This document shows, one piece after another, positions 1 to 32,000 of a DNA stretch of 32,000 nt. Source of the stretch: Cupriavidus necator (GTDB taxonomy: Bacteria > Pseudomonadota > Gammaproteobacteria > Burkholderiales > Burkholderiaceae); contig NZ_CP066020.1 in NCBI RefSeq assembly GCF_016127575.1, positions 210,001 through 242,000 of the forward strand, given 5' to 3'. The notes beneath the pieces were generated by a model that was not told the DNA's origin, did not search any database, and was given only the letters and a program-made list of their open reading frames with translations. Each line of letters starts with the position of its first letter. Positions within the stretch are counted from its first letter, which is position 1. The position numbers and the translations under genes were made by a program.

Positions 1-1726
1 TCATACGCGGCCCAGCTCCGTCGATCGTGGCTGCGTATGCAGCGGGGAAGGCGGCCAGCATCGCCAGGTCAAGGTCAAGTGGCCAAGAGAAGAACACCGA
101 GGAAGAGCGCTCTAGGTAGCTCAACCACCCCTCGAGATTGGCTGCGTCAAATGTCTCCATTTCTGCAAGCCGCTTATCGCTGAGATGCGTCCCATCGGAG
201 AGTTCCAGAATTTTTTCGCGAGGAACGCCAAGTGCGAGCATTTGCTGCAAGGCATTCTTGAGTCGGCCATAGCCACCACCGTCGCGACCCAGATCTAGGT
301 CGAGCAGGGTCGCGTAAGGAATGCCCAGGCCATGGAGCAGCCGCCAGAAATGATTAACGTGGCGGCCTCCGAGAGGCACGATCGCAACGAACGACGGGTC
401 GACGAGCAGGTTGAGCGCCTCCGCCAGCCGCGGCAGCACGATACGCTCTGAATCGCCCTCAACCAACAGCACAAAACGCGCAAAGTACAGTTCGGGGAAT
501 GCAAGGAAGGCGTTGCGCACGAACTTGATGGCCTCGACGTCGCTGGTCGGCATCGGGATGGGCAGCACCGTTGACACGCCAGTCGCTTGGTTGCGCCGGC
601 AGTAGCGCACGTCGTCGGGCGGGACGCGCCCCAGCACCGAGGGGGAATGGCTGGACACGATGGCCTGGCCGGCGCCTGTCTCGACGAGCGTGCGGATCTG
701 CTGCAGGATACGCGAGAGGTAGTAGGGCGCCAGGTGGTTCTCGGGCTCCTCGACCGCGAACAAGGTGAGGGCTGGTACGTTGAGTTCCTCGGTCCTGAAT
801 CCCTGGATGCGGCCCGCCACTGCAGCCCGCTCCACGTCGAAGACCGCGGCTGCCAGCGCGAAGTAGAAGAGTGACTGCTGGCCGTCGCTCAGCGCGTCGA
901 GTCCACGGTCTTCTCCGGCCGGTCCGCGCTTGAACATCACGCCGATGCGTGCGACGACTTCCTCGAACCGCCGGCTCATCAGGCTCAGTTCGGGGTTGCA
1001 GTCGATGTCACCGTCGTGCAATTTCTCCCACCGCTTGGATAGCGACTCGCTGATGGCCTGAATGGCGTTCTCGCTTCCAAAGGCATTCAGCAACTGCTCT
1101 GTAGCCGCGTGGACGGTCGCCTGAGTGCCCGCCGACCATTCGATGGCCCTGAGCAGGCGAGCTGCCAACGCCCCCGTCGTGGCTCGGATCTGAGTGCCAG
1201 CGTCGCGGCTGGCCGGTGTGTAGAAGAGCTGGATCAGACCGCGATCTCCCGGGGCTACCGGGGAGGCTTGATCGTCACGTACGACGTCATCAGCTGTGTT
1301 AATCCAGTTCAGGTCCTGACTGACGGCGCCTTCCGCAGTGCCATCGTCGTCCCAGCGTGCGCGAAGCCGCAGGCGGCATAGAGGCGTGCCGCCGGGGCGC
1401 TCGATGCGGACATGGCGAAACACCGGTGCGACCGTGGCAGCGGTCGCGCTGCCGTCCACCAGTTCCGGCAGGCTCAGGCGTACATCGATTGTCAGCGTCC
1501 GCGATTTGAGGCGTTCGGTCTCGGTCGGTGTGACATGAAAATCGGAGGGGACGATCGTGCGCTGAGCGCGCGTCACCCCGAAAAGTCGCATCAGAGCCTG
1601 CAGCACCGCTGTCTTACCTGATGCATTCGGCCCCACGATCGCGGTGAGTCCCTGGCTGAAGGGGATGGCTGTCGGGTTAGGGCCGAAGCAGCGGAAACCG
1701 GCTATCGTGACGCTTTCAATATGCAT
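1..1726 (-). CDS. OLD-family ATP-dependent endonuclease (ABC-type ATPase plus Toprim); its C-terminus runs off the left edge
   Basis: My own minus-strand translation starts at the ATG at 1726-1724: MHIESVTIAGFRCFGPNPTAIPFSQGLTAIVGPNASGKTAVLQALMRLFG, with Walker A GPNASGKT. Around 900-760 it reads LSDGQQS (ABC signature) and LFAVEEPENHLAP (Walker B). Around 470-260 it reads VLLVEGDSERIVLP, PLGGR and LLDLDLGRDGG (Toprim-like acidic motifs). The frame stays open to position 2, which would explain its absence from the ORF track. Confidence 0.85.
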   Translation of the reverse strand, partial: MHIESVTIAGFRCFGPNPTAIPFSQGLTAIVGPNASGKTAVLQALMRLFGVTRAQRTIVPSDFHVTPTETERLKSRTLTIDVRLSLPELVDGSATAATVAPVFRHVRIERPGGTPLCRLRLRARWDDDGTAEGAVSQDLNWINTADDVVRDDQASPVAPGDRGLIQLFYTPASRDAGTQIRATTGALAARLLRAIEWSAGTQATVHAATEQLLNAFGSENAIQAISESLSKRWEKLHDGDIDCNPELSLMSRRFEEVVARIGVMFKRGPAGEDRGLDALSDGQQSLFYFALAAAVFDVERAAVAGRIQGFRTEELNVPALTLFAVEEPENHLAPYYLSRILQQIRTLVETGAGQAIVSSHSPSVLGRVPPDDVRYCRRNQATGVSTVLPIPMPTSDVEAIKFVRNAFLAFPELYFARFVLLVEGDSERIVLPRLAEALNLLVDPSFVAIVPLGGRHVNHFWRLLHGLGIPYATLLDLDLGRDGGGYGRLKNALQQMLALGVPREKILELSDGTHLSDKRLAEMETFDAANLEGWLSYLERSSSVFFSWPLDLDLAMLAAFPAAYAATIDGAGPRM

Positions 1727-2182
1727 GAAACGGTGCTCTTCCTGGCTGTTTGCAATTTATCAGATACGTATTGTGGCAAATTCACGCTGTATATTGGTGC
1801 ATTTTTTTGTTATGGCATCAAGTCGTGGCGGTGCTGAGAGGCTTGCGGGTAGCTAGCAAGCCCCCTCTTTCGTAGGGATTAAGGCTTGCCGGGCAGATGC
1901 CGATTCAGAACCAAATCCTCGGTGCAGTTATACGCGCCTGAGCCTCCATTCTTTTACTCGACAGTGCCTATAGGGACCCCCAGTGTATCTAGCTCAAGCG
2001 GTTGCGTGAAGGCGCCTTCTCAGTTGCTCGCTGAGCCCCACTCCGACGCCATTCCCGTCCCTACCGGTGACGAGGAGCATTCGACAGTCGTCGCCAGAGC
2101 CGCCCCGTTAGCAAGCATTTCTGGTGCTTTTCTAGCGAAATTACGCGGGCTTGTCACGATACCCTTGTTTGCCAGCAATTCA

Positions 2183-3391
2183 ATGACACTTAATCCCAAG
2201 CCGACGGAAAGCCAGACATCTCACTTCGAAAGGATCCTGCGAGGGATGAGCTTCATCAAGGATTTGCTAGAGATCATACTGAAGGTCTCGCCGCTCGCAT
2301 TAGTAGCGCCTGCGATGACTGTTTGGCTCTATCTTCGAAAGCTTGGTTGGTCGGAACTCTTCGGTGAGTCAGTTGGGTCACTGCCGGGCCTGCTGGCACT
2401 GCTCGTCGGGTCGATATTAATCTTGATTGTATTCCTCCTCCAGGTTGTCCTGCCCTCAATCTTTTTCGGGGCAGCGGCGGAGGTGCTGGACGATGAGAGA
2501 CCAAATCCTCGTCTTGCGTCGGCCCGGGCGCAACAGCTTCATTTCGTGCCCGTGCTGATGTGGCAACTTTGTTTCAGTGTCTCCGTAGCATATTTTCCGG
2601 ACGCGATCACGTCCCCGTTACAGCTCGCCACTGCCGTTTCGGCGGTAACCGCAGCGGCAATGGCCGCCAAATTCCGTGAGGACCTTCTACCCGCGTCGAC
2701 GAAGCAGCGTATTACCGTAATGCGACAGGGAGGGAACACGGCGTACTATTTGGGCTACTGTGCTCTGCTCATGGGCGTCGGTATTGCCTTTCCCATCGTA
2801 ATCTCTGTTGCTTCGGCTGCTTCGCTGCTATCGCTGTGGTGGTTGACAAAAGATCTGAATATCACCTCTCCTGCGGCCTTTGTGGTTCTATGCTGCGGGG
2901 CAGGAGCCATTAGCGTGGTTCCTGGCTTGGCCTACCTCGGCGCCAAGGTTGAGAGACATCCTCCCCGTAAGCTTTGGTTGCTGACTGCATTGGCTGGCGG
3001 CGGTGTTCTGTATGCAGCGATCGCAACAGCCATGTTCTTTGCGCCAATTTCCAGGCAATCCTTTGAACTTGCCGGCGTCAGCGATACGCAGCCACACGTT
3101 TATCTACTGCAGAATGAGTCGATCCTGCCATCTATAAGAGCAGTTGGGATTCCTACATCATCCACAAAAGAGTTCTTTCCCGATGGGAAGGAGGCCGTAT
3201 TTGTTGGCGCCTATCTTCAGTTCAACTTTGGTGGCGTAAAGTTGCTGTGTCGGTCGCCGTACGACGCTGTCGATCCTGCTGTCTCTATAACAGCTGACGC
3301 GCAACGGGATCTCGGCTCGCGCTCGAACCTGGGCGGCGGATGTTTGCCCGTGAGGCCTGACGATGTGCGCGTTGTCCGGCCACATCGATAG
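2183..3391 (+). CDS. Hypothetical multi-pass membrane protein with a soluble C-terminal domain of roughly 120 aa; start uncertain
   Basis: The ORF is open from 1886 (TTG), with the first ATGs at 2183 (MTLNPK) and 2246 (MSFIKDLL). It has several long hydrophobic stretches (LALVAPAMTVWLYL, LLALLVGSILILIVFLLQVVLPSIFFGAAA, YYLGYCALLMGVGIAFPIVISVASAASLLSLWWL, AAFVVLCCGAGAISVVPGLAYLG, LWLLTALAGGGVLYAAIATAMFFAPI). The region is visibly more A/T-rich than its neighbours. I recognise no family. Confidence 0.55.
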   Translation: MTLNPKPTESQTSHFERILRGMSFIKDLLEIILKVSPLALVAPAMTVWLYLRKLGWSELFGESVGSLPGLLALLVGSILILIVFLLQVVLPSIFFGAAAEVLDDERPNPRLASARAQQLHFVPVLMWQLCFSVSVAYFPDAITSPLQLATAVSAVTAAAMAAKFREDLLPASTKQRITVMRQGGNTAYYLGYCALLMGVGIAFPIVISVASAASLLSLWWLTKDLNITSPAAFVVLCCGAGAISVVPGLAYLGAKVERHPPRKLWLLTALAGGGVLYAAIATAMFFAPISRQSFELAGVSDTQPHVYLLQNESILPSIRAVGIPTSSTKEFFPDGKEAVFVGAYLQFNFGGVKLLCRSPYDAVDPAVSITADAQRDLGSRSNLGGGCLPVRPDDVRVVRPHR

Positions 3392-3591
3392 TCTGCTCTT
3401 CGTCTACGGTGAGATCGCTATGTCCGTGAGATGCTCGTGGGCTTAGCTATATCCTGACCTGTGAGGAAGAGCACTGCGTCCGGGTGTCGTGCTATAGCAT
3501 GAGCCCAGACCACGGATTGAAGGCATGGAACACATCGTAAACTGAAGACTAAGGGGAACTCAGCCAAGCACATCGGGAGCAGAGTCGTCGG

Positions 3592-3885
3592 TTTGCATAA
3601 TTTTGTTCCCGCCCGTCGCCCGCCAGCTCGCCGTTTCCGAGGTGCCAGGAACAATTTTATGCAAAGAAATTTTGCAGAACATTGTTCCTCCGGCCGACGT
3701 TTTGCGTAATTTTGTTCGTTTCCCGGGAGATCGGTCAGTCGCTGCCCAGCCCGCTGCAGCCAGGGCACGCAGGCGGAGGCTGCAAGACGGCCGCCGCGCG
3801 CCAAGCCACCTTCCGCGGCGCTCCCGTCTGGCCCAGAGGGCCAGGAACAAAATTCTGCAACATTCGGGAACAAGATTCTGCAAAC
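3592..3885. repeat. Array of six ~19-bp sites, consensus GGAACAA-W-W-TT-M-TGCAAA, in mixed orientation
   Basis: The copies, read directly from the sequence, are:
- 3592-3610 (minus): GGGAACAAAATTATGCAAA
- 3648-3666 (plus): GGAACAATTTTATGCAAAG
- 3670-3688 (minus): GGAACAATGTTCTGCAAAA
- 3700-3718 (minus): CGAACAAAATTACGCAAAA
- 3844-3861 (plus): GGAACAAAATTCTGCAAC
- 3867-3885 (plus): GGAACAAGATTCTGCAAAC
Copies 2 and 3 together form a 41-bp imperfect palindrome. Confidence 0.8.
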
Positions 3886-3911
3886 GGACGGCCGCGGCCT
3901 TCAGCTTTCCC

Positions 3912-4487
3912 TCAGGCCGCAATGACGTATTGCCAAAGCGCCATTGCGCCAACGTTCACGGCGACAGTGCCCCAGAACGAAACTTGGAACTCCCGTTTCC
4001 GGTTCTTGTGTCGAAGCAGGTGCTGGGCCGCAAGCGCGCCCGGCCAACCGCCGCAGAGCGCCAGTAGGTGCAGGGTGGTCTCAGGCGTGCGCCACGTGTT
4101 TCGGCTGGCCCGCGTCTTGTCGTCTGCGTAAGCGGAGAACGTAATGATGCTGGCCAGGAGGCTGACAATGCCGGCCTGTCGAGGGAAATAACCAACCAGG
4201 GCGCCGCCGACGATGAACCCCAAGGCCGCCAGACCTGCGAGCACCGGCAAAGGGCTCGCGTCTGACCGCGACTTCGGTGCACCGACGATTGCAACGTTCA
4301 GGGCTTGAATCCGGCCGTCCTTCCCTTTGCCAAGCTCGAAGCTCACGCGGTCACCAGGTGTCGGCGTCACGGCGCGTGTTTGTAGCGCTGTGACGTGAAA
4401 GAAGACATCCTTCATGTCCGCGTAGACGTCGATAAAGCCAAAGCCCTTGTCTGCATGCCACGTCTTGACCTGACCTGCTTTTTTCAT
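3912..4487 (-). CDS. Cold-shock domain plus DUF1294 membrane-domain protein
   Basis: The N-terminus MKKAGQVKTWHADKGFGFIDV...DVFFHVTAL is a classic CSD (KGFGFI, VFFH). The C-terminal half has hydrophobic helices and the LLALCGGWPGALAAQHLLRHKNRK stretch typical of DUF1294 as I recall it. Confidence 0.85.
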   Translation of the reverse strand: MKKAGQVKTWHADKGFGFIDVYADMKDVFFHVTALQTRAVTPTPGDRVSFELGKGKDGRIQALNVAIVGAPKSRSDASPLPVLAGLAALGFIVGGALVGYFPRQAGIVSLLASIITFSAYADDKTRASRNTWRTPETTLHLLALCGGWPGALAAQHLLRHKNRKREFQVSFWGTVAVNVGAMALWQYVIAA

Positions 4488-4716
4488 GGTTTTCGTCTGG
4501 TGTTGCGCGAAGGATCCAGTTTAAGGGATGCCGTCAAGCGAAACTATGGCCGAATCCGTGAGGTCACCAAGGTATATGCCGGCTGTCTCTCGGCTCTGCC
4601 ACCCGTAGTCGGTGGGGTGTTGGCTTGCTGCAACCCGTCTTGCATATCAGATCGGGTAGATTTGCCGACGGCGGGATTCCGCGCCAATGAGATGAAGAAC
4701 AACAACAGGTAGAGAA

Positions 4717-5661
4717 ATGGGTCGCCGAAGGAAGGAGCCGTCGCTTAGCGAAATATTGATGGATGCGCCATGGTGGGTATCCGCAGCACTGGCCCTGGGT
4801 GCTTTCATTGTGTTTCGCGGGGTCGTGCCAGGGATATTCGCGTCGAGCCCATTGTTGACGGGCATTGCCGTGCTAAGCCAGTCATTAGCCTGGGTTCCCG
4901 CCGCCATGTTCGGCTTCCTGGGTGTGCTGTCATACATCCGTGCGCGGGGTAGGGCGGGGGCCAGGCAGCAAGAAATCCCGATGAGGGCTCGGCGCTCCCG
5001 CACGAGCCGGCCGTCGTCGGCCCCCGTGTCACCCCGGTATTCCGATGAATCCGCCGAGTCGAAGGAGGCCGTTAGCCCGCTGGCGAGGACAGCATCCGTA
5101 CCTGAGAAGCCAGAGATCAATAGCTGGACGCTGGATGCCCTCAAGTTGTTAGAGTGGAAGCGATTTGAGCTGCTTTGTGTTGGGTACTACGAGGCGATGG
5201 GGTTCGTGGTCAAGACTGTGCCCCATGGTCCCGATGGCGGCATCGATGCAACCTTGTACAAGGCAGGCCTGGATGTTCCCGTGGCCGTGGTCCAATGCAA
5301 AGCATGGAGTAAGCCGGTGAAGGTGGAGCAGGTCCGCGCACTTGCCGGTGTCATGCACGAACACAAGGTGCGTAGGGGCGTTTTCTGGTCGTTGTCTGGC
5401 TATGTAGGGCGACCGGTAAAGGAGTCGGCAGAGCGAGCGGGCATTCAATTACTTGATGGTGCGGGCATCCTGGAACGGATCTGCGCGCTCGATCAGTACA
5501 AGCAAGCGACGTTGCTGAAGCAGGCGTTTCGCGGCGACTACCGGACGCCTACATGCGCGGCCTGCGGAATCAAGATGGTTGAGCGGCAAGGGTCAGCCGG
5601 CGCATTCTGGGGTTGCCAAAACTATCCCGGTTGCAAGGTCAGACTGTCCCGCAACGTCTAG
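4717..5661 (+). CDS. Membrane-anchored Mrr-type (PD-(D/E)XK) restriction-endonuclease-domain protein with a C-terminal topoisomerase-type C4 zinc finger
   Basis: Two N-terminal hydrophobic helices (WWVSAALALGAFIVFRGVV, LAWVPAAMFGFLGVLSYI) are followed by a Ser/Arg/Pro-rich linker. Then comes LEWKRFELLCVGYYEAMGF...GPDGGIDATLY...VAVVQCKAW...VRALAGVM, an Mrr_cat-like core. The C-terminus is CAACGIKMVERQGSAGAFWGCQNYPGCK, a zf-C4 topoisomerase pattern. Confidence 0.85.
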   Translation: MGRRRKEPSLSEILMDAPWWVSAALALGAFIVFRGVVPGIFASSPLLTGIAVLSQSLAWVPAAMFGFLGVLSYIRARGRAGARQQEIPMRARRSRTSRPSSAPVSPRYSDESAESKEAVSPLARTASVPEKPEINSWTLDALKLLEWKRFELLCVGYYEAMGFVVKTVPHGPDGGIDATLYKAGLDVPVAVVQCKAWSKPVKVEQVRALAGVMHEHKVRRGVFWSLSGYVGRPVKESAERAGIQLLDGAGILERICALDQYKQATLLKQAFRGDYRTPTCAACGIKMVERQGSAGAFWGCQNYPGCKVRLSRNV

Positions 5662-6093
5662 TCTAGGAACCGGCTCGATCAATCATCGCCGCCGCGCTCT
5701 CAGTCAACAAGGTCACTCCCGGGGAAGGCTGGCTTTCCGGCAGGCTCGAGCGCCTATTTTCTGCCTTGCTACTGACACGGGTGCTTTTAGGTTGCGAAAT
5801 ATGTCTCATGAACGGTCTGCGGCATCGCCAGAGCCAGGTCTTCATCACTGGAGAGGCGCAGCCCGGCACGCCGGCAAGGACTTCCGTCTCAATCCGGTCG
5901 GCTCTTCCCGCCCCTCAAGCGACCGTCGTCGCTCTACAAAGCAGCCGGTCAGGCGGCGGCCGTTGCACGGCGGCGTTTTATGAGGCGATGACCGATTCGA
6001 GTCGCAAGTCGCTCGCCGTGATCGGCGCGTCGGCAGGCTGGAGTCTCAGATGCCCCGACCTCGGCGCGCGGCTTAAGCCAGCTGCGGGCGCAT

Positions 6094-6759
6094 TCACTCC
6101 ATAGCATGAAGCCAGGAAACTGTAGCGCCAACATGCGTCGCCGGAACCCATCTGCCTATCGCACGCTTGACAGAACCGGAGAATCCGACCGTATCTGCGA
6201 CCGAAGGCACTATCTGCTGGATCCCATCTGATATTGGAATAGCACGTTCGAGTAATTTTGAGCTTTCTTTATCGCCCTCGACCACCACTAGCTTGTCCTC
6301 ACGTTGCACGCGACGAAAGTGGGCATTGTTCAGGTGCGATGAGATGGCTGGTGGCCACGGAAGCTCCGGGCTCATTGCATGAACGGCATGGACTACGAAG
6401 TAGCCGATTACACAGCAAGTACCGGTTGTGATGCCATCCCCCTGGAAGCCCGCATAGAAAACAAGATAGTCGCCACGATTCAGGGTTAATAGCTGGGAGC
6501 GCTTTGGATGACTAGGCTCCCCATAGCTGTAGGTGACGAACTCCGGGTCGTAGTGAGCCGGCGCATCCAGGCCAATGACTTGCGCGAGGGTGCTGCCCCG
6601 TCGCGACGGAATGTCGCCGTATCTAAGGGCATTGTGTACTGGCGCTCCTTCAGGAATAGGCACGTATTCAAAGCTGCGATCGGCTTCAATAGGAGATAGC
6701 CGACCGCCGCATCCACGGTCGATTCCTACGCGCAGGAAGAGAATTTTGGTTTCTGACAT
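6094..6759 (-). CDS. Hypothetical protein, downstream gene of a two-gene cassette; possible Nmad3-like family (unverified recollection)
   Basis: The ATG at 6759 gives MSETKILFLRVGIDRGCGGRLSPIEADRSFEYVPIPEG. The G-x-D-x-x-x-GG...SPI...PIP pattern recalls a widespread uncharacterised family. The ORF is long and clean with non-shadow amino-acid composition, in a visibly A/T-richer segment. It overlaps the upstream gene's end by 34 nt. Confidence 0.6.
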   Translation of the reverse strand: MSETKILFLRVGIDRGCGGRLSPIEADRSFEYVPIPEGAPVHNALRYGDIPSRRGSTLAQVIGLDAPAHYDPEFVTYSYGEPSHPKRSQLLTLNRGDYLVFYAGFQGDGITTGTCCVIGYFVVHAVHAMSPELPWPPAISSHLNNAHFRRVQREDKLVVVEGDKESSKLLERAIPISDGIQQIVPSVADTVGFSGSVKRAIGRWVPATHVGATVSWLHAME

Positions 6760-7250
6760 TTTGCTGAGAAAACCTGTGTAGCGCAATGAGACTGTTTCGT
6801 ATCGATTTTTCCTTTACCCAGCGCTGGCGAGGGGGGCGCGTCATGCGCAAGATGCAGGATAGCCTTCAGTTCCGCATACATATCTTCGAACACACTGTCA
6901 GATATGATGACGCGTCGATTTGTTTTCAGCATATGCCCATAAAGCAGCGGGTAGTCCGACTGAAGCAATGGCCCGTGCTCGTTGAGCAGAATGAAACGCT
7001 CAAAGGCCCATATCGCGTGCCCTTTGGGACTGACGCCGCACGCTTTCCTGCTTATCCCAACCCAATTCACTTTCTTCGCTATTCCTTCGTCGCCAGGCCA
7101 CGGGCTTACTCCTCCAATACCGATTACGTGGTTGAAGCTCCAGTCCCGTACCGATCCCATGCAGTCATTGCATCCAAAGAGGCCGCTTTCGTTGGGGTCA
7201 CCCGTATGGGTTCTTTTGTAGATGAGAATTCTTGGTCTGCTCTCCGGCAT
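6726..7250 (-). CDS. Hypothetical protein, upstream gene of the two-gene cassette
   Basis: The ATG at 7250 gives MPESRPRILIYKRTHTGDPNESGLFGCNDCMGSVRDWSFNHVIGIGGVSPWPGDEGIAKKVNWVGI. Composition is balanced and the region is A/T-richer. I recognise no family. Confidence 0.6.
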   Translation of the reverse strand: MPESRPRILIYKRTHTGDPNESGLFGCNDCMGSVRDWSFNHVIGIGGVSPWPGDEGIAKKVNWVGISRKACGVSPKGHAIWAFERFILLNEHGPLLQSDYPLLYGHMLKTNRRVIISDSVFEDMYAELKAILHLAHDAPPSPALGKGKIDTKQSHCATQVFSAKCQKPKFSSCA

Positions 7251-7584
7251 TGCTCTGTCTCGATGGGAGGGGCGCAGCGGTCATCGCGGAAATCGCTGCA
7301 ATCGTGGAAAACGGGCAATGGACAGATTGTCGCTAATCTGGACGTGCCAGTCCAACGACCGGTTGAATCCGCGGCCGGCTACCGCCGTTGCGCTACCTCC
7401 AGACTCGCAAACAAGAGGAGCAGCTGCCCGCGTGGTCAGGATGCTCGTGACGCCGGTGTTACCAGGGCGCGGCAATAAGGTTCGATAACGTTGCCTTATC
7501 GGCGAGTAGGCGCCACGAGGAATACAGAACCGGGGGAAGGAACAGCTGTCGTAGATGCTGCTTACTGCACTTTACACCAAGAAT

Positions 7585-7601
7585 TTGATAACTATTATCA
7601 A
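7585..7601. promoter_or_regulatory. Palindrome TTGATAA-cta-TTATCAA upstream of parD; likely operator
   Basis: Perfect 7-bp inverted arms with a 3-nt spacer sit about 65 bp upstream of the parD ATG. Type II antitoxins typically autoregulate through such sites. Confidence 0.4.
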
Positions 7602-7664
7602 GGGCGGTACACTTCATGACACCGGCGTACGCCCTGCGCCGGCCCCGTCTGAAGAGGAGCAAAT

Positions 7665-7934
7665 ATGATCAGTGCCGACCTTGGACAGCAACTTGAGCGC
7701 TACGTGACTGAACTTGTCGCCTCGGGCCGCTATGGCTCTAAGAGCGAAGTACTGCGCGAAGGCGTACGTCTGATTCAGGACCGTGAAGCGCAACTGATGG
7801 CGCTGGACGCGGCGCTCGCGCAAAGCCTGGCCGAGGCGGACGCGGGCCGCGGCACCGACGCAGCCACCGTGTTCGACCGCCTCGAGGCCAAGTATCGCGC
7901 CGCGGCAGGCAGAACACCCGGGCACGGCGCATGA
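7665..7934 (+). CDS. parD: ParD-family type II antitoxin
   Basis: MISADLGQQLERYVTELVASGRYGSKSEVLREGVRLIQDRE is the canonical ParD (RHH) N-terminus. A GAGGAG ribosome-binding site (RBS) precedes the ATG, and the stop overlaps the parE start (ATGA). Confidence 0.9.
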   Translation: MISADLGQQLERYVTELVASGRYGSKSEVLREGVRLIQDREAQLMALDAALAQSLAEADAGRGTDAATVFDRLEAKYRAAAGRTPGHGA

Positions 7935-8236
7935 TCGTCGTTCGCCTGACGCCGCTGGCCGAGGCCGAACTCGAAGCCATCGCCGACTACATTGCCCGCG
8001 ACAACCCGCGCCGCGCGCTTTCCTTCGTGCGGGAGTTGCGCGACCGGTGCCTGTCGCTCGCAGACATGCCGCTTGCCTTCCCGCTGGTACCTCGCTGTGA
8101 GGACCGAGGCGTCCGGCACCGTGTACACGGCAACTACCAGATCTTCTACCGCGTGGTGGGCGATCCGCCTGCGCGAATCGACGTGCTGCACGTGCTTCAC
8201 AGCGCCCGCAACTATGCCGCGCTGCTGTTCAACTGA
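7931..8236 (+). CDS. parE: ParE/RelE-family type II toxin
   Basis: LTPLAEAELEAIADYIARDNPRRALSFVRELRDRC..L...P...YQIFYRV......IDVLHVLHSARN is the typical ParE pattern. The gene is translationally coupled to parD. Confidence 0.9.
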   Translation: MIVVRLTPLAEAELEAIADYIARDNPRRALSFVRELRDRCLSLADMPLAFPLVPRCEDRGVRHRVHGNYQIFYRVVGDPPARIDVLHVLHSARNYAALLFN

Positions 8237-8472
8237 GGCCTCCCGGCCAGAGTACGGCGGTAGACATTCGGGGCCGCGTCGCTTCGGCAGCCCGACGACT
8301 TAGGTATCAAAGTGGAGGGCGGTGCGCCATGATCGATTCTGCCTCGATCACGAAGCGCCCCGCGTGAACGCAGCCAAATTTGAACATGACGCCCGTACTG
8401 AGTAATTTTGCCAGTAGCAGGGGGGTTATGTGGAATGGGGAGGGTGAGACGTCGGTCGGCGCCACCGGCACC

Positions 8473-8721
8473 TCAGTCGGCCGTCGAAGCGCAGGCGCTC
8501 GAAACGGCAGCAAAGTCGAAATGCGCGGCGGCATAGATGGCATTGCAAGCCCAGACTTCTTCGCCATCCTTGTAGAAGATGACCCATTTGCCGTCGCTGA
8601 CGCAGTGGGCGCCAGGAAACACTTCGTCATGGCCATTCGGTCCGTCCAGCGGAAAGGACGCGTGGGGTGTGGCCCAGTAGCGGCCCTTCGGTAGGGGCTC
8701 GATCGTCTTTGGCATGCTCAT
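8473..8721 (-). CDS. Small hypothetical protein (weak call)
   Basis: The internal ATG at 8721 gives MSMPKTIEPLPKGRYWATPHASFPLDGPNGHDEVFPGAHCVSDGKWVIFYKDGEEVWACNAIY. Composition is plausible, but there is no clear RBS and no recognised family. Confidence 0.3.
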   Translation of the reverse strand: MSMPKTIEPLPKGRYWATPHASFPLDGPNGHDEVFPGAHCVSDGKWVIFYKDGEEVWACNAIYAAAHFDFAAVSSACASTAD

Positions 8722-8854
8722 CAGGCCCAGTGAGGTGTTACACAAGACACCATCGCCCAGTGAAGGCGAAACGGGGGATGGTGTCACCCTGCAACAGCGA
8801 AGACCGTCCTTCGTGTAGGCTTCACCATCCAATCACCTGTTGCTACCCGTTGCG

Positions 8855-9142
8855 ATGTCGATGGCACGATACCTCTTGTTTGTGGCCCGCGCCCTCGGCG
8901 TAGGCGCCCTGATCATGATCGTCGCCATCGTCTCCCGGCAAGTATATTTGCGCAGCGCTGCGGAGGCTGCTGACGCCGGCGCAGACGAGGAGTCTGCGGA
9001 GGCTGCCGACGCCGGCGCAGACGAGGAGCCTGCGACAATGATGTTGATACGCTGCGAGACGATGCACGAACGTCTGCAGAACCGGCACAGCTCGGCTGCG
9101 AAGGCTGACGAGCGGCCACGCGCTCGTTGCAGGGAGTCCTGA
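8855..9142 (+). CDS. Small hypothetical protein with an N-terminal hydrophobic helix and a duplicated acidic 12-aa unit (weak call)
   Basis: MSMARYLLFVARALGVGALIMIVAIV is followed by AEAADAGADEES and AEAADAGADEEP, encoded by the 36-bp tandem repeat. Confidence 0.3.
   Translation: MSMARYLLFVARALGVGALIMIVAIVSRQVYLRSAAEAADAGADEESAEAADAGADEEPATMMLIRCETMHERLQNRHSSAAKADERPRARCRES
8959..9030. repeat. 2 x 36-bp tandem direct repeat
   Basis: TGCGGAGGCTGCTGACGCCGGCGCAGACGAGGAGTC at 8959-8994 is followed by TGCGGAGGCTGCCGACGCCGGCGCAGACGAGGAGCC at 8995-9030 (2 mismatches). A third unit begins with tgcga at 9031. Confidence 0.85.
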
Positions 9143-9217
9143 CTTCGGAGAACTTCCGATTAGTCGACCAGGAGCTAGGCCGCACGCCTGGTAGGCGACA
9201 GCGGCGAATGAGCCGCG

Positions 9218-9257
9218 CACAATCAATACTTTCATGATCATGAAAGTATTGATTGTG
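9218..9257. repeat. 40-bp perfect, loopless, A/T-rich palindrome
   Basis: CACAATCAATACTTTCATGA|TCATGAAAGTATTGATTGTG. The two halves are exact reverse complements. It is intergenic, downstream of the UPF0158 gene. Confidence 0.9.
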
Positions 9258-9495
9258 ACGATGGGCCCCGCGGACGGCTATGCTCGTCATCGCTAGCCGA
9301 CCCACAGCGGATCGTGGTTCAAGCGCAAGAAAATCGGCCACGTTCGGGGGAGCCGCCACTCGAACGTTCCGCATAAAGCCGTGGGCCAACGTCAGTATAT
9401 GGCCGATCTGCCAGGCAATCTGTCTGTCACGGCGGTGCCTGAATTCCCAGAGGACCACCCTTTACCGCCAGACATTGCGGCATGTCTATCCGGCG

Positions 9496-9924
9496 CTACG
9501 ACTCCAGAATCTCCAGCCCACTTTCGGCACACCATTGCCTCAGCGCTCTTTCGGCCGAGTCGGCTTCAAACGAATACCAGAGCTCGAGAATGCCTTTGCG
9601 CTCCAGCAAGTCCTTGAGGCGCGCGTAAGCGCCTTGTCGCCGGAAGAATTCTTCCACCTGGTCGCGACACTCAGGCAACTCCTGTGCAACAAATTGGAGG
9701 GCGAGACTTCGTCCAAGACCGAGTTCGTTCTTATGCGGTATCGCAAGGTAGCGGTCCGAGGTTTCAAGGTCGTCAGGAACCTCCTCGTCGAAGGTGTCGT
9801 TGTAATCAGAAGTCCAATAGACTTTGCCCGTATCGAGTGAGACATACGCGTTGTGCTCCATCGGCGCCGCGCAGCTAACGAAGTCGAATGCCATGGATAG
9901 ATCGTCGTGTTTGACTGCGACCAT
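9496..9924 (-). CDS. UPF0158-family protein
   Basis: MVAVKHDDLSMAFDFVSCAAPMEHNAYVSLDTGKVYWTSDYND...DRYLAIPHKNELGLG matches my recollection of UPF0158 (PF03682) proteins. A GGGAG RBS precedes the ATG. Confidence 0.65.
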   Translation of the reverse strand: MVAVKHDDLSMAFDFVSCAAPMEHNAYVSLDTGKVYWTSDYNDTFDEEVPDDLETSDRYLAIPHKNELGLGRSLALQFVAQELPECRDQVEEFFRRQGAYARLKDLLERKGILELWYSFEADSAERALRQWCAESGLEILES

Positions 9925-10159
9925 GTCTGTACTCCCATGGGTTGCGAGGTGAACGGCCCAGCAATATTCGGTGACAGCCGGACATCTGTCTTCGTCAAGG
10001 GCCGATGCATGATGATGGTACCGCAGCGCTCATCGCGGCCCGAAGGCCGAGCTCCATGGTCATCCACCGACCGCTGAAAGCGCATCGCCCCGCACGTACT
10101 CTTGCCAGGACAATTTCTCGGAATATCACGACGGCTTCCATGCGAGATGGAATCGAAGT

Positions 10160-11182
10160 TTAGCGGGACGTCCCCTTCACCGGTCGAGTACTGACGCGCT
10201 TCCTTGTTGCAGCCTCGTTCTGCGTTGCAGGCGGGGTCGCCACGTTTGCTTTACCGGCAACAACGTTGCCAGATGCTGATTTGCGTGGCCCTGCGGATGC
10301 CTTGACTGATGACTTCTTGGTTACCGACTTATTATCCTCCGCAGTCTTCGCATTCGCAGGTGGCTTACGGGTTGTCGAGACGGCCGACTTGGTCGCCTTC
10401 TTCGCTGTCACCTTACCTGCCGGTGGCTTGTTAAGTCTGACAGCAGGCTTCGGCGGTGGGTTAGCGTCGGCCATCTCGATGCCAAACACGTCGGCCACCA
10501 GGGCGTCGTCGAGCACCTTGCTGGTGGCGGGTCGTTTTGTCGATTTGGGCAGGCCAGCGCCGGCCTGCCTGACGAGATCATTGGCATCGACGCGGCGCAG
10601 GGCGAAGAGCAATTCCGGCTGTTGGTCGAGCCGCGCGCCGATGCCGTAAAGTACGGCAGCAACGTGCTTGCACATTGACGCCCAGTCCGGACAACTGCAA
10701 CTGAACCTGATGTCTTCCGGCATCGGGAAAAGACCGCTGCGAGGTTTGCAGATGCGCTCCATCACGGCTGTCGAGAGCTTGCCCTGCAAGAGTTCCACGA
10801 TCGAATCGATCGATTCCGCGCAATCGGCGCCGATCGCTCGCCATTGCTTTGCGGGACATGCCGTCACGGTCACAGCGACCGTGTACAGACTCGAACCCAT
10901 TACCTGCGCGCGGACTTCGCCTGCCGTAATCTGAAGGTCGATCACGGAACCGTTGCGCACATAGGTACGGCCGCGCGGCAGGCGGTTGGCATAGTCGCTG
11001 TAGCTTTCCAGATTGTCGCACCAGGCCTTGCCCCAGAAGGTCTTGGCGATGGCACCGCGGTATGAGGCGATTGGCGACAGCACCGAACCAGCCTTCTTCG
11101 CCTTCTCGGCGGCTCGTTCAGCCTTCTTTCTGCGCTCGGCGACTGAGACATAGGGCTTCCATCCCCCGTAACCGTAACCCAT
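10160..11182 (-). CDS. SWIM zinc-finger protein (SNF2-helicase partner) with a Lys/Ala/Pro/Thr-rich basic C-terminal tail
   Basis: The N-terminus is WKPYVSVAERRKKAERAAEKAKKAG...FWGKAWCDNLE...RLPRGRTYVRNGSV. The SWIM motif is FSCSCPDWASMCKHVAAVLY. The last ~115 aa (about 10160-10505) are a low-complexity basic tail (KVTAKKATKSAVSTTRKPPANAKTAEDNKSVTKKSSVKAS...). An AAGAGGAA RBS lies 18 nt after the helicase stop. Confidence 0.85.
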   Translation of the reverse strand: MGYGYGGWKPYVSVAERRKKAERAAEKAKKAGSVLSPIASYRGAIAKTFWGKAWCDNLESYSDYANRLPRGRTYVRNGSVIDLQITAGEVRAQVMGSSLYTVAVTVTACPAKQWRAIGADCAESIDSIVELLQGKLSTAVMERICKPRSGLFPMPEDIRFSCSCPDWASMCKHVAAVLYGIGARLDQQPELLFALRRVDANDLVRQAGAGLPKSTKRPATSKVLDDALVADVFGIEMADANPPPKPAVRLNKPPAGKVTAKKATKSAVSTTRKPPANAKTAEDNKSVTKKSSVKASAGPRKSASGNVVAGKANVATPPATQNEAATRKRVSTRPVKGTSR

Positions 11183-11200
11183 TCCGGTTCCTCTTGACGA

Positions 11201-13900
11201 TCAGTTTTCTTGCGCGGCATGAACGTCGAGCTTCACGAGATCGAGCAATTCACGATTGCTCATCTCGGTAAGCAGGAGTTCTGCGCCGCCTTCCAACACA
11301 TCCTTCACCAATTGCTGCTTCGCTTCGATCAACTGGTCGATACGGTCCTCGACCGTGCCACGGCAGATAAACTTATGCACCAGGACGTTCCTCCGCTGGC
11401 CGATACGAAATGCACGATCAGTCGCCTGGTTTTCCACCGCCGGGTTCCACCAGCGGTCGTAGTGGATCACATGCGACGCGGCGGTGAGATTCAGACCTGC
11501 CCCACCGGCCTTGAGCGAGAGCACGAAGAAGGGGGTCAGCTCATCTTCCTGGAATCGCTTGACCAGTTCGCGGCGCTTGGCGACCGGGGTGCCGCCATGA
11601 AGCACCAGACCTTCGCGGCCAAAGATCGAACCTAGAAAAGCCGCCAGCGGCTCAGTGGTCTCGCGGAACTGGGTGAATACCAGCACCTTTTCCTGTTTGG
11701 CGGCAATGACTTCGGCCAGTTGGCGCAGGCGGGCGAACTTGCCACTGTCTTCCGCCTTCCAGGCGGCGTCGCCCAACCACTGCGACGGATGATTGCATAT
11801 CTGTTTGAAGCGCATCAGGTAGCTCAGCACGACACCCTTGCGACCGATGCCGTCGGCATCTTCAAGCGCGGCAGCCAGATCCTTCACCGCACGCTGATAC
11901 AGTGCCGCCTGGCTCGGGCTCAGGTGGCACCAGGCCTTGAGCTCGGTCTTGTCCGGAAGGTCGTCGATTATCCGCTTGTCGGTCTTCAGGCGGCGCAGGA
12001 TGTAGGGCCGTACGAGCGTTCGCAGCGGACCGAAGTGCTCGGCCTTCGCCAGCCGCCTGGTAAAGTCGGCAAAGACTTTGTCTGAGCCCAGCAATCCGGG
12101 GTGGGTGAAATCGAAGATGGACCACAGATCGGACAGGCGGTTTTCCACGGGAGTGCCGGTCAGCGCGATGCGCGATTGTGCCTGGAGCTGCTTGACCTGT
12201 CGCGTTTGCTTGGCGCCCGGATTTTTTATCGCCTGTGCTTCGTCGACAATGGCAACGCGCCATTGGAAGGCTCCCAGTACCGGCTGGCGAAGAAGCGCGC
12301 CAAAGCTGGTGATGACGAGATCGATGTCCGCAAGTCGCGCCGGGTCCAGCGCACGCAATTCGGCCGTCGGCATGGCCGACGGATGGGCGATCAGTAGGCG
12401 CAAGCCGGGGGCAAAGCGCTCAGCCTCTGCCGCCCAGTTGGCCAGCAGCGATGCAGGGGCGACCAGCAGACTGGGCCGCGCCTCGGCACTTTCTCGCTTC
12501 AGCACGAGCAGAAGCGAGAGTACCTGCATGGTCTTGCCCAGGCCCATATCATCCGCCAGGCAAGCGCCCAAACCGAGCCGGGTGAGCAGGTACAACCACC
12601 GCACGCCGGCCTGTTGGTAGGGCCGCAGGGTGGCCTTCAGTTCCGGTCCCGGGCTGATCTGCGCCAACCCCTCTGGCTGACGCAACTCCTGCAGGGTGTC
12701 AGCCAGCCAGGGCCCTGCAACAAGCTGCGACCAGTCGCGGTCAGCGGGGTCGGCACTATCGTCGAGCGAAACCCCCGCCAGAAGGCGTAGAGCCTCATTA
12801 AGCGGCAGACCGCTTCGCGCCGCCTTTTCCATGGCCTCGAATCGCTTCATGAGACGACTGAGCTTTTTCTTGTCCACCTCGACCCAGCGACCACGGATGA
12901 GCTGCAAGCCGTCGGCGCCTTTGAGCAGATTCCTGACCTCGGTGGCGCTGAGACACTCGCCATCGAGCGAAACCTCCATGCTAAAGTCCAGCAACGCGTC
13001 TTTGCCCAAGAGCGAGGGTGGCCGTGCTCCGACACTGGCTTTCACAACGGGACGAGCAGGGCGGCCCGCCTGCCAGACGCCTGGCATGCGTACGACAATC
13101 CCGGCAGCTTCGAGTTTGGACAGGTCCGAGAGAAGGCGATGGGCATCGAGCGGCGTCCAGCGCAGCGGATGGTATATCTCGCCGGTATCCACCATTTCGC
13201 GAAGCCAGTCGCAGTGTTCCGCGGCGCGCTGCACCGGCAGCAGTAATGACAGGAGCTGCGCCTTGCTCCTGACTCCCGAGAATTCCGCCAGGGCCTGCGA
13301 CAGTGGCTGATGTTGCGCTTTACCATGGGCCGACAGACGCGACGTGTAAGTCGCAAGGAAGGCGAACGGTGACTCCGGGTCCTTGCGGTTCTCAGCAAGG
13401 TTGAAATGCACGCGGCCGACGAGATTCCAGGCCGGGTGACGCAGCTTGAGGAAATCCTGAAGCGAGACGTTTGCGGTCGCCAGTTCCTGGTGCAAGGCAG
13501 TATCGATCTCGCCCCACAACGTGCCCAGCACGGCTGGCGTCAGATACTCGCCGCCCGTCATCGGCGGTGCATCGTCAATCATGGCATCGAAATCCTTGGC
13601 AGCAGGCGTTGCGACCGCGATCTCGCCGCCTTCGGGCGTGGCGCACAAGGCAGTGACATAGCGCGCCGCAAAATCACGCCACCAGGCCCATGCAGGGGGC
13701 AAAATGCGGCCGATTTCGGCCGTTCCCAGGTGCAGCAGGCCATGTCCCGCGCCAAGCGCAAAAGAACTCTCAAGCCGCTGTCGCGTTTCATCTGCCAAGA
13801 TTGGCGCGGCGTCCTCCGGCACTGCAAGCAGGTGCCCGCCGGGCGTCAGGTGTGGCACAAGAATGTCGGGCGCAGTCACAGGTGCCCGTTCCAATCGCAC
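11201..13900 (-). CDS. SNF2-family DEAD/DEAH helicase (HelZ/YwqA-like, with an SNF2-associated N-terminal region)
   Basis: LRPYQQAGVRWL...LADDMGLGKT (motif I), AIVDEAQAIKN (DEAQ box), LTGTPVENRL, and the C-terminal helicase block GGAGLNLTAASHVIHYDRWWNPAVENQATDRAFRIGQ. The start is a GTG at 13900 and is uncertain. Confidence 0.9.
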   Translation of the reverse strand: MRLERAPVTAPDILVPHLTPGGHLLAVPEDAAPILADETRQRLESSFALGAGHGLLHLGTAEIGRILPPAWAWWRDFAARYVTALCATPEGGEIAVATPAAKDFDAMIDDAPPMTGGEYLTPAVLGTLWGEIDTALHQELATANVSLQDFLKLRHPAWNLVGRVHFNLAENRKDPESPFAFLATYTSRLSAHGKAQHQPLSQALAEFSGVRSKAQLLSLLLPVQRAAEHCDWLREMVDTGEIYHPLRWTPLDAHRLLSDLSKLEAAGIVVRMPGVWQAGRPARPVVKASVGARPPSLLGKDALLDFSMEVSLDGECLSATEVRNLLKGADGLQLIRGRWVEVDKKKLSRLMKRFEAMEKAARSGLPLNEALRLLAGVSLDDSADPADRDWSQLVAGPWLADTLQELRQPEGLAQISPGPELKATLRPYQQAGVRWLYLLTRLGLGACLADDMGLGKTMQVLSLLLVLKRESAEARPSLLVAPASLLANWAAEAERFAPGLRLLIAHPSAMPTAELRALDPARLADIDLVITSFGALLRQPVLGAFQWRVAIVDEAQAIKNPGAKQTRQVKQLQAQSRIALTGTPVENRLSDLWSIFDFTHPGLLGSDKVFADFTRRLAKAEHFGPLRTLVRPYILRRLKTDKRIIDDLPDKTELKAWCHLSPSQAALYQRAVKDLAAALEDADGIGRKGVVLSYLMRFKQICNHPSQWLGDAAWKAEDSGKFARLRQLAEVIAAKQEKVLVFTQFRETTEPLAAFLGSIFGREGLVLHGGTPVAKRRELVKRFQEDELTPFFVLSLKAGGAGLNLTAASHVIHYDRWWNPAVENQATDRAFRIGQRRNVLVHKFICRGTVEDRIDQLIEAKQQLVKDVLEGGAELLLTEMSNRELLDLVKLDVHAAQEN

Positions 13901-14124
13901 TGTTTCAGCAAGCGCTGAAGCTGCATGTTTTCAAGGGAAGCGGCTGCGAAATCCACCAGCAGGCCCTCCGGCCTAGGTTGGACTGGGTAAATCTTCGATT
14001 GCCTCTGGACCGACCGAATGATCGGCTCAAGCAACCCTCCAGGGTATGCCTGCCTGCTGCGCTGCACATGTCTTGTGAACTGTCTATTCATCTGCTGTAG
14101 GACAACCTGTTTGCTAGTAATCAC
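13876..14124 (-). CDS. Possible small leader ORF upstream of the SNF2 gene (weak call)
   Basis: This 82-aa ORF (MITSKQVVLQQMNRQFTRHVQRSRQ...) has a Gln-rich, non-shadow composition in a locally A/T-richer stretch. It overlaps the annotated GTG start of the helicase by 25 nt. I recognise no family. Confidence 0.25.
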   Translation of the reverse strand: MITSKQVVLQQMNRQFTRHVQRSRQAYPGGLLEPIIRSVQRQSKIYPVQPRPEGLLVDFAAASLENMQLQRLLKQCDWNGHL

Positions 14125-14528
14125 TCACGCAAATTCGCTCCCGGCTCCGCTACCGAATTTTGCCAAAGGCAAGCACGACTTTCCATGAAAGGGTACCAAA
14201 ACCTCAGTCACACGAGATGGGATGCCGCCGGCGTCCCCCGCACGGCGAAAATCAGCTGGCGCGCTTGTTACAAACGACAAAATGGCGGAGTGTCCCGAAT
14301 GGCCTGAATCGCTTCGAAGGCGAGTGACGGGGCGAATGGCAGTTGCCTCGGCAGAGCCGACCGTTCGAGTGTCTGGAGATGGCCGGCTACGCGCGGCGGA
14401 GTCTGGCATCTCGGCTGCCCTTGGCCGCGCCGGCCGAGTCCGTTGCAATACAACGAAGAGATAGACCTCTGTTAGGCAGGCACACGTACGGTTATACTCC
14501 GCGCTTCACAACTAACGGGTAATCCATA

Positions 14529-14987
14529 ATGGTCGCTGCAACGAAAGCAACGAAGGTCAGTGCAGTCTCGAAGAACAAGTCTGCCGCCAAGAAGGTGGCC
14601 GTGCCAACGAAAAAGGCCAGCGTGCTCGCGCGTGAGGCTCAGGCGGCGAAAAAGCGCTTGCTGAAGCTGCGCGCCGACATGAAGAAGGCCATTGAGGCAG
14701 CAAAGCGCGAAGTTGCGCAGGCAGTGGAAGCCGCCAGGTCCGCGCTTCGCTTCGAGAAGCAAGCCGCAAAGGACAAGCTGGCGGCGAAGAAGGCAAAGGC
14801 TGCGGACGCCAAGAAGGCCGCGGGCAAAGTGGCCGCCACGAAGGCAGCCCCGAAAAAGGCAGTGACCGGTACCAAAGCCTCCGTGAAAGCTGCGCCGAAG
14901 AAGGCCGCAGTGAAAGCCGTGACGAAGAAGCGGACTCCCGCAAAGGCAGTGGTGCCGACCGTGGCGACACCCGAAGTTTCGGCGTGA
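14529..14987 (+). CDS. Histone-H1-like Lys/Ala-rich nucleoid-associated protein
   Basis: The 152-aa protein is dominated by AKK/KKA repeats (KNKSAAKKVAVPTKKAS...AAKKAKAADAKKAAGKVAATKAAPKKAVTGTKASVKAAPKKAAVKAVTKK) around a central helical segment. The overlapping minus-strand ORFs are Cys/Arg/Gly-rich shadows. Confidence 0.6.
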   Translation: MVAATKATKVSAVSKNKSAAKKVAVPTKKASVLAREAQAAKKRLLKLRADMKKAIEAAKREVAQAVEAARSALRFEKQAAKDKLAAKKAKAADAKKAAGKVAATKAAPKKAVTGTKASVKAAPKKAAVKAVTKKRTPAKAVVPTVATPEVSA

Positions 14988-15151
14988 TTTTGGCCTCGGC
15001 CGGTATGGCACTTCGCCGACCGGTCGATGACCGAAGATGGGCGCACAGCTTGCGCCAAGCCTGCTCGACTGAGTCGTGTATCGAGCCATTAGCTCAGCAA
15101 ATTAGAGGCAAGTTGTGCGAACATCAGGGTAGAATTTCGCGCGACGTTATA

Positions 15152-15239
15152 GGGCCGGACGCCGTGTTGGTTGCAGGCAGCGGACTCATAATCCGCCGGA
15201 GACATCCCACCGTGGGTTCGAATCCCACCCGGCCCACCA
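15152..15239 (+). tRNA. Class-II-type (long variable arm) tRNA with anticodon CAU; CCA encoded
   Basis: My manual fold of the 88 nt is:
- Acceptor stem GGGCCGG/CCGGCCC (7 bp).
- A8 C9.
- D-stem GCC/GGC (3 bp).
- D-loop GTGTTGGTTGCA, which contains the GG.
- A26.
- Anticodon stem GCGGA/TCCGC.
- Anticodon loop C-T-CAT-A-A.
- 15-nt variable region CGGAGACATCCCACC (GGA/TCC mini-stem).
- T-arm GTGGG-TTCGAAT-CCCAC.
- Discriminator A, then CCA. Confidence 0.75.
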
Positions 15240-15678
15240 GGTTTGCGTCTGCCATTACTGCTCGATGAGGATGAACTGCGTAGCCGATGCATTTGCCGGC
15301 TCGCCTTGGATGGCCGCGCCCGAGTCGCGCCTGGCAGGTGAGCCTAGCATCGCGATCTTTGACGATCGCACCCGACTGGTGTGCTATGACAGCTCCGCTG
15401 GTCGAGCCCGGAGGTACAAGCGGCAATCGCACAACTTGAGGCTCCAATTCTGGATTGCTCAGGGCGTCTCGCTGACAACCGATCTGGCGAATTCCATGAT
15501 CGCGCACGGCTACCGTGCTATCGGCATCGGTATGGCTGGTCTCTACGCCAACGTGGGCTGGCGTAGGTCATCGACGACATCGATCGACTGAAGTTCGCCG
15601 GTCGAAGGTAGGCTGGAGTGGAAGGGCGCCTACGCCTCGCCTACCTGAAATGCGCTGATTGGGCGAGACGCCAGCGTC

Positions 15679-16772
15679 TTACATGTCGTCTCGTGTCATA
15701 TCGCAAATCCAAGGGAAGACTTCAGTATGCCAGACAGGTCCACGGAACAAGTCATAGTGAGTACAACCGGCAATCGTGACCAGTCGCCTGTCGTGCGCGG
15801 ATAGGCCTCGGCACAGGTCATGCGCGGCGTGGGTCTGCCCGCGGCCGGATATGTCGTCGAGCTCGCCTTCGATGGTAAGCAAGGCGGTGGAACGGATGTC
15901 CTGGGGACGCACCAACTGACCTCGCACTCGCCAGGTGCCAAAGGCGATCTGAAACTCCTGAAACACGGTCCGAACCGTGTCGAGATAAAACTCGGCGGCC
16001 ATGTCGAGCACCGCGCTGTAGTCCAGCAATGCTTGCCAGTGAACATTGGCTCGCTCGGCATCGCCACGAGCAAGGTTTGCCCAGTACCCTTCACATAGGC
16101 CCCATAGCGGTGATGACTGCGCAGCGGCGAGACCGGAAAGTTGCACAAAACTCGGACAGACCTGACGTCCAGCACCTGCATAGGGATGCGGCACTGGGTA
16201 AACCAGATTGCGTCGGAACCACTGGATAGAGCGGCTCGAGGCGAGGCGCCCAATTGCAGTGGGGCTGCGACGCGCGTCAATCGGACCGCCGATGAGAGTC
16301 AGGCTGGTTGGCGTCGCCTCATCGCGGCTTGCCAACAGCGCGATGGCGCCATTGCTCCAGTCAGTGACATAGACAATGTGCTCTTGCAGTAGCGATTGCA
16401 CCACGTCGCGAAGCATGACGGCGTGATGCCCGGCAAGCGGCGCACAGACGAGTACCGCGGGAATCCCTTGCTGCCCGTTATCATGCCCAACCGCTGGGGC
16501 AGCTTCAAAGCGCAGCAGGCGGCAAAAAGGGCTTTCCGATACGAGTTGCTCGACCACGGGAACAACACGGCCGTCACGAAGGATAGCGGTAACGCCAAAC
16601 GTCGGTTCCTCGCTGGCCGTGCTCAAGCGATACAGGTTTTCCCAGCAGGCGGCCAAGTTCCCGGCCCCCGGAAGATATGCAAGTGGACTAGAGGGCTGAC
16701 CAAGGCTCGGGCAGATTCATCCGCCCACGCCTTCATCAGGGTCCGCTGATATTCAAAAATCTGATAGAGCAT
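15679..16772 (-). pseudogene. phaZ: Intracellular PHB/PHA depolymerase (PhaZ-type) relic with a frameshift and an internal deletion
   Basis: The 325-aa ORF (15679-16656) carries PhaZ-type blocks: GGPIDARRSPTA, LDMAAEFYLDTVRTVFQEF, TIEGELDDISGRGQTHAAHDLC. The expected N-terminus MLYQIFEYQRTLMKAWADESARALVSPL starts at 16772 in a different frame. Only about 10 residues separate VYVTDW from the LLASRDEATPTSLTLIGGPIDAR block, where characterised PhaZ has several tens of residues including the nucleophile box (from memory). Confidence 0.7.
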
Positions 16773-17000
16773 GCGGACCCCAAACCAACGAATGCGTCAG
16801 GAGAAAGAGCGCCATCACTCCGAAATTGCGGACGTTGACGCGCTACCGCAAAGCGCATTGTCAAGGTGCGTGGCACTCACGGCGGTCAGCAGAACGCTAA
16901 AGACGCTGCCCTGAAGCCACGTTGAGGTCGCCAACTTCAAGCGGAGATGACCGTTTTCTGCCGTGGAGCCGGCGGCTCCGTTTGCGCCCAAGTTTAACGC

Positions 17001-17198
17001 CTAGCGAATGCGGCGTACGGCGTCGAGCAGAGAATGCCCCCGGCTGGTCAGACGCGGATGGGCGCCGCTGTCATGACCATGCTCCATCGTGACCAGTTTC
17101 TGTTCCAACAATGCGTCCAACCGATCGGGATCGACGTCGTGAACGTCCGGTGCATCGCCAAGCAGCAGCAGTGCTGCGATTTCATGCGGACTTAGCAT
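17001..17198 (-). CDS. Small conserved hypothetical protein (65 aa)
   Basis: A strong AAGGAGA RBS lies 6 nt upstream of the ATG. MLSPHEIAALLLLGDAPDVHDVDPDRLDALLEQKLVTME resembles small hypothetical proteins I recall from Burkholderiaceae. Confidence 0.65.
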   Translation of the reverse strand: MLSPHEIAALLLLGDAPDVHDVDPDRLDALLEQKLVTMEHGHDSGAHPRLTSRGHSLLDAVRRIR

Positions 17199-18108
17199 GT
17201 CGGTCTCCTTGATCGAGTCAAAAGGGAACTGCGACGGCTGATCTGTGTACCGTGCTCCACGGGGGAGTTAGGAACCGCAATTGGATGATGTCGGTGCAAG
17301 GAACGCGCCGGGAGCGCTACACCGAACGTTTACGGTAAATCCTTCAGTCGTGGAAAGCAAGTGAGGAATATGCTGCGGGGCAGCGGAGAAGTCCAATCCC
17401 CGATTGGGATAGCGGCCCGGCAGGCGGCTGCGTCAGTGTGGCCCGAAGGTCGTCGTGAACCTTTCAAGACCCGCGCTTTTCCAAAACGGGCCAATTACGG
17501 ACCAACGCCTCTCGGCACGCTTCAAGCGATCACTGGCCTCCTTGCCTGAGTGCAGTTCGCGCGAAGTTCACTGCTCAACGTCGCACAACGGCATTACAAA
17601 AGCTTCAGTCCCGCCATCGTGGCGCGTGCCGGGACACTATGCGAAAACTGCCGAGCTCGGAAGTTTTCCCCACGTCAAGGCTGCGGCGTACCCGTTTCTG
17701 CGAACGTTCTAACCAAGGATTGTTAGACAAATGCAGCCTCGAGTACTCGGTCGAAATTTTTTGGACCGGCCGATTGCCGTGAGTGTCACGGTCAGGGCCA
17801 CAAGCCTGAGGCTGGTTCTTATCAGTTCAAACCGAGGGGACTTTGCACCCGAATCACGCGCATTGTTTTACGGCGCTCCCTTTAATGCAGTTCTCGCTGC
17901 CCTTACCGCATGGAGCCTCACTGTGGCGCGGCGGTGGTACTCAGTCGCTGTCATACTTTCTCGCTCAGCTTTTTTGGTCATGATTCGGAGCCGCCAAGCG
18001 AATCATTGGACTGCTCATTACCCAGAAGGTTAAAGTTTTTATGCCCTGAAGATCAAATTGGCTCTAAACTACCTATCTGGATCTCTCGATCGGAAAGGAA
18101 ACCAGAAG

Positions 18109-18420
18109 ATGGCAACTTACAAAGAACTGATGGCGCAGAAGGCAGCTCTGGAGGCGCACTTGGAAGAGGCACGTGCGAATGAAGTCGCCTCTGTCATCGA
18201 GCAGATTCAGAACCTGATGGCGGAATACGGGCTGACTGTCGAAGACGTTACCAAACGCCGTCGTGGTCGTCCTGCCGGCAGCGGCGCTGGTAAGGCGAAA
18301 GCGGGATTGCCCCCGAAATACCAGGATCCGAAGACGGGCAAGACCTGGTCTGGCCGCGGTCGTGCGCCGTCCTGGCTTGGCAAGAACCCTAACAAGTTCC
18401 TGATTGCAGAAGAGGCGTAA
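18109..18420 (+). CDS. H-NS-family nucleoid-associated protein (Bv3F-like)
   Basis: MATYKELMAQKAALEAHLEEARANEVASVIEQIQNLMAEYGLTVEDV is a coiled-coil oligomerisation region. It is followed by RRRGRPAGS and the C-terminal DNA-binding motif KYQDPKTGKTWSGRGRAPSWL. An AAGGAA RBS precedes the ATG. Confidence 0.85.
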   Translation: MATYKELMAQKAALEAHLEEARANEVASVIEQIQNLMAEYGLTVEDVTKRRRGRPAGSGAGKAKAGLPPKYQDPKTGKTWSGRGRAPSWLGKNPNKFLIAEEA

Positions 18421-18453
18421 ATAGGCGCAGCACGTCCCGCCAGAATAGTGTCC

Positions 18454-18481
18454 AACCCCTGCATGCAGGGGTTTTCTTTTT
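18454..18481 (+). terminator. Rho-independent terminator of the H-NS-like gene
   Basis: The stem is AACCCCTGC-AT-GCAGGGGTT, followed by TTTTCTTTTT. Confidence 0.8.
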
Positions 18482-18494
18482 GAGAGCAATCGCC

Positions 18495-18812
18495 ATGTCA
18501 TTTGAAGTGATTCATGCCGATATCATGCTCGCCCGGCCAAACTTGGTTCCTCGTGAACGTACCGAGCGGGGGATACGGAACGGCTATTCCTACTGGCTCC
18601 GGCTTCCGCCCAGCAAGGTACTCAGAGTGATCCGCCTTTCGCACCAGTCTGGCGACAGCTATGAGTTGGTGCGTGCGGCCAGCGAGCGCAGAACGCGTCA
18701 GAAAATACGTCAACGGTTTTCCGGGTCCATAGCCGAGCTGATAGCCATTATTGACGAAGAGATCGACATCCTTTGCAAGGATGAGCGCTTGGTATCGAAG
18801 CCTGGTTCATAG
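18495..18812 (+). CDS. Hypothetical protein (105 aa)
   Basis: MSFEVIHADIMLARPNLVPRERTERGIRNGYSYWLRLPPSKVLRVIRLSHQSGDSYELV... has balanced composition in an A/T-richer segment. I recognise no family. Confidence 0.4.
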   Translation: MSFEVIHADIMLARPNLVPRERTERGIRNGYSYWLRLPPSKVLRVIRLSHQSGDSYELVRAASERRTRQKIRQRFSGSIAELIAIIDEEIDILCKDERLVSKPGS

Positions 18813-19617
18813 GTTTGCTGGCCAAGACCAGGCCGCCCACGAGAAGCAGGGCGGTACGTTCCGATCCACGCGGCCGCCGTGCCGCTTCAGTTTCGTAGAA
18901 TTGGCGCCATGTCGACCAGCGAGGACGCTCTCGGGTCGAAGTGAAGGGCCTGAGGGTGTAACAGATTGGGCCGCAAGACGGAATTTTGGCCCCCAAAGAC
19001 CTTGTGACTACAGCAGAAGAGCCTACGAGGCTGGGCTTCGACCGATCGATTGCTGGGATCGTAGATGCAGGTCGCCCATTGCGGCCCAATTCATTGCACC
19101 TTGGCCGTCGCCCCCGCCAAGGGGAAAGCAAATGCAGCGCGAGAGCCTCATAATCCATTGGTCGGTGCTCGACTCACGGGGCGCCCAATTCCACACCACT
19201 ATCGTTGCGCCAACGACACTCGCCAGCGACCGAGCGTACCTGTTTCAGCGTACGGCAGTTTGGTTTTGTTACGGCGAAGCATGACGAGGCGCTGCCACAA
19301 GAACCAACTGTGTCTTGGCACACCAACCAAGCCGCCGAGTCAAAATTGGGAAGGGCTTGCCCGTCACGATCACATAGCCCCTACTACGCGGCTCGCACCG
19401 GCAGGCGCCGCCGGCGCTGCTCTGTACGTTACTGGTGTCGGGAGCAACTTCAGCGTGATCATGTGACAACACGTGGTGGCTGCGCGGGAGCTTGAACTTG
19501 CCGATTACTGCCGTTCCCAGGACATGGATGTCGACGCGGCGCGCGCTCTCGTCCGAGAGGTAGAGAGCATTTTTTTGTACCCTGTGAGTGCGTGCAAACG
19601 CGAAAAAACCCGAAACG

Positions 19618-20556
19618 TTACCGCGTACGGATGTAGGCCTCGAAGAGACCCGCGTGCAGGCCGCGTAAGTCCTTTCGCCGTTCCAGCAAATCATGCTGGC
19701 GGCCCTGGCGCTCAAGGTTCAACAACTCCAGCATGATCCGCAATCCCTTTTCGGGTAATGTGCCCGTCGAGGGCTCGGACGCGCGTAAGAGGGCAGCAAG
19801 TCCGGGTTTTTCGGTCAAGGACCAGGCTGGGAGCCACGCGAGATCATCTAGCGTACCGTCACCATCGAATTTCGCATCGAACCGCCGGCGCAGCGCCAGC
19901 AATGACGAATCACCGAGCGTTTGTATGAGCGCGCCGAGCTTCTTCGGGGATAGCCAAGCAAGCTCGGCCAAGAGCGGCCATGCCGGGTCAAGCCCCTGTA
20001 GCCGGTAGACCGTCTCGGCCATCCAGGCGAGGGGAGTTGGAATTCGTCGCCATGACCCAATTCGCTTGATGCTGTCAGATGCTGCAGTCCACTCCGCAGC
20101 GCGCATCCATAGGGGTGCCGCATGCCATTCGGGCATCTCCCGGTGAAACGGCAATTGAGAGGCGGCTCGGGCAACAGCACGCCACAGCGGTAGGCACCAA
20201 GCCATGCCCGCTGCGTCGCCGAATGCTCGGCGCGCTGCCGGCATGCACGGCAAACACCACCCTTCGCAGGTGTCGCGCAGTGCCGTCTGAGTCGCGAAGT
20301 GTTCGTGGACGGGAGCCTCCAGCACACAGACAAGTGTCTCCAGGGTCGGCACAAGCGTGTCGTCCGGATATTCCGCGACCAGGCGCTGCAGTGCTTCACG
20401 CCCGGCGGCGGCATTGCGTTGCTCAAGCGCTGTGAGCACGTCGTTGCGAAGCATGACATCGCGGCCATCTTCAAAAAGATCGAGCTGATTCGTCACGGCG
20501 TTCCCGTTGGTAGTCAGATTGCGCCCCTGCAGGACCGGCCCGACATCGCCGGGCAC
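19618..20556 (-). CDS. Conserved hypothetical protein (312 aa); start uncertain (GTG at 20556)
   Basis: This is a long ORF with protein-like composition: LDLFEDGRDVMLRNDVLTALEQRNAAAGREALQRLVAEYPDD...WLSPKKLGALIQTLGDSSLLALRRRF. It recalls conserved hypotheticals of beta-proteobacteria. No domain assigned. Confidence 0.6.
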   Translation of the reverse strand: MPGDVGPVLQGRNLTTNGNAVTNQLDLFEDGRDVMLRNDVLTALEQRNAAAGREALQRLVAEYPDDTLVPTLETLVCVLEAPVHEHFATQTALRDTCEGWCLPCMPAARRAFGDAAGMAWCLPLWRAVARAASQLPFHREMPEWHAAPLWMRAAEWTAASDSIKRIGSWRRIPTPLAWMAETVYRLQGLDPAWPLLAELAWLSPKKLGALIQTLGDSSLLALRRRFDAKFDGDGTLDDLAWLPAWSLTEKPGLAALLRASEPSTGTLPEKGLRIMLELLNLERQGRQHDLLERRKDLRGLHAGLFEAYIRTR

Positions 20557-20698
20557 AACAAGTCTTCAGGGATGGTAGCTGCTGCCGCGACTACGGGCAA
20601 TCCGCAACCGGCCAACCAGATCTCGACGAGACAAGCGCTACCCGAGGGCGGCCAGGCAAATCAAGGCGCGACGCGTGGCGCTGATTCTGCCTTGGACT

Positions 20699-21076
20699 TC
20701 AGGACTCCGCCCATACAGCATCGACATCTCTCGATAGATGTCCAGCGAGGATGTAGTCTCCGAGCTTCTCCGCTTTTCCCTCCAGGCGCTCCAAGTCAGC
20801 CGCTGGTAGCATGCTGAGCTCAAATTGGCAGTAAAGATTGCGCTGACGGAACGTCAACTTTGGACGACTCAGTCCCGCAACGAGTGCGGCGGGCGAGCTG
20901 ACGGCAATGCTCTCATGGCCGCGATACTGGACACGTATGCCAAGCTTTTCGCCCAGCCTGCCCAGCTCAATCGCATCCTGCCATCCTGATTCGTAGTCCA
21001 ATTCCACGACCGTGACGCCCACTGTTTCCAGGAGCTTTAGTGCTTCGCCTTTGGTCGCAGCCAGATCTGTCGCCAT
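20699..21076 (-). CDS. Hypothetical protein (125 aa)
   Basis: A strong GGGGAGG RBS lies upstream of the ATG at 21076. MATDLAATKGEALKLLETVGVTVVELDYESGWQDAIELGRLGEKLG. I recognise no family. Confidence 0.6.
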   Translation of the reverse strand: MATDLAATKGEALKLLETVGVTVVELDYESGWQDAIELGRLGEKLGIRVQYRGHESIAVSSPAALVAGLSRPKLTFRQRNLYCQFELSMLPAADLERLEGKAEKLGDYILAGHLSRDVDAVWAES

Positions 21077-21498
21077 TGCCGCCTCCCCTGCTCGTAGGAC
21101 CTGTGGCGATTCGCGCGCTTCGACGGCCCAGATTCATATTGCATAGCAACATTGTAAGCGGGGAACGGTCTATTTCGTCAGGTCTTGTCGTCTCGCGTAC
21201 CACTTTGACTTAAGCACCTGTACCGGTCGAGGCAGTAACCTTGCGGGCGCAAGTCGCGATTACGCCTTCGACAGATTTGTGATCAGGTAGATTGGTGATC
21301 ATTCAGAGATAATCGGGTGACAGCGGACTGCCACTTTGCAAACGGAGCGCGCTCGATAGGTCATGCACAGTTGCACGAGGTCATGCAGGGCGCTTTTACC
21401 CAGACCGTGGCCGAGACGCATGGCGGGCCTACACCTGCCGGCCGTTCAGATTCACCGCCGTCGATTCCATCAAACCACGTCACCTATCCCAAAGACCG

Positions 21499-22209
21499 AT
21501 GTCTGAAGGCCACGTATTCATTTGCGGCGACCCCCATGGCGAGTTCGGCCCGCTGATTGAAAGCGTCCACCGTCACCGCCCCGAAGCAGTGGTGCTCGCA
21601 GGCGACATCCAGGCCAGGCGCCCACTGGATGAAGAGCTCGCCAGCATCCTTCCTCTGACGCAGGTGTGGTGGATTCCTGGCAATCACGACACCGACAGCG
21701 ATGCCGACTACGACAATCTTTTCGGCTCGGCCCTGGCCGACCGGAACCTGGATGGGAGGGTGGTCACGATCGCAGGCCTTCGGATTGCCGGGCTAGGGGG
21801 GATTTTTCGCGGCCAAGTCTGGATGCCGCCCGAACCAGCGCGCATGGAGAGCGAGTCTGACTATCTGGCCAAATGTGGGAAGGGGAATTACTGGCGGGGT
21901 GGTCTGCCGCGGCGCCATCGCAGCACGATCTTCCCGCAGACCTACAACGCGTTATTGAGTCAGCATGCGGATGTCCTGGTCAGCCATGAGGCTCCGGCTT
22001 GTCACCCACACGGGTTCGAGGCGATTGACATGCTCATCGAAGCAATGCGAGTGAAACGAGCTTTCCACGGCCATCACCACGAATCCACGGCTTATCCGAC
22101 CGCAGGACCGTGCCGCATCTTCGGTCTCGGTGCGTGCGCGGTGGCCACGATCGAGGGCGAGTTCTTGCCCAGCGTCCTGACTTGTCCGGATCAAGTCGAA
22201 GGAGGCTAG
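21499..22209 (+). CDS. Calcineurin-like metallophosphoesterase
   Basis: The motifs are GDPHG (ICGDPHGEF), GD (VLAGDIQ), GNHD (WIPGNHDTD), then SHEAP and HGHHH. Confidence 0.85.
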   Translation: MSEGHVFICGDPHGEFGPLIESVHRHRPEAVVLAGDIQARRPLDEELASILPLTQVWWIPGNHDTDSDADYDNLFGSALADRNLDGRVVTIAGLRIAGLGGIFRGQVWMPPEPARMESESDYLAKCGKGNYWRGGLPRRHRSTIFPQTYNALLSQHADVLVSHEAPACHPHGFEAIDMLIEAMRVKRAFHGHHHESTAYPTAGPCRIFGLGACAVATIEGEFLPSVLTCPDQVEGG

Positions 22210-22555
22210 ACCAACGGTTGAGGTTCACGGGCAACGCTGTGGGGCGCCAGCGGGCCGGGCAAACGACTGGCGCGTTTGCGAATTGTGCACGATGGTCAGA
22301 CCGCCCGCAGGTCAACATGACACCGGCAGATCCGGTGATCGATCGCGCAGCGGCGGCGGCCGTCGGCAAGTTGGACGCGCCGGTTGCCAGATGGTGAGTG
22401 CGACCAAAAAAACAGCCCTCGATCCGATGGAGGAGAGCCGCAGAAACGTCCAAGAAGAAATCGGGAAACACCTTGCGGCGCCACCCACATTCAGTACCCA
22501 CCAGGTTGCCGTGGACGGCAATCCAGCCTGGCGCCGCGCAGTTCACCGGTTCGCG

Positions 22556-22593
22556 AAAAAAGAACCCGCGCTCATCAGGGGACGGGCGCGGGT
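22556..22593 (-). terminator. Probable rho-independent terminator (minus strand) downstream of the XRE/AbiEii operon
   Basis: The minus strand reads ACCCGCGC-(14-nt loop)-GCGCGGGT, followed by TCTTTTTTCG. Confidence 0.5.
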
Positions 22594-22863
22594 GGTAGCA
22601 GGACCTACCGGAGCAGGATACGGCGATATAAACATCGCGCAACACAGGATTAGGAGGCTTTTTTCCCGGCAGTTCTTTTGCCAGCGAAAAAATTGTCATG
22701 TAGCGGGCAGACAATGGAACGATGGGTGGAGCCTCCGACCTTGCAGGGCCGCCTCGATGCTGTTGGAGCGCTCGGCGTGACGCATTGAGTCGGATGCACT
22801 GCTCGCCGGAGAACTCACACGCGCGCGGACGTAAAAAGCGAGGGAGGGTGCCGGCGTTGAATC

Positions 22864-23559
22864 CTATGGACGCTGCCTTTCCCGCGACTTCTGCGCAGTG
22901 TCGTCGGTTTCCTGCAGGGAATGAAGAAAATCTCCCACCAGTGCGACACACTCGTCAAAGCATCTGTTGAAATTAATCCGCTGGATCCTGTCGAACTGCT
23001 CACGCATGATCGGCGGGCCGGCCTCGACCTGGCCCCGGAAGGCGGAGGCGTGTCGAAGCAGAAACGGCGCAGCGTGTGTGTGTGCCGTCGGTTCATGCTC
23101 GACCACGACGGCCAGGTCAAAGAGATCCCGCGCAGTGGCACGGTCGCCACGATGGTAAAGCTTTTTGGCAACGATCTCGGCCGCGGTCTCCACCTTGACG
23201 GATTGCCCCATGATCTCCCAGATTTCGAATGGCTTGTCGGTCAGGTTGGGCGAGGCCACGACGTCGATTTCCCCAGCGTCGAGCACCAGCTTCACGAAAT
23301 CCCCTTGCTCAACGTAGTCGCTCGTGATGCTTTCCGCGGCCTCGCTCAAACGCGGCGACACGAATCCCAGGCATTGCGGATCCGGGACAAAGAGGTCGAT
23401 ATCGCGGGAAAAACGATGGCGGTACCGAAGCATCAGGACCGTCCCGCCGCCGAAGGTCCAGAACGGCTCAATGCCCCCGTGCTTTCTGACCTCCTCCATC
23501 AGCGTAAAGGCATGAGGGAACAGGCTTTCCCAGATGTCGCCCTTTAGTTCAACTTTCAT
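22864..23559 (-). CDS. AbiEii/AbiGii-family nucleotidyltransferase toxin (DUF1814-type)
   Basis: The internal ATG at 23559 gives MKVELKGDIWESLFPHAFTLMEEVRKHGGIEPFWTFGGGTVLMLRYRHRFSRDIDLF (GG...SxDIDLF NTase motif), then ETAAEIVAKKLYHRGDRATARDLFDLAVV. Its start overlaps the stop of the upstream gene (ATGA). Confidence 0.85.
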   Translation of the reverse strand: MKVELKGDIWESLFPHAFTLMEEVRKHGGIEPFWTFGGGTVLMLRYRHRFSRDIDLFVPDPQCLGFVSPRLSEAAESITSDYVEQGDFVKLVLDAGEIDVVASPNLTDKPFEIWEIMGQSVKVETAAEIVAKKLYHRGDRATARDLFDLAVVVEHEPTAHTHAAPFLLRHASAFRGQVEAGPPIMREQFDRIQRINFNRCFDECVALVGDFLHSLQETDDTAQKSRERQRP

Positions 23560-24059
23560 GCCCACAGGCCTCCGCGCGTGACCATCAAGGTCTGCGCAAG
23601 CCGCCTGAGGTTCTTCCAGATGTCGGCTGGATTCCGATGTTGCTTCGCCGCTACCTCCGCGACCACCTTGGTGACGAGTTGCAGAGGCGCCTCGTCCAAG
23701 ACATGGGCCACCTGTGGACGATACTCCGACGGCACCTCGCCGGTGGCGAGGGCGCGCTCGAGCTCGTCTGGCGTGAGCTCGCCGGTGTAGCTCACGTTGG
23801 CGCCCTTCGCGGCCATCCACAGCGCCCGCATTGGCGACCCGCTAGCCAGGCGGCGCTCATCGGGATCGTTTATATCAAGTGCTAAGCCGAGCACATCCAT
23901 CAGTCGCCCGAGCGACTGGAGCGTAGCGTTGACGCTGCCGTGTTCAATGCCGTTCAGCGACTGGCGCGACAGCCCTGCCATGTCGGCCAGCTGCTGTTGG
24001 GTCAGCCCCAAGGCAACCCGCTTGCGCTGGATCGCGTTGCCCAAGAGAGCGGGATTCAT
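23556..24059 (-). CDS. XRE-family HTH protein, putative cognate antitoxin
   Basis: The ATG at 24059 has a GGAGA RBS. MNPALLGNAIQRKRVALGLTQQQLADMAGLSRQSLNGIEHGSVNATLQSLGRLMDVLGL is a classic HTH_3/XRE domain. It is followed by a C-terminal extension of roughly 100 aa and is coupled to the NTase gene. Confidence 0.8.
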   Translation of the reverse strand: MNPALLGNAIQRKRVALGLTQQQLADMAGLSRQSLNGIEHGSVNATLQSLGRLMDVLGLALDINDPDERRLASGSPMRALWMAAKGANVSYTGELTPDELERALATGEVPSEYRPQVAHVLDEAPLQLVTKVVAEVAAKQHRNPADIWKNLRRLAQTLMVTRGGLWA

Positions 24060-24325
24060 GGCGATAATCTCCAAACATGTGTCAAGTATAGACGACAAGA
24101 TGGATGGTTGGCTTTCCGCCTATGCGGGGGACGAGTTCTTGGGATCCCGAAGGCAAGACTCGGCGTGCGATACGTCAGATCGCGCCGCGTGAGCCCAGCA
24201 CGATCCGGGCGGTCCGCCGGTCGCACGCGGGCGGGGCTGGACGACGCTGGCGACCAAGCTTGGCGATGGCCTCGTGCTTATCCCCTGAGTTCGGCAGTCA
24301 CATATTTGCGCGGCGCAACATCCAT

Positions 24326-24622
24326 TCAACCGCGCGCACGGCGTTTCCGGTCGATCAGCGCCTGAGCGTCGTCCATGATCTGGTCATGTGGGGGCGGCGG
24401 GGCCGGGTCGGTCAGCGCTTGCTGGACCTTTGCGCGGAACCAAGCATCATAGGTCTCGGGACTCGTCGTCAGACCGGGCGGCAGCCCGCCTTCCTTGGCG
24501 ATCCGTGTCAACAGAATGCGCACTGCGTCGGAAACGGTTAGGCCGACCCTGGCGAGGTTTTGCGTGGCGCGGGCTTTCAGGTCGTCGTCCACCCGGATGT
24601 GCAGCATTGAAGTATGCGCCAT
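24326..24622 (-). CDS. RelB/DinJ-family type II antitoxin with no intact partner toxin
   Basis: MAHTSMLHIRVDDDLKARATQNLARVGLTVSDAVRILLTRIAKEGGLP is the canonical DinJ/RelB RHH N-terminus. An AGGAGA RBS precedes it. Confidence 0.8.
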   Translation of the reverse strand: MAHTSMLHIRVDDDLKARATQNLARVGLTVSDAVRILLTRIAKEGGLPPGLTTSPETYDAWFRAKVQQALTDPAPPPPHDQIMDDAQALIDRKRRARG

Positions 24623-24917
24623 GAAAATCTCCTATGCATTGACCGACATTATGTATCTCAATTGCGATATAACCAAGGTAAGCGCATTACCTTGTCCGCA
24701 AGCGCCACGCTACGTTCAGTGAGTCGTTGCGGTCATCTGTACGGAACGCATGCGGCAACCGCCTCGAAGAAGTCAGCCGTCAGTTGTCACGTAACAATCG
24801 ACAGCACGAGACTTCCGAGCGCTCAAAGCGCCTTATGCAATACTTTACCCATCATCGCTGACATAACATCCTATTCTTCAGAAGTGCGTTGGGGCTCCCA
24901 AAGCTCAAGGGGCAGAC

Positions 24918-26059
<1,142 letters not shown>

Positions 26060-26129
26060 GTGGTGCGGTCGCTTTGCCTGCCCGGGCGTCGTGCAGTGCC
26101 GTCGCGATTTGCCCGAGCACACGGCATCG

Positions 26130-29100
26130 TCAGGTTCCTGTCCGAATGCGGGACCGGGATTTTGTCGTCGCGGCGACGGCCGGTGCCGCCGGGATCGGCT
26201 CAAAAAGGGCCTCGATGTCTTCGGCGGAGAATTTGACGGCGCCGGCGGCATCCTCCGACAGGATCGCCTCGGCCAGCGCGGCTTTCTGCGCTTGCATCGC
26301 GACGATTTTCTCCTCGACACTGCCACCGGTGATCAGCTTGTAGACGAACACGGGCTTATCCTGGCCAAGGCGGTGTGCGCGGTCAGTAGCCTGATTTTCC
26401 ACAGCAGGATTCCACCAGGGATCGTAGTGAATGACAGTGTCGGCCGCTGTCAGGTTCAGGCCAACGCCACCGGCCTTCAAGCTGATCAGGAAAAGCGGTA
26501 CCTCGCCTTGCTGGAAGCGTTCGACCGGGGTGATGCGGTCCGTGGTATCCCCGGTCAGCATGACGTAGGGAATGCCGGCGTTTCGCAGGGCTGCCGCAAT
26601 GAGATCCAGCATGCTAGTGAACTGCGAGAACAGCAGGATCCGACGGCCTTCCTCGATAAGTTCGGGCAGCATGTGCAGCAACAGGTCAAGCTTTGCCGAC
26701 TCCTTGATCCGGGCCGCCTCTTTGATCTTGACGAGCCGCGGATCGCAGCAGACCTGGCGCAGTTTGAGCAACGCCTCCAGCACGATGATGTGGCTGCGCG
26801 CGAGGCCCTTGGCAGCGACGGCCGCCCGCACCTTTTCCTGCATGGCAGCGCGCACTGTTTCGTACAGATCGCGTTGTGCGCCTTCGAGTTCCACCGTGCG
26901 CACGATCGTCGTCTTCGGGGGCAGCTCGGTGGCCACCTCATCCTTGCGCCGGCGCAGCATGAATGGCCGGATGCGCCGCGCGAGCAGGTCGCGTCGAACG
27001 GCATCGCCGCCCTTTTCGATGGGAGTGCGCCAGCGTCGCGTGAAGTCCTGGCGGGTACCGAGAAAGCCGGGCAGCAGGAAGTCAAACTGCGCCCACAATT
27101 CACCGAGATGGTTTTCGAGCGGCGTGCCTGTCAGGCAGAGGCGGTGTCGCGCACGCAGTGTTCGGATGGTTGCGGCGGACTTGGTGGCGGCATTCTTGAC
27201 GTATTGGGCCTCATCCAGAAGCAGCAGGTGATAGTCGTGGCCGGCAAGGATTGCCTCGTCACGCCACAGCAAGGCGTATGTGGTCAGGATCAGGTCGTGC
27301 TCGCCGATCTGGTCAAAGCGATCGTGACGCTGGGGGCCGTGCAGATCCAGCACGCGCAGCGTCGGCGTGAAGCGCTGGGCTTCCTCGCGCCAGTTGTGCA
27401 CGAGGGTCGTCGGCACGACGATCAGCGCAGGCCGGTCCAGCCGGCCCCGTTCCTTTTCCGTGAGGACGTGCGCAAGGGCCTGGATCGTCTTGCCCAGTCC
27501 CATGTCGTCGGCCAGTACCCCGGACAACCCGTGCTCGCGCAGGAACTGCATCCAGGCGAGCCCCTGGCGCTGGTAAGCACGCAGTTCGGCCGTCAGGCCG
27601 CGCGGCACGGGCACGTCTGCCATCCCGGGACCCGCCATCAGCCGCTGCGCGAGCTGCCGGATCGATGCCGCGCCGTCAAACTGCCAGCGCCCGGTCTGAT
27701 CCAGGGCATGGAGCCGGGCTGCATCCCACTCGGAAATGCGCATGCCGGTGTTGAGCGCGTCGAACAGGTCGATCAGCACGCGCACGACGGGTTTCAGCCG
27801 GTCGGCACCCAGGCGCAGCCGCTCGTTGCGCTCGGTCTTCAGATCAATCGCTTCGTCGTCGGGGATGCCATCCAGCCTGCCTGACAACCAGCGCGAATCC
27901 CGGCGAAAGAGGTCAGCCAGCAGCGGCTCCAGACGCACCGTACGGCCGTTGACAGTGATGCCCATCTCGACGTCGAACCAGCCATCACCGGTCTGACGCA
28001 GGCGGCCGTCAATGGCCTCGATCTCAATCACATTGTGCCGAAACGCGTCCGTCATGACGACGCGCCAGCCACTTGCGCGAAGGATCGGAAGCAGCACCTT
28101 CACGAGGCTTGGCCAGCTGGCATGGTCCTCGGGGCCGAGCATGTCGGCCGGAAACGGGGCTGGCCCAAAGACATGGTCGGCCCGAATCTTCCGGAACCCG
28201 GCCTGTTGCAGTTCTGTCAGACGCTTGCGCTCGAGATCGGCGTCCCGTTTGATCTGGACGACCTCGCCACCGGTGGTTTGAAGGAGAGTGGTGCTGCTGT
28301 GCGCCGGGAGGCTGTGTCCTGCGTAATCAAAGCTGACCGTCGCAAAATCCTGCGCCGAGGCCCATGTCGACAACGTGTCCAGGGCCAGGACGGGCACCGG
28401 CGCGCAGTGGATGCTTCGCACCGACGCCGTTTCATGCGCAGGCGGCATCGGGAGTTCGGGCGCCACGTCACGCAGCACATTCCCAACCAGTGCGGCCTCG
28501 TCCAGCGTAATGGCCGGCATGGACAGGAAATCGGCGAGCTGTTCGGAGGGCCAAGGCATCGCCAGGATGCCGGCTTCACCAGCATCCGCGTCGACGTACC
28601 AGCACGGCTGGGTGCTCGTCAGCAACAGGGAAGCGGGTGGTTCGGCTTGCAGAAGCGGCCGCACGCGCGTGTCGGGCTGCGCCTGCCAAGTCAGTTGCGC
28701 GCCGCGCGCGGCTCCGACTTGCAGCGCACAGTGCGTGCCGGGATAGTGTGAGCCCGCGGGCGAAAAGGAAACAAAAGCCCGTCCGGTTGCCATCAGTTGC
28801 TCCAAGATGACGGCACCGGTTGCGCCCCGCAGGCCAAAACCACCCATATAGGAGGCATGTGAGCGGCCCAGCCATAGCCCGCGCAGGATCGGCAGATCCG
28901 CTTCGGTAACAAATTTGGGGGGTTCGACCAGCGCCTTCTCGATGTTTTGCCACGGATCGTCAAGCGAGCGAATCGTGCCGTCGGCGCCAACGCGTGCCTT
29001 GTAAATCGTTACCTCGCCGCCGCGGTACGATTGGCCGATCACGTAGGCTAGGGCATGCGTGGGCTTGGACGGCTTTTTCTTGGCCGCGGGATTGGCGGCC

Positions 29101-29486
29101 GTGCGCCTGGCACGAAAGCCTTCAAGCCAGCTCACCAGTTCCGCGCGCACGCCGGTGGACGGTGGCTTCGGCTGGTGCGCCAGGCCGGCGATCAGCAGCG
29201 CTGCCACATGCTTGCAGTCGACCCCAACTGGACACGTGCATTCGCCTTCCACCCACATGTCGTCGTCGACGTCGTGGAAATACACACGCACGTCATACGG
29301 ACGCGTGCGGGTGCCTTGCACCAGGCCCGCCAGGGTGTCCTCGTCGATCCAGCGCAACTCCGAGACGGCACTCGCATAGGGACGCGCCTTGGACACCGTG
29401 AACGGATCCAGCCATTGCGCGATTTGCCTGGATTGGTAGGGGACAGACATTGACTGAAGGAGGCCGGTGGACAACGTCGGGAGCAT
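26130..29486 (-). CDS. Fused SWIM zinc finger plus SNF2-family helicase (1118 aa)
   Basis: The N-terminal SWIM motif is VEGECTCPVGVDCKHVAALL. Helicase motifs are LRAYQRQGLAWM, LADDMGLGKT, LLLDEAQYVKN, LTGTPLENHL and GGVGLNLTAADTVIHYDPWWNPAVENQATDRAHRLGQ. Confidence 0.9.
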   Translation of the reverse strand: MLPTLSTGLLQSMSVPYQSRQIAQWLDPFTVSKARPYASAVSELRWIDEDTLAGLVQGTRTRPYDVRVYFHDVDDDMWVEGECTCPVGVDCKHVAALLIAGLAHQPKPPSTGVRAELVSWLEGFRARRTAANPAAKKKPSKPTHALAYVIGQSYRGGEVTIYKARVGADGTIRSLDDPWQNIEKALVEPPKFVTEADLPILRGLWLGRSHASYMGGFGLRGATGAVILEQLMATGRAFVSFSPAGSHYPGTHCALQVGAARGAQLTWQAQPDTRVRPLLQAEPPASLLLTSTQPCWYVDADAGEAGILAMPWPSEQLADFLSMPAITLDEAALVGNVLRDVAPELPMPPAHETASVRSIHCAPVPVLALDTLSTWASAQDFATVSFDYAGHSLPAHSSTTLLQTTGGEVVQIKRDADLERKRLTELQQAGFRKIRADHVFGPAPFPADMLGPEDHASWPSLVKVLLPILRASGWRVVMTDAFRHNVIEIEAIDGRLRQTGDGWFDVEMGITVNGRTVRLEPLLADLFRRDSRWLSGRLDGIPDDEAIDLKTERNERLRLGADRLKPVVRVLIDLFDALNTGMRISEWDAARLHALDQTGRWQFDGAASIRQLAQRLMAGPGMADVPVPRGLTAELRAYQRQGLAWMQFLREHGLSGVLADDMGLGKTIQALAHVLTEKERGRLDRPALIVVPTTLVHNWREEAQRFTPTLRVLDLHGPQRHDRFDQIGEHDLILTTYALLWRDEAILAGHDYHLLLLDEAQYVKNAATKSAATIRTLRARHRLCLTGTPLENHLGELWAQFDFLLPGFLGTRQDFTRRWRTPIEKGGDAVRRDLLARRIRPFMLRRRKDEVATELPPKTTIVRTVELEGAQRDLYETVRAAMQEKVRAAVAAKGLARSHIIVLEALLKLRQVCCDPRLVKIKEAARIKESAKLDLLLHMLPELIEEGRRILLFSQFTSMLDLIAAALRNAGIPYVMLTGDTTDRITPVERFQQGEVPLFLISLKAGGVGLNLTAADTVIHYDPWWNPAVENQATDRAHRLGQDKPVFVYKLITGGSVEEKIVAMQAQKAALAEAILSEDAAGAVKFSAEDIEALFEPIPAAPAVAATTKSRSRIRTGT

Positions 29487-29828
29487 TTTACGCGGCTGGA
29501 CTCGCGACCGGTAAGGCAGCAGATCCCAAATCGAAGGCGAGCTGGCTCGTCTCGGTAGGCTGGGCCGGCGATCGTCCTCGGCGGGGAATTCGAGTCGTCG
29601 TGATCGACGCGGGCGGAGATTTCCGGCGGGTGTCGACGCCGCTTCATTCTGCGGGGAGGGCCGGCGTGTGCCTTCGTCAGCAGGTCAATGCCCAACTCTA
29701 ATGTCTAGTGGGTACCTCGACCAGAATGGCGCAACGGGGTCGGCCGCCCGGTCGAACAATTCCGGGACCTTCCGGGACGATCAGTATTCCCTGTGGCAAG
29801 GTGTCGAACTGACGCTGGAGTCCCATTG

Positions 29829-29849
29829 ATGTACAATTGAAACGTACAT
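29829..29849. promoter_or_regulatory. Inverted repeat ATGTAC-N9-GTACAT just upstream of phd; likely operator
   Basis: Perfect 6-bp arms lie about 25-45 bp upstream of the ATG at 29873. An AAGGGAG RBS follows. Confidence 0.4.
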
Positions 29850-29872
29850 ATCAAGCAAGGGAGCACCTTTCC

Positions 29873-30145
29873 ATGCAAACTATCCCGTTTTCTGAGGCAA
29901 GAGCGCACCTCGCTGATGCGCTGCGAGGTGTAGAAGTGGCACAAGAGCCCCTACTGATCTCCCGGCGCGGGCAGGCTGCCGGCGTCTTGATGTCGTGGTC
30001 TCAATATCGACAGCTGGTTGGGTCTTCCTCTGGCTTTTCTGCGCGTCTGGCAGAGTGGCGCCAACAGCATTTGACAGAAGAGAATGAGAGCGATCCCTTT
30101 GCGCAAGTACGCCAACCCGATGGGGGAAGAGAATTCTCATGGTGA
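29873..30145 (+). CDS. phd: Phd/YefM-family type II antitoxin
   Basis: MQTIPFSEARAHLADALRGVEVAQEPLLISRRGQAAGVLMSWSQYRQL is the typical Phd/YefM N-terminal domain. Its stop overlaps the vapC start. Confidence 0.85.
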   Translation: MQTIPFSEARAHLADALRGVEVAQEPLLISRRGQAAGVLMSWSQYRQLVGSSSGFSARLAEWRQQHLTEENESDPFAQVRQPDGGREFSW

Positions 30146-30564
30146 GCGCCGTGAGTTGGTTGCTCGACACCAACATTGTTTCAGAGGCCATGCGGCCGAG
30201 ACCTGAGGTCGCGGTAACGGACAATTTGGCCCGCTACGAGGGGGAGCTAGCAATTCCGGCCCCGGTCTGGCACGAACTCCGTTATGGCTGGTTGCGCATG
30301 CCGGATGGCCAACGGAAGGACGCAGTTGGCCGTTTTGTGCAAGATGTCGTGGGCACTTTGCCAGTCTTGCCTTACGACGCTGCCGCAGCGCGGATCCACG
30401 CGGAGCTGCGCCAGTCACGCGAGCGGGCTGGATTCACATTGCCATTCGTGGATGGGCAGATTGCATCGGTTGCGATAGCGCATGGGCTAACCTTGGTGAC
30501 ACGCAATACGAAGGATTTTTCGGAATTGACTGGTTTGCGGCTGGCGAACTGGTTCGTCCCCTGA
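30139..30564 (+). CDS. vapC: VapC PIN-domain toxin
   Basis: WLLDTNIVSE (first PIN Asp), then PFVDGQIASVAIAHGLTLVTRNTKDF (conserved D and TxN). The length is 141 aa. Confidence 0.9.
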   Translation: MVSAVSWLLDTNIVSEAMRPRPEVAVTDNLARYEGELAIPAPVWHELRYGWLRMPDGQRKDAVGRFVQDVVGTLPVLPYDAAAARIHAELRQSRERAGFTLPFVDGQIASVAIAHGLTLVTRNTKDFSELTGLRLANWFVP

Positions 30565-31241
30565 TTGCCGCGAGGACGAGGCGATCATCAAGGCAGCCAT
30601 CGACGCCGGCCAGGAAAAAGGCATTCAGCAGCCAGGCCGATCTGCGCAAGCTGATTGGTGTCGACCTGGCGTAATGAACTGGAACAGCACGGAAAAACGG
30701 AAGGATGGTGCTGACGTTGAAAGATGGAGAACCGCAACCGGCGATGGACGTTAGATGACATGTCGCCGCTGCGACCGGGCATCCACGTGTGGGCCATGGA
30801 TGCAAAGCCCGCTATGCCCGGGAAGACGCGGCTGGTTGAAGAGTTTCGTTCTCGGCAATTATTTCTCTTGCGGCGTTTCGCGAATCCTTTTGCGGAGACG
30901 ATGAGACAGATCTTGGATCCTGGCGTGTCGGCGTTGCGTAGTCTCCTGCGCTGGGAAACAATCGGTTGGAGGAAGTGCTGGGGCCAACAACGTGGATATC
31001 CGCTTTAATCGCAACCTAAGCGCTGGCTCCGCGCGCGTAACTCGCCACGTCATCTTGACCCCTGCAATAGTGGCTGATCTGGTCAGTCCGCGGCTCGGCT
31101 CGCTGCGGCTTTGAACGCCGAGGACTGTCGCCGTCAGGCGCGCCGCGTGCGCCTCCGCGCGATCACGGGCGAAGCTGGAGGGGCTGCTGCCACGCGCCCG
31201 CCCGCCTCGCCGCGGCCTCCTTGTTCTAGCCCATGGGGCCA

Positions 31242-31260
31242 GGAACAAATTCTGCAAAAA
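31242..31260 (+). repeat. Seventh copy of the GGAACAA..TGCAAA site
   Basis: GGAACAAATTCTGCAAAAA has the same 5-prime context (GGCCAGGAACAA) as the copy at 3844. Confidence 0.7.
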
Positions 31261-31381
31261 CCGAACGCGGTGCAGCAGCTTGTGGAGCGCCGCCTTGCGC
31301 TTTGCGATGGGCCAGTCGCGGATGTGGCCCGCACAGTTCCGCAACATGAAGGCAATTTAGGGCGCACGGTGGATTCTCTCC

Positions 31382-31408
31382 AATTGTCTACGCAGGGCGT
31401 AGACAATT
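31382..31408. promoter_or_regulatory. 12-bp perfect inverted repeat AATTGTCTACGC-agg-GCGTAGACAATT upstream of the recombinase-like gene
   Basis: Read directly from the sequence. A third half-site-like ACAATGTCTA follows at 31415-31424. The second arm runs into ACAATTCTGC, which resembles the core of the GGAACAA..TGCAAA site. Confidence 0.6.
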
Positions 31409-31573
31409 CTGCGTACAATGTCTAAATGTGACTTATATTTAACATAATGATTGTTATGCGCGCTGTTGGTATGTCCTGAAGTGTTGCGTGTGGGACGGCA
31501 CGGAGGCTTCAAGTACCGCAACGGAAAAGTGCTTTTATGGTATCTTTCGCCGTTGCGTTTTGTTGTGGGTTTT

Positions 31574-32000
31574 ATGTTCGTTCAGGTCAGCGCCGCCGCC
31601 GTGCCGCGGGCGCTCCGGGGGGTTGCGCTGGTCGACAGCAACCACATGCCCAGGTACTGGGCCGCGGTCTGGCTGGTCATCGCGGGTGCTCAATGGGCAA
31701 AGTCCACGCAGACCATGCGGCTGCGGTACATCGAGAACCTGTATGAGCATGCGGATCGGTCATTCAAGGCGAATGCCCTGGATGACGCGCTATCTGACCT
31801 TGACGATGCCCGGCTTGCGGACATTCTCGAGTCGTGGTTCGTGAGTCTGCGTAATCAGCCTGTCGCCACTCGCAGCAATGAGGACCGGTGGCAGACCGGA
31901 CTGGCATTCGTGACATCGGTGGTCACATGGCTGTCGAAGTCGGCGGACGCGAAGATGCGACAGATCGAAGCGCGCATCCACCGACTATCAACTCTTTACC
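31574..32000 (+). CDS. Probable tyrosine recombinase/integrase, N-terminal part only; runs off the right edge
   Basis: This frame is not in the ORF track because no stop occurs before the window end. My translation from the ATG at 31574 is MFVQVSAAAVPRALRGVALVDSNHMPRYWAAVWLVIAGAQWAKSTQTMRLRYIENLYEHADRSFKANALDDALSDLDDARLADILESWFVSLRNQPVATRSNEDRWQTGLAFVTSVVTWL. It resembles N-terminal regions of integrase-family proteins of Burkholderiaceae islands as I recall them. The catalytic domain is not in the window. Confidence 0.45.
   Translation, partial: MFVQVSAAAVPRALRGVALVDSNHMPRYWAAVWLVIAGAQWAKSTQTMRLRYIENLYEHADRSFKANALDDALSDLDDARLADILESWFVSLRNQPVATRSNEDRWQTGLAFVTSVVTWLSKSADAKMRQIEARIHRLSTLY

Follow-up and report, generated by a model that had tools for sequence, protein, structure and literature searches.

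A gene-less 305-bp mini-transposon, very probably derived from a compact TnsA-less Tn7/Tn5053/Mu-type element, on megaplasmid pHG1 of Cupriavidus necator H16

The window analysed here is a 32-kb stretch corresponding to positions 178857–210856 of the Cupriavidus necator H16 megaplasmid pHG1. Its cluster of six short repeats is very probably a MITE-like, non-autonomous unit of 305 bp that descends from a compact transposon of the Tn7/Tn5053/Mu type lacking TnsA, and the 17-bp repeats are most likely the sites to which the transposase would bind. This assignment is based on the anatomy and conservation of the sites, their link to an operon of three genes (A-B-C), the fold of protein A, the association with a target motif, a target duplication and the 5-bp junctions between neighbouring elements. 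Judged by its alignments, a further copy of the repeat at position 31242 is the relic of an independent mini-element and not the partner border of the array.

Results

The six-site array and its surroundings

Window positions 3392–3911 are 100% identical to NC_005241.1 182248–182767 and form a gap between two convergent genes, whose ends were correctly placed in the preliminary description: a hypothetical gene stops at 3391, and a minus-strand CSD+DUF1294 gene at 3912. Only mechanical open reading frames cross the 305-bp unit, and in a search against Rfam the array region matched no family, the sole match being a tRNA at 15152. The right-edge gene, described before as recombinase-like, does encode a tyrosine recombinase (405 aa) and is followed by a second one of 510 aa. 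Many toxin-antitoxin and nuclease genes are located in the 27.7-kb interval from 3586 to ~31285.

With a tolerance of 2 mismatches, GGAACAANNTTNTGCAA is matched six times in the orientations -,+,-,-,+,+, all in 3593–3883 and nowhere else in the 32 kb. By chance 0.18 matches are expected, and none of 100 shuffles gave six, so that the clustering in mixed orientation noticed earlier holds. A weight matrix derived from 68 sites of related elements gives the six sites 23–32 bits, while the next best score in the window is 9.2 bits. The near-palindrome reported at 3648–3688 was found as well, its arms (3647–3665 and 3671–3689) being 89% complementary with 5 nt between them. Four sites belong to the left end (-,+,-,-) and two to the right end (+,+) of a unit of 305 bp with terminal inverted repeats of 24–26 bp (Table 1). 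The preliminary description considered a promoter or operator role unlikely and saw in the oriented sites of a non-promoter gap the look of a recombinase or transposase binding region. Both views were borne out, the former by the location between two 3' ends and by zero other sites in the window, promoters included.

Table 1 Features of the mini-transposon, the relic of a second copy and the target motif of the family (positions in the window)
Feature	Position	Strand	Remarks
Whole non-autonomous mini-transposon (left end, spacer, right end)	3586..3890	+	Bordered by inverted repeats CGTCGGTTTGCATAATTTTGTTCC / GGAACAAGATTCTGCAAACGGACG
Left end, ~160 bp, sites 1–4	3586..3745	+	Collinear with autonomous left ends
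Site 1, left terminal, GGAACAAAATTATGCAA	3593..3609	-	Begins 8 bp from tip
Site 2, GGAACAATTTTATGCAA	3648..3664	+	Near-palindrome partner of site 3
Site 3, GGAACAATGTTCTGCAA	3672..3688	-	Pattern and weight-matrix match
Site 4, CGAACAAAATTACGCAA	3702..3718	-	2 mismatches; weakest in all relatives as well
Internal spacer, G+C-rich, variable length	3746..3825	.	Alignment with other copies
Right end, ~65 bp, sites 5 and 6, common to autonomous elements	3826..3890	+	Right-end alignment
Site 5, GGAACAAAATTCTGCAA	3844..3860	+	Pattern and weight-matrix match
Site 6, right terminal, GGAACAAGATTCTGCAA	3867..3883	+	Pattern and weight-matrix match
Decayed right half of a second mini-element, left end absent	31058..31285	+	Spacer, damaged site 5, site 6 destroyed
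att-like target motif of the family, TTTAACATAA	31438..31447	+	~150 bp from relic
			

Recurrence as a discrete unit

When the gap was compared with plasmids by BLAST, only query positions 195–500 (window 3586–3891) gave matches, which were located in C. oxalaticus (two replicons), C. taiwanensis, Cupriavidus sp. USMAA2-4, C. campinensis and, for the left part, B. cenocepacia. In the seven replicons aligned, similarity begins with CGTCGGTTTGCA and ends with TGCAAACCGACG, and the flanks are unrelated in every one of them. A genome scan, in which each species was represented by a single genome and which covered copies with a recognisable site 2/3 palindrome, added 14 loci in Cupriavidus, Ralstonia, Pandoraea and one Burkholderiaceae genome. 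The pattern search of related genomes proposed earlier revealed a portable unit that recurs with both tips. In at least 12 other Cupriavidus/Ralstonia loci, the unit has identical order and spacing of sites and unrelated flanks.

In the mini-elements (n = 12) the distances of the sites are constant: 8, 63, 87 and 117 bp measured from the left tip, ~47 and 24 bp measured from the right one. Total length varies from 305 to 380 bp and is set by the G+C-rich spacer, which according to the alignment is ~70 bp shorter in pHG1 than in the other copies. Across species the mini-elements are 70–90% identical, with strongly conserved site positions. Megaplasmids as well as chromids carry elements, single genomes contain two to three copies, and some of the copies are arranged in tandem.

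The same ends bracket a three-gene element

BLAST matches restricted to the right end led to plasmid pBB2 of C. necator N-1. An element of ~4.8 kb is present there, composed of a four-site left end (tip 15228), three close-packed genes for proteins of 681 (A), 326 (B) and 480 aa (C), and a two-site right end (tip 20061). The A-B-C operon of pBB2 is intact and occupies NC_015724.1 158379–162852. Directly adjoining the element is a second one, 80–95% related to the first and with variant sites GGAACAAAATTAGTTTCA. Megaplasmid pHG1 has an autonomous copy of its own at ~92.8–98.9 kb, with 94–98% protein identity, in which gene A is split after codon 9 by ISAe1 (8-bp duplication ACAATTCC). Gene A follows the left end also in B. 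cenocepacia, on chromosome 3 of R. pickettii and in Burkholderiaceae bacterium 16, and the ends bracket a transposon of ~4.8 kb in pBB2, pHG1, B. cenocepacia and R. pickettii.

The sequence of mini-elements runs collinear with that of autonomous elements over ~160 bp at the left end (pBB2, pHG1, R. pickettii, B. cenocepacia, Burkholderiaceae bacterium 16) and over ~65 bp at the right end. Because of this collinearity with three-gene elements, we consider the window array a gene-less derivative that has retained both ends. The G+C-rich spacer of the mini-elements has no visible derivation from the autonomous elements compared. Between the ends in pBB2 and pHG1, no TnsA-like Pfam match was obtained for the three genes, and neither a resolvase or recombinase gene nor a res site was found. 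The A-B-C operon, which is linked to the array by the sequence of its ends, is the presumed source of the enzyme that would act on the mini-element.

Predicted functions of the three proteins

Protein A has no Pfam match of its own, no NCBIfam match and no PDB sequence match. An AlphaFold model of moderate quality, built with 43 homologues (pLDDT 73.5, pTM 0.55), gave 21 PDB fold matches at E≤0.001, all of them to TnsB (of ShCAST or E. coli Tn7) or MuA. E values ranged from 6e-15 to 1e-7 for the TnsB entries 8rdu, 8ea3, 7svw, 7pik and 9bw1 and the MuA entries 4fcy and 1bcm, with 13–15% identity to TnsB. Few members of the protein A family match rve or rve_3, and these weakly; distant relatives (~30% identity) carry a DDE integrase annotation. 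As the model predicts, protein A is most likely a DDE transposase of the TnsB/MuA fold. Of the 8000 candidates scored, at least 575 are homologues at E≤1e-5; a precomputed Pfam domain is lacking in all 120 homologues listed.

Gene B starts within 3 nt of gene A. Its product contains an AAA_22 domain (E 1.7e-8 and 4.7e-10) and has no PDB sequence match to TnsC, TniB or MuB and no NCBIfam match. In the protein C family, 9 of 29 members match Pfam TniQ (best E 2.8e-6); the pBB2 protein itself reaches only E=0.003, below the Pfam cut-off. One of the protein C matches carries a precomputed PF06527, and one source names the pHG1 protein TnsD-C-terminal-domain-containing. The confident model of protein C (pLDDT 85) has no significant fold match in the PDB, TniQ and TnsD included, and searches returned no meaningful PDB sequence match and no NCBIfam match. 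By its sequence, protein C is probably a remote relative of TniQ, that is TniQ-like but not a proven TniQ.

Target duplications, junctions and a motif at the right end

When 5 bp were inspected on both sides of 15 elements, a single exact pair was observed: the duplication CCGGG around a mini-element of the R. pickettii plasmid (locus L012), located beside the right end of another relic. No direct repeats, as could have been present at the borders of a mobile element, flank the window copy (AGAGT precedes and GCCGC follows it), and most of the other copies have no intact duplication either. Where the right end of one element meets the left end of the next, the spacer is 5 bp in five of six junctions, from five different genomes, and 1 bp in the sixth.

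The motif TTTRACATAA (up to 2 mismatches) is present in 12 of 15 independent right flanks, 30–37 bp beyond the tip and in one constant orientation; among 14 left flanks it was not seen once. Its background frequency is 0.05 per 100 bp; the expectation by chance for the motif is 0.03 per 32 kb. Plasmid p1 of C. necator C39 contains an instance without any element, which shows the motif to be part of the target rather than of the transposon. Repeated use of one target site would account for the tandem arrays with 5-bp junctions. Two sites recur. One is placed between the gene for a 386-aa tyrosine recombinase and a kfrA-like/H-NS pair and is occupied by autonomous copies in pHG1 and pBB2 and by mini-units in six other genomes. 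The other lies upstream of the 405-aa recombinase; here the R. pickettii plasmid has an intact mini-unit, and pHG1 the relic. At the right end of the window copy (3586–3890) no TTTRACATAA motif is present.

The relic at the right edge of the window

In the preliminary description a seventh copy was noted next to the right-edge recombinase gene and regarded as a possible border. The copy exists (31242–31257), but it is 1 bp shorter than the sites of the array, owing to a 1-bp deletion in what was site 5 (GGAACAA-A-TTCTGCAA), and it is the tip of a longer homology. Positions 3790–3860 match 31186–31257 at 77% (E=6e-7), and 31076–31263 match the right half of full-length modules. The R. pickettii plasmid carries an intact mini-element at the same site, upstream of a recombinase gene that is 94% identical, and here the target motif is 37 bp away from the intact right end. 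For a degenerate copy suspected near 31400 there is no support, since no position outside the array scores above 9.2 bits in the window, and nothing above 8 bits was found at that place.

Discussion

Proposed mechanism and present state of the pHG1 copy

Following the anatomy described above, an autonomous element of this family comprises a four-site left end, gene A, gene B for an AAA+ ATPase, gene C for a putative TniQ-like target selector, and a two-site right end. The mini-element retains ~160 bp of the left end, ~65 bp of the right end and none of the genes. By analogy to related transposons, we infer that A binds the sites and performs the chemistry, that the pathway is replicative and that mini-elements are mobilised in trans. 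Several protomers of A would occupy the six asymmetric 17-bp sites, with the terminal ones positioning cleavage at the tips, and the paired ends would be cut and joined at CGTCGG...CCGACG. B and C may then steer the insertion, right end first, to ~35 bp from TTTRACATAA, and joining across a 5-bp stagger would generate a 5-bp target duplication. Because TnsA is lacking, transposition would probably be replicative, and cointegrates and a shuffling of flanks would be likely. Replicative transposition would explain why most copies are without duplications and have shuffled flanks.

The 305-bp copy of pHG1 is probably immobile now, since it has neither a target motif nor a duplication and the sole transposase gene of pHG1 is split by ISAe1. 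Its right flank is common to plasmids of C. taiwanensis and C. necator C39, with different partners on the left, and its left flank occurs in no other PLSDB plasmid, so that an empty site for this copy was not found there. On the C. taiwanensis plasmid the end of the homologous CSD gene is preceded by a degenerate right end, with the motif at +30 and with 77 bp that are absent from pHG1. This comparison suggests an adjacent deletion in pHG1, which would fit replicative transposition without TnsA.

Alternative explanations

Att arm and core sites and res-like sites were among the options that the preliminary description named for the array. As a resolution site of a tyrosine recombinase, for example of the right-edge pair, the array would have its crossover core in the palindrome at 3648–3688, and the inverted-repeat geometry of sites 2 and 3 does resemble a core. 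Furthermore, 22 tyrosine recombinases are reported for pHG1 (PMC3414803), and the relic as well as the autonomous copies of pHG1 and pBB2 adjoin the 5' ends of tyrosine recombinase genes. However, most copies have no homologue of the right-edge recombinase nearby, and no single recombinase family co-occurs with the array. In a tblastn search of the module loci with the right-edge recombinases and three downstream ORFs, nothing was found beside the first six plasmid modules, homologues of the right-edge recombinases being absent from the 6 kb around the module of these other plasmids; the same recombinase was met beside a module only in the R. pickettii plasmid. Those recombinases that do neighbour copies show no relationship from one copy to the next (E=0.55), and none is present beside the elements of B. 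cenocepacia and of R. pickettii chromosome 3. Homology breaks at the outer tips and not at the palindrome, as is expected of transposon ends but not of a crossover site, and the same arrays bracket an operon for a transposase of the TnsB fold. A tyrosine recombinase site is therefore highly improbable.

We assign a similarly low probability to the left end at 3586 and the right end of the relic at ~31285 being the borders of one cargo transposon or island of ~27.7 kb. The left end (3586–3745) and the relic (31058–31285) are correctly oriented to each other, and toxin-antitoxin and nuclease genes such as those of the interval have been reported as cargo of Tn7-like elements (PMC8649781). Yet the array has an intact right end of its own 300 bp from its left end, as have 12 other mini-elements, and the relic carries the spacer of a mini-element, with site 5 damaged and site 6 absent. 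In the R. pickettii plasmid the corresponding position before this recombinase gene is taken by a mini-element whose left flank differs. The CSD-Mrr genes of C. taiwanensis adjoin a degenerate right end of their own, with the intact module of that plasmid 30 kb away, and pieces of the interval are scattered among other plasmids. Neither of the two arrangements considered in the preliminary description, a bounded island of 27.4 kb or two related elements that abut this interval, is supported: the array is a complete left plus right end with no cargo between, and it recurs as a discrete unit with unrelated flanks in many replicons. That the array serves as operators of a regulon, as sigma-54-like promoters, as replication-origin iterons or as a partition centromere is the least probable explanation, to be discounted almost entirely. 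Clustered repeats of 17–19 bp are typical of iterons and centromeres, and the GG-N-GC spacing resembles a sigma-54 promoter; against this, the 32 kb contain no further site, promoters included, the array sits between two 3' ends, no rep or par gene is adjacent at any locus, several copies occur per genome, on chromids too and sometimes in tandem, and the region matches no Rfam family. A sigma-54 promoter was rejected because the spacing in the six sites, GG-N11-GC, exceeds that of such a promoter by one base and because the sites face both directions; the matching spacing, GG-N10-GC, occurs in the decayed copy at 31242 alone. A LexA box of the alphaproteobacterial type, or another operator, was dismissed as the window has no other site and the host is a betaproteobacterium. 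Finally, a former mini-transposon could now be kept for a plasmid function, for instance as a hotspot of rearrangement or cointegration, which we hold to be very unlikely. Site positions are conserved across species at 70–90% identity while the spacer varies, the shuffled flanks are without duplications, and the elements reside on megaplasmids and chromids; conservation of sites is equally expected of recently mobile elements, no evidence of a selected function was found, and relics decay, as at 31058–31285.

Significance and possible novelty

A mini-transposon together with the remains of another is an ordinary find in mobile DNA, here from a transposon family that is barely annotated; in a literature search, no account of the pHG1 element was found. 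The odd cluster of repeats in the megaplasmid of a well-studied industrial strain is explained as transposon ends, and the false lead of a 27-kb island with recombinase borders is removed. At the same time a transposon family widespread in Burkholderiales is exposed, whose transposase is annotated as "hypothetical". The elements probably contribute to the mosaic rearrangement of megaplasmids and chromids in Cupriavidus and Ralstonia. If active, the family would offer natural minimal ends, an apparently short sequence-specific target and a small TnsA-less system of three genes, which would be of interest for studying or engineering targeted insertion of the Tn7 type.

It is possible, and we propose it tentatively, that the family constitutes an undescribed and very compact branch of the Tn7 superfamily: three genes in ~4.8 kb without TnsA or resolvase, a transposase invisible to Pfam, a TniQ-like protein that would read TTTRACATAA with the right end ~35 bp away, re-use of the same site, and natural mini-elements of 300–380 bp whose ends (~160 bp left, ~65 bp right) would be the minimal functional ones. 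A weak or absent target immunity would follow from the re-use of the same site with tandems joined by 5-bp junctions.

Comparison with known systems

Arrays of ~20-bp subterminal repeats at both ends are a hallmark of Tn7, Tn5090, Tn5053 and Tn552 (PMC8649781), and Tn5053/Tn402 has terminal inverted repeats of ~25 bp with repeated transposase-binding sequences at both ends (PMC8649781, citing Kamali-Moghaddam and Sundstrom 2001). With Tn7-like elements, including the TnsA-less type V-K CAST, the family shares the predicted TnsB fold, asymmetric arrays of ~20-bp subterminal sites at both ends whose outermost member lies a few bp inside the tip, right-end-proximal insertion at a fixed distance from a recognised sequence and tandem accumulation at the same site. 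An adjacent putative AAA+ ATPase, a TniQ-like protein and a 5-bp duplication, exact at one element, would be partial similarities. The Tn7/Mu-type ends, which were one option of the preliminary description, are thus supported by both the transposase fold and the arrayed ends. In the broad sense the family is Tn7-like, as it has a TnsB/MuA-type transposase, asymmetric arrays inverted between the ends and oriented insertion at a fixed distance. In contrast to Tn7 proper it has no TnsA gene, four left and two right sites instead of three and four, and tips CGT...ACG instead of TGT...ACA. Protein A is missed by Pfam and protein C fits no solved TniQ or TnsD fold, a CRISPR module is absent, and the presumed target is a promoter-like motif of 10 bp and not the end of a conserved gene.

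The tniA-tniB-tniQ-tniR elements of the Tn5053/Tn402 group, known as "res-site hunters", resemble the family in the predicted core of DDE transposase, ATPase and TniQ-like protein, in the lack of TnsA, in terminal inverted repeats that carry repeated sites and probably in a 5-bp target duplication, and several copies of our family also lie beside recombinase genes. Tn5053/Tn402 has 2 binding sequences at one end and 4 at the other. Unlike in that group, neither a tniR nor a res site lies inside the element, so that the internal resolvase with res that defines Tn5053/Tn402 is missing just as the TnsA of strict Tn7 is; ends and proteins have no detectable sequence relation, and the neighbouring recombinases are of the tyrosine type, belong to various families and are placed outside the element. 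Phage Mu (L1–L3, R1–R3) is similar in the MuA-like core fold predicted for protein A (4fcy, 1bcm, E 1e-9 to 1e-7), in several transposase sites per end, in a putative AAA+ partner and in the replicative transposition that would be expected without a second nuclease. Here, however, the element is small and not a phage, it has no transpositional enhancer, and its tips read ...ACG-3' as compared to the ...CA-3' that is usual for Mu and Tn7.

In contrast to the simple terminal inverted repeats of MITEs, the pHG1 unit has six internal sites; intact duplications are rare, and the family seems site-specific and not dispersed. What it shares with MITEs and other non-autonomous derivatives, for example laboratory constructs of the mini-Tn7 type, is a short length (305–380 bp), the ends of an autonomous relative and multiple copies in varied contexts: the unit is non-coding, and its ends match those of an autonomous copy in pHG1 itself.

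Variation among the autonomous elements

Two autonomous elements lie in tandem on the Cupriavidus necator N-1 plasmid pBB2 (locus L026). The second carries a variant of the presumed transposase-binding site, with GGAACAAAATTAGTTTCA instead of ...TGCAA, and compared to the first its transposase is 81% identical, while the TniQ-like proteins share 95% identity. This pattern suggests that transposase and end sequence co-vary between the neighbouring elements. In the autonomous copy of pHG1 (locus L028) the transposase gene is interrupted after codon 9 by ISAe1, which is flanked by an 8-bp duplication (ACAATTCC), and the RefSeq entry for this gene is a shortened "hypothetical protein".

Features in and around the window and in the autonomous elements
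Feature	Window	Other coordinates	Strand
OLD-family AAA+/TOPRIM ATPase gene and adjoining UvrD-like helicase gene	1-1726, extends left of window	pHG1 176708-180582	-
SNF2-family helicase locus 1, with SWIM zinc-finger protein or domain	10160-13900		-
tRNA-Met (CAT), carried on plasmid	15152-15239		+
SNF2-family helicase locus 2, with SWIM zinc-finger protein or domain	26130-29486		-
Two tyrosine recombinase genes in tandem (405 and 510 aa), then three small ORFs	starts at 31574	L011 (pHG1) 2431-6878; pHG1 210430-214877	
Second tandem autonomous element, pBB2		L026 20067-25217	
ISAe1 (ISL3-like) insertion	outside window	L028 3700-5010; pHG1 about 93040-94350	

Neighbouring genes and repeats

Palindromes at window 31388-31408 and in the right flanks in loci L009, L026 and L028 overlap or adjoin the att-like target motif TTTRACATAA, as in TGTCTACGC-AGG-GCGTAGACA and TAGACATAAG-N4-CTTATGTCTA. 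These palindromes have the appearance of operator or promoter sequences for the recombinase and kfrA-like genes that lie downstream. The tandem recombinase genes at the right edge and the three small ORFs 3' of them, which are without annotated function, may constitute a separate two-recombinase mobile module, and both the pair and the ORFs are kept at 94% on an R. pickettii plasmid. On R. pickettii chromosome 3, a homologue of the second SNF2 locus lies ∼1.5 kb from the left end of an autonomous element.

Stretches 72-84% identical to window 8379-9274, a region of small ORFs, occur near mini-elements on C. taiwanensis and C. oxalaticus plasmids, and in some loci the related stretch is present twice; it may represent another repeated or mobile unit. 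At the left edge of the window, the pair of OLD-family ATPase and UvrD-like helicase genes resembles a Gabija-type defence system. The tRNA-Met spans 85-88 nt compared to the 71 positions of the model, the extra length being due to an insertion or an extended arm.

Follow-up and report, generated by a model that had tools for sequence, protein, structure and literature searches.

An A/T-richer gene pair on megaplasmid pHG1

Two short overlapping genes stand between an Mrr-like nuclease gene and parDE on a Cupriavidus necator megaplasmid. What do they encode, do they belong together, and do they belong to the genes around them? We analysed the window, the whole stretch of 32,000 nucleotides, whose host replicon is the C. 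necator H16 megaplasmid pHG1. The original prediction, made from the letters alone, had described two co-oriented overlapping ORFs of protein-like composition in a segment less GC-rich than its flanks. We found two intact ORFs on the minus strand, gene A (7250..6726, 174 aa) and gene B (6759..6094, 221 aa), and the overlap of 34 nt was as described. The features of the locus are as follows.

6726..7250, minus strand: gene A, 174 aa; ORF with ATG start and TAG stop
6094..6759, minus strand: gene B, 221 aa, Nmad3 family with a predicted PUA-like fold; ORF from ATG, PF18754 match, AlphaFold model
6726..6759, minus strand: 34 nt shared by the last codons of A and the first codons of B, from the coordinates; A>B overlaps or short gaps recur elsewhere
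6726..6815, minus strand: coding region of the A tail (about residues 146-174), predicted disordered, basic, with cysteines, ...SHCATQVFSAKCQKPKFSSCA; pLDDT about 50 after residue 145
7251..7361, minus strand: conserved 5' leader travelling with the cassette; DNA homology to loci L081, L002 and L082 up to about 7361, and upstream-region alignment
5920..6093, minus strand: 3' side of the cassette, roughly where the mobile unit ends downstream; the homology to the closest metagenomic copy (L081) continues here

The GC content of 6094-7250 was 0.537, compared with a mean of 0.602 (sd 0.027) for same-sized windows, and was the lowest among those sampled every 50 nt. This agrees with the compositional difference noted before. 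The GC3 of A and B was 0.55-0.57, compared with 0.70-0.81 in the adjoining genes. The flanking genes were also those named originally: an Mrr-like restriction-endonuclease gene (4759-5661, plus strand), which is convergent to the cassette, with about 430 nt between its end and that of B, and parD/parE (7665-8236, plus strand). Genes for AbiE, RelB and VapC lie near the cassette as well, besides the adjoining ParDE.

The translation of gene A includes YKRTHTGDPNESGLFGCNDCMGSVRDWSFNHVIGIGGV, which contains all three motifs quoted in the original prediction (THTGDP and VIGIGGV among them). Neither pHG1 record lists gene A in its gene table. The N-terminus of gene B, read from the ATG, is MSETKILFLRVGIDRGCGGRLSPIEADRSFEYVPIPE. 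The public annotation starts B at an in-frame upstream TTG (6786) and gives a protein of 230 aa; homologues of B are 219-224 aa long and start at the equivalent of the ATG rather than at TTG 6786. The 34-nt overlap between A and B suggests translational coupling.

The protein-like character of both ORFs was borne out by their relatives. We identified 56 relatives of A in the database at E-values up to 1e-15, and a library of 1.84 billion proteins held 637 clusters of the A family at 50% identity; B had at least 155 relatives. Neither protein in the window is shortened by comparison with its homologues, and none of the invariant residues has been lost. Judged by this conservation, which extends across phyla, A and B are genuine genes and not chance ORFs.

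Gene B encodes an Nmad3 protein with a predicted PUA-like fold

The downstream protein had been likened to Nmad3, and this proved correct. B scored 84.2 bits (E 1.5e-23) with Pfam PF18754 (Nmad3), for which the curated threshold is 27, with residues 5-178 aligned to model positions 1-194 of 247, and it also matched phrog_34025. PF18754 is present in all of its close homologues, and for several of them the NCBI/UniRef name is "Nmad3 family putative nucleotide modification protein". The N-terminal R-x-G-x-D-x-G-x-G signature of Nmad3 and the FEYVPIP motif are both present in B. R10, G12, D14, G16, G18, F30, E31, P34, I35 and P36 are invariant in a 38-sequence alignment including B, and the invariant polar residues of B are R10, D14, E31, H69, D71, Q89, N145, H147, R150, D178 and R199.

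The AlphaFold model of B had a pLDDT of 93. All of the Foldseek matches listed for this model were PUA-like: the McrB N-terminal domain (6p0f/6p0g), MJECL36 (2p5d), VcaM4I (6yex), YTH, PH1033 and ASCH. The best of them reached probabilities of 0.99-1.0 and target-normalised TM scores of 0.46-0.56. The predicted structure places B in the PUA-like (EVE/YTH/ASCH) fold class. In known proteins, the PUA-like fold provides a pocket for a flipped-out modified base or nucleotide. The name "Nmad" (nucleotide-modification-associated) derives from gene-neighbourhood inference only.

B shares its predicted fold class with the PUA-like readers of modified bases in type IV systems (McrB N-terminal, VcaM4I and EVE/SRA/YTH-nuclease fusions), with Foldseek probabilities of 0.94-1.0 to 6p0f, 2p5d and 6yex. 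It differs from them in several respects. The sequence identity to the top matches is 10-13%, and the query-normalised TM scores of 0.37-0.40 are low owing to the greater size of B (221 aa) and its additional elements. B carries many invariant polar residues. The A-B pair has no fused or conserved adjoining nuclease. The second comparison is with ASCH enzymes (ZmASCH ribonuclease and the YqfB-type N4-acylcytidine amidohydrolases), which have a PUA-like fold and are represented among the matches of B by 5gus and 5y6c. The enzyme-like conservation of polar residues is alike in the two, but there is no match at the sequence level.

In the literature on Nmad3, Nmad2, PF18754 and PF18753 we found no characterisation, and Nmad2 was named only in the supplements of one study (PMC13092281). 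ORF clustering around A loci and Nmad3 loci revealed no modification enzyme conserved beside the Nmad3 subfamily of B.

Gene A represents a previously undescribed family

Profile searches and structure comparison had been proposed as checks for both proteins. They identified B as Nmad3 and as PUA-like, but they did not assign A. The A protein had no match in Pfam, NCBIfam, PADLOC, PHROG or the PDB sequences. A comparison of 37 aligned A-family members with Pfam gave nothing usable; one of the 37 matched Nmad2 at E 0.33.

The alignment of the A family contains 22 invariant columns. The invariant motifs are YKRTHxGDP, FGxxDCMGxVR, VIGxGG, WxG and GP, and the invariant polar residues include K12, R13, T14, H15, D18, C30 and R35. 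In both A and B, the conservation of polar residues appears enzyme-like.

The AlphaFold model of A had a pLDDT of 86.5, which falls to about 50 beyond residue 145. The best Foldseek match in the PDB was weak (a YTH domain, E 0.18, probability 0.57, TM 0.41/0.50). YTH, the McrB N-terminal domain and PH1033 dominate the top matches, with SRA and ASCH lower, and all of these are weak. A search of the viral structure library BFVD gave no structural match to A. The tail beyond the modelled core is rich in cysteine: a Cys lies within the last 6 residues in 137/181 A-family members, 63 of the 181 end in Cys, and the Cys frequency is 7.5% in the tail compared with 1.6% in the body.

A recurs beside Nmad3 across phyla

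The original prediction had proposed a gene-neighbourhood survey of homologues. We sampled 80 genome loci picked solely for carrying A, and found that Nmad3 directly adjoins A in 25-26 of them, in both gene orders, so that the pair is indeed conserved together. No other neighbour of A recurred in these 80 loci. A second sample consisted of 80 loci picked for carrying Nmad3. Among all ORFs within 3.5-4 kb in the two samples, we found no third conserved gene beyond Nmad3, A/Nmad2 and antisense shadow ORFs.

Across phyla, 39 sampled loci showed the arrangement A>B in 18 cases, B>A in 18 and convergent in 3, and the two genes typically overlap or are spaced by less than 35 nt. We also found two natural Nmad3::A fusion proteins (P0155 and P0204), which contain different Nmad3 subtypes. 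On this co-occurrence, A and Nmad3 form a conserved unit. About two thirds of the A genes and one Nmad3 clade had no partner within the flanks examined, so an A-Nmad3 complex would not be obligatory. The A family is a previously undescribed family, absent from Pfam, and a second partner family of Nmad3.

A stands in the place of Nmad2

In the 80 Nmad3 loci, the partner adjoining Nmad3 was A in 13 and Nmad2 or an Nmad2-like protein in 33. Nmad2-Nmad3 pairs are commoner than A-Nmad3 pairs. In the Nmad3 tree, A-partnered and Nmad2-partnered genes interleave, and the clade of the window's Nmad3 is sister to an Nmad2-partnered gene. Fusions of Nmad2 and Nmad3 also occur, in both orders. A Cys near the C-terminal end was found in 76% of A proteins, 73% of Nmad2-like partners, 49% of classical Nmad2 proteins and 6% of Nmad3 proteins.

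The A-B pair and the Nmad2-Nmad3 pairs (PF18753 + PF18754) have the Nmad3 component in common. Both are tight two-gene operons with no further conserved gene, both occur in either gene order and as natural fusions, and in both the partner has a tail with a Cys near its end. They differ in that A of the window is not recognisably Nmad2, and in that the core of A (about 145 aa) is shorter than that of Nmad2 (about 200 aa). Given the adjacency, the fusions, the interleaved tree and the common Cys-ending basic tail, we regard A as an alternative to Nmad2. A behaves as a partner that takes the place of Nmad2 beside Nmad3, which would not by itself make it a member of the Nmad2 family.

Homology of A to Nmad2 was considered and is not claimed. 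The window protein had no match to the Nmad2 HMM (PF18753) at E-values up to 10. With shallow alignments, hhalign gave P 0.014 (probability 3.2%), which is not significant; a profile of 180 A sequences against about 130 Nmad2 sequences gave P 0.04 (probability 1.3%), also not significant. Over all A/Nmad2 comparisons P was 0.014-0.18, which is no better than the P of 0.008 for a spurious alignment in the control comparison of A with Nmad3. A short N-terminal pattern was the only consistent A/Nmad2 alignment (hY..TH..G..P.P.G.F...C...R....D..IG.G). A strong match of A to an Nmad3 alignment was rejected as an artefact, because the fusion P0155 was in that alignment.

What the original prediction missed is that the upstream protein A is an undescribed stand-in for Nmad2, and this is the interesting part of the locus. 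It means that Nmad3 has a second partner family, interchangeable with Nmad2, and that both partners have an odd tail with a terminal or near-terminal Cys.

The cassette is mobile and separate from its neighbours

We compared the DNA of the window with four other hosts or metagenome contigs, and found that the homology ends at about 5920 and about 7361. The blastn match to L081 spans 5920-7361 of the window, and that to L002 spans 6053-7360. The DNA shared with other hosts consists of the two genes and short flanks only. The GC content of the cassette is 0.52-0.54 in every host, compared with 0.57-0.62 in the flanks. These boundaries and this composition support the separate horizontal acquisition proposed originally, and 5920-7361 (approximate limits) behaves as a horizontally mobile two-gene Nmad3 module. 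A search for repeats bounding the cassette gave a 15-nt imperfect inverted repeat (5985-5999/7273-7287); by a rough estimate, chance alone would give about two pairs of this kind in 2.1 kb.

The position between an Mrr-type nuclease and parDE had been taken as a hint of a defence module. However, in 160 other loci A and B never adjoined homologues of the neighbours in the window (the Mrr nuclease, ParDE, cold-shock/DUF1294, AAA ATPase and SWIM/SNF2 genes). This makes the argument from position a weak one, and neither the Mrr nuclease gene nor the ParDE genes on the flanks belong to the module. The proposed check against PADLOC also did not favour defence: neither A nor B matched a defence model of PADLOC-DB 2.0 at E-values up to 1.

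The distribution is patchy and rare, with 183 matching stretches in 185,579 species genomes. Some A-B pairs adjoin Lamassu, restriction-modification, resolvase or IS genes, and many neighbourhoods hold genes of ordinary metabolism and transport. When 138 genes near A-B pairs were scanned with Pfam and PADLOC, the picture, read without a baseline, was a mixed one of defence or mobile genes and metabolic genes. A is often solo, and it lies beside housekeeping genes (THF dehydrogenase, PLP enzymes, polyprenyl synthase and short-chain dehydrogenases). In the Vibrio cholerae superintegron, a homologue of A makes up a cassette of one gene. The A-B pair is almost absent from viral contigs, which speaks neither for nor against a role in defence. 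The cassette is in decay in the two nearest genomic relatives: B is truncated in L001, and A and B are frameshifted in L002.

Possible function and alternative explanations

The identity and architecture of the module, a mobile Nmad3 cassette in which B is Nmad3 and A is an undescribed family in the role of Nmad2, are very probably as described. The best overall explanation of the locus, to which we give a probability of about 0.5, is a mobile module of A and Nmad3 that would act on modified nucleotides.

We infer complex formation, ligand, catalysis, the role of the tail and the biological role as follows. A and B would be co-produced through overlapping, probably coupled translation. They may assemble into a heteromeric complex for the recognition of modified or non-canonical nucleotides, whether free or within DNA or RNA, and the complex would probably act chemically on the nucleotide that it recognises. 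The basic, Cys-bearing tail of A may bind nucleic acid or metal. The most likely setting would be a conflict between host and mobile element, rather than core metabolism. Taken as a whole, this mechanism of a heteromeric module for modified nucleotides is tentative.

The alternative that survives best is that A and B, together or separately, are salvage or sanitation hydrolases of free modified nucleosides or nucleotides, and would belong to accessory metabolism and not to conflict systems. YqfB is an ASCH-domain amidohydrolase that acts on N4-acetylcytidine, and the ASCH structures 5gus and 5y6c are among the structural matches of B. The many invariant polar residues of both families, the frequent solo occurrence of A and its position beside housekeeping genes, the transporters and metabolic genes near A-B pairs, and the lack of an effector gene conserved with the pair all fit such a role. 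However, the distribution over species genomes is too patchy and rare to sit easily with it, and the unit is mobile and of atypical GC, occurs as an integron cassette and lies in an accessory region of a megaplasmid. Moreover, the metabolic operon context is inconsistent, and a disordered, basic, Cys-bearing tail is atypical of a small-molecule hydrolase. We consider this alternative unlikely.

A toxin-antitoxin or addiction pair that maintains the megaplasmid, with one protein toxic and the other neutralising, could be imagined from two small overlapping genes amid ParDE, AbiE, RelB and VapC, and from the mobility of the module. Nevertheless, Pfam and NCBIfam revealed no toxin or antitoxin domain in A or B, and neither has a DNA-binding antitoxin-like domain. 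Both partners are commonly solo, which would be intolerable for a toxin; stable fusions exist, and both gene orders are equally frequent. This makes an addiction role very improbable.

It is harder still to regard A and B as readers for the neighbouring membrane-anchored Mrr-type nuclease, in a three-gene type IV restriction system. The specificity of type IV nucleases is commonly supplied by PUA-like domains, B matches the McrB N-terminal and VcaM4I structures, and about 430 nt separate the nuclease gene (4759-5661) from B. However, the nuclease gene is convergent and not co-transcribed with the cassette, it lies outside the DNA block that moves with the cassette, and related Cupriavidus plasmids that lack the cassette still have the nuclease region (query positions 1 to about 1416, window 4500 to about 5915). 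Since a nuclease homologue adjoins A or B in 0/160 other loci, the absence of co-occurrence largely refutes this explanation.

The least credible alternative, that A and B are functionally unrelated or are decaying passengers adjacent by chance, could appeal to the truncated or frameshifted copies in the nearest relatives and to the omission of A from both pHG1 gene tables, but it is contradicted by the co-occurrence, in three arrangements, at 39 sampled loci from different phyla and by the fusion proteins, and the ORFs in the window are full-length with all invariant residues kept.

For a module acting on modified nucleotides, the closest experimental comparison is the Nmad2-containing DS-4 ("NTTI") operon of the DefensePredictor study, which gave phage protection in E. 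coli (PMC13092281). Its five genes encode a thymidylate synthase, a dNMP kinase, a 5-hmdU DNA kinase-like protein, a TIR protein and Nmad2 (PMC13092281). DS-4 is the sole experimental link between an Nmad protein and phage defence that we found, and its likeness to the cassette lies in the nucleotide-modification-associated domain protein. DS-4 has no Nmad3 and no A-family protein, whereas the window cassette has none of the DS-4 enzymes and no TIR effector.

A bolder extension would make A/Nmad2 with Nmad3 an unrecognised, self-contained two-component class of enzymes or sensors for modified or non-canonical nucleotides in conflicts between hosts and mobile elements. A would then be a non-homologous or extremely diverged replacement of Nmad2, and the terminal-Cys tail would be essential, for example through thiol chemistry on a base or nucleotide or a metal centre formed only in the complex. 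We regard this extension as speculative and improbable.

The cassette is a minimal, natural, mobile version of the system, with two genes in 1.4 kb, in the genetically tractable C. necator H16, and it presents clear mutational targets. It offers a way to learn which ligands or reactions Nmad proteins may have, and whether they serve in immunity. Were the cassette to have no phenotype, the result would be merely a tidier annotation of two hypothetical genes.

The leader of the cassette

A sigma-70 promoter scan gave no consensus match within the conserved leader (7251..7361). The leader contains a perfect palindrome, CAGATT-N6-AATCTG, at 7323-7340.

A mobile two-gene cassette on megaplasmid pHG1

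The window is identical to positions 178857-210856 of the Cupriavidus necator H16 megaplasmid pHG1 (NC_005241.1). We found that it carries a cassette of two intact minus-strand ORFs, here called A and B, which overlap by 34 nt. This confirmed the A/T-richer gene pair of the original prediction, and all the motifs quoted there are present. The features are as follows:

7251-7361, minus strand: leader of about 110 nt upstream of the genes, travelling with the cassette in other hosts
7323-7340, minus strand: perfect palindrome CAGATT-N6-AATCTG inside the leader
7250..6726, minus strand: gene A, ATG start, TAG stop, 174 aa
6726-6815, minus strand: tail-coding region of A
6759..6094, minus strand: gene B, 221 aa counted from the ATG
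4759-5661: Mrr-like nuclease, convergent with B
7665-8236: ParDE, divergent from A

The cassette (1157 nt) has a GC content of 0.537, the minimum among the equal-sized windows sampled (mean 0.602, sd 0.027), and the third-position GC of its genes is 0.55-0.57 vs 0.70-0.81 in neighbouring genes. We compared it with four other copies, from two metagenome contigs, Bordetella genomosp. 5 and Paraburkholderia phenoliruptrix. DNA homology ends at about 5920 and 7361, and in each other copy the cassette (GC 0.52-0.54) is poorer in GC than its flanks (0.57-0.62). Thus, the predicted horizontal acquisition was correct. The palindrome is a possible operator. A search of the leader for a sigma-70 consensus promoter was negative. 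Both genes are flanked by an imperfect inverted repeat of 15 nt (87% complementary, 5985-5999 and 7273-7287). It is probably meaningless, since a rough estimate gives about two chance pairs of this kind for a region of 2.1 kb.

The two nearest genomic relatives are decayed. In P. phenoliruptrix (L001, 8001-8698), Nmad3, the family of B, is shortened to about 78 aa, and in Bordetella genomosp. 5 (L002, 8001-9092) both genes are split by frameshifts or sequencing errors. This suggests that selection on the cassette is not strong everywhere.

B is listed merely as a hypothetical protein in the pHG1 gene tables, and public annotation starts it at a TTG (6786; 230 aa) 27 nt upstream of the ATG. The ATG is the likely start; homologues of B have 219-224 aa, with the first residue at the ATG-equivalent position. 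Gene A is not in the gene table of either pHG1 record (NC_005241.1, NZ_CP039289.1). Since these tables omit pseudogenes, A is either unannotated or flagged as a pseudogene. In the window it is intact, full-length and conserved across phyla.

B is an Nmad3 protein with a predicted PUA-like fold

B scored 84.2 bits (cut-off 27) with the Pfam Nmad3 family (PF18754), which bears out the earlier Nmad3-like guess. It also matched phrog_34025, a phage protein family of unknown function, and it matched neither any PADLOC defence model nor, by sequence, any solved structure. The AlphaFold model, built from 38 homologues, was very confident (pLDDT 93, pTM 0.91). When it was compared with the PDB using Foldseek, every listed match was a PUA-like domain: the McrB N-terminal domain (both free and m5C-DNA-bound), MJECL36, the VcaM4I restriction enzyme, YTH domains, PH1033, ASCH domains and human THYN1. 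Probabilities reached 0.99-1.0, with target-normalised TM-scores of 0.46-0.56. In its predicted structure, B therefore resembles modified-base readers in fold. About 40 columns of the family alignment are invariant, many of them polar, including R10, D14, E31, H69, D71, Q89, N145, H147, R150, D178 and R199.

A represents a widespread protein family

A had no match in Pfam, NCBIfam, PADLOC, PHROGs or PDB sequences, and a Pfam scan of all 37 aligned members gave no usable match. Nevertheless, A is a real protein family. One search returned relatives in 56 clusters at 90% identity, and the family comprises 637 clusters at 50% identity from 1.84 billion proteins; the best 150 matches are nearly all single-domain proteins of about 110-265 aa. 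Searching 185,579 species genomes revealed 183 stretches matching A, in Pseudomonadota, Bacteroidota, Planctomycetota, Acidobacteriota, Verrucomicrobiota, Desulfobacterota and one cyanobacterium. The motifs YKRTHxGDP, FGxxDCMGxVR, VIGxGG, WxG and GP hold the invariant residues.

The model of A (pLDDT 86.5 overall) has a confident part, residues 1-145, followed by a disordered one. It gave only weak structural matches (best E 0.18, TM 0.41-0.50). The top of the list is mostly PUA-like (YTH, McrB N-terminal, PH1033), with SRA and ASCH further down. A PUA-like fold for A is tentative.

A and Nmad3 form a unit

We sampled 80 genome loci with encoding A as the sole criterion. Nmad3 directly adjoins A in 25-26 of the 80 and is the only recurrent neighbour. 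In total, the sampled loci contain 39 A-Nmad3 pairs (18 A>B, 18 B>A, 3 convergent), typically overlapping or separated by <35 nt. Two natural fusions place Nmad3 before A (P0155, 381 aa; P0204, 398 aa), each with a different subtype of Nmad3 domain. The pair is thus conserved together.

A works in place of Nmad2

Elsewhere, the usual partner of Nmad3 is Nmad2 (PF18753). Among 80 metagenome loci selected solely for encoding B's Nmad3 subfamily, the adjoining partner is A in 13 and Nmad2 or an Nmad2-like protein in 33. In 8 loci the contig ends before the partner position. The other 26 have no partner, and almost all of these belong to a single clade of near-identical peat-bog contigs. In a neighbour-joining tree of Nmad3, A-partnered and Nmad2-partnered genes interleave: the sister of the window's clade is Nmad2-partnered, one A-partnered gene is nested in an Nmad2-partnered clade, and the converse is also seen. 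Nmad2 or Nmad2-like domains are likewise fused to Nmad3 in single ORFs, in both domain orders (L100 5170-6675, L104 1495-3021, L111 392-1855; also L117, L119, L120 and L124).

We also found that A and Nmad2 (families P0001-P0056, P0177-P0317 and P0318-P0437) share a disordered, basic, cysteine-carrying C-terminal tail with the last Cys at or near the very end. We counted a Cys within the last six residues in 137/181 A proteins (63, or 35%, end in Cys), 22/30 Nmad2-like partners of Nmad3, 54/110 classical Nmad2 and 7/120 Nmad3. In the Nmad2-like::Nmad3 fusions, this tail serves as the inter-domain linker. One subgroup of Nmad2-like proteins is 'long' (about 255 aa, with YFGPCK and GLHLET motifs); it falls below the Pfam Nmad2 threshold and is clearly Nmad2-related by profile comparison.

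Sequence homology between A and Nmad2 was not demonstrable: profile-profile comparison gave P values of 0.014-0.18, and a spurious control alignment scored no worse. The same N-terminal stretch of A and Nmad2 was aligned every time. On these values we do not assign A to the Nmad2 family, and we therefore describe it as a stand-in for Nmad2. Taken together, the A/B and Nmad2/Nmad3 pairs are linked, fused and interchangeable, and several lines point to A being functionally equivalent to Nmad2 and working in its place. The partner family A and this equivalence are new here.

A and Nmad3 without a partner

A is also able to act on its own: Nmad3 is absent within 8 kb of about two thirds of A genes. 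The neighbours of solo A are mixed (AAA_13 ATPases, a TIR protein, a PIN protein, ordinary metabolic enzymes). One homologue of A, in Vibrio cholerae (L167 1-675, GCA_015741235.1), is a single-gene superintegron cassette bounded by the 133-nt VCR-type repeats found between all cassettes of that contig; nearby cassettes include acetyltransferases, ParDE, Fic and DUF6933. Among 2.9 million viral contigs, A had four matches, each without a partner, and B's Nmad3 subfamily was not found.

In the peat-bog clade (L125-L159), Nmad3 lacks an A or Nmad2 partner and has a fixed context of a protein of about 190 aa upstream, one of about 305 aa downstream and a methyltransferase. It may be a domesticated, stand-alone form that lost its partner.

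Proposed role of the cassette

We propose that A and B, or Nmad2 and Nmad3, would form a complex recognising a modified or non-canonical nucleotide. Given the many invariant polar residues retained in both proteins, the complex would probably do more than read the nucleotide and act on it chemically, and the cysteine-bearing tail may bind nucleic acid or metal. No effector gene is conserved with either pair. The main rival explanation is an accessory salvage or sanitation enzyme. We favour a part in host conflicts with mobile elements because the distribution is mobile and patchy, and because DS-4, a five-gene operon including Nmad2, protects E. coli from phage, the one experimental precedent (PMC13092281).

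Genomic surroundings

The defence genes beside the cassette had been taken as an argument for its role, and this argument fails. When 160 other loci were compared, the genes next to A or B included no homologue of the Mrr-like nuclease, of ParDE or of eight other nearby genes, and these neighbours are not part of the module. The nuclease region without the cassette is present in related Cupriavidus plasmids. Elsewhere, A-B pairs neighbour Lamassu (LmuA lies close upstream of the pair in L001), methyltransferases, a type I specificity subunit, resolvases and IS21, as well as transporters and metabolic genes; no enrichment is claimed from this list.

The wider region is an accessory megaplasmid stretch. 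It encodes a number of toxin-antitoxin proteins, AbiE, two large helicases, an integrase and a protein of the H-NS family. Several of its other genes lie in these spans:

10160-13879, minus strand: accessory-region span
22864-24059, minus strand: accessory-region span
26130-29450, minus strand: accessory-region span
30139-30564, plus strand: accessory-region span
31574-32000, plus strand: accessory-region span

One helicase (about 890 aa) is annotated as DEAD/DEAH box and is SNF2-type on our reading; the 340-aa protein that goes with it is, from sequence, a putative SWIM zinc-finger protein. The region also encodes an AbiEii/AbiEi pair, the second helicase (about 1,100 aa), VapC, a tyrosine recombinase and an apparently orphan RelB/DinJ antitoxin. 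An unusually long tRNA gene (15152-15239, plus strand; 85-88 nt) with a CAT anticodon was called tRNA-Met; it is missing from the gene table of the plasmid, where RNA genes are left out. Finally, a 36-nt tandem repeat (8958-9034, 2.1 copies, 95% identical) inside a small hypothetical ORF (8915-9142) codes for a repeated AEAADAGADEE peptide.

Follow-up and report, generated by a model that had tools for sequence, protein, structure and literature searches.

The window analysed here, a 32,000-nt stretch of the Cupriavidus necator H16 megaplasmid pHG1, carries an 88-nt tRNA gene that combines a long variable arm with a CAU anticodon. We consider it probable (about 0.7) that this gene is a functional class-II tRNA-Ile2, an extra, plasmid-borne isoleucine tRNA that would read AUA after lysidine modification. 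The assignment draws on structure, conservation, covariation, synteny, identity elements, AUA bias and, in relatives, linkage to tilS. Long variable arms of bacterial tRNAs are in the textbook set confined to tRNA-Leu, tRNA-Ser, tRNA-Tyr and tRNA-Sec, and the remark in the initial annotation that this architecture falls outside that set still stands as an oddity. Searches of the open-access literature yielded no account of a class-II tRNA carrying CAU or of a tRNA-Ile2 in class-II form, and the latter is likely to be a previously undescribed architectural type.

ARAGORN recognized a single tRNA over the window, exactly at 15152-15239 (+) with anticodon CAT, and labelled it tRNA-Met from the anticodon. 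The Rfam tRNA model (RF00005) matched it over the full length (1-71) with 48.5 bits (gathering score 29; E = 1.3e-7), and within the Rfam clan the best match was tRNA, not tRNA-Sec. The minimum free energy (MFE) structure from ViennaRNA was the cloverleaf with a 3-bp variable-arm hairpin (-40.3 kcal/mol, z = -2.7). The gene and its parts are located as follows.

15107-15146, + strand: candidate promoter block from the flank alignment, with a -10-like TAGAAT (15130-15135) that lies 16 nt upstream of the mature 5' end
15152-15239, + strand: 88-nt class-II tRNA gene with anticodon CAU and encoded CCA (ARAGORN, Rfam, MFE cloverleaf, covariation)
15159-15165, + strand: A8 (15159), C9, 5' strand of the D stem (GCC), G13 and U14 (15165), with the swapped 8:14 tertiary pair (from the sequence)
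15187-15189, + strand: anticodon CAT inside the loop CTCATAA (15185-15191), placed by ARAGORN at position 36
15197-15211, + strand: 15-nt variable region made up of C, a 3-bp stem GGA/TCC, the loop GACA and CACC (family covariation)
15236-15239, + strand: discriminator A73 and encoded CCA end (from the sequence)

The acceptor stem has 7 bp (GGGCCGG/CCGGCCC), and the 3-bp D stem (GCC/GGC) is accompanied by G13.A22 and by a D loop, UGUUGGUUGC, that gives U14 and G18G19. A 5-bp anticodon stem closes the loop CUCAUAA with A37 and A38, in which C34 is predicted to be converted to lysidine; the variable region reads C-GGA-GACA-UCC-CACC, and a 5-bp T stem carries the T loop UUCGAAU. The initial annotation had described a well-formed class-II tRNA with CAU and a clean cloverleaf, and ARAGORN, the Rfam tRNA model, the MFE fold and direct reading agreed with it in all the features it listed. 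The upstream block was defined from the aligned flanks of 16 Cupriavidus copies and is conserved among the copies of "group 1"; it is given as a putative promoter because a simple consensus scan found no full sigma-70 promoter, and no terminator, beside the pHG1 tRNA. Published RNA-seq data of H16 leave out tRNA genes.

The pHG1 tRNA belongs to a strongly conserved, real tRNA family, of which 73 copies, representing 21 distinct sequences, were found in Paraburkholderia, Ralstonia, Trinickia and Cupriavidus; further copies lie on phage contigs. Across 19 distinct members all stem cells were paired (437/437, 100%), nine stem pairs had compensatory changes on both sides, and the observed covariation was matched by none of 500 shuffles. 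In the variable-arm stem, all three pairs switch between GGA/UCC and UCC/GGA, and also to UCA/UGA, across the family. A8 and U14 were invariant in all 73 Burkholderiaceae-type copies and in a distant relative (L013); this invariance, together with the covariation, upholds the earlier proposal that the inverted 8:14 pair is a selected structure rather than junk.

The class-II tRNA shares its strand with dnaG-rpoD in 55 of the 73 loci, the rpoD frame ending 96-143 nt upstream; the remaining 18 copies are found on Cupriavidus plasmids or plasmid-type contigs, or at the edge of a locus. The rpoD-linked genes, about 100-145 nt past rpoD, are those of Paraburkholderia, the Ralstonia pickettii group and Trinickia. 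The same slot is held by class-I tRNA-Ile2 genes of 79 nt in the C. necator and C. metallidurans chromosomes and of 76 nt in the R. solanacearum complex. In Burkholderia cenocepacia, a 79-nt class-I tRNA-Ile2 begins 143 nt after rpoD, and it is a TilS substrate by experiment (2025 JBC study and its supplement). The E. coli order is dnaG-rpoD-(mug)-tRNA-Ile(CAU), with ileX just downstream of rpoD, so that the family has the ileX position, after the rpsU-dnaG-rpoD operon; the pHG1 copy itself is not beside rpoD. The initial annotation had raised the prospect of a standard tRNA present throughout the clade, which proved partly right: in Paraburkholderia, the R. pickettii group and Trinickia the gene is the standard tRNA linked to rpoD, but it is not a universal class-I tRNA. 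The comparison of these three groups covers rpoD loci, and the class-II tRNA of Paraburkholderia and R. pickettii could have another role there, with a class-I tRNA-Ile2 elsewhere in the genome. Paraburkholderia, the R. pickettii group and Trinickia have the class-II gene in the chromosomal ileX slot after rpoD; Cupriavidus retains a class-I tRNA-Ile2 on the chromosome and has the class-II gene as an additional copy on megaplasmids such as pHG1.

We had also suspected that the B. cenocepacia tRNA-Ile2 of the 2025 JBC study was the same molecule, because of its 11-nt D-loop, G3-C70 and G51-C63; this was rejected, as the supplement shows a 79-nt class-I tRNA.

The pHG1 tRNA carries the tRNA-Ile2/TilS marks A73, G3-C70, C4-G69, C5-G68 and the CUCAUAA loop. 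Among the acceptor determinants of TilS and IleRS, A73, C4-G69 and C5-G68 are known from E. coli and G3-C70 from B. cenocepacia TilS. The tRNA thus resembles the lysidine-dependent tRNA-Ile2 of E. coli and B. cenocepacia (k2C34-AU, ileX/ileY type) in CAU, CUCAUAA, A73, C4-G69 and C5-G68, and that of B. cenocepacia in G3-C70; the loop is identical to that of tRNA-Ile2 from E. coli, B. cenocepacia, C. necator and R. solanacearum. Further likenesses to tRNA-Ile2 are the position of the family directly downstream of rpoD and the close similarity of the acceptor, T and anticodon arms to Burkholderiaceae tRNA-Ile2. The acceptor stem agreed with that of R. solanacearum tRNA-Ile2 at 12 of 14 positions, the T stem at 10/10, and the anticodon stem with that of C. 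necator tRNA-Ile2 at 9 of 10, and the acceptor matches to other isotypes were 4/14 (B. cenocepacia tRNA-Met), 4/14 (Cupriavidus tRNA-Leu) and 6-8/14 (tRNA-Ser). Profile HMMs scored Ile2 at 24.2 bits versus 12.9 for Met, and at 15.8 versus 9.6 without Burkholderiaceae sequences in the models, with 14 of 15 leave-one-out controls correct; this is modest evidence, because the models are small.

The rest of the molecule departs from tRNA-Ile2. Class-I architecture (a 4-5-nt variable loop, a 4-bp D stem and U8:A14) is replaced by a 15-nt variable arm, against 5 nt in tRNA-Ile2, a 3-bp D stem with G13.A22 and A8:U14, in a tRNA of 88 nt that also has C21 instead of A21. Some core elements of E. coli IleRS are missing: U12-A23 and C29-G41 are replaced by C12-G23 and G29-C41, and G16 is absent; position 16 is U in the pHG1 tRNA and C in other members of the family. 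Such elements are not universal, because G29-C41 also occurs in the B. cenocepacia tRNA-Ile2 that was used experimentally. B. cenocepacia TilS (BcTilS) depends in part on the D-loop of its own tRNA-Ile2 (2025 JBC study), with which the D-loop of the class-II tRNA has only the motif UGCU-GGUU in common. The D arm and variable arm together are as Ser-like as Ile2-like (14/18 versus 14/19 positions), and the best BLAST matches of the pHG1 tRNA among ordinary tRNAs were tRNA-Ser.

The label given by ARAGORN from the anticodon corresponds to an additional elongator methionine tRNA, in whole or in part, in which C34 would stay unmodified, MetRS would charge the tRNA through CAU and A73, and AUG would be read. 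The discriminator suits this, as A73 fits Ile, Met, Leu and Tyr, and not Ser. MetRS accepts E. coli tRNA-Ile2 in its unmodified form (review), and BcTilS is slow, so that a fraction of the tRNA could remain unmodified. However, the acceptor determinants of bacterial MetRS are (G2-C71), C3-G70, U4-A69 and A5-U68 in addition to CAU, and the pHG1 tRNA has G3-C70, C4-G69 and C5-G68 where the last three pairs should be, in line with its poor acceptor match to B. cenocepacia tRNA-Met. MetRS orthologues, including that of B. cenocepacia, discriminate against their own tRNA-Ile2, the Ile2 profile outscored the Met profile, and the family occupies the ileX slot. A methionine tRNA is therefore judged improbable.

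The leading idea of the initial annotation was that LeuRS or SerRS charges the class-II body, inserting Leu or Ser at AUG or AUA in deliberate mistranslation or recoding. The long variable arm, A73 as the key LeuRS determinant, the resemblance of D stem and loop, variable arm and T arm to tRNA-Ser, and the existence of natural allo-tRNAs with Ser identity and non-Ser anticodons (PMC7609411) all speak for it. However, E. coli LeuRS requires A73, A14, the A15:U48 Levitt pair and A20a, and the pHG1 tRNA has A73 but U14, G15:C48 and U20a. For serine, the long arm is present but A73 takes the place of G73, and the V stem is 3 bp versus 5-7 bp in the Ser tRNAs compared; Ser identity is disfavored because Leu-to-Ser identity switches need A73 to change to G73 (review). 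The acceptor stem is Ile2-like and neither Leu- nor Ser-like, the T and anticodon arms are of the Ile2 type too, and two relatives are linked to tilS, as described below. A mistranslating tRNA would also be unlikely to become fixed, near-invariant, in the essential rpsU-dnaG-rpoD region of whole genera. Insertion of Leu or Ser found no support in these comparisons and is highly improbable.

A tRNA-Sec or allo-tRNA identity was rejected. These tRNAs are marked by a 13- or 12-bp acceptor/T domain (8/5, 9/4, 8/4 or 9/3) and, in tRNA-Sec, by a long D stem; the pHG1 tRNA has the canonical 7/5 geometry and a 3-bp D stem, and Rfam prefers the tRNA model.

Two distant class-II CAU tRNAs (L013 and L091) have a TilS gene at a distance of about 0.9-1.2 kb. 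The TilS of L013 scored 116 bits with TIGR02432 (cut-off 93.6) and matched PDB 1ni5 at 2e-20, and that of L091 scored 149 bits with TIGR02432. Demand for AUA decoding differs as well: AUA makes up 23 of 5,982 codons in the pHG1 window (3.8 per 1000) versus 0 of 7,374 chromosomal codons (Fisher p = 9e-9), in a chromosomal sample that is small and skewed to conserved, well-expressed genes. The genome-wide AUA frequency of B. cenocepacia is 0.6 per 1000. Mobile elements offer a precedent: in phage tRNA arrays, the same class-II CAU tRNA adjoins a class-I CAU tRNA, and jumbo phages carry class-II Lys and Asn tRNAs, in most of which the discriminator agrees with the isotype of the anticodon.

Considering these results, we propose a model in which the pHG1 tRNA is expressed and the host lysidine synthetase TilS recognises its anticodon loop together with G3-C70, C4-G69 and C5-G68, converting C34 to lysidine. 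IleRS would then load isoleucine, and the tRNA would read the rare codon AUA and not AUG. The pHG1 copy plausibly adds AUA-decoding capacity, of presumed benefit to the AUA-richer accessory genes; it may also be dispensable, given the tRNA-Ile2 gene on the C. necator chromosome. With A8:U14, G15:C48, U20a and C21, the remodelled core probably retains the L-shape, and the same core would strip away elements that LeuRS needs to mischarge an A73 class-II tRNA, U14 possibly having an anti-LeuRS role.

On pHG1, the tRNA gene is part of a plasmid module with the following neighbors.

14529-14987, + strand: Ala/Lys-rich "H1-like" gene, upstream module member (annotation)
15679-16626, - strand: truncated PHA depolymerase gene, between the tRNA and H-NS (Pfam PF06850, annotation)
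18109-18420, + strand: H-NS family gene, downstream module member (annotation)

The H1-like protein has 152 aa, of which 46 are Ala and 34 Lys. The PhaZ fragment contains the PHB_depo_C domain only (PF06850, residues 123-322); it is context and has no part in tRNA function, and with the annotation it corroborates the earlier placement of the tRNA between an H1-like gene and a decayed phaZ. Homologues of the H1-like gene immediately precede plasmid tRNAs of both kinds, class II and class-I Ile2-type, and H-NS homologues lie downstream of the tRNA in seven other loci. The module H1-like - tRNA - H-NS holds a class-II tRNA in pHG1, pMTS1, amp6 and one further locus (L036), and a class-I Ile2-type tRNA in pMTS2, pENH92 and three further loci (L138-L140). 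The swap between class I and class II seen in the rpoD slot is the same on Cupriavidus megaplasmids, inside the H1-like/tRNA/H-NS module. BLAST also reports a second matching place for the tRNA in pHG1, the best place per record being the one listed.

The gene is, in addition, an integration target. A 27.6-kb circular, attP-bearing Paraburkholderia element carries the 3' 58 nt of the tRNA beside a tyrosine integrase, and 3' fragments or 5'-truncated copies of the tRNA occur at six loci; the earlier idea of an attachment site was thereby substantiated for this tRNA, and the class-II gene doubles as an attachment site for integrating elements. The pHG1 gene might have no role in translation: it could be a leftover att site or a duplicate in decay, or could serve the AbiEii/MenT-like and VapC toxins as a decoy or substrate. 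That the gene is demonstrably targeted, that a tyrosine recombinase and annotated AbiEii and VapC genes lie within the window (the last two 7.6 and 15 kb from the tRNA), that no consensus promoter was found and that the chromosome already encodes tRNA-Ile2 would all suit this view. The copy is nevertheless intact with all stems paired, is identical in three other Cupriavidus loci, and has the conserved upstream block with the -10-like TAGAAT. A direct repeat of the 3' end of the tRNA, as would be expected at the boundary of an island, was not found in the window (28-mer with up to 3 mismatches; 16- and 22-mers with up to 2). As to the toxins, AbiEii had no homologue near any other tRNA copy and VapC one homologue, near a single truncated copy only; the conserved neighbors of the other copies are rpoD/dnaG or H1-like/H-NS. 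The decoy idea of the initial annotation thus gained no support, and a gene without any translational role seems unlikely.

Large and much-studied genera (Paraburkholderia, the R. pickettii group and Trinickia) thus seem to decode AUA with a class-II tRNA-Ile2 whose 8:14 pair is inverted, and the tRNA is present also on Cupriavidus megaplasmids and in phages. If the tRNA-Ile2 reading is true, the class-II scaffold would be workable for TilS and IleRS, and the tRNA would represent a natural experiment in the exclusion of LeuRS and SerRS, for example via U14, G15:C48 and A73. Annotation would be affected, as the relatives examined in cultured phages are labelled from the anticodon alone and ARAGORN reports tRNA-Met, and synthetic biology in C. 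necator H16 should then weigh pHG1 when AUA-containing genes are expressed. The gene is also a core tRNA locus that integrating elements have repeatedly remodelled.

Nematode nev-tRNAs are class-II tRNAs with Gly or Ile anticodons that keep the LeuRS determinants and are leucylated. The pHG1 tRNA is like them in joining a class-II body to the anticodon of a class-I isotype and unlike them in having Ile2-type determinants instead of A14, A15:U48 and A20a. With allo-tRNAs and selC*-type tRNAs it shares the long arm and an anticodon beyond the Leu, Ser and Tyr sets, some of those tRNAs being linked to mobile elements (Mukai et al., 2017, as reviewed in PMC7609411). Allo-tRNAs are of 8/4 or 9/3 geometry with a G73 Ser identity and insert Ser whatever the anticodon, whereas the tRNA described here has 7/5 geometry, A73 and an Ile2-type acceptor. 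Like the codon-complementing tRNAs of phages and plasmids, such as the arrays of jumbo phages and mycobacterial plasmids, it sits on a mobile replicon with genes that employ a host-rare codon (AUA at 3.8 versus about 0-0.6 per 1000), and close class-II CAU relatives are located in phage tRNA arrays. Unlike in such arrays, the pHG1 copy is single, and the family gene is chromosomally fixed in the core tRNA-Ile2 slot of several genera.

There is a broader possibility, which we regard as unlikely: that phages and plasmids spread a class-II A8:U14 redesign of tRNAs decoding codons that start with A, which evades tRNA nucleases and toxins and has displaced the Ile2 gene of the rpoD slot. The redesigned decoders would be Ile2-CAU here and Lys-CUU/UUU and Asn-GUU in jumbo phages; a structure unlike host tRNAs would let them escape nucleases and toxins of hosts or competitors while charging remained correct, and integration at the gene would have let the mobile tRNA replace class-I tRNA-Ile2 in Paraburkholderia, the R. 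pickettii group and Trinickia. Recoding of AUA or AUG by LeuRS or SerRS was set beside this possibility as a rarer alternative.

The window is identical to positions 178857-210856 of the C. necator H16 megaplasmid pHG1 (NC_005241.1), and the only tRNA called in it by ARAGORN was the gene at 15152-15239 (+ strand), with anticodon CAT. The Rfam tRNA model matched this gene over its full length (48.5 bits, gathering score 29), and its minimum-free-energy fold was a cloverleaf with an additional 3-bp hairpin in the variable region. Together with the domain parse below, in which A8 and U14 are read in place of the near-universal U8:A14 tertiary pair, these results bear out in every feature the well-formed class-II (long variable arm) CAU tRNA described in the initial annotation.

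Domains of the pHG1 tRNA (window 15152-15239, + strand)
Acceptor stem, 5' strand: GGGCCGG, then AC (positions 8-9)
D arm: GCCG-UGUUGGUUGC-AGGC, then A
Anticodon arm: GCGGA-CUCAUAA-UCCGC
Variable region: C-GGA-GACA-UCC-CACC
T arm: GUGGG-UUCGAAU-CCCAC
Acceptor stem, 3' strand and end: CCGGCCC, discriminator A, CCA

The gene is flanked by an Ala/Lys-rich H1-like gene on one side, and by a PhaZ fragment and then an H-NS gene on the other. A second place in pHG1 (NC_005241.1), outside the window, matched the tRNA query in BLAST, and a table in a genome paper gives three tRNAs for pHG1. No description of a class-II tRNA-Ile2 or class-II CAU tRNA was found in the searchable literature.

The pHG1 tRNA is a member of a conserved family rather than a peculiarity of this plasmid. 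In a BLAST search of plasmids, full-length copies were detected on eight further Cupriavidus megaplasmid records, and combining these plasmid loci with a sequence-pattern scan that covered each species by one genome (at least 120 loci listed) gave at least 73 copies of the 88-nt tRNA, comprising at least 21 distinct sequences, in Paraburkholderia, Ralstonia, Trinickia, Cupriavidus and Burkholderia sp. The tRNA body was nearly invariant, with A8 and U14 constant in every copy listed, and changes were compensatory in the variable-arm stem (GGA/UCC, UCC/GGA and UCA/UGA), the T stem (GUGGG/CCCAC and GUCGG/CCGAC) and the anticodon stem (GCGGA/UCCGC and GUGGA/UCCAC). A 92-nt relative on an uncultured phage-like contig (L013) kept A8/U14 while every stem differed. 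In the alignment including this relative, 100% of 437 stem cells were paired, nine pairs had changed on both sides, and the observed covariation was reached in 0 of 500 shuffles. Selection therefore maintains the cloverleaf fold, the long arm and the 8/14 arrangement, as had been proposed for the 8/14 swap.

Clustering of the ORFs around the 73 listed copies identified a shared neighbourhood. At 55 of these loci, which comprise all listed Paraburkholderia, Ralstonia and Trinickia loci with sufficient flank, dnaG, rpoD and the tRNA follow each other on the same strand, and the rpoD frame ends 96-143 nt upstream of the tRNA. The annotated order in E. coli is dnaG, rpoD, mug (opposite strand) and a tRNA-Ile with the sequence of ileX, the minor tRNA-Ile2 that reads AUA after TilS converts its C34 to lysidine. 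On a B. cenocepacia replicon mislabelled as a plasmid, dnaG and rpoD are followed after 143 nt by a 79-nt class-I (short variable arm) tRNA-Ile2, whose sequence was the TilS substrate in a recent study (Muraski et al., 2025). On chromosomal contigs obtained through RpoD homologues, the class-I tRNA-Ile2 of C. necator and C. metallidurans is 79 nt long and begins 11 nt beyond rpoD, and that in the same slot in the R. solanacearum complex is 76 nt long. Family-wide, the slot behind rpoD is occupied by a CAU tRNA: the class-I form in Burkholderia sensu stricto, Cupriavidus and R. solanacearum, the class-II form in Paraburkholderia, Trinickia and the R. pickettii group. The genomic position of the class-II CAU tRNA points to tRNA-Ile2.

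The stems of the pHG1 tRNA were compared with those of ordinary tRNAs, and the anticodon loop was the same as every tRNA-Ile2 loop compared.

Positions of the pHG1 tRNA matching other tRNAs
Acceptor stem, R. solanacearum tRNA-Ile2: 12/14
Acceptor stem, Burkholderia and Cupriavidus tRNA-Ile2: 10/14
Acceptor stem, B. cenocepacia tRNA-Met: 4/14
Acceptor stem, one Cupriavidus tRNA-Leu: 4/14
Acceptor stem, tRNA-Ser: 6-8/14
T stem, R. solanacearum tRNA-Ile2: 10/10
Anticodon stem, C. necator tRNA-Ile2: 9/10

A73, C4-G69 and C5-G68, which are elements for E. coli TilS and IleRS, are all present, as is G3-C70, which B. cenocepacia TilS needs and which distinguishes the tRNA-Ile2 of that species from its tRNA-Met; the Met set C3-G70, U4-A69 and A5-U68 is absent. 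Small profile HMMs trained on Ile2 and Met sequences from published pairs scored the pHG1 tRNA at 24.2 bits for Ile2 versus 12.9 for Met, and at 15.8 versus 9.6 after all Burkholderiaceae sequences were dropped, with 14 of 15 leave-one-out controls correct. The core is not Ile2-like. Its D stem (GCCG...AGGC), D-loop layout and long arm resemble those of tRNA-Ser, and tRNA-Ser was also the top BLAST match among ordinary tRNAs, although the D-loop motif UGCU-GGUU is common to the pHG1 tRNA and the unusual 11-nt D-loop of Burkholderia/Cupriavidus tRNA-Ile2. The earlier suggestion that leucine or serine is inserted at AUG or AUA was not supported: U14, G15:C48 and U20a argue against Leu, for which E. 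coli LeuRS requires A14, A15:U48 and A20a, and A73 argues against Ser, which has G73. One hypothesis that follows from published identity rules is that the A8:U14, G15:C48 and U20a core may keep LeuRS off a class-II tRNA with A73.

Linkage to tilS was found in distant relatives. The class-II CAU tRNA of L013 lies about 0.9 kb from the gene for a 307-aa TilS-type protein, which scored 116.1 bits against TIGR02432 (NCBIfam TilS; curated cut-off 93.6) and matched E. coli TilS (PDB 1ni5, E = 2e-20); this contig also codes for a phage-type RNA ligase and HNH endonucleases. A TilS gene (149 bits) was also present about 1.1 kb from an unrelated class-II CAU tRNA on the Saccharibacteria contig L091. 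Both linkages would be expected if lysidine were formed in class-II CAU tRNAs, and are not proof of function.

Considering these results, the best-supported reading, to which we assign a probability of about 0.7 until biochemical confirmation and tRNA inventories of whole genomes are at hand, is that the pHG1 tRNA is a class-II variant of tRNA-Ile2. TilS would modify it, IleRS would charge it and the charged tRNA would read AUA, with the pHG1 copy serving as an accessory beside the chromosomal class-I gene.

None of the Cupriavidus class-II copies adjoins rpoD; all are on megaplasmids or plasmid-type contigs. H1-like and H-NS homologues surround the class-II tRNA on pMTS1 and a Cupriavidus sp. 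amp6 contig, and surround a class-I Ile2-type tRNA (86-92% identity to B. cenocepacia tRNA-Ile2) on pMTS2, pENH92, the C. oxalaticus X32 plasmid, C. necator C39 p1 and at a second pMTS1 site. Thus, class-I tRNA-Ile2 and class-II CAU tRNA are positionally interchangeable at two unrelated loci, the rpoD slot and the plasmid module. Both kinds are carried by pMTS2 and pRK1-1, where the class-II gene lies about 170-180 nt downstream of repA.

Individual module copies showed further variation. In C. necator C39 p1 (L140, 6001-6079), the anticodon of the class-I Ile2-type body is mutated from CAT to CTT (CUU, Lys); this gene is either decaying or encodes a tRNA whose anticodon has shifted. The 77-nt class-I CAU tRNA of pENH92 (L137, 930-1006; profile scores Ile2 43 versus 23 bits) has the acceptor stem, T stem and A8 of the class-II tRNA with an ordinary 5-nt variable loop and A14, and may be an intermediate or recombinant of both architectures. 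Plasmids pMTS2 and pENH92 also encode a 677-aa RpoD paralogue (54-61% identity to chromosomal RpoD) near the class-I Ile2-type tRNA and H1-like, H-NS, Ku and LigD genes.

The suggestion of an island attachment site was upheld in that the gene is a recurrent integration site. In a circular Paraburkholderia element of 27.6 kb, also present in IMG/VR, the 3' 58 nt of the tRNA adjoin a tyrosine integrase, and 3' fragments or 5'-truncated copies occur in at least six further genomes. IMG/VR contigs also held full family copies, some within tRNA arrays with an ordinary class-I CAU tRNA. In R. pseudosolanacearum CP168737.1 (L144, ~6380-7000), the native rpoD-linked tRNA-Ile2 is broken after CTCATAATCG by an insertion carrying its own Burkholderia/Cupriavidus-type tRNA-Ile(CAU). 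This incoming tRNA is split after U33 by a few hundred nt (GGACT/TAGCAAG...GGTAAG/CATAATCC, slashes marking the breaks), probably a group I intron like that of Azoarcus tRNA-Ile. Thus, the class-II form may plausibly have displaced the class-I form through integration at this gene. A filamentous prophage of Cupriavidus neocaledonicus STM 6070 has been reported to use a 'tRNA-Met' for integration (PMC10011098). This strain has its class-II CAU tRNA on a 6-kb scaffold (L079), and that gene may be the site.

AUA accounted for 23 of 5,982 codons in the 24 complete annotated genes of the window (3.8 per 1000; 9.6% of Ile codons), versus 0 of 7,374 in small chromosomal samples taken from conserved genes of C. 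necator, C. metallidurans and R. solanacearum (Fisher p = 9e-9). The published genome-wide value for the comparably GC-rich B. cenocepacia is 0.6 per 1000. As the window genes are richer in AUA, an additional AUA decoder would be a reasonable benefit to pHG1. An upstream block is common to those Cupriavidus copies that have the variable arm of pHG1; it ends in a -10-like TAGAAT located 16 nt upstream of the mature 5' end, where a consensus scan in pHG1 called no promoter. The surrounding accessory region has several genes for nucleoid- or nucleic-acid-binding proteins:

14529-14987: H1-like protein gene, Ala/Lys-rich
18109-18420: H-NS family gene
3912-4487: cold-shock/DUF1294 gene

It also holds two SNF2/DEAD-type helicases and at least four toxin-antitoxin-type sets or components (ParDE, AbiEii with an HTH partner, a RelB/DinJ-family antitoxin and VapC); the idea of the tRNA as a decoy for the nearby toxins found no support.

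Other unusual tRNAs were seen. Seven loci in Verrucomicrobiota and Kiritimatiellia combine a normal tRNA-fMet with 3' tRNA-fMet-like fragments a few hundred nt away; these fragments contain an inserted hairpin (ACTCATAATCCCGC...GCGGGA...GGTTCAAATCC...CGCAACCA), and none was called as a tRNA by ARAGORN. Unrelated class-II CAU tRNAs with ordinary U8/A14 occur in tRNA arrays at seven alphaproteobacterial loci (Hyphomonadaceae/Caulobacteraceae) and at eight mostly cyanobacterial loci, one from an unclassified MAG; filamentous-cyanobacterial arrays also hold 73-75-nt, class-I-sized tRNA-Leu(CAA/UAG) genes. In a Terricaulis array, an 86-nt tRNA-Lys(CUU) lies beside the class-II CAU tRNA. Four cultured jumbo phages (Xanthomonas phage X1, Caulobacter phage CcrBL9, Serratia phage BF and Pseudomonas phage OMKO1) carry 86-89-nt class-II tRNAs with the class-I-isotype anticodons Lys CUU/UUU and Asn GUU, annotated as plain tRNA-Lys or tRNA-Asn and 76-82% similar to the class-II CAU tRNA. 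The discriminator is G73 in the Asn type, A73 in two of the Lys tRNAs and U73 in the CcrBL9 Lys tRNA, and the codons read by all of these anticodons begin with A.
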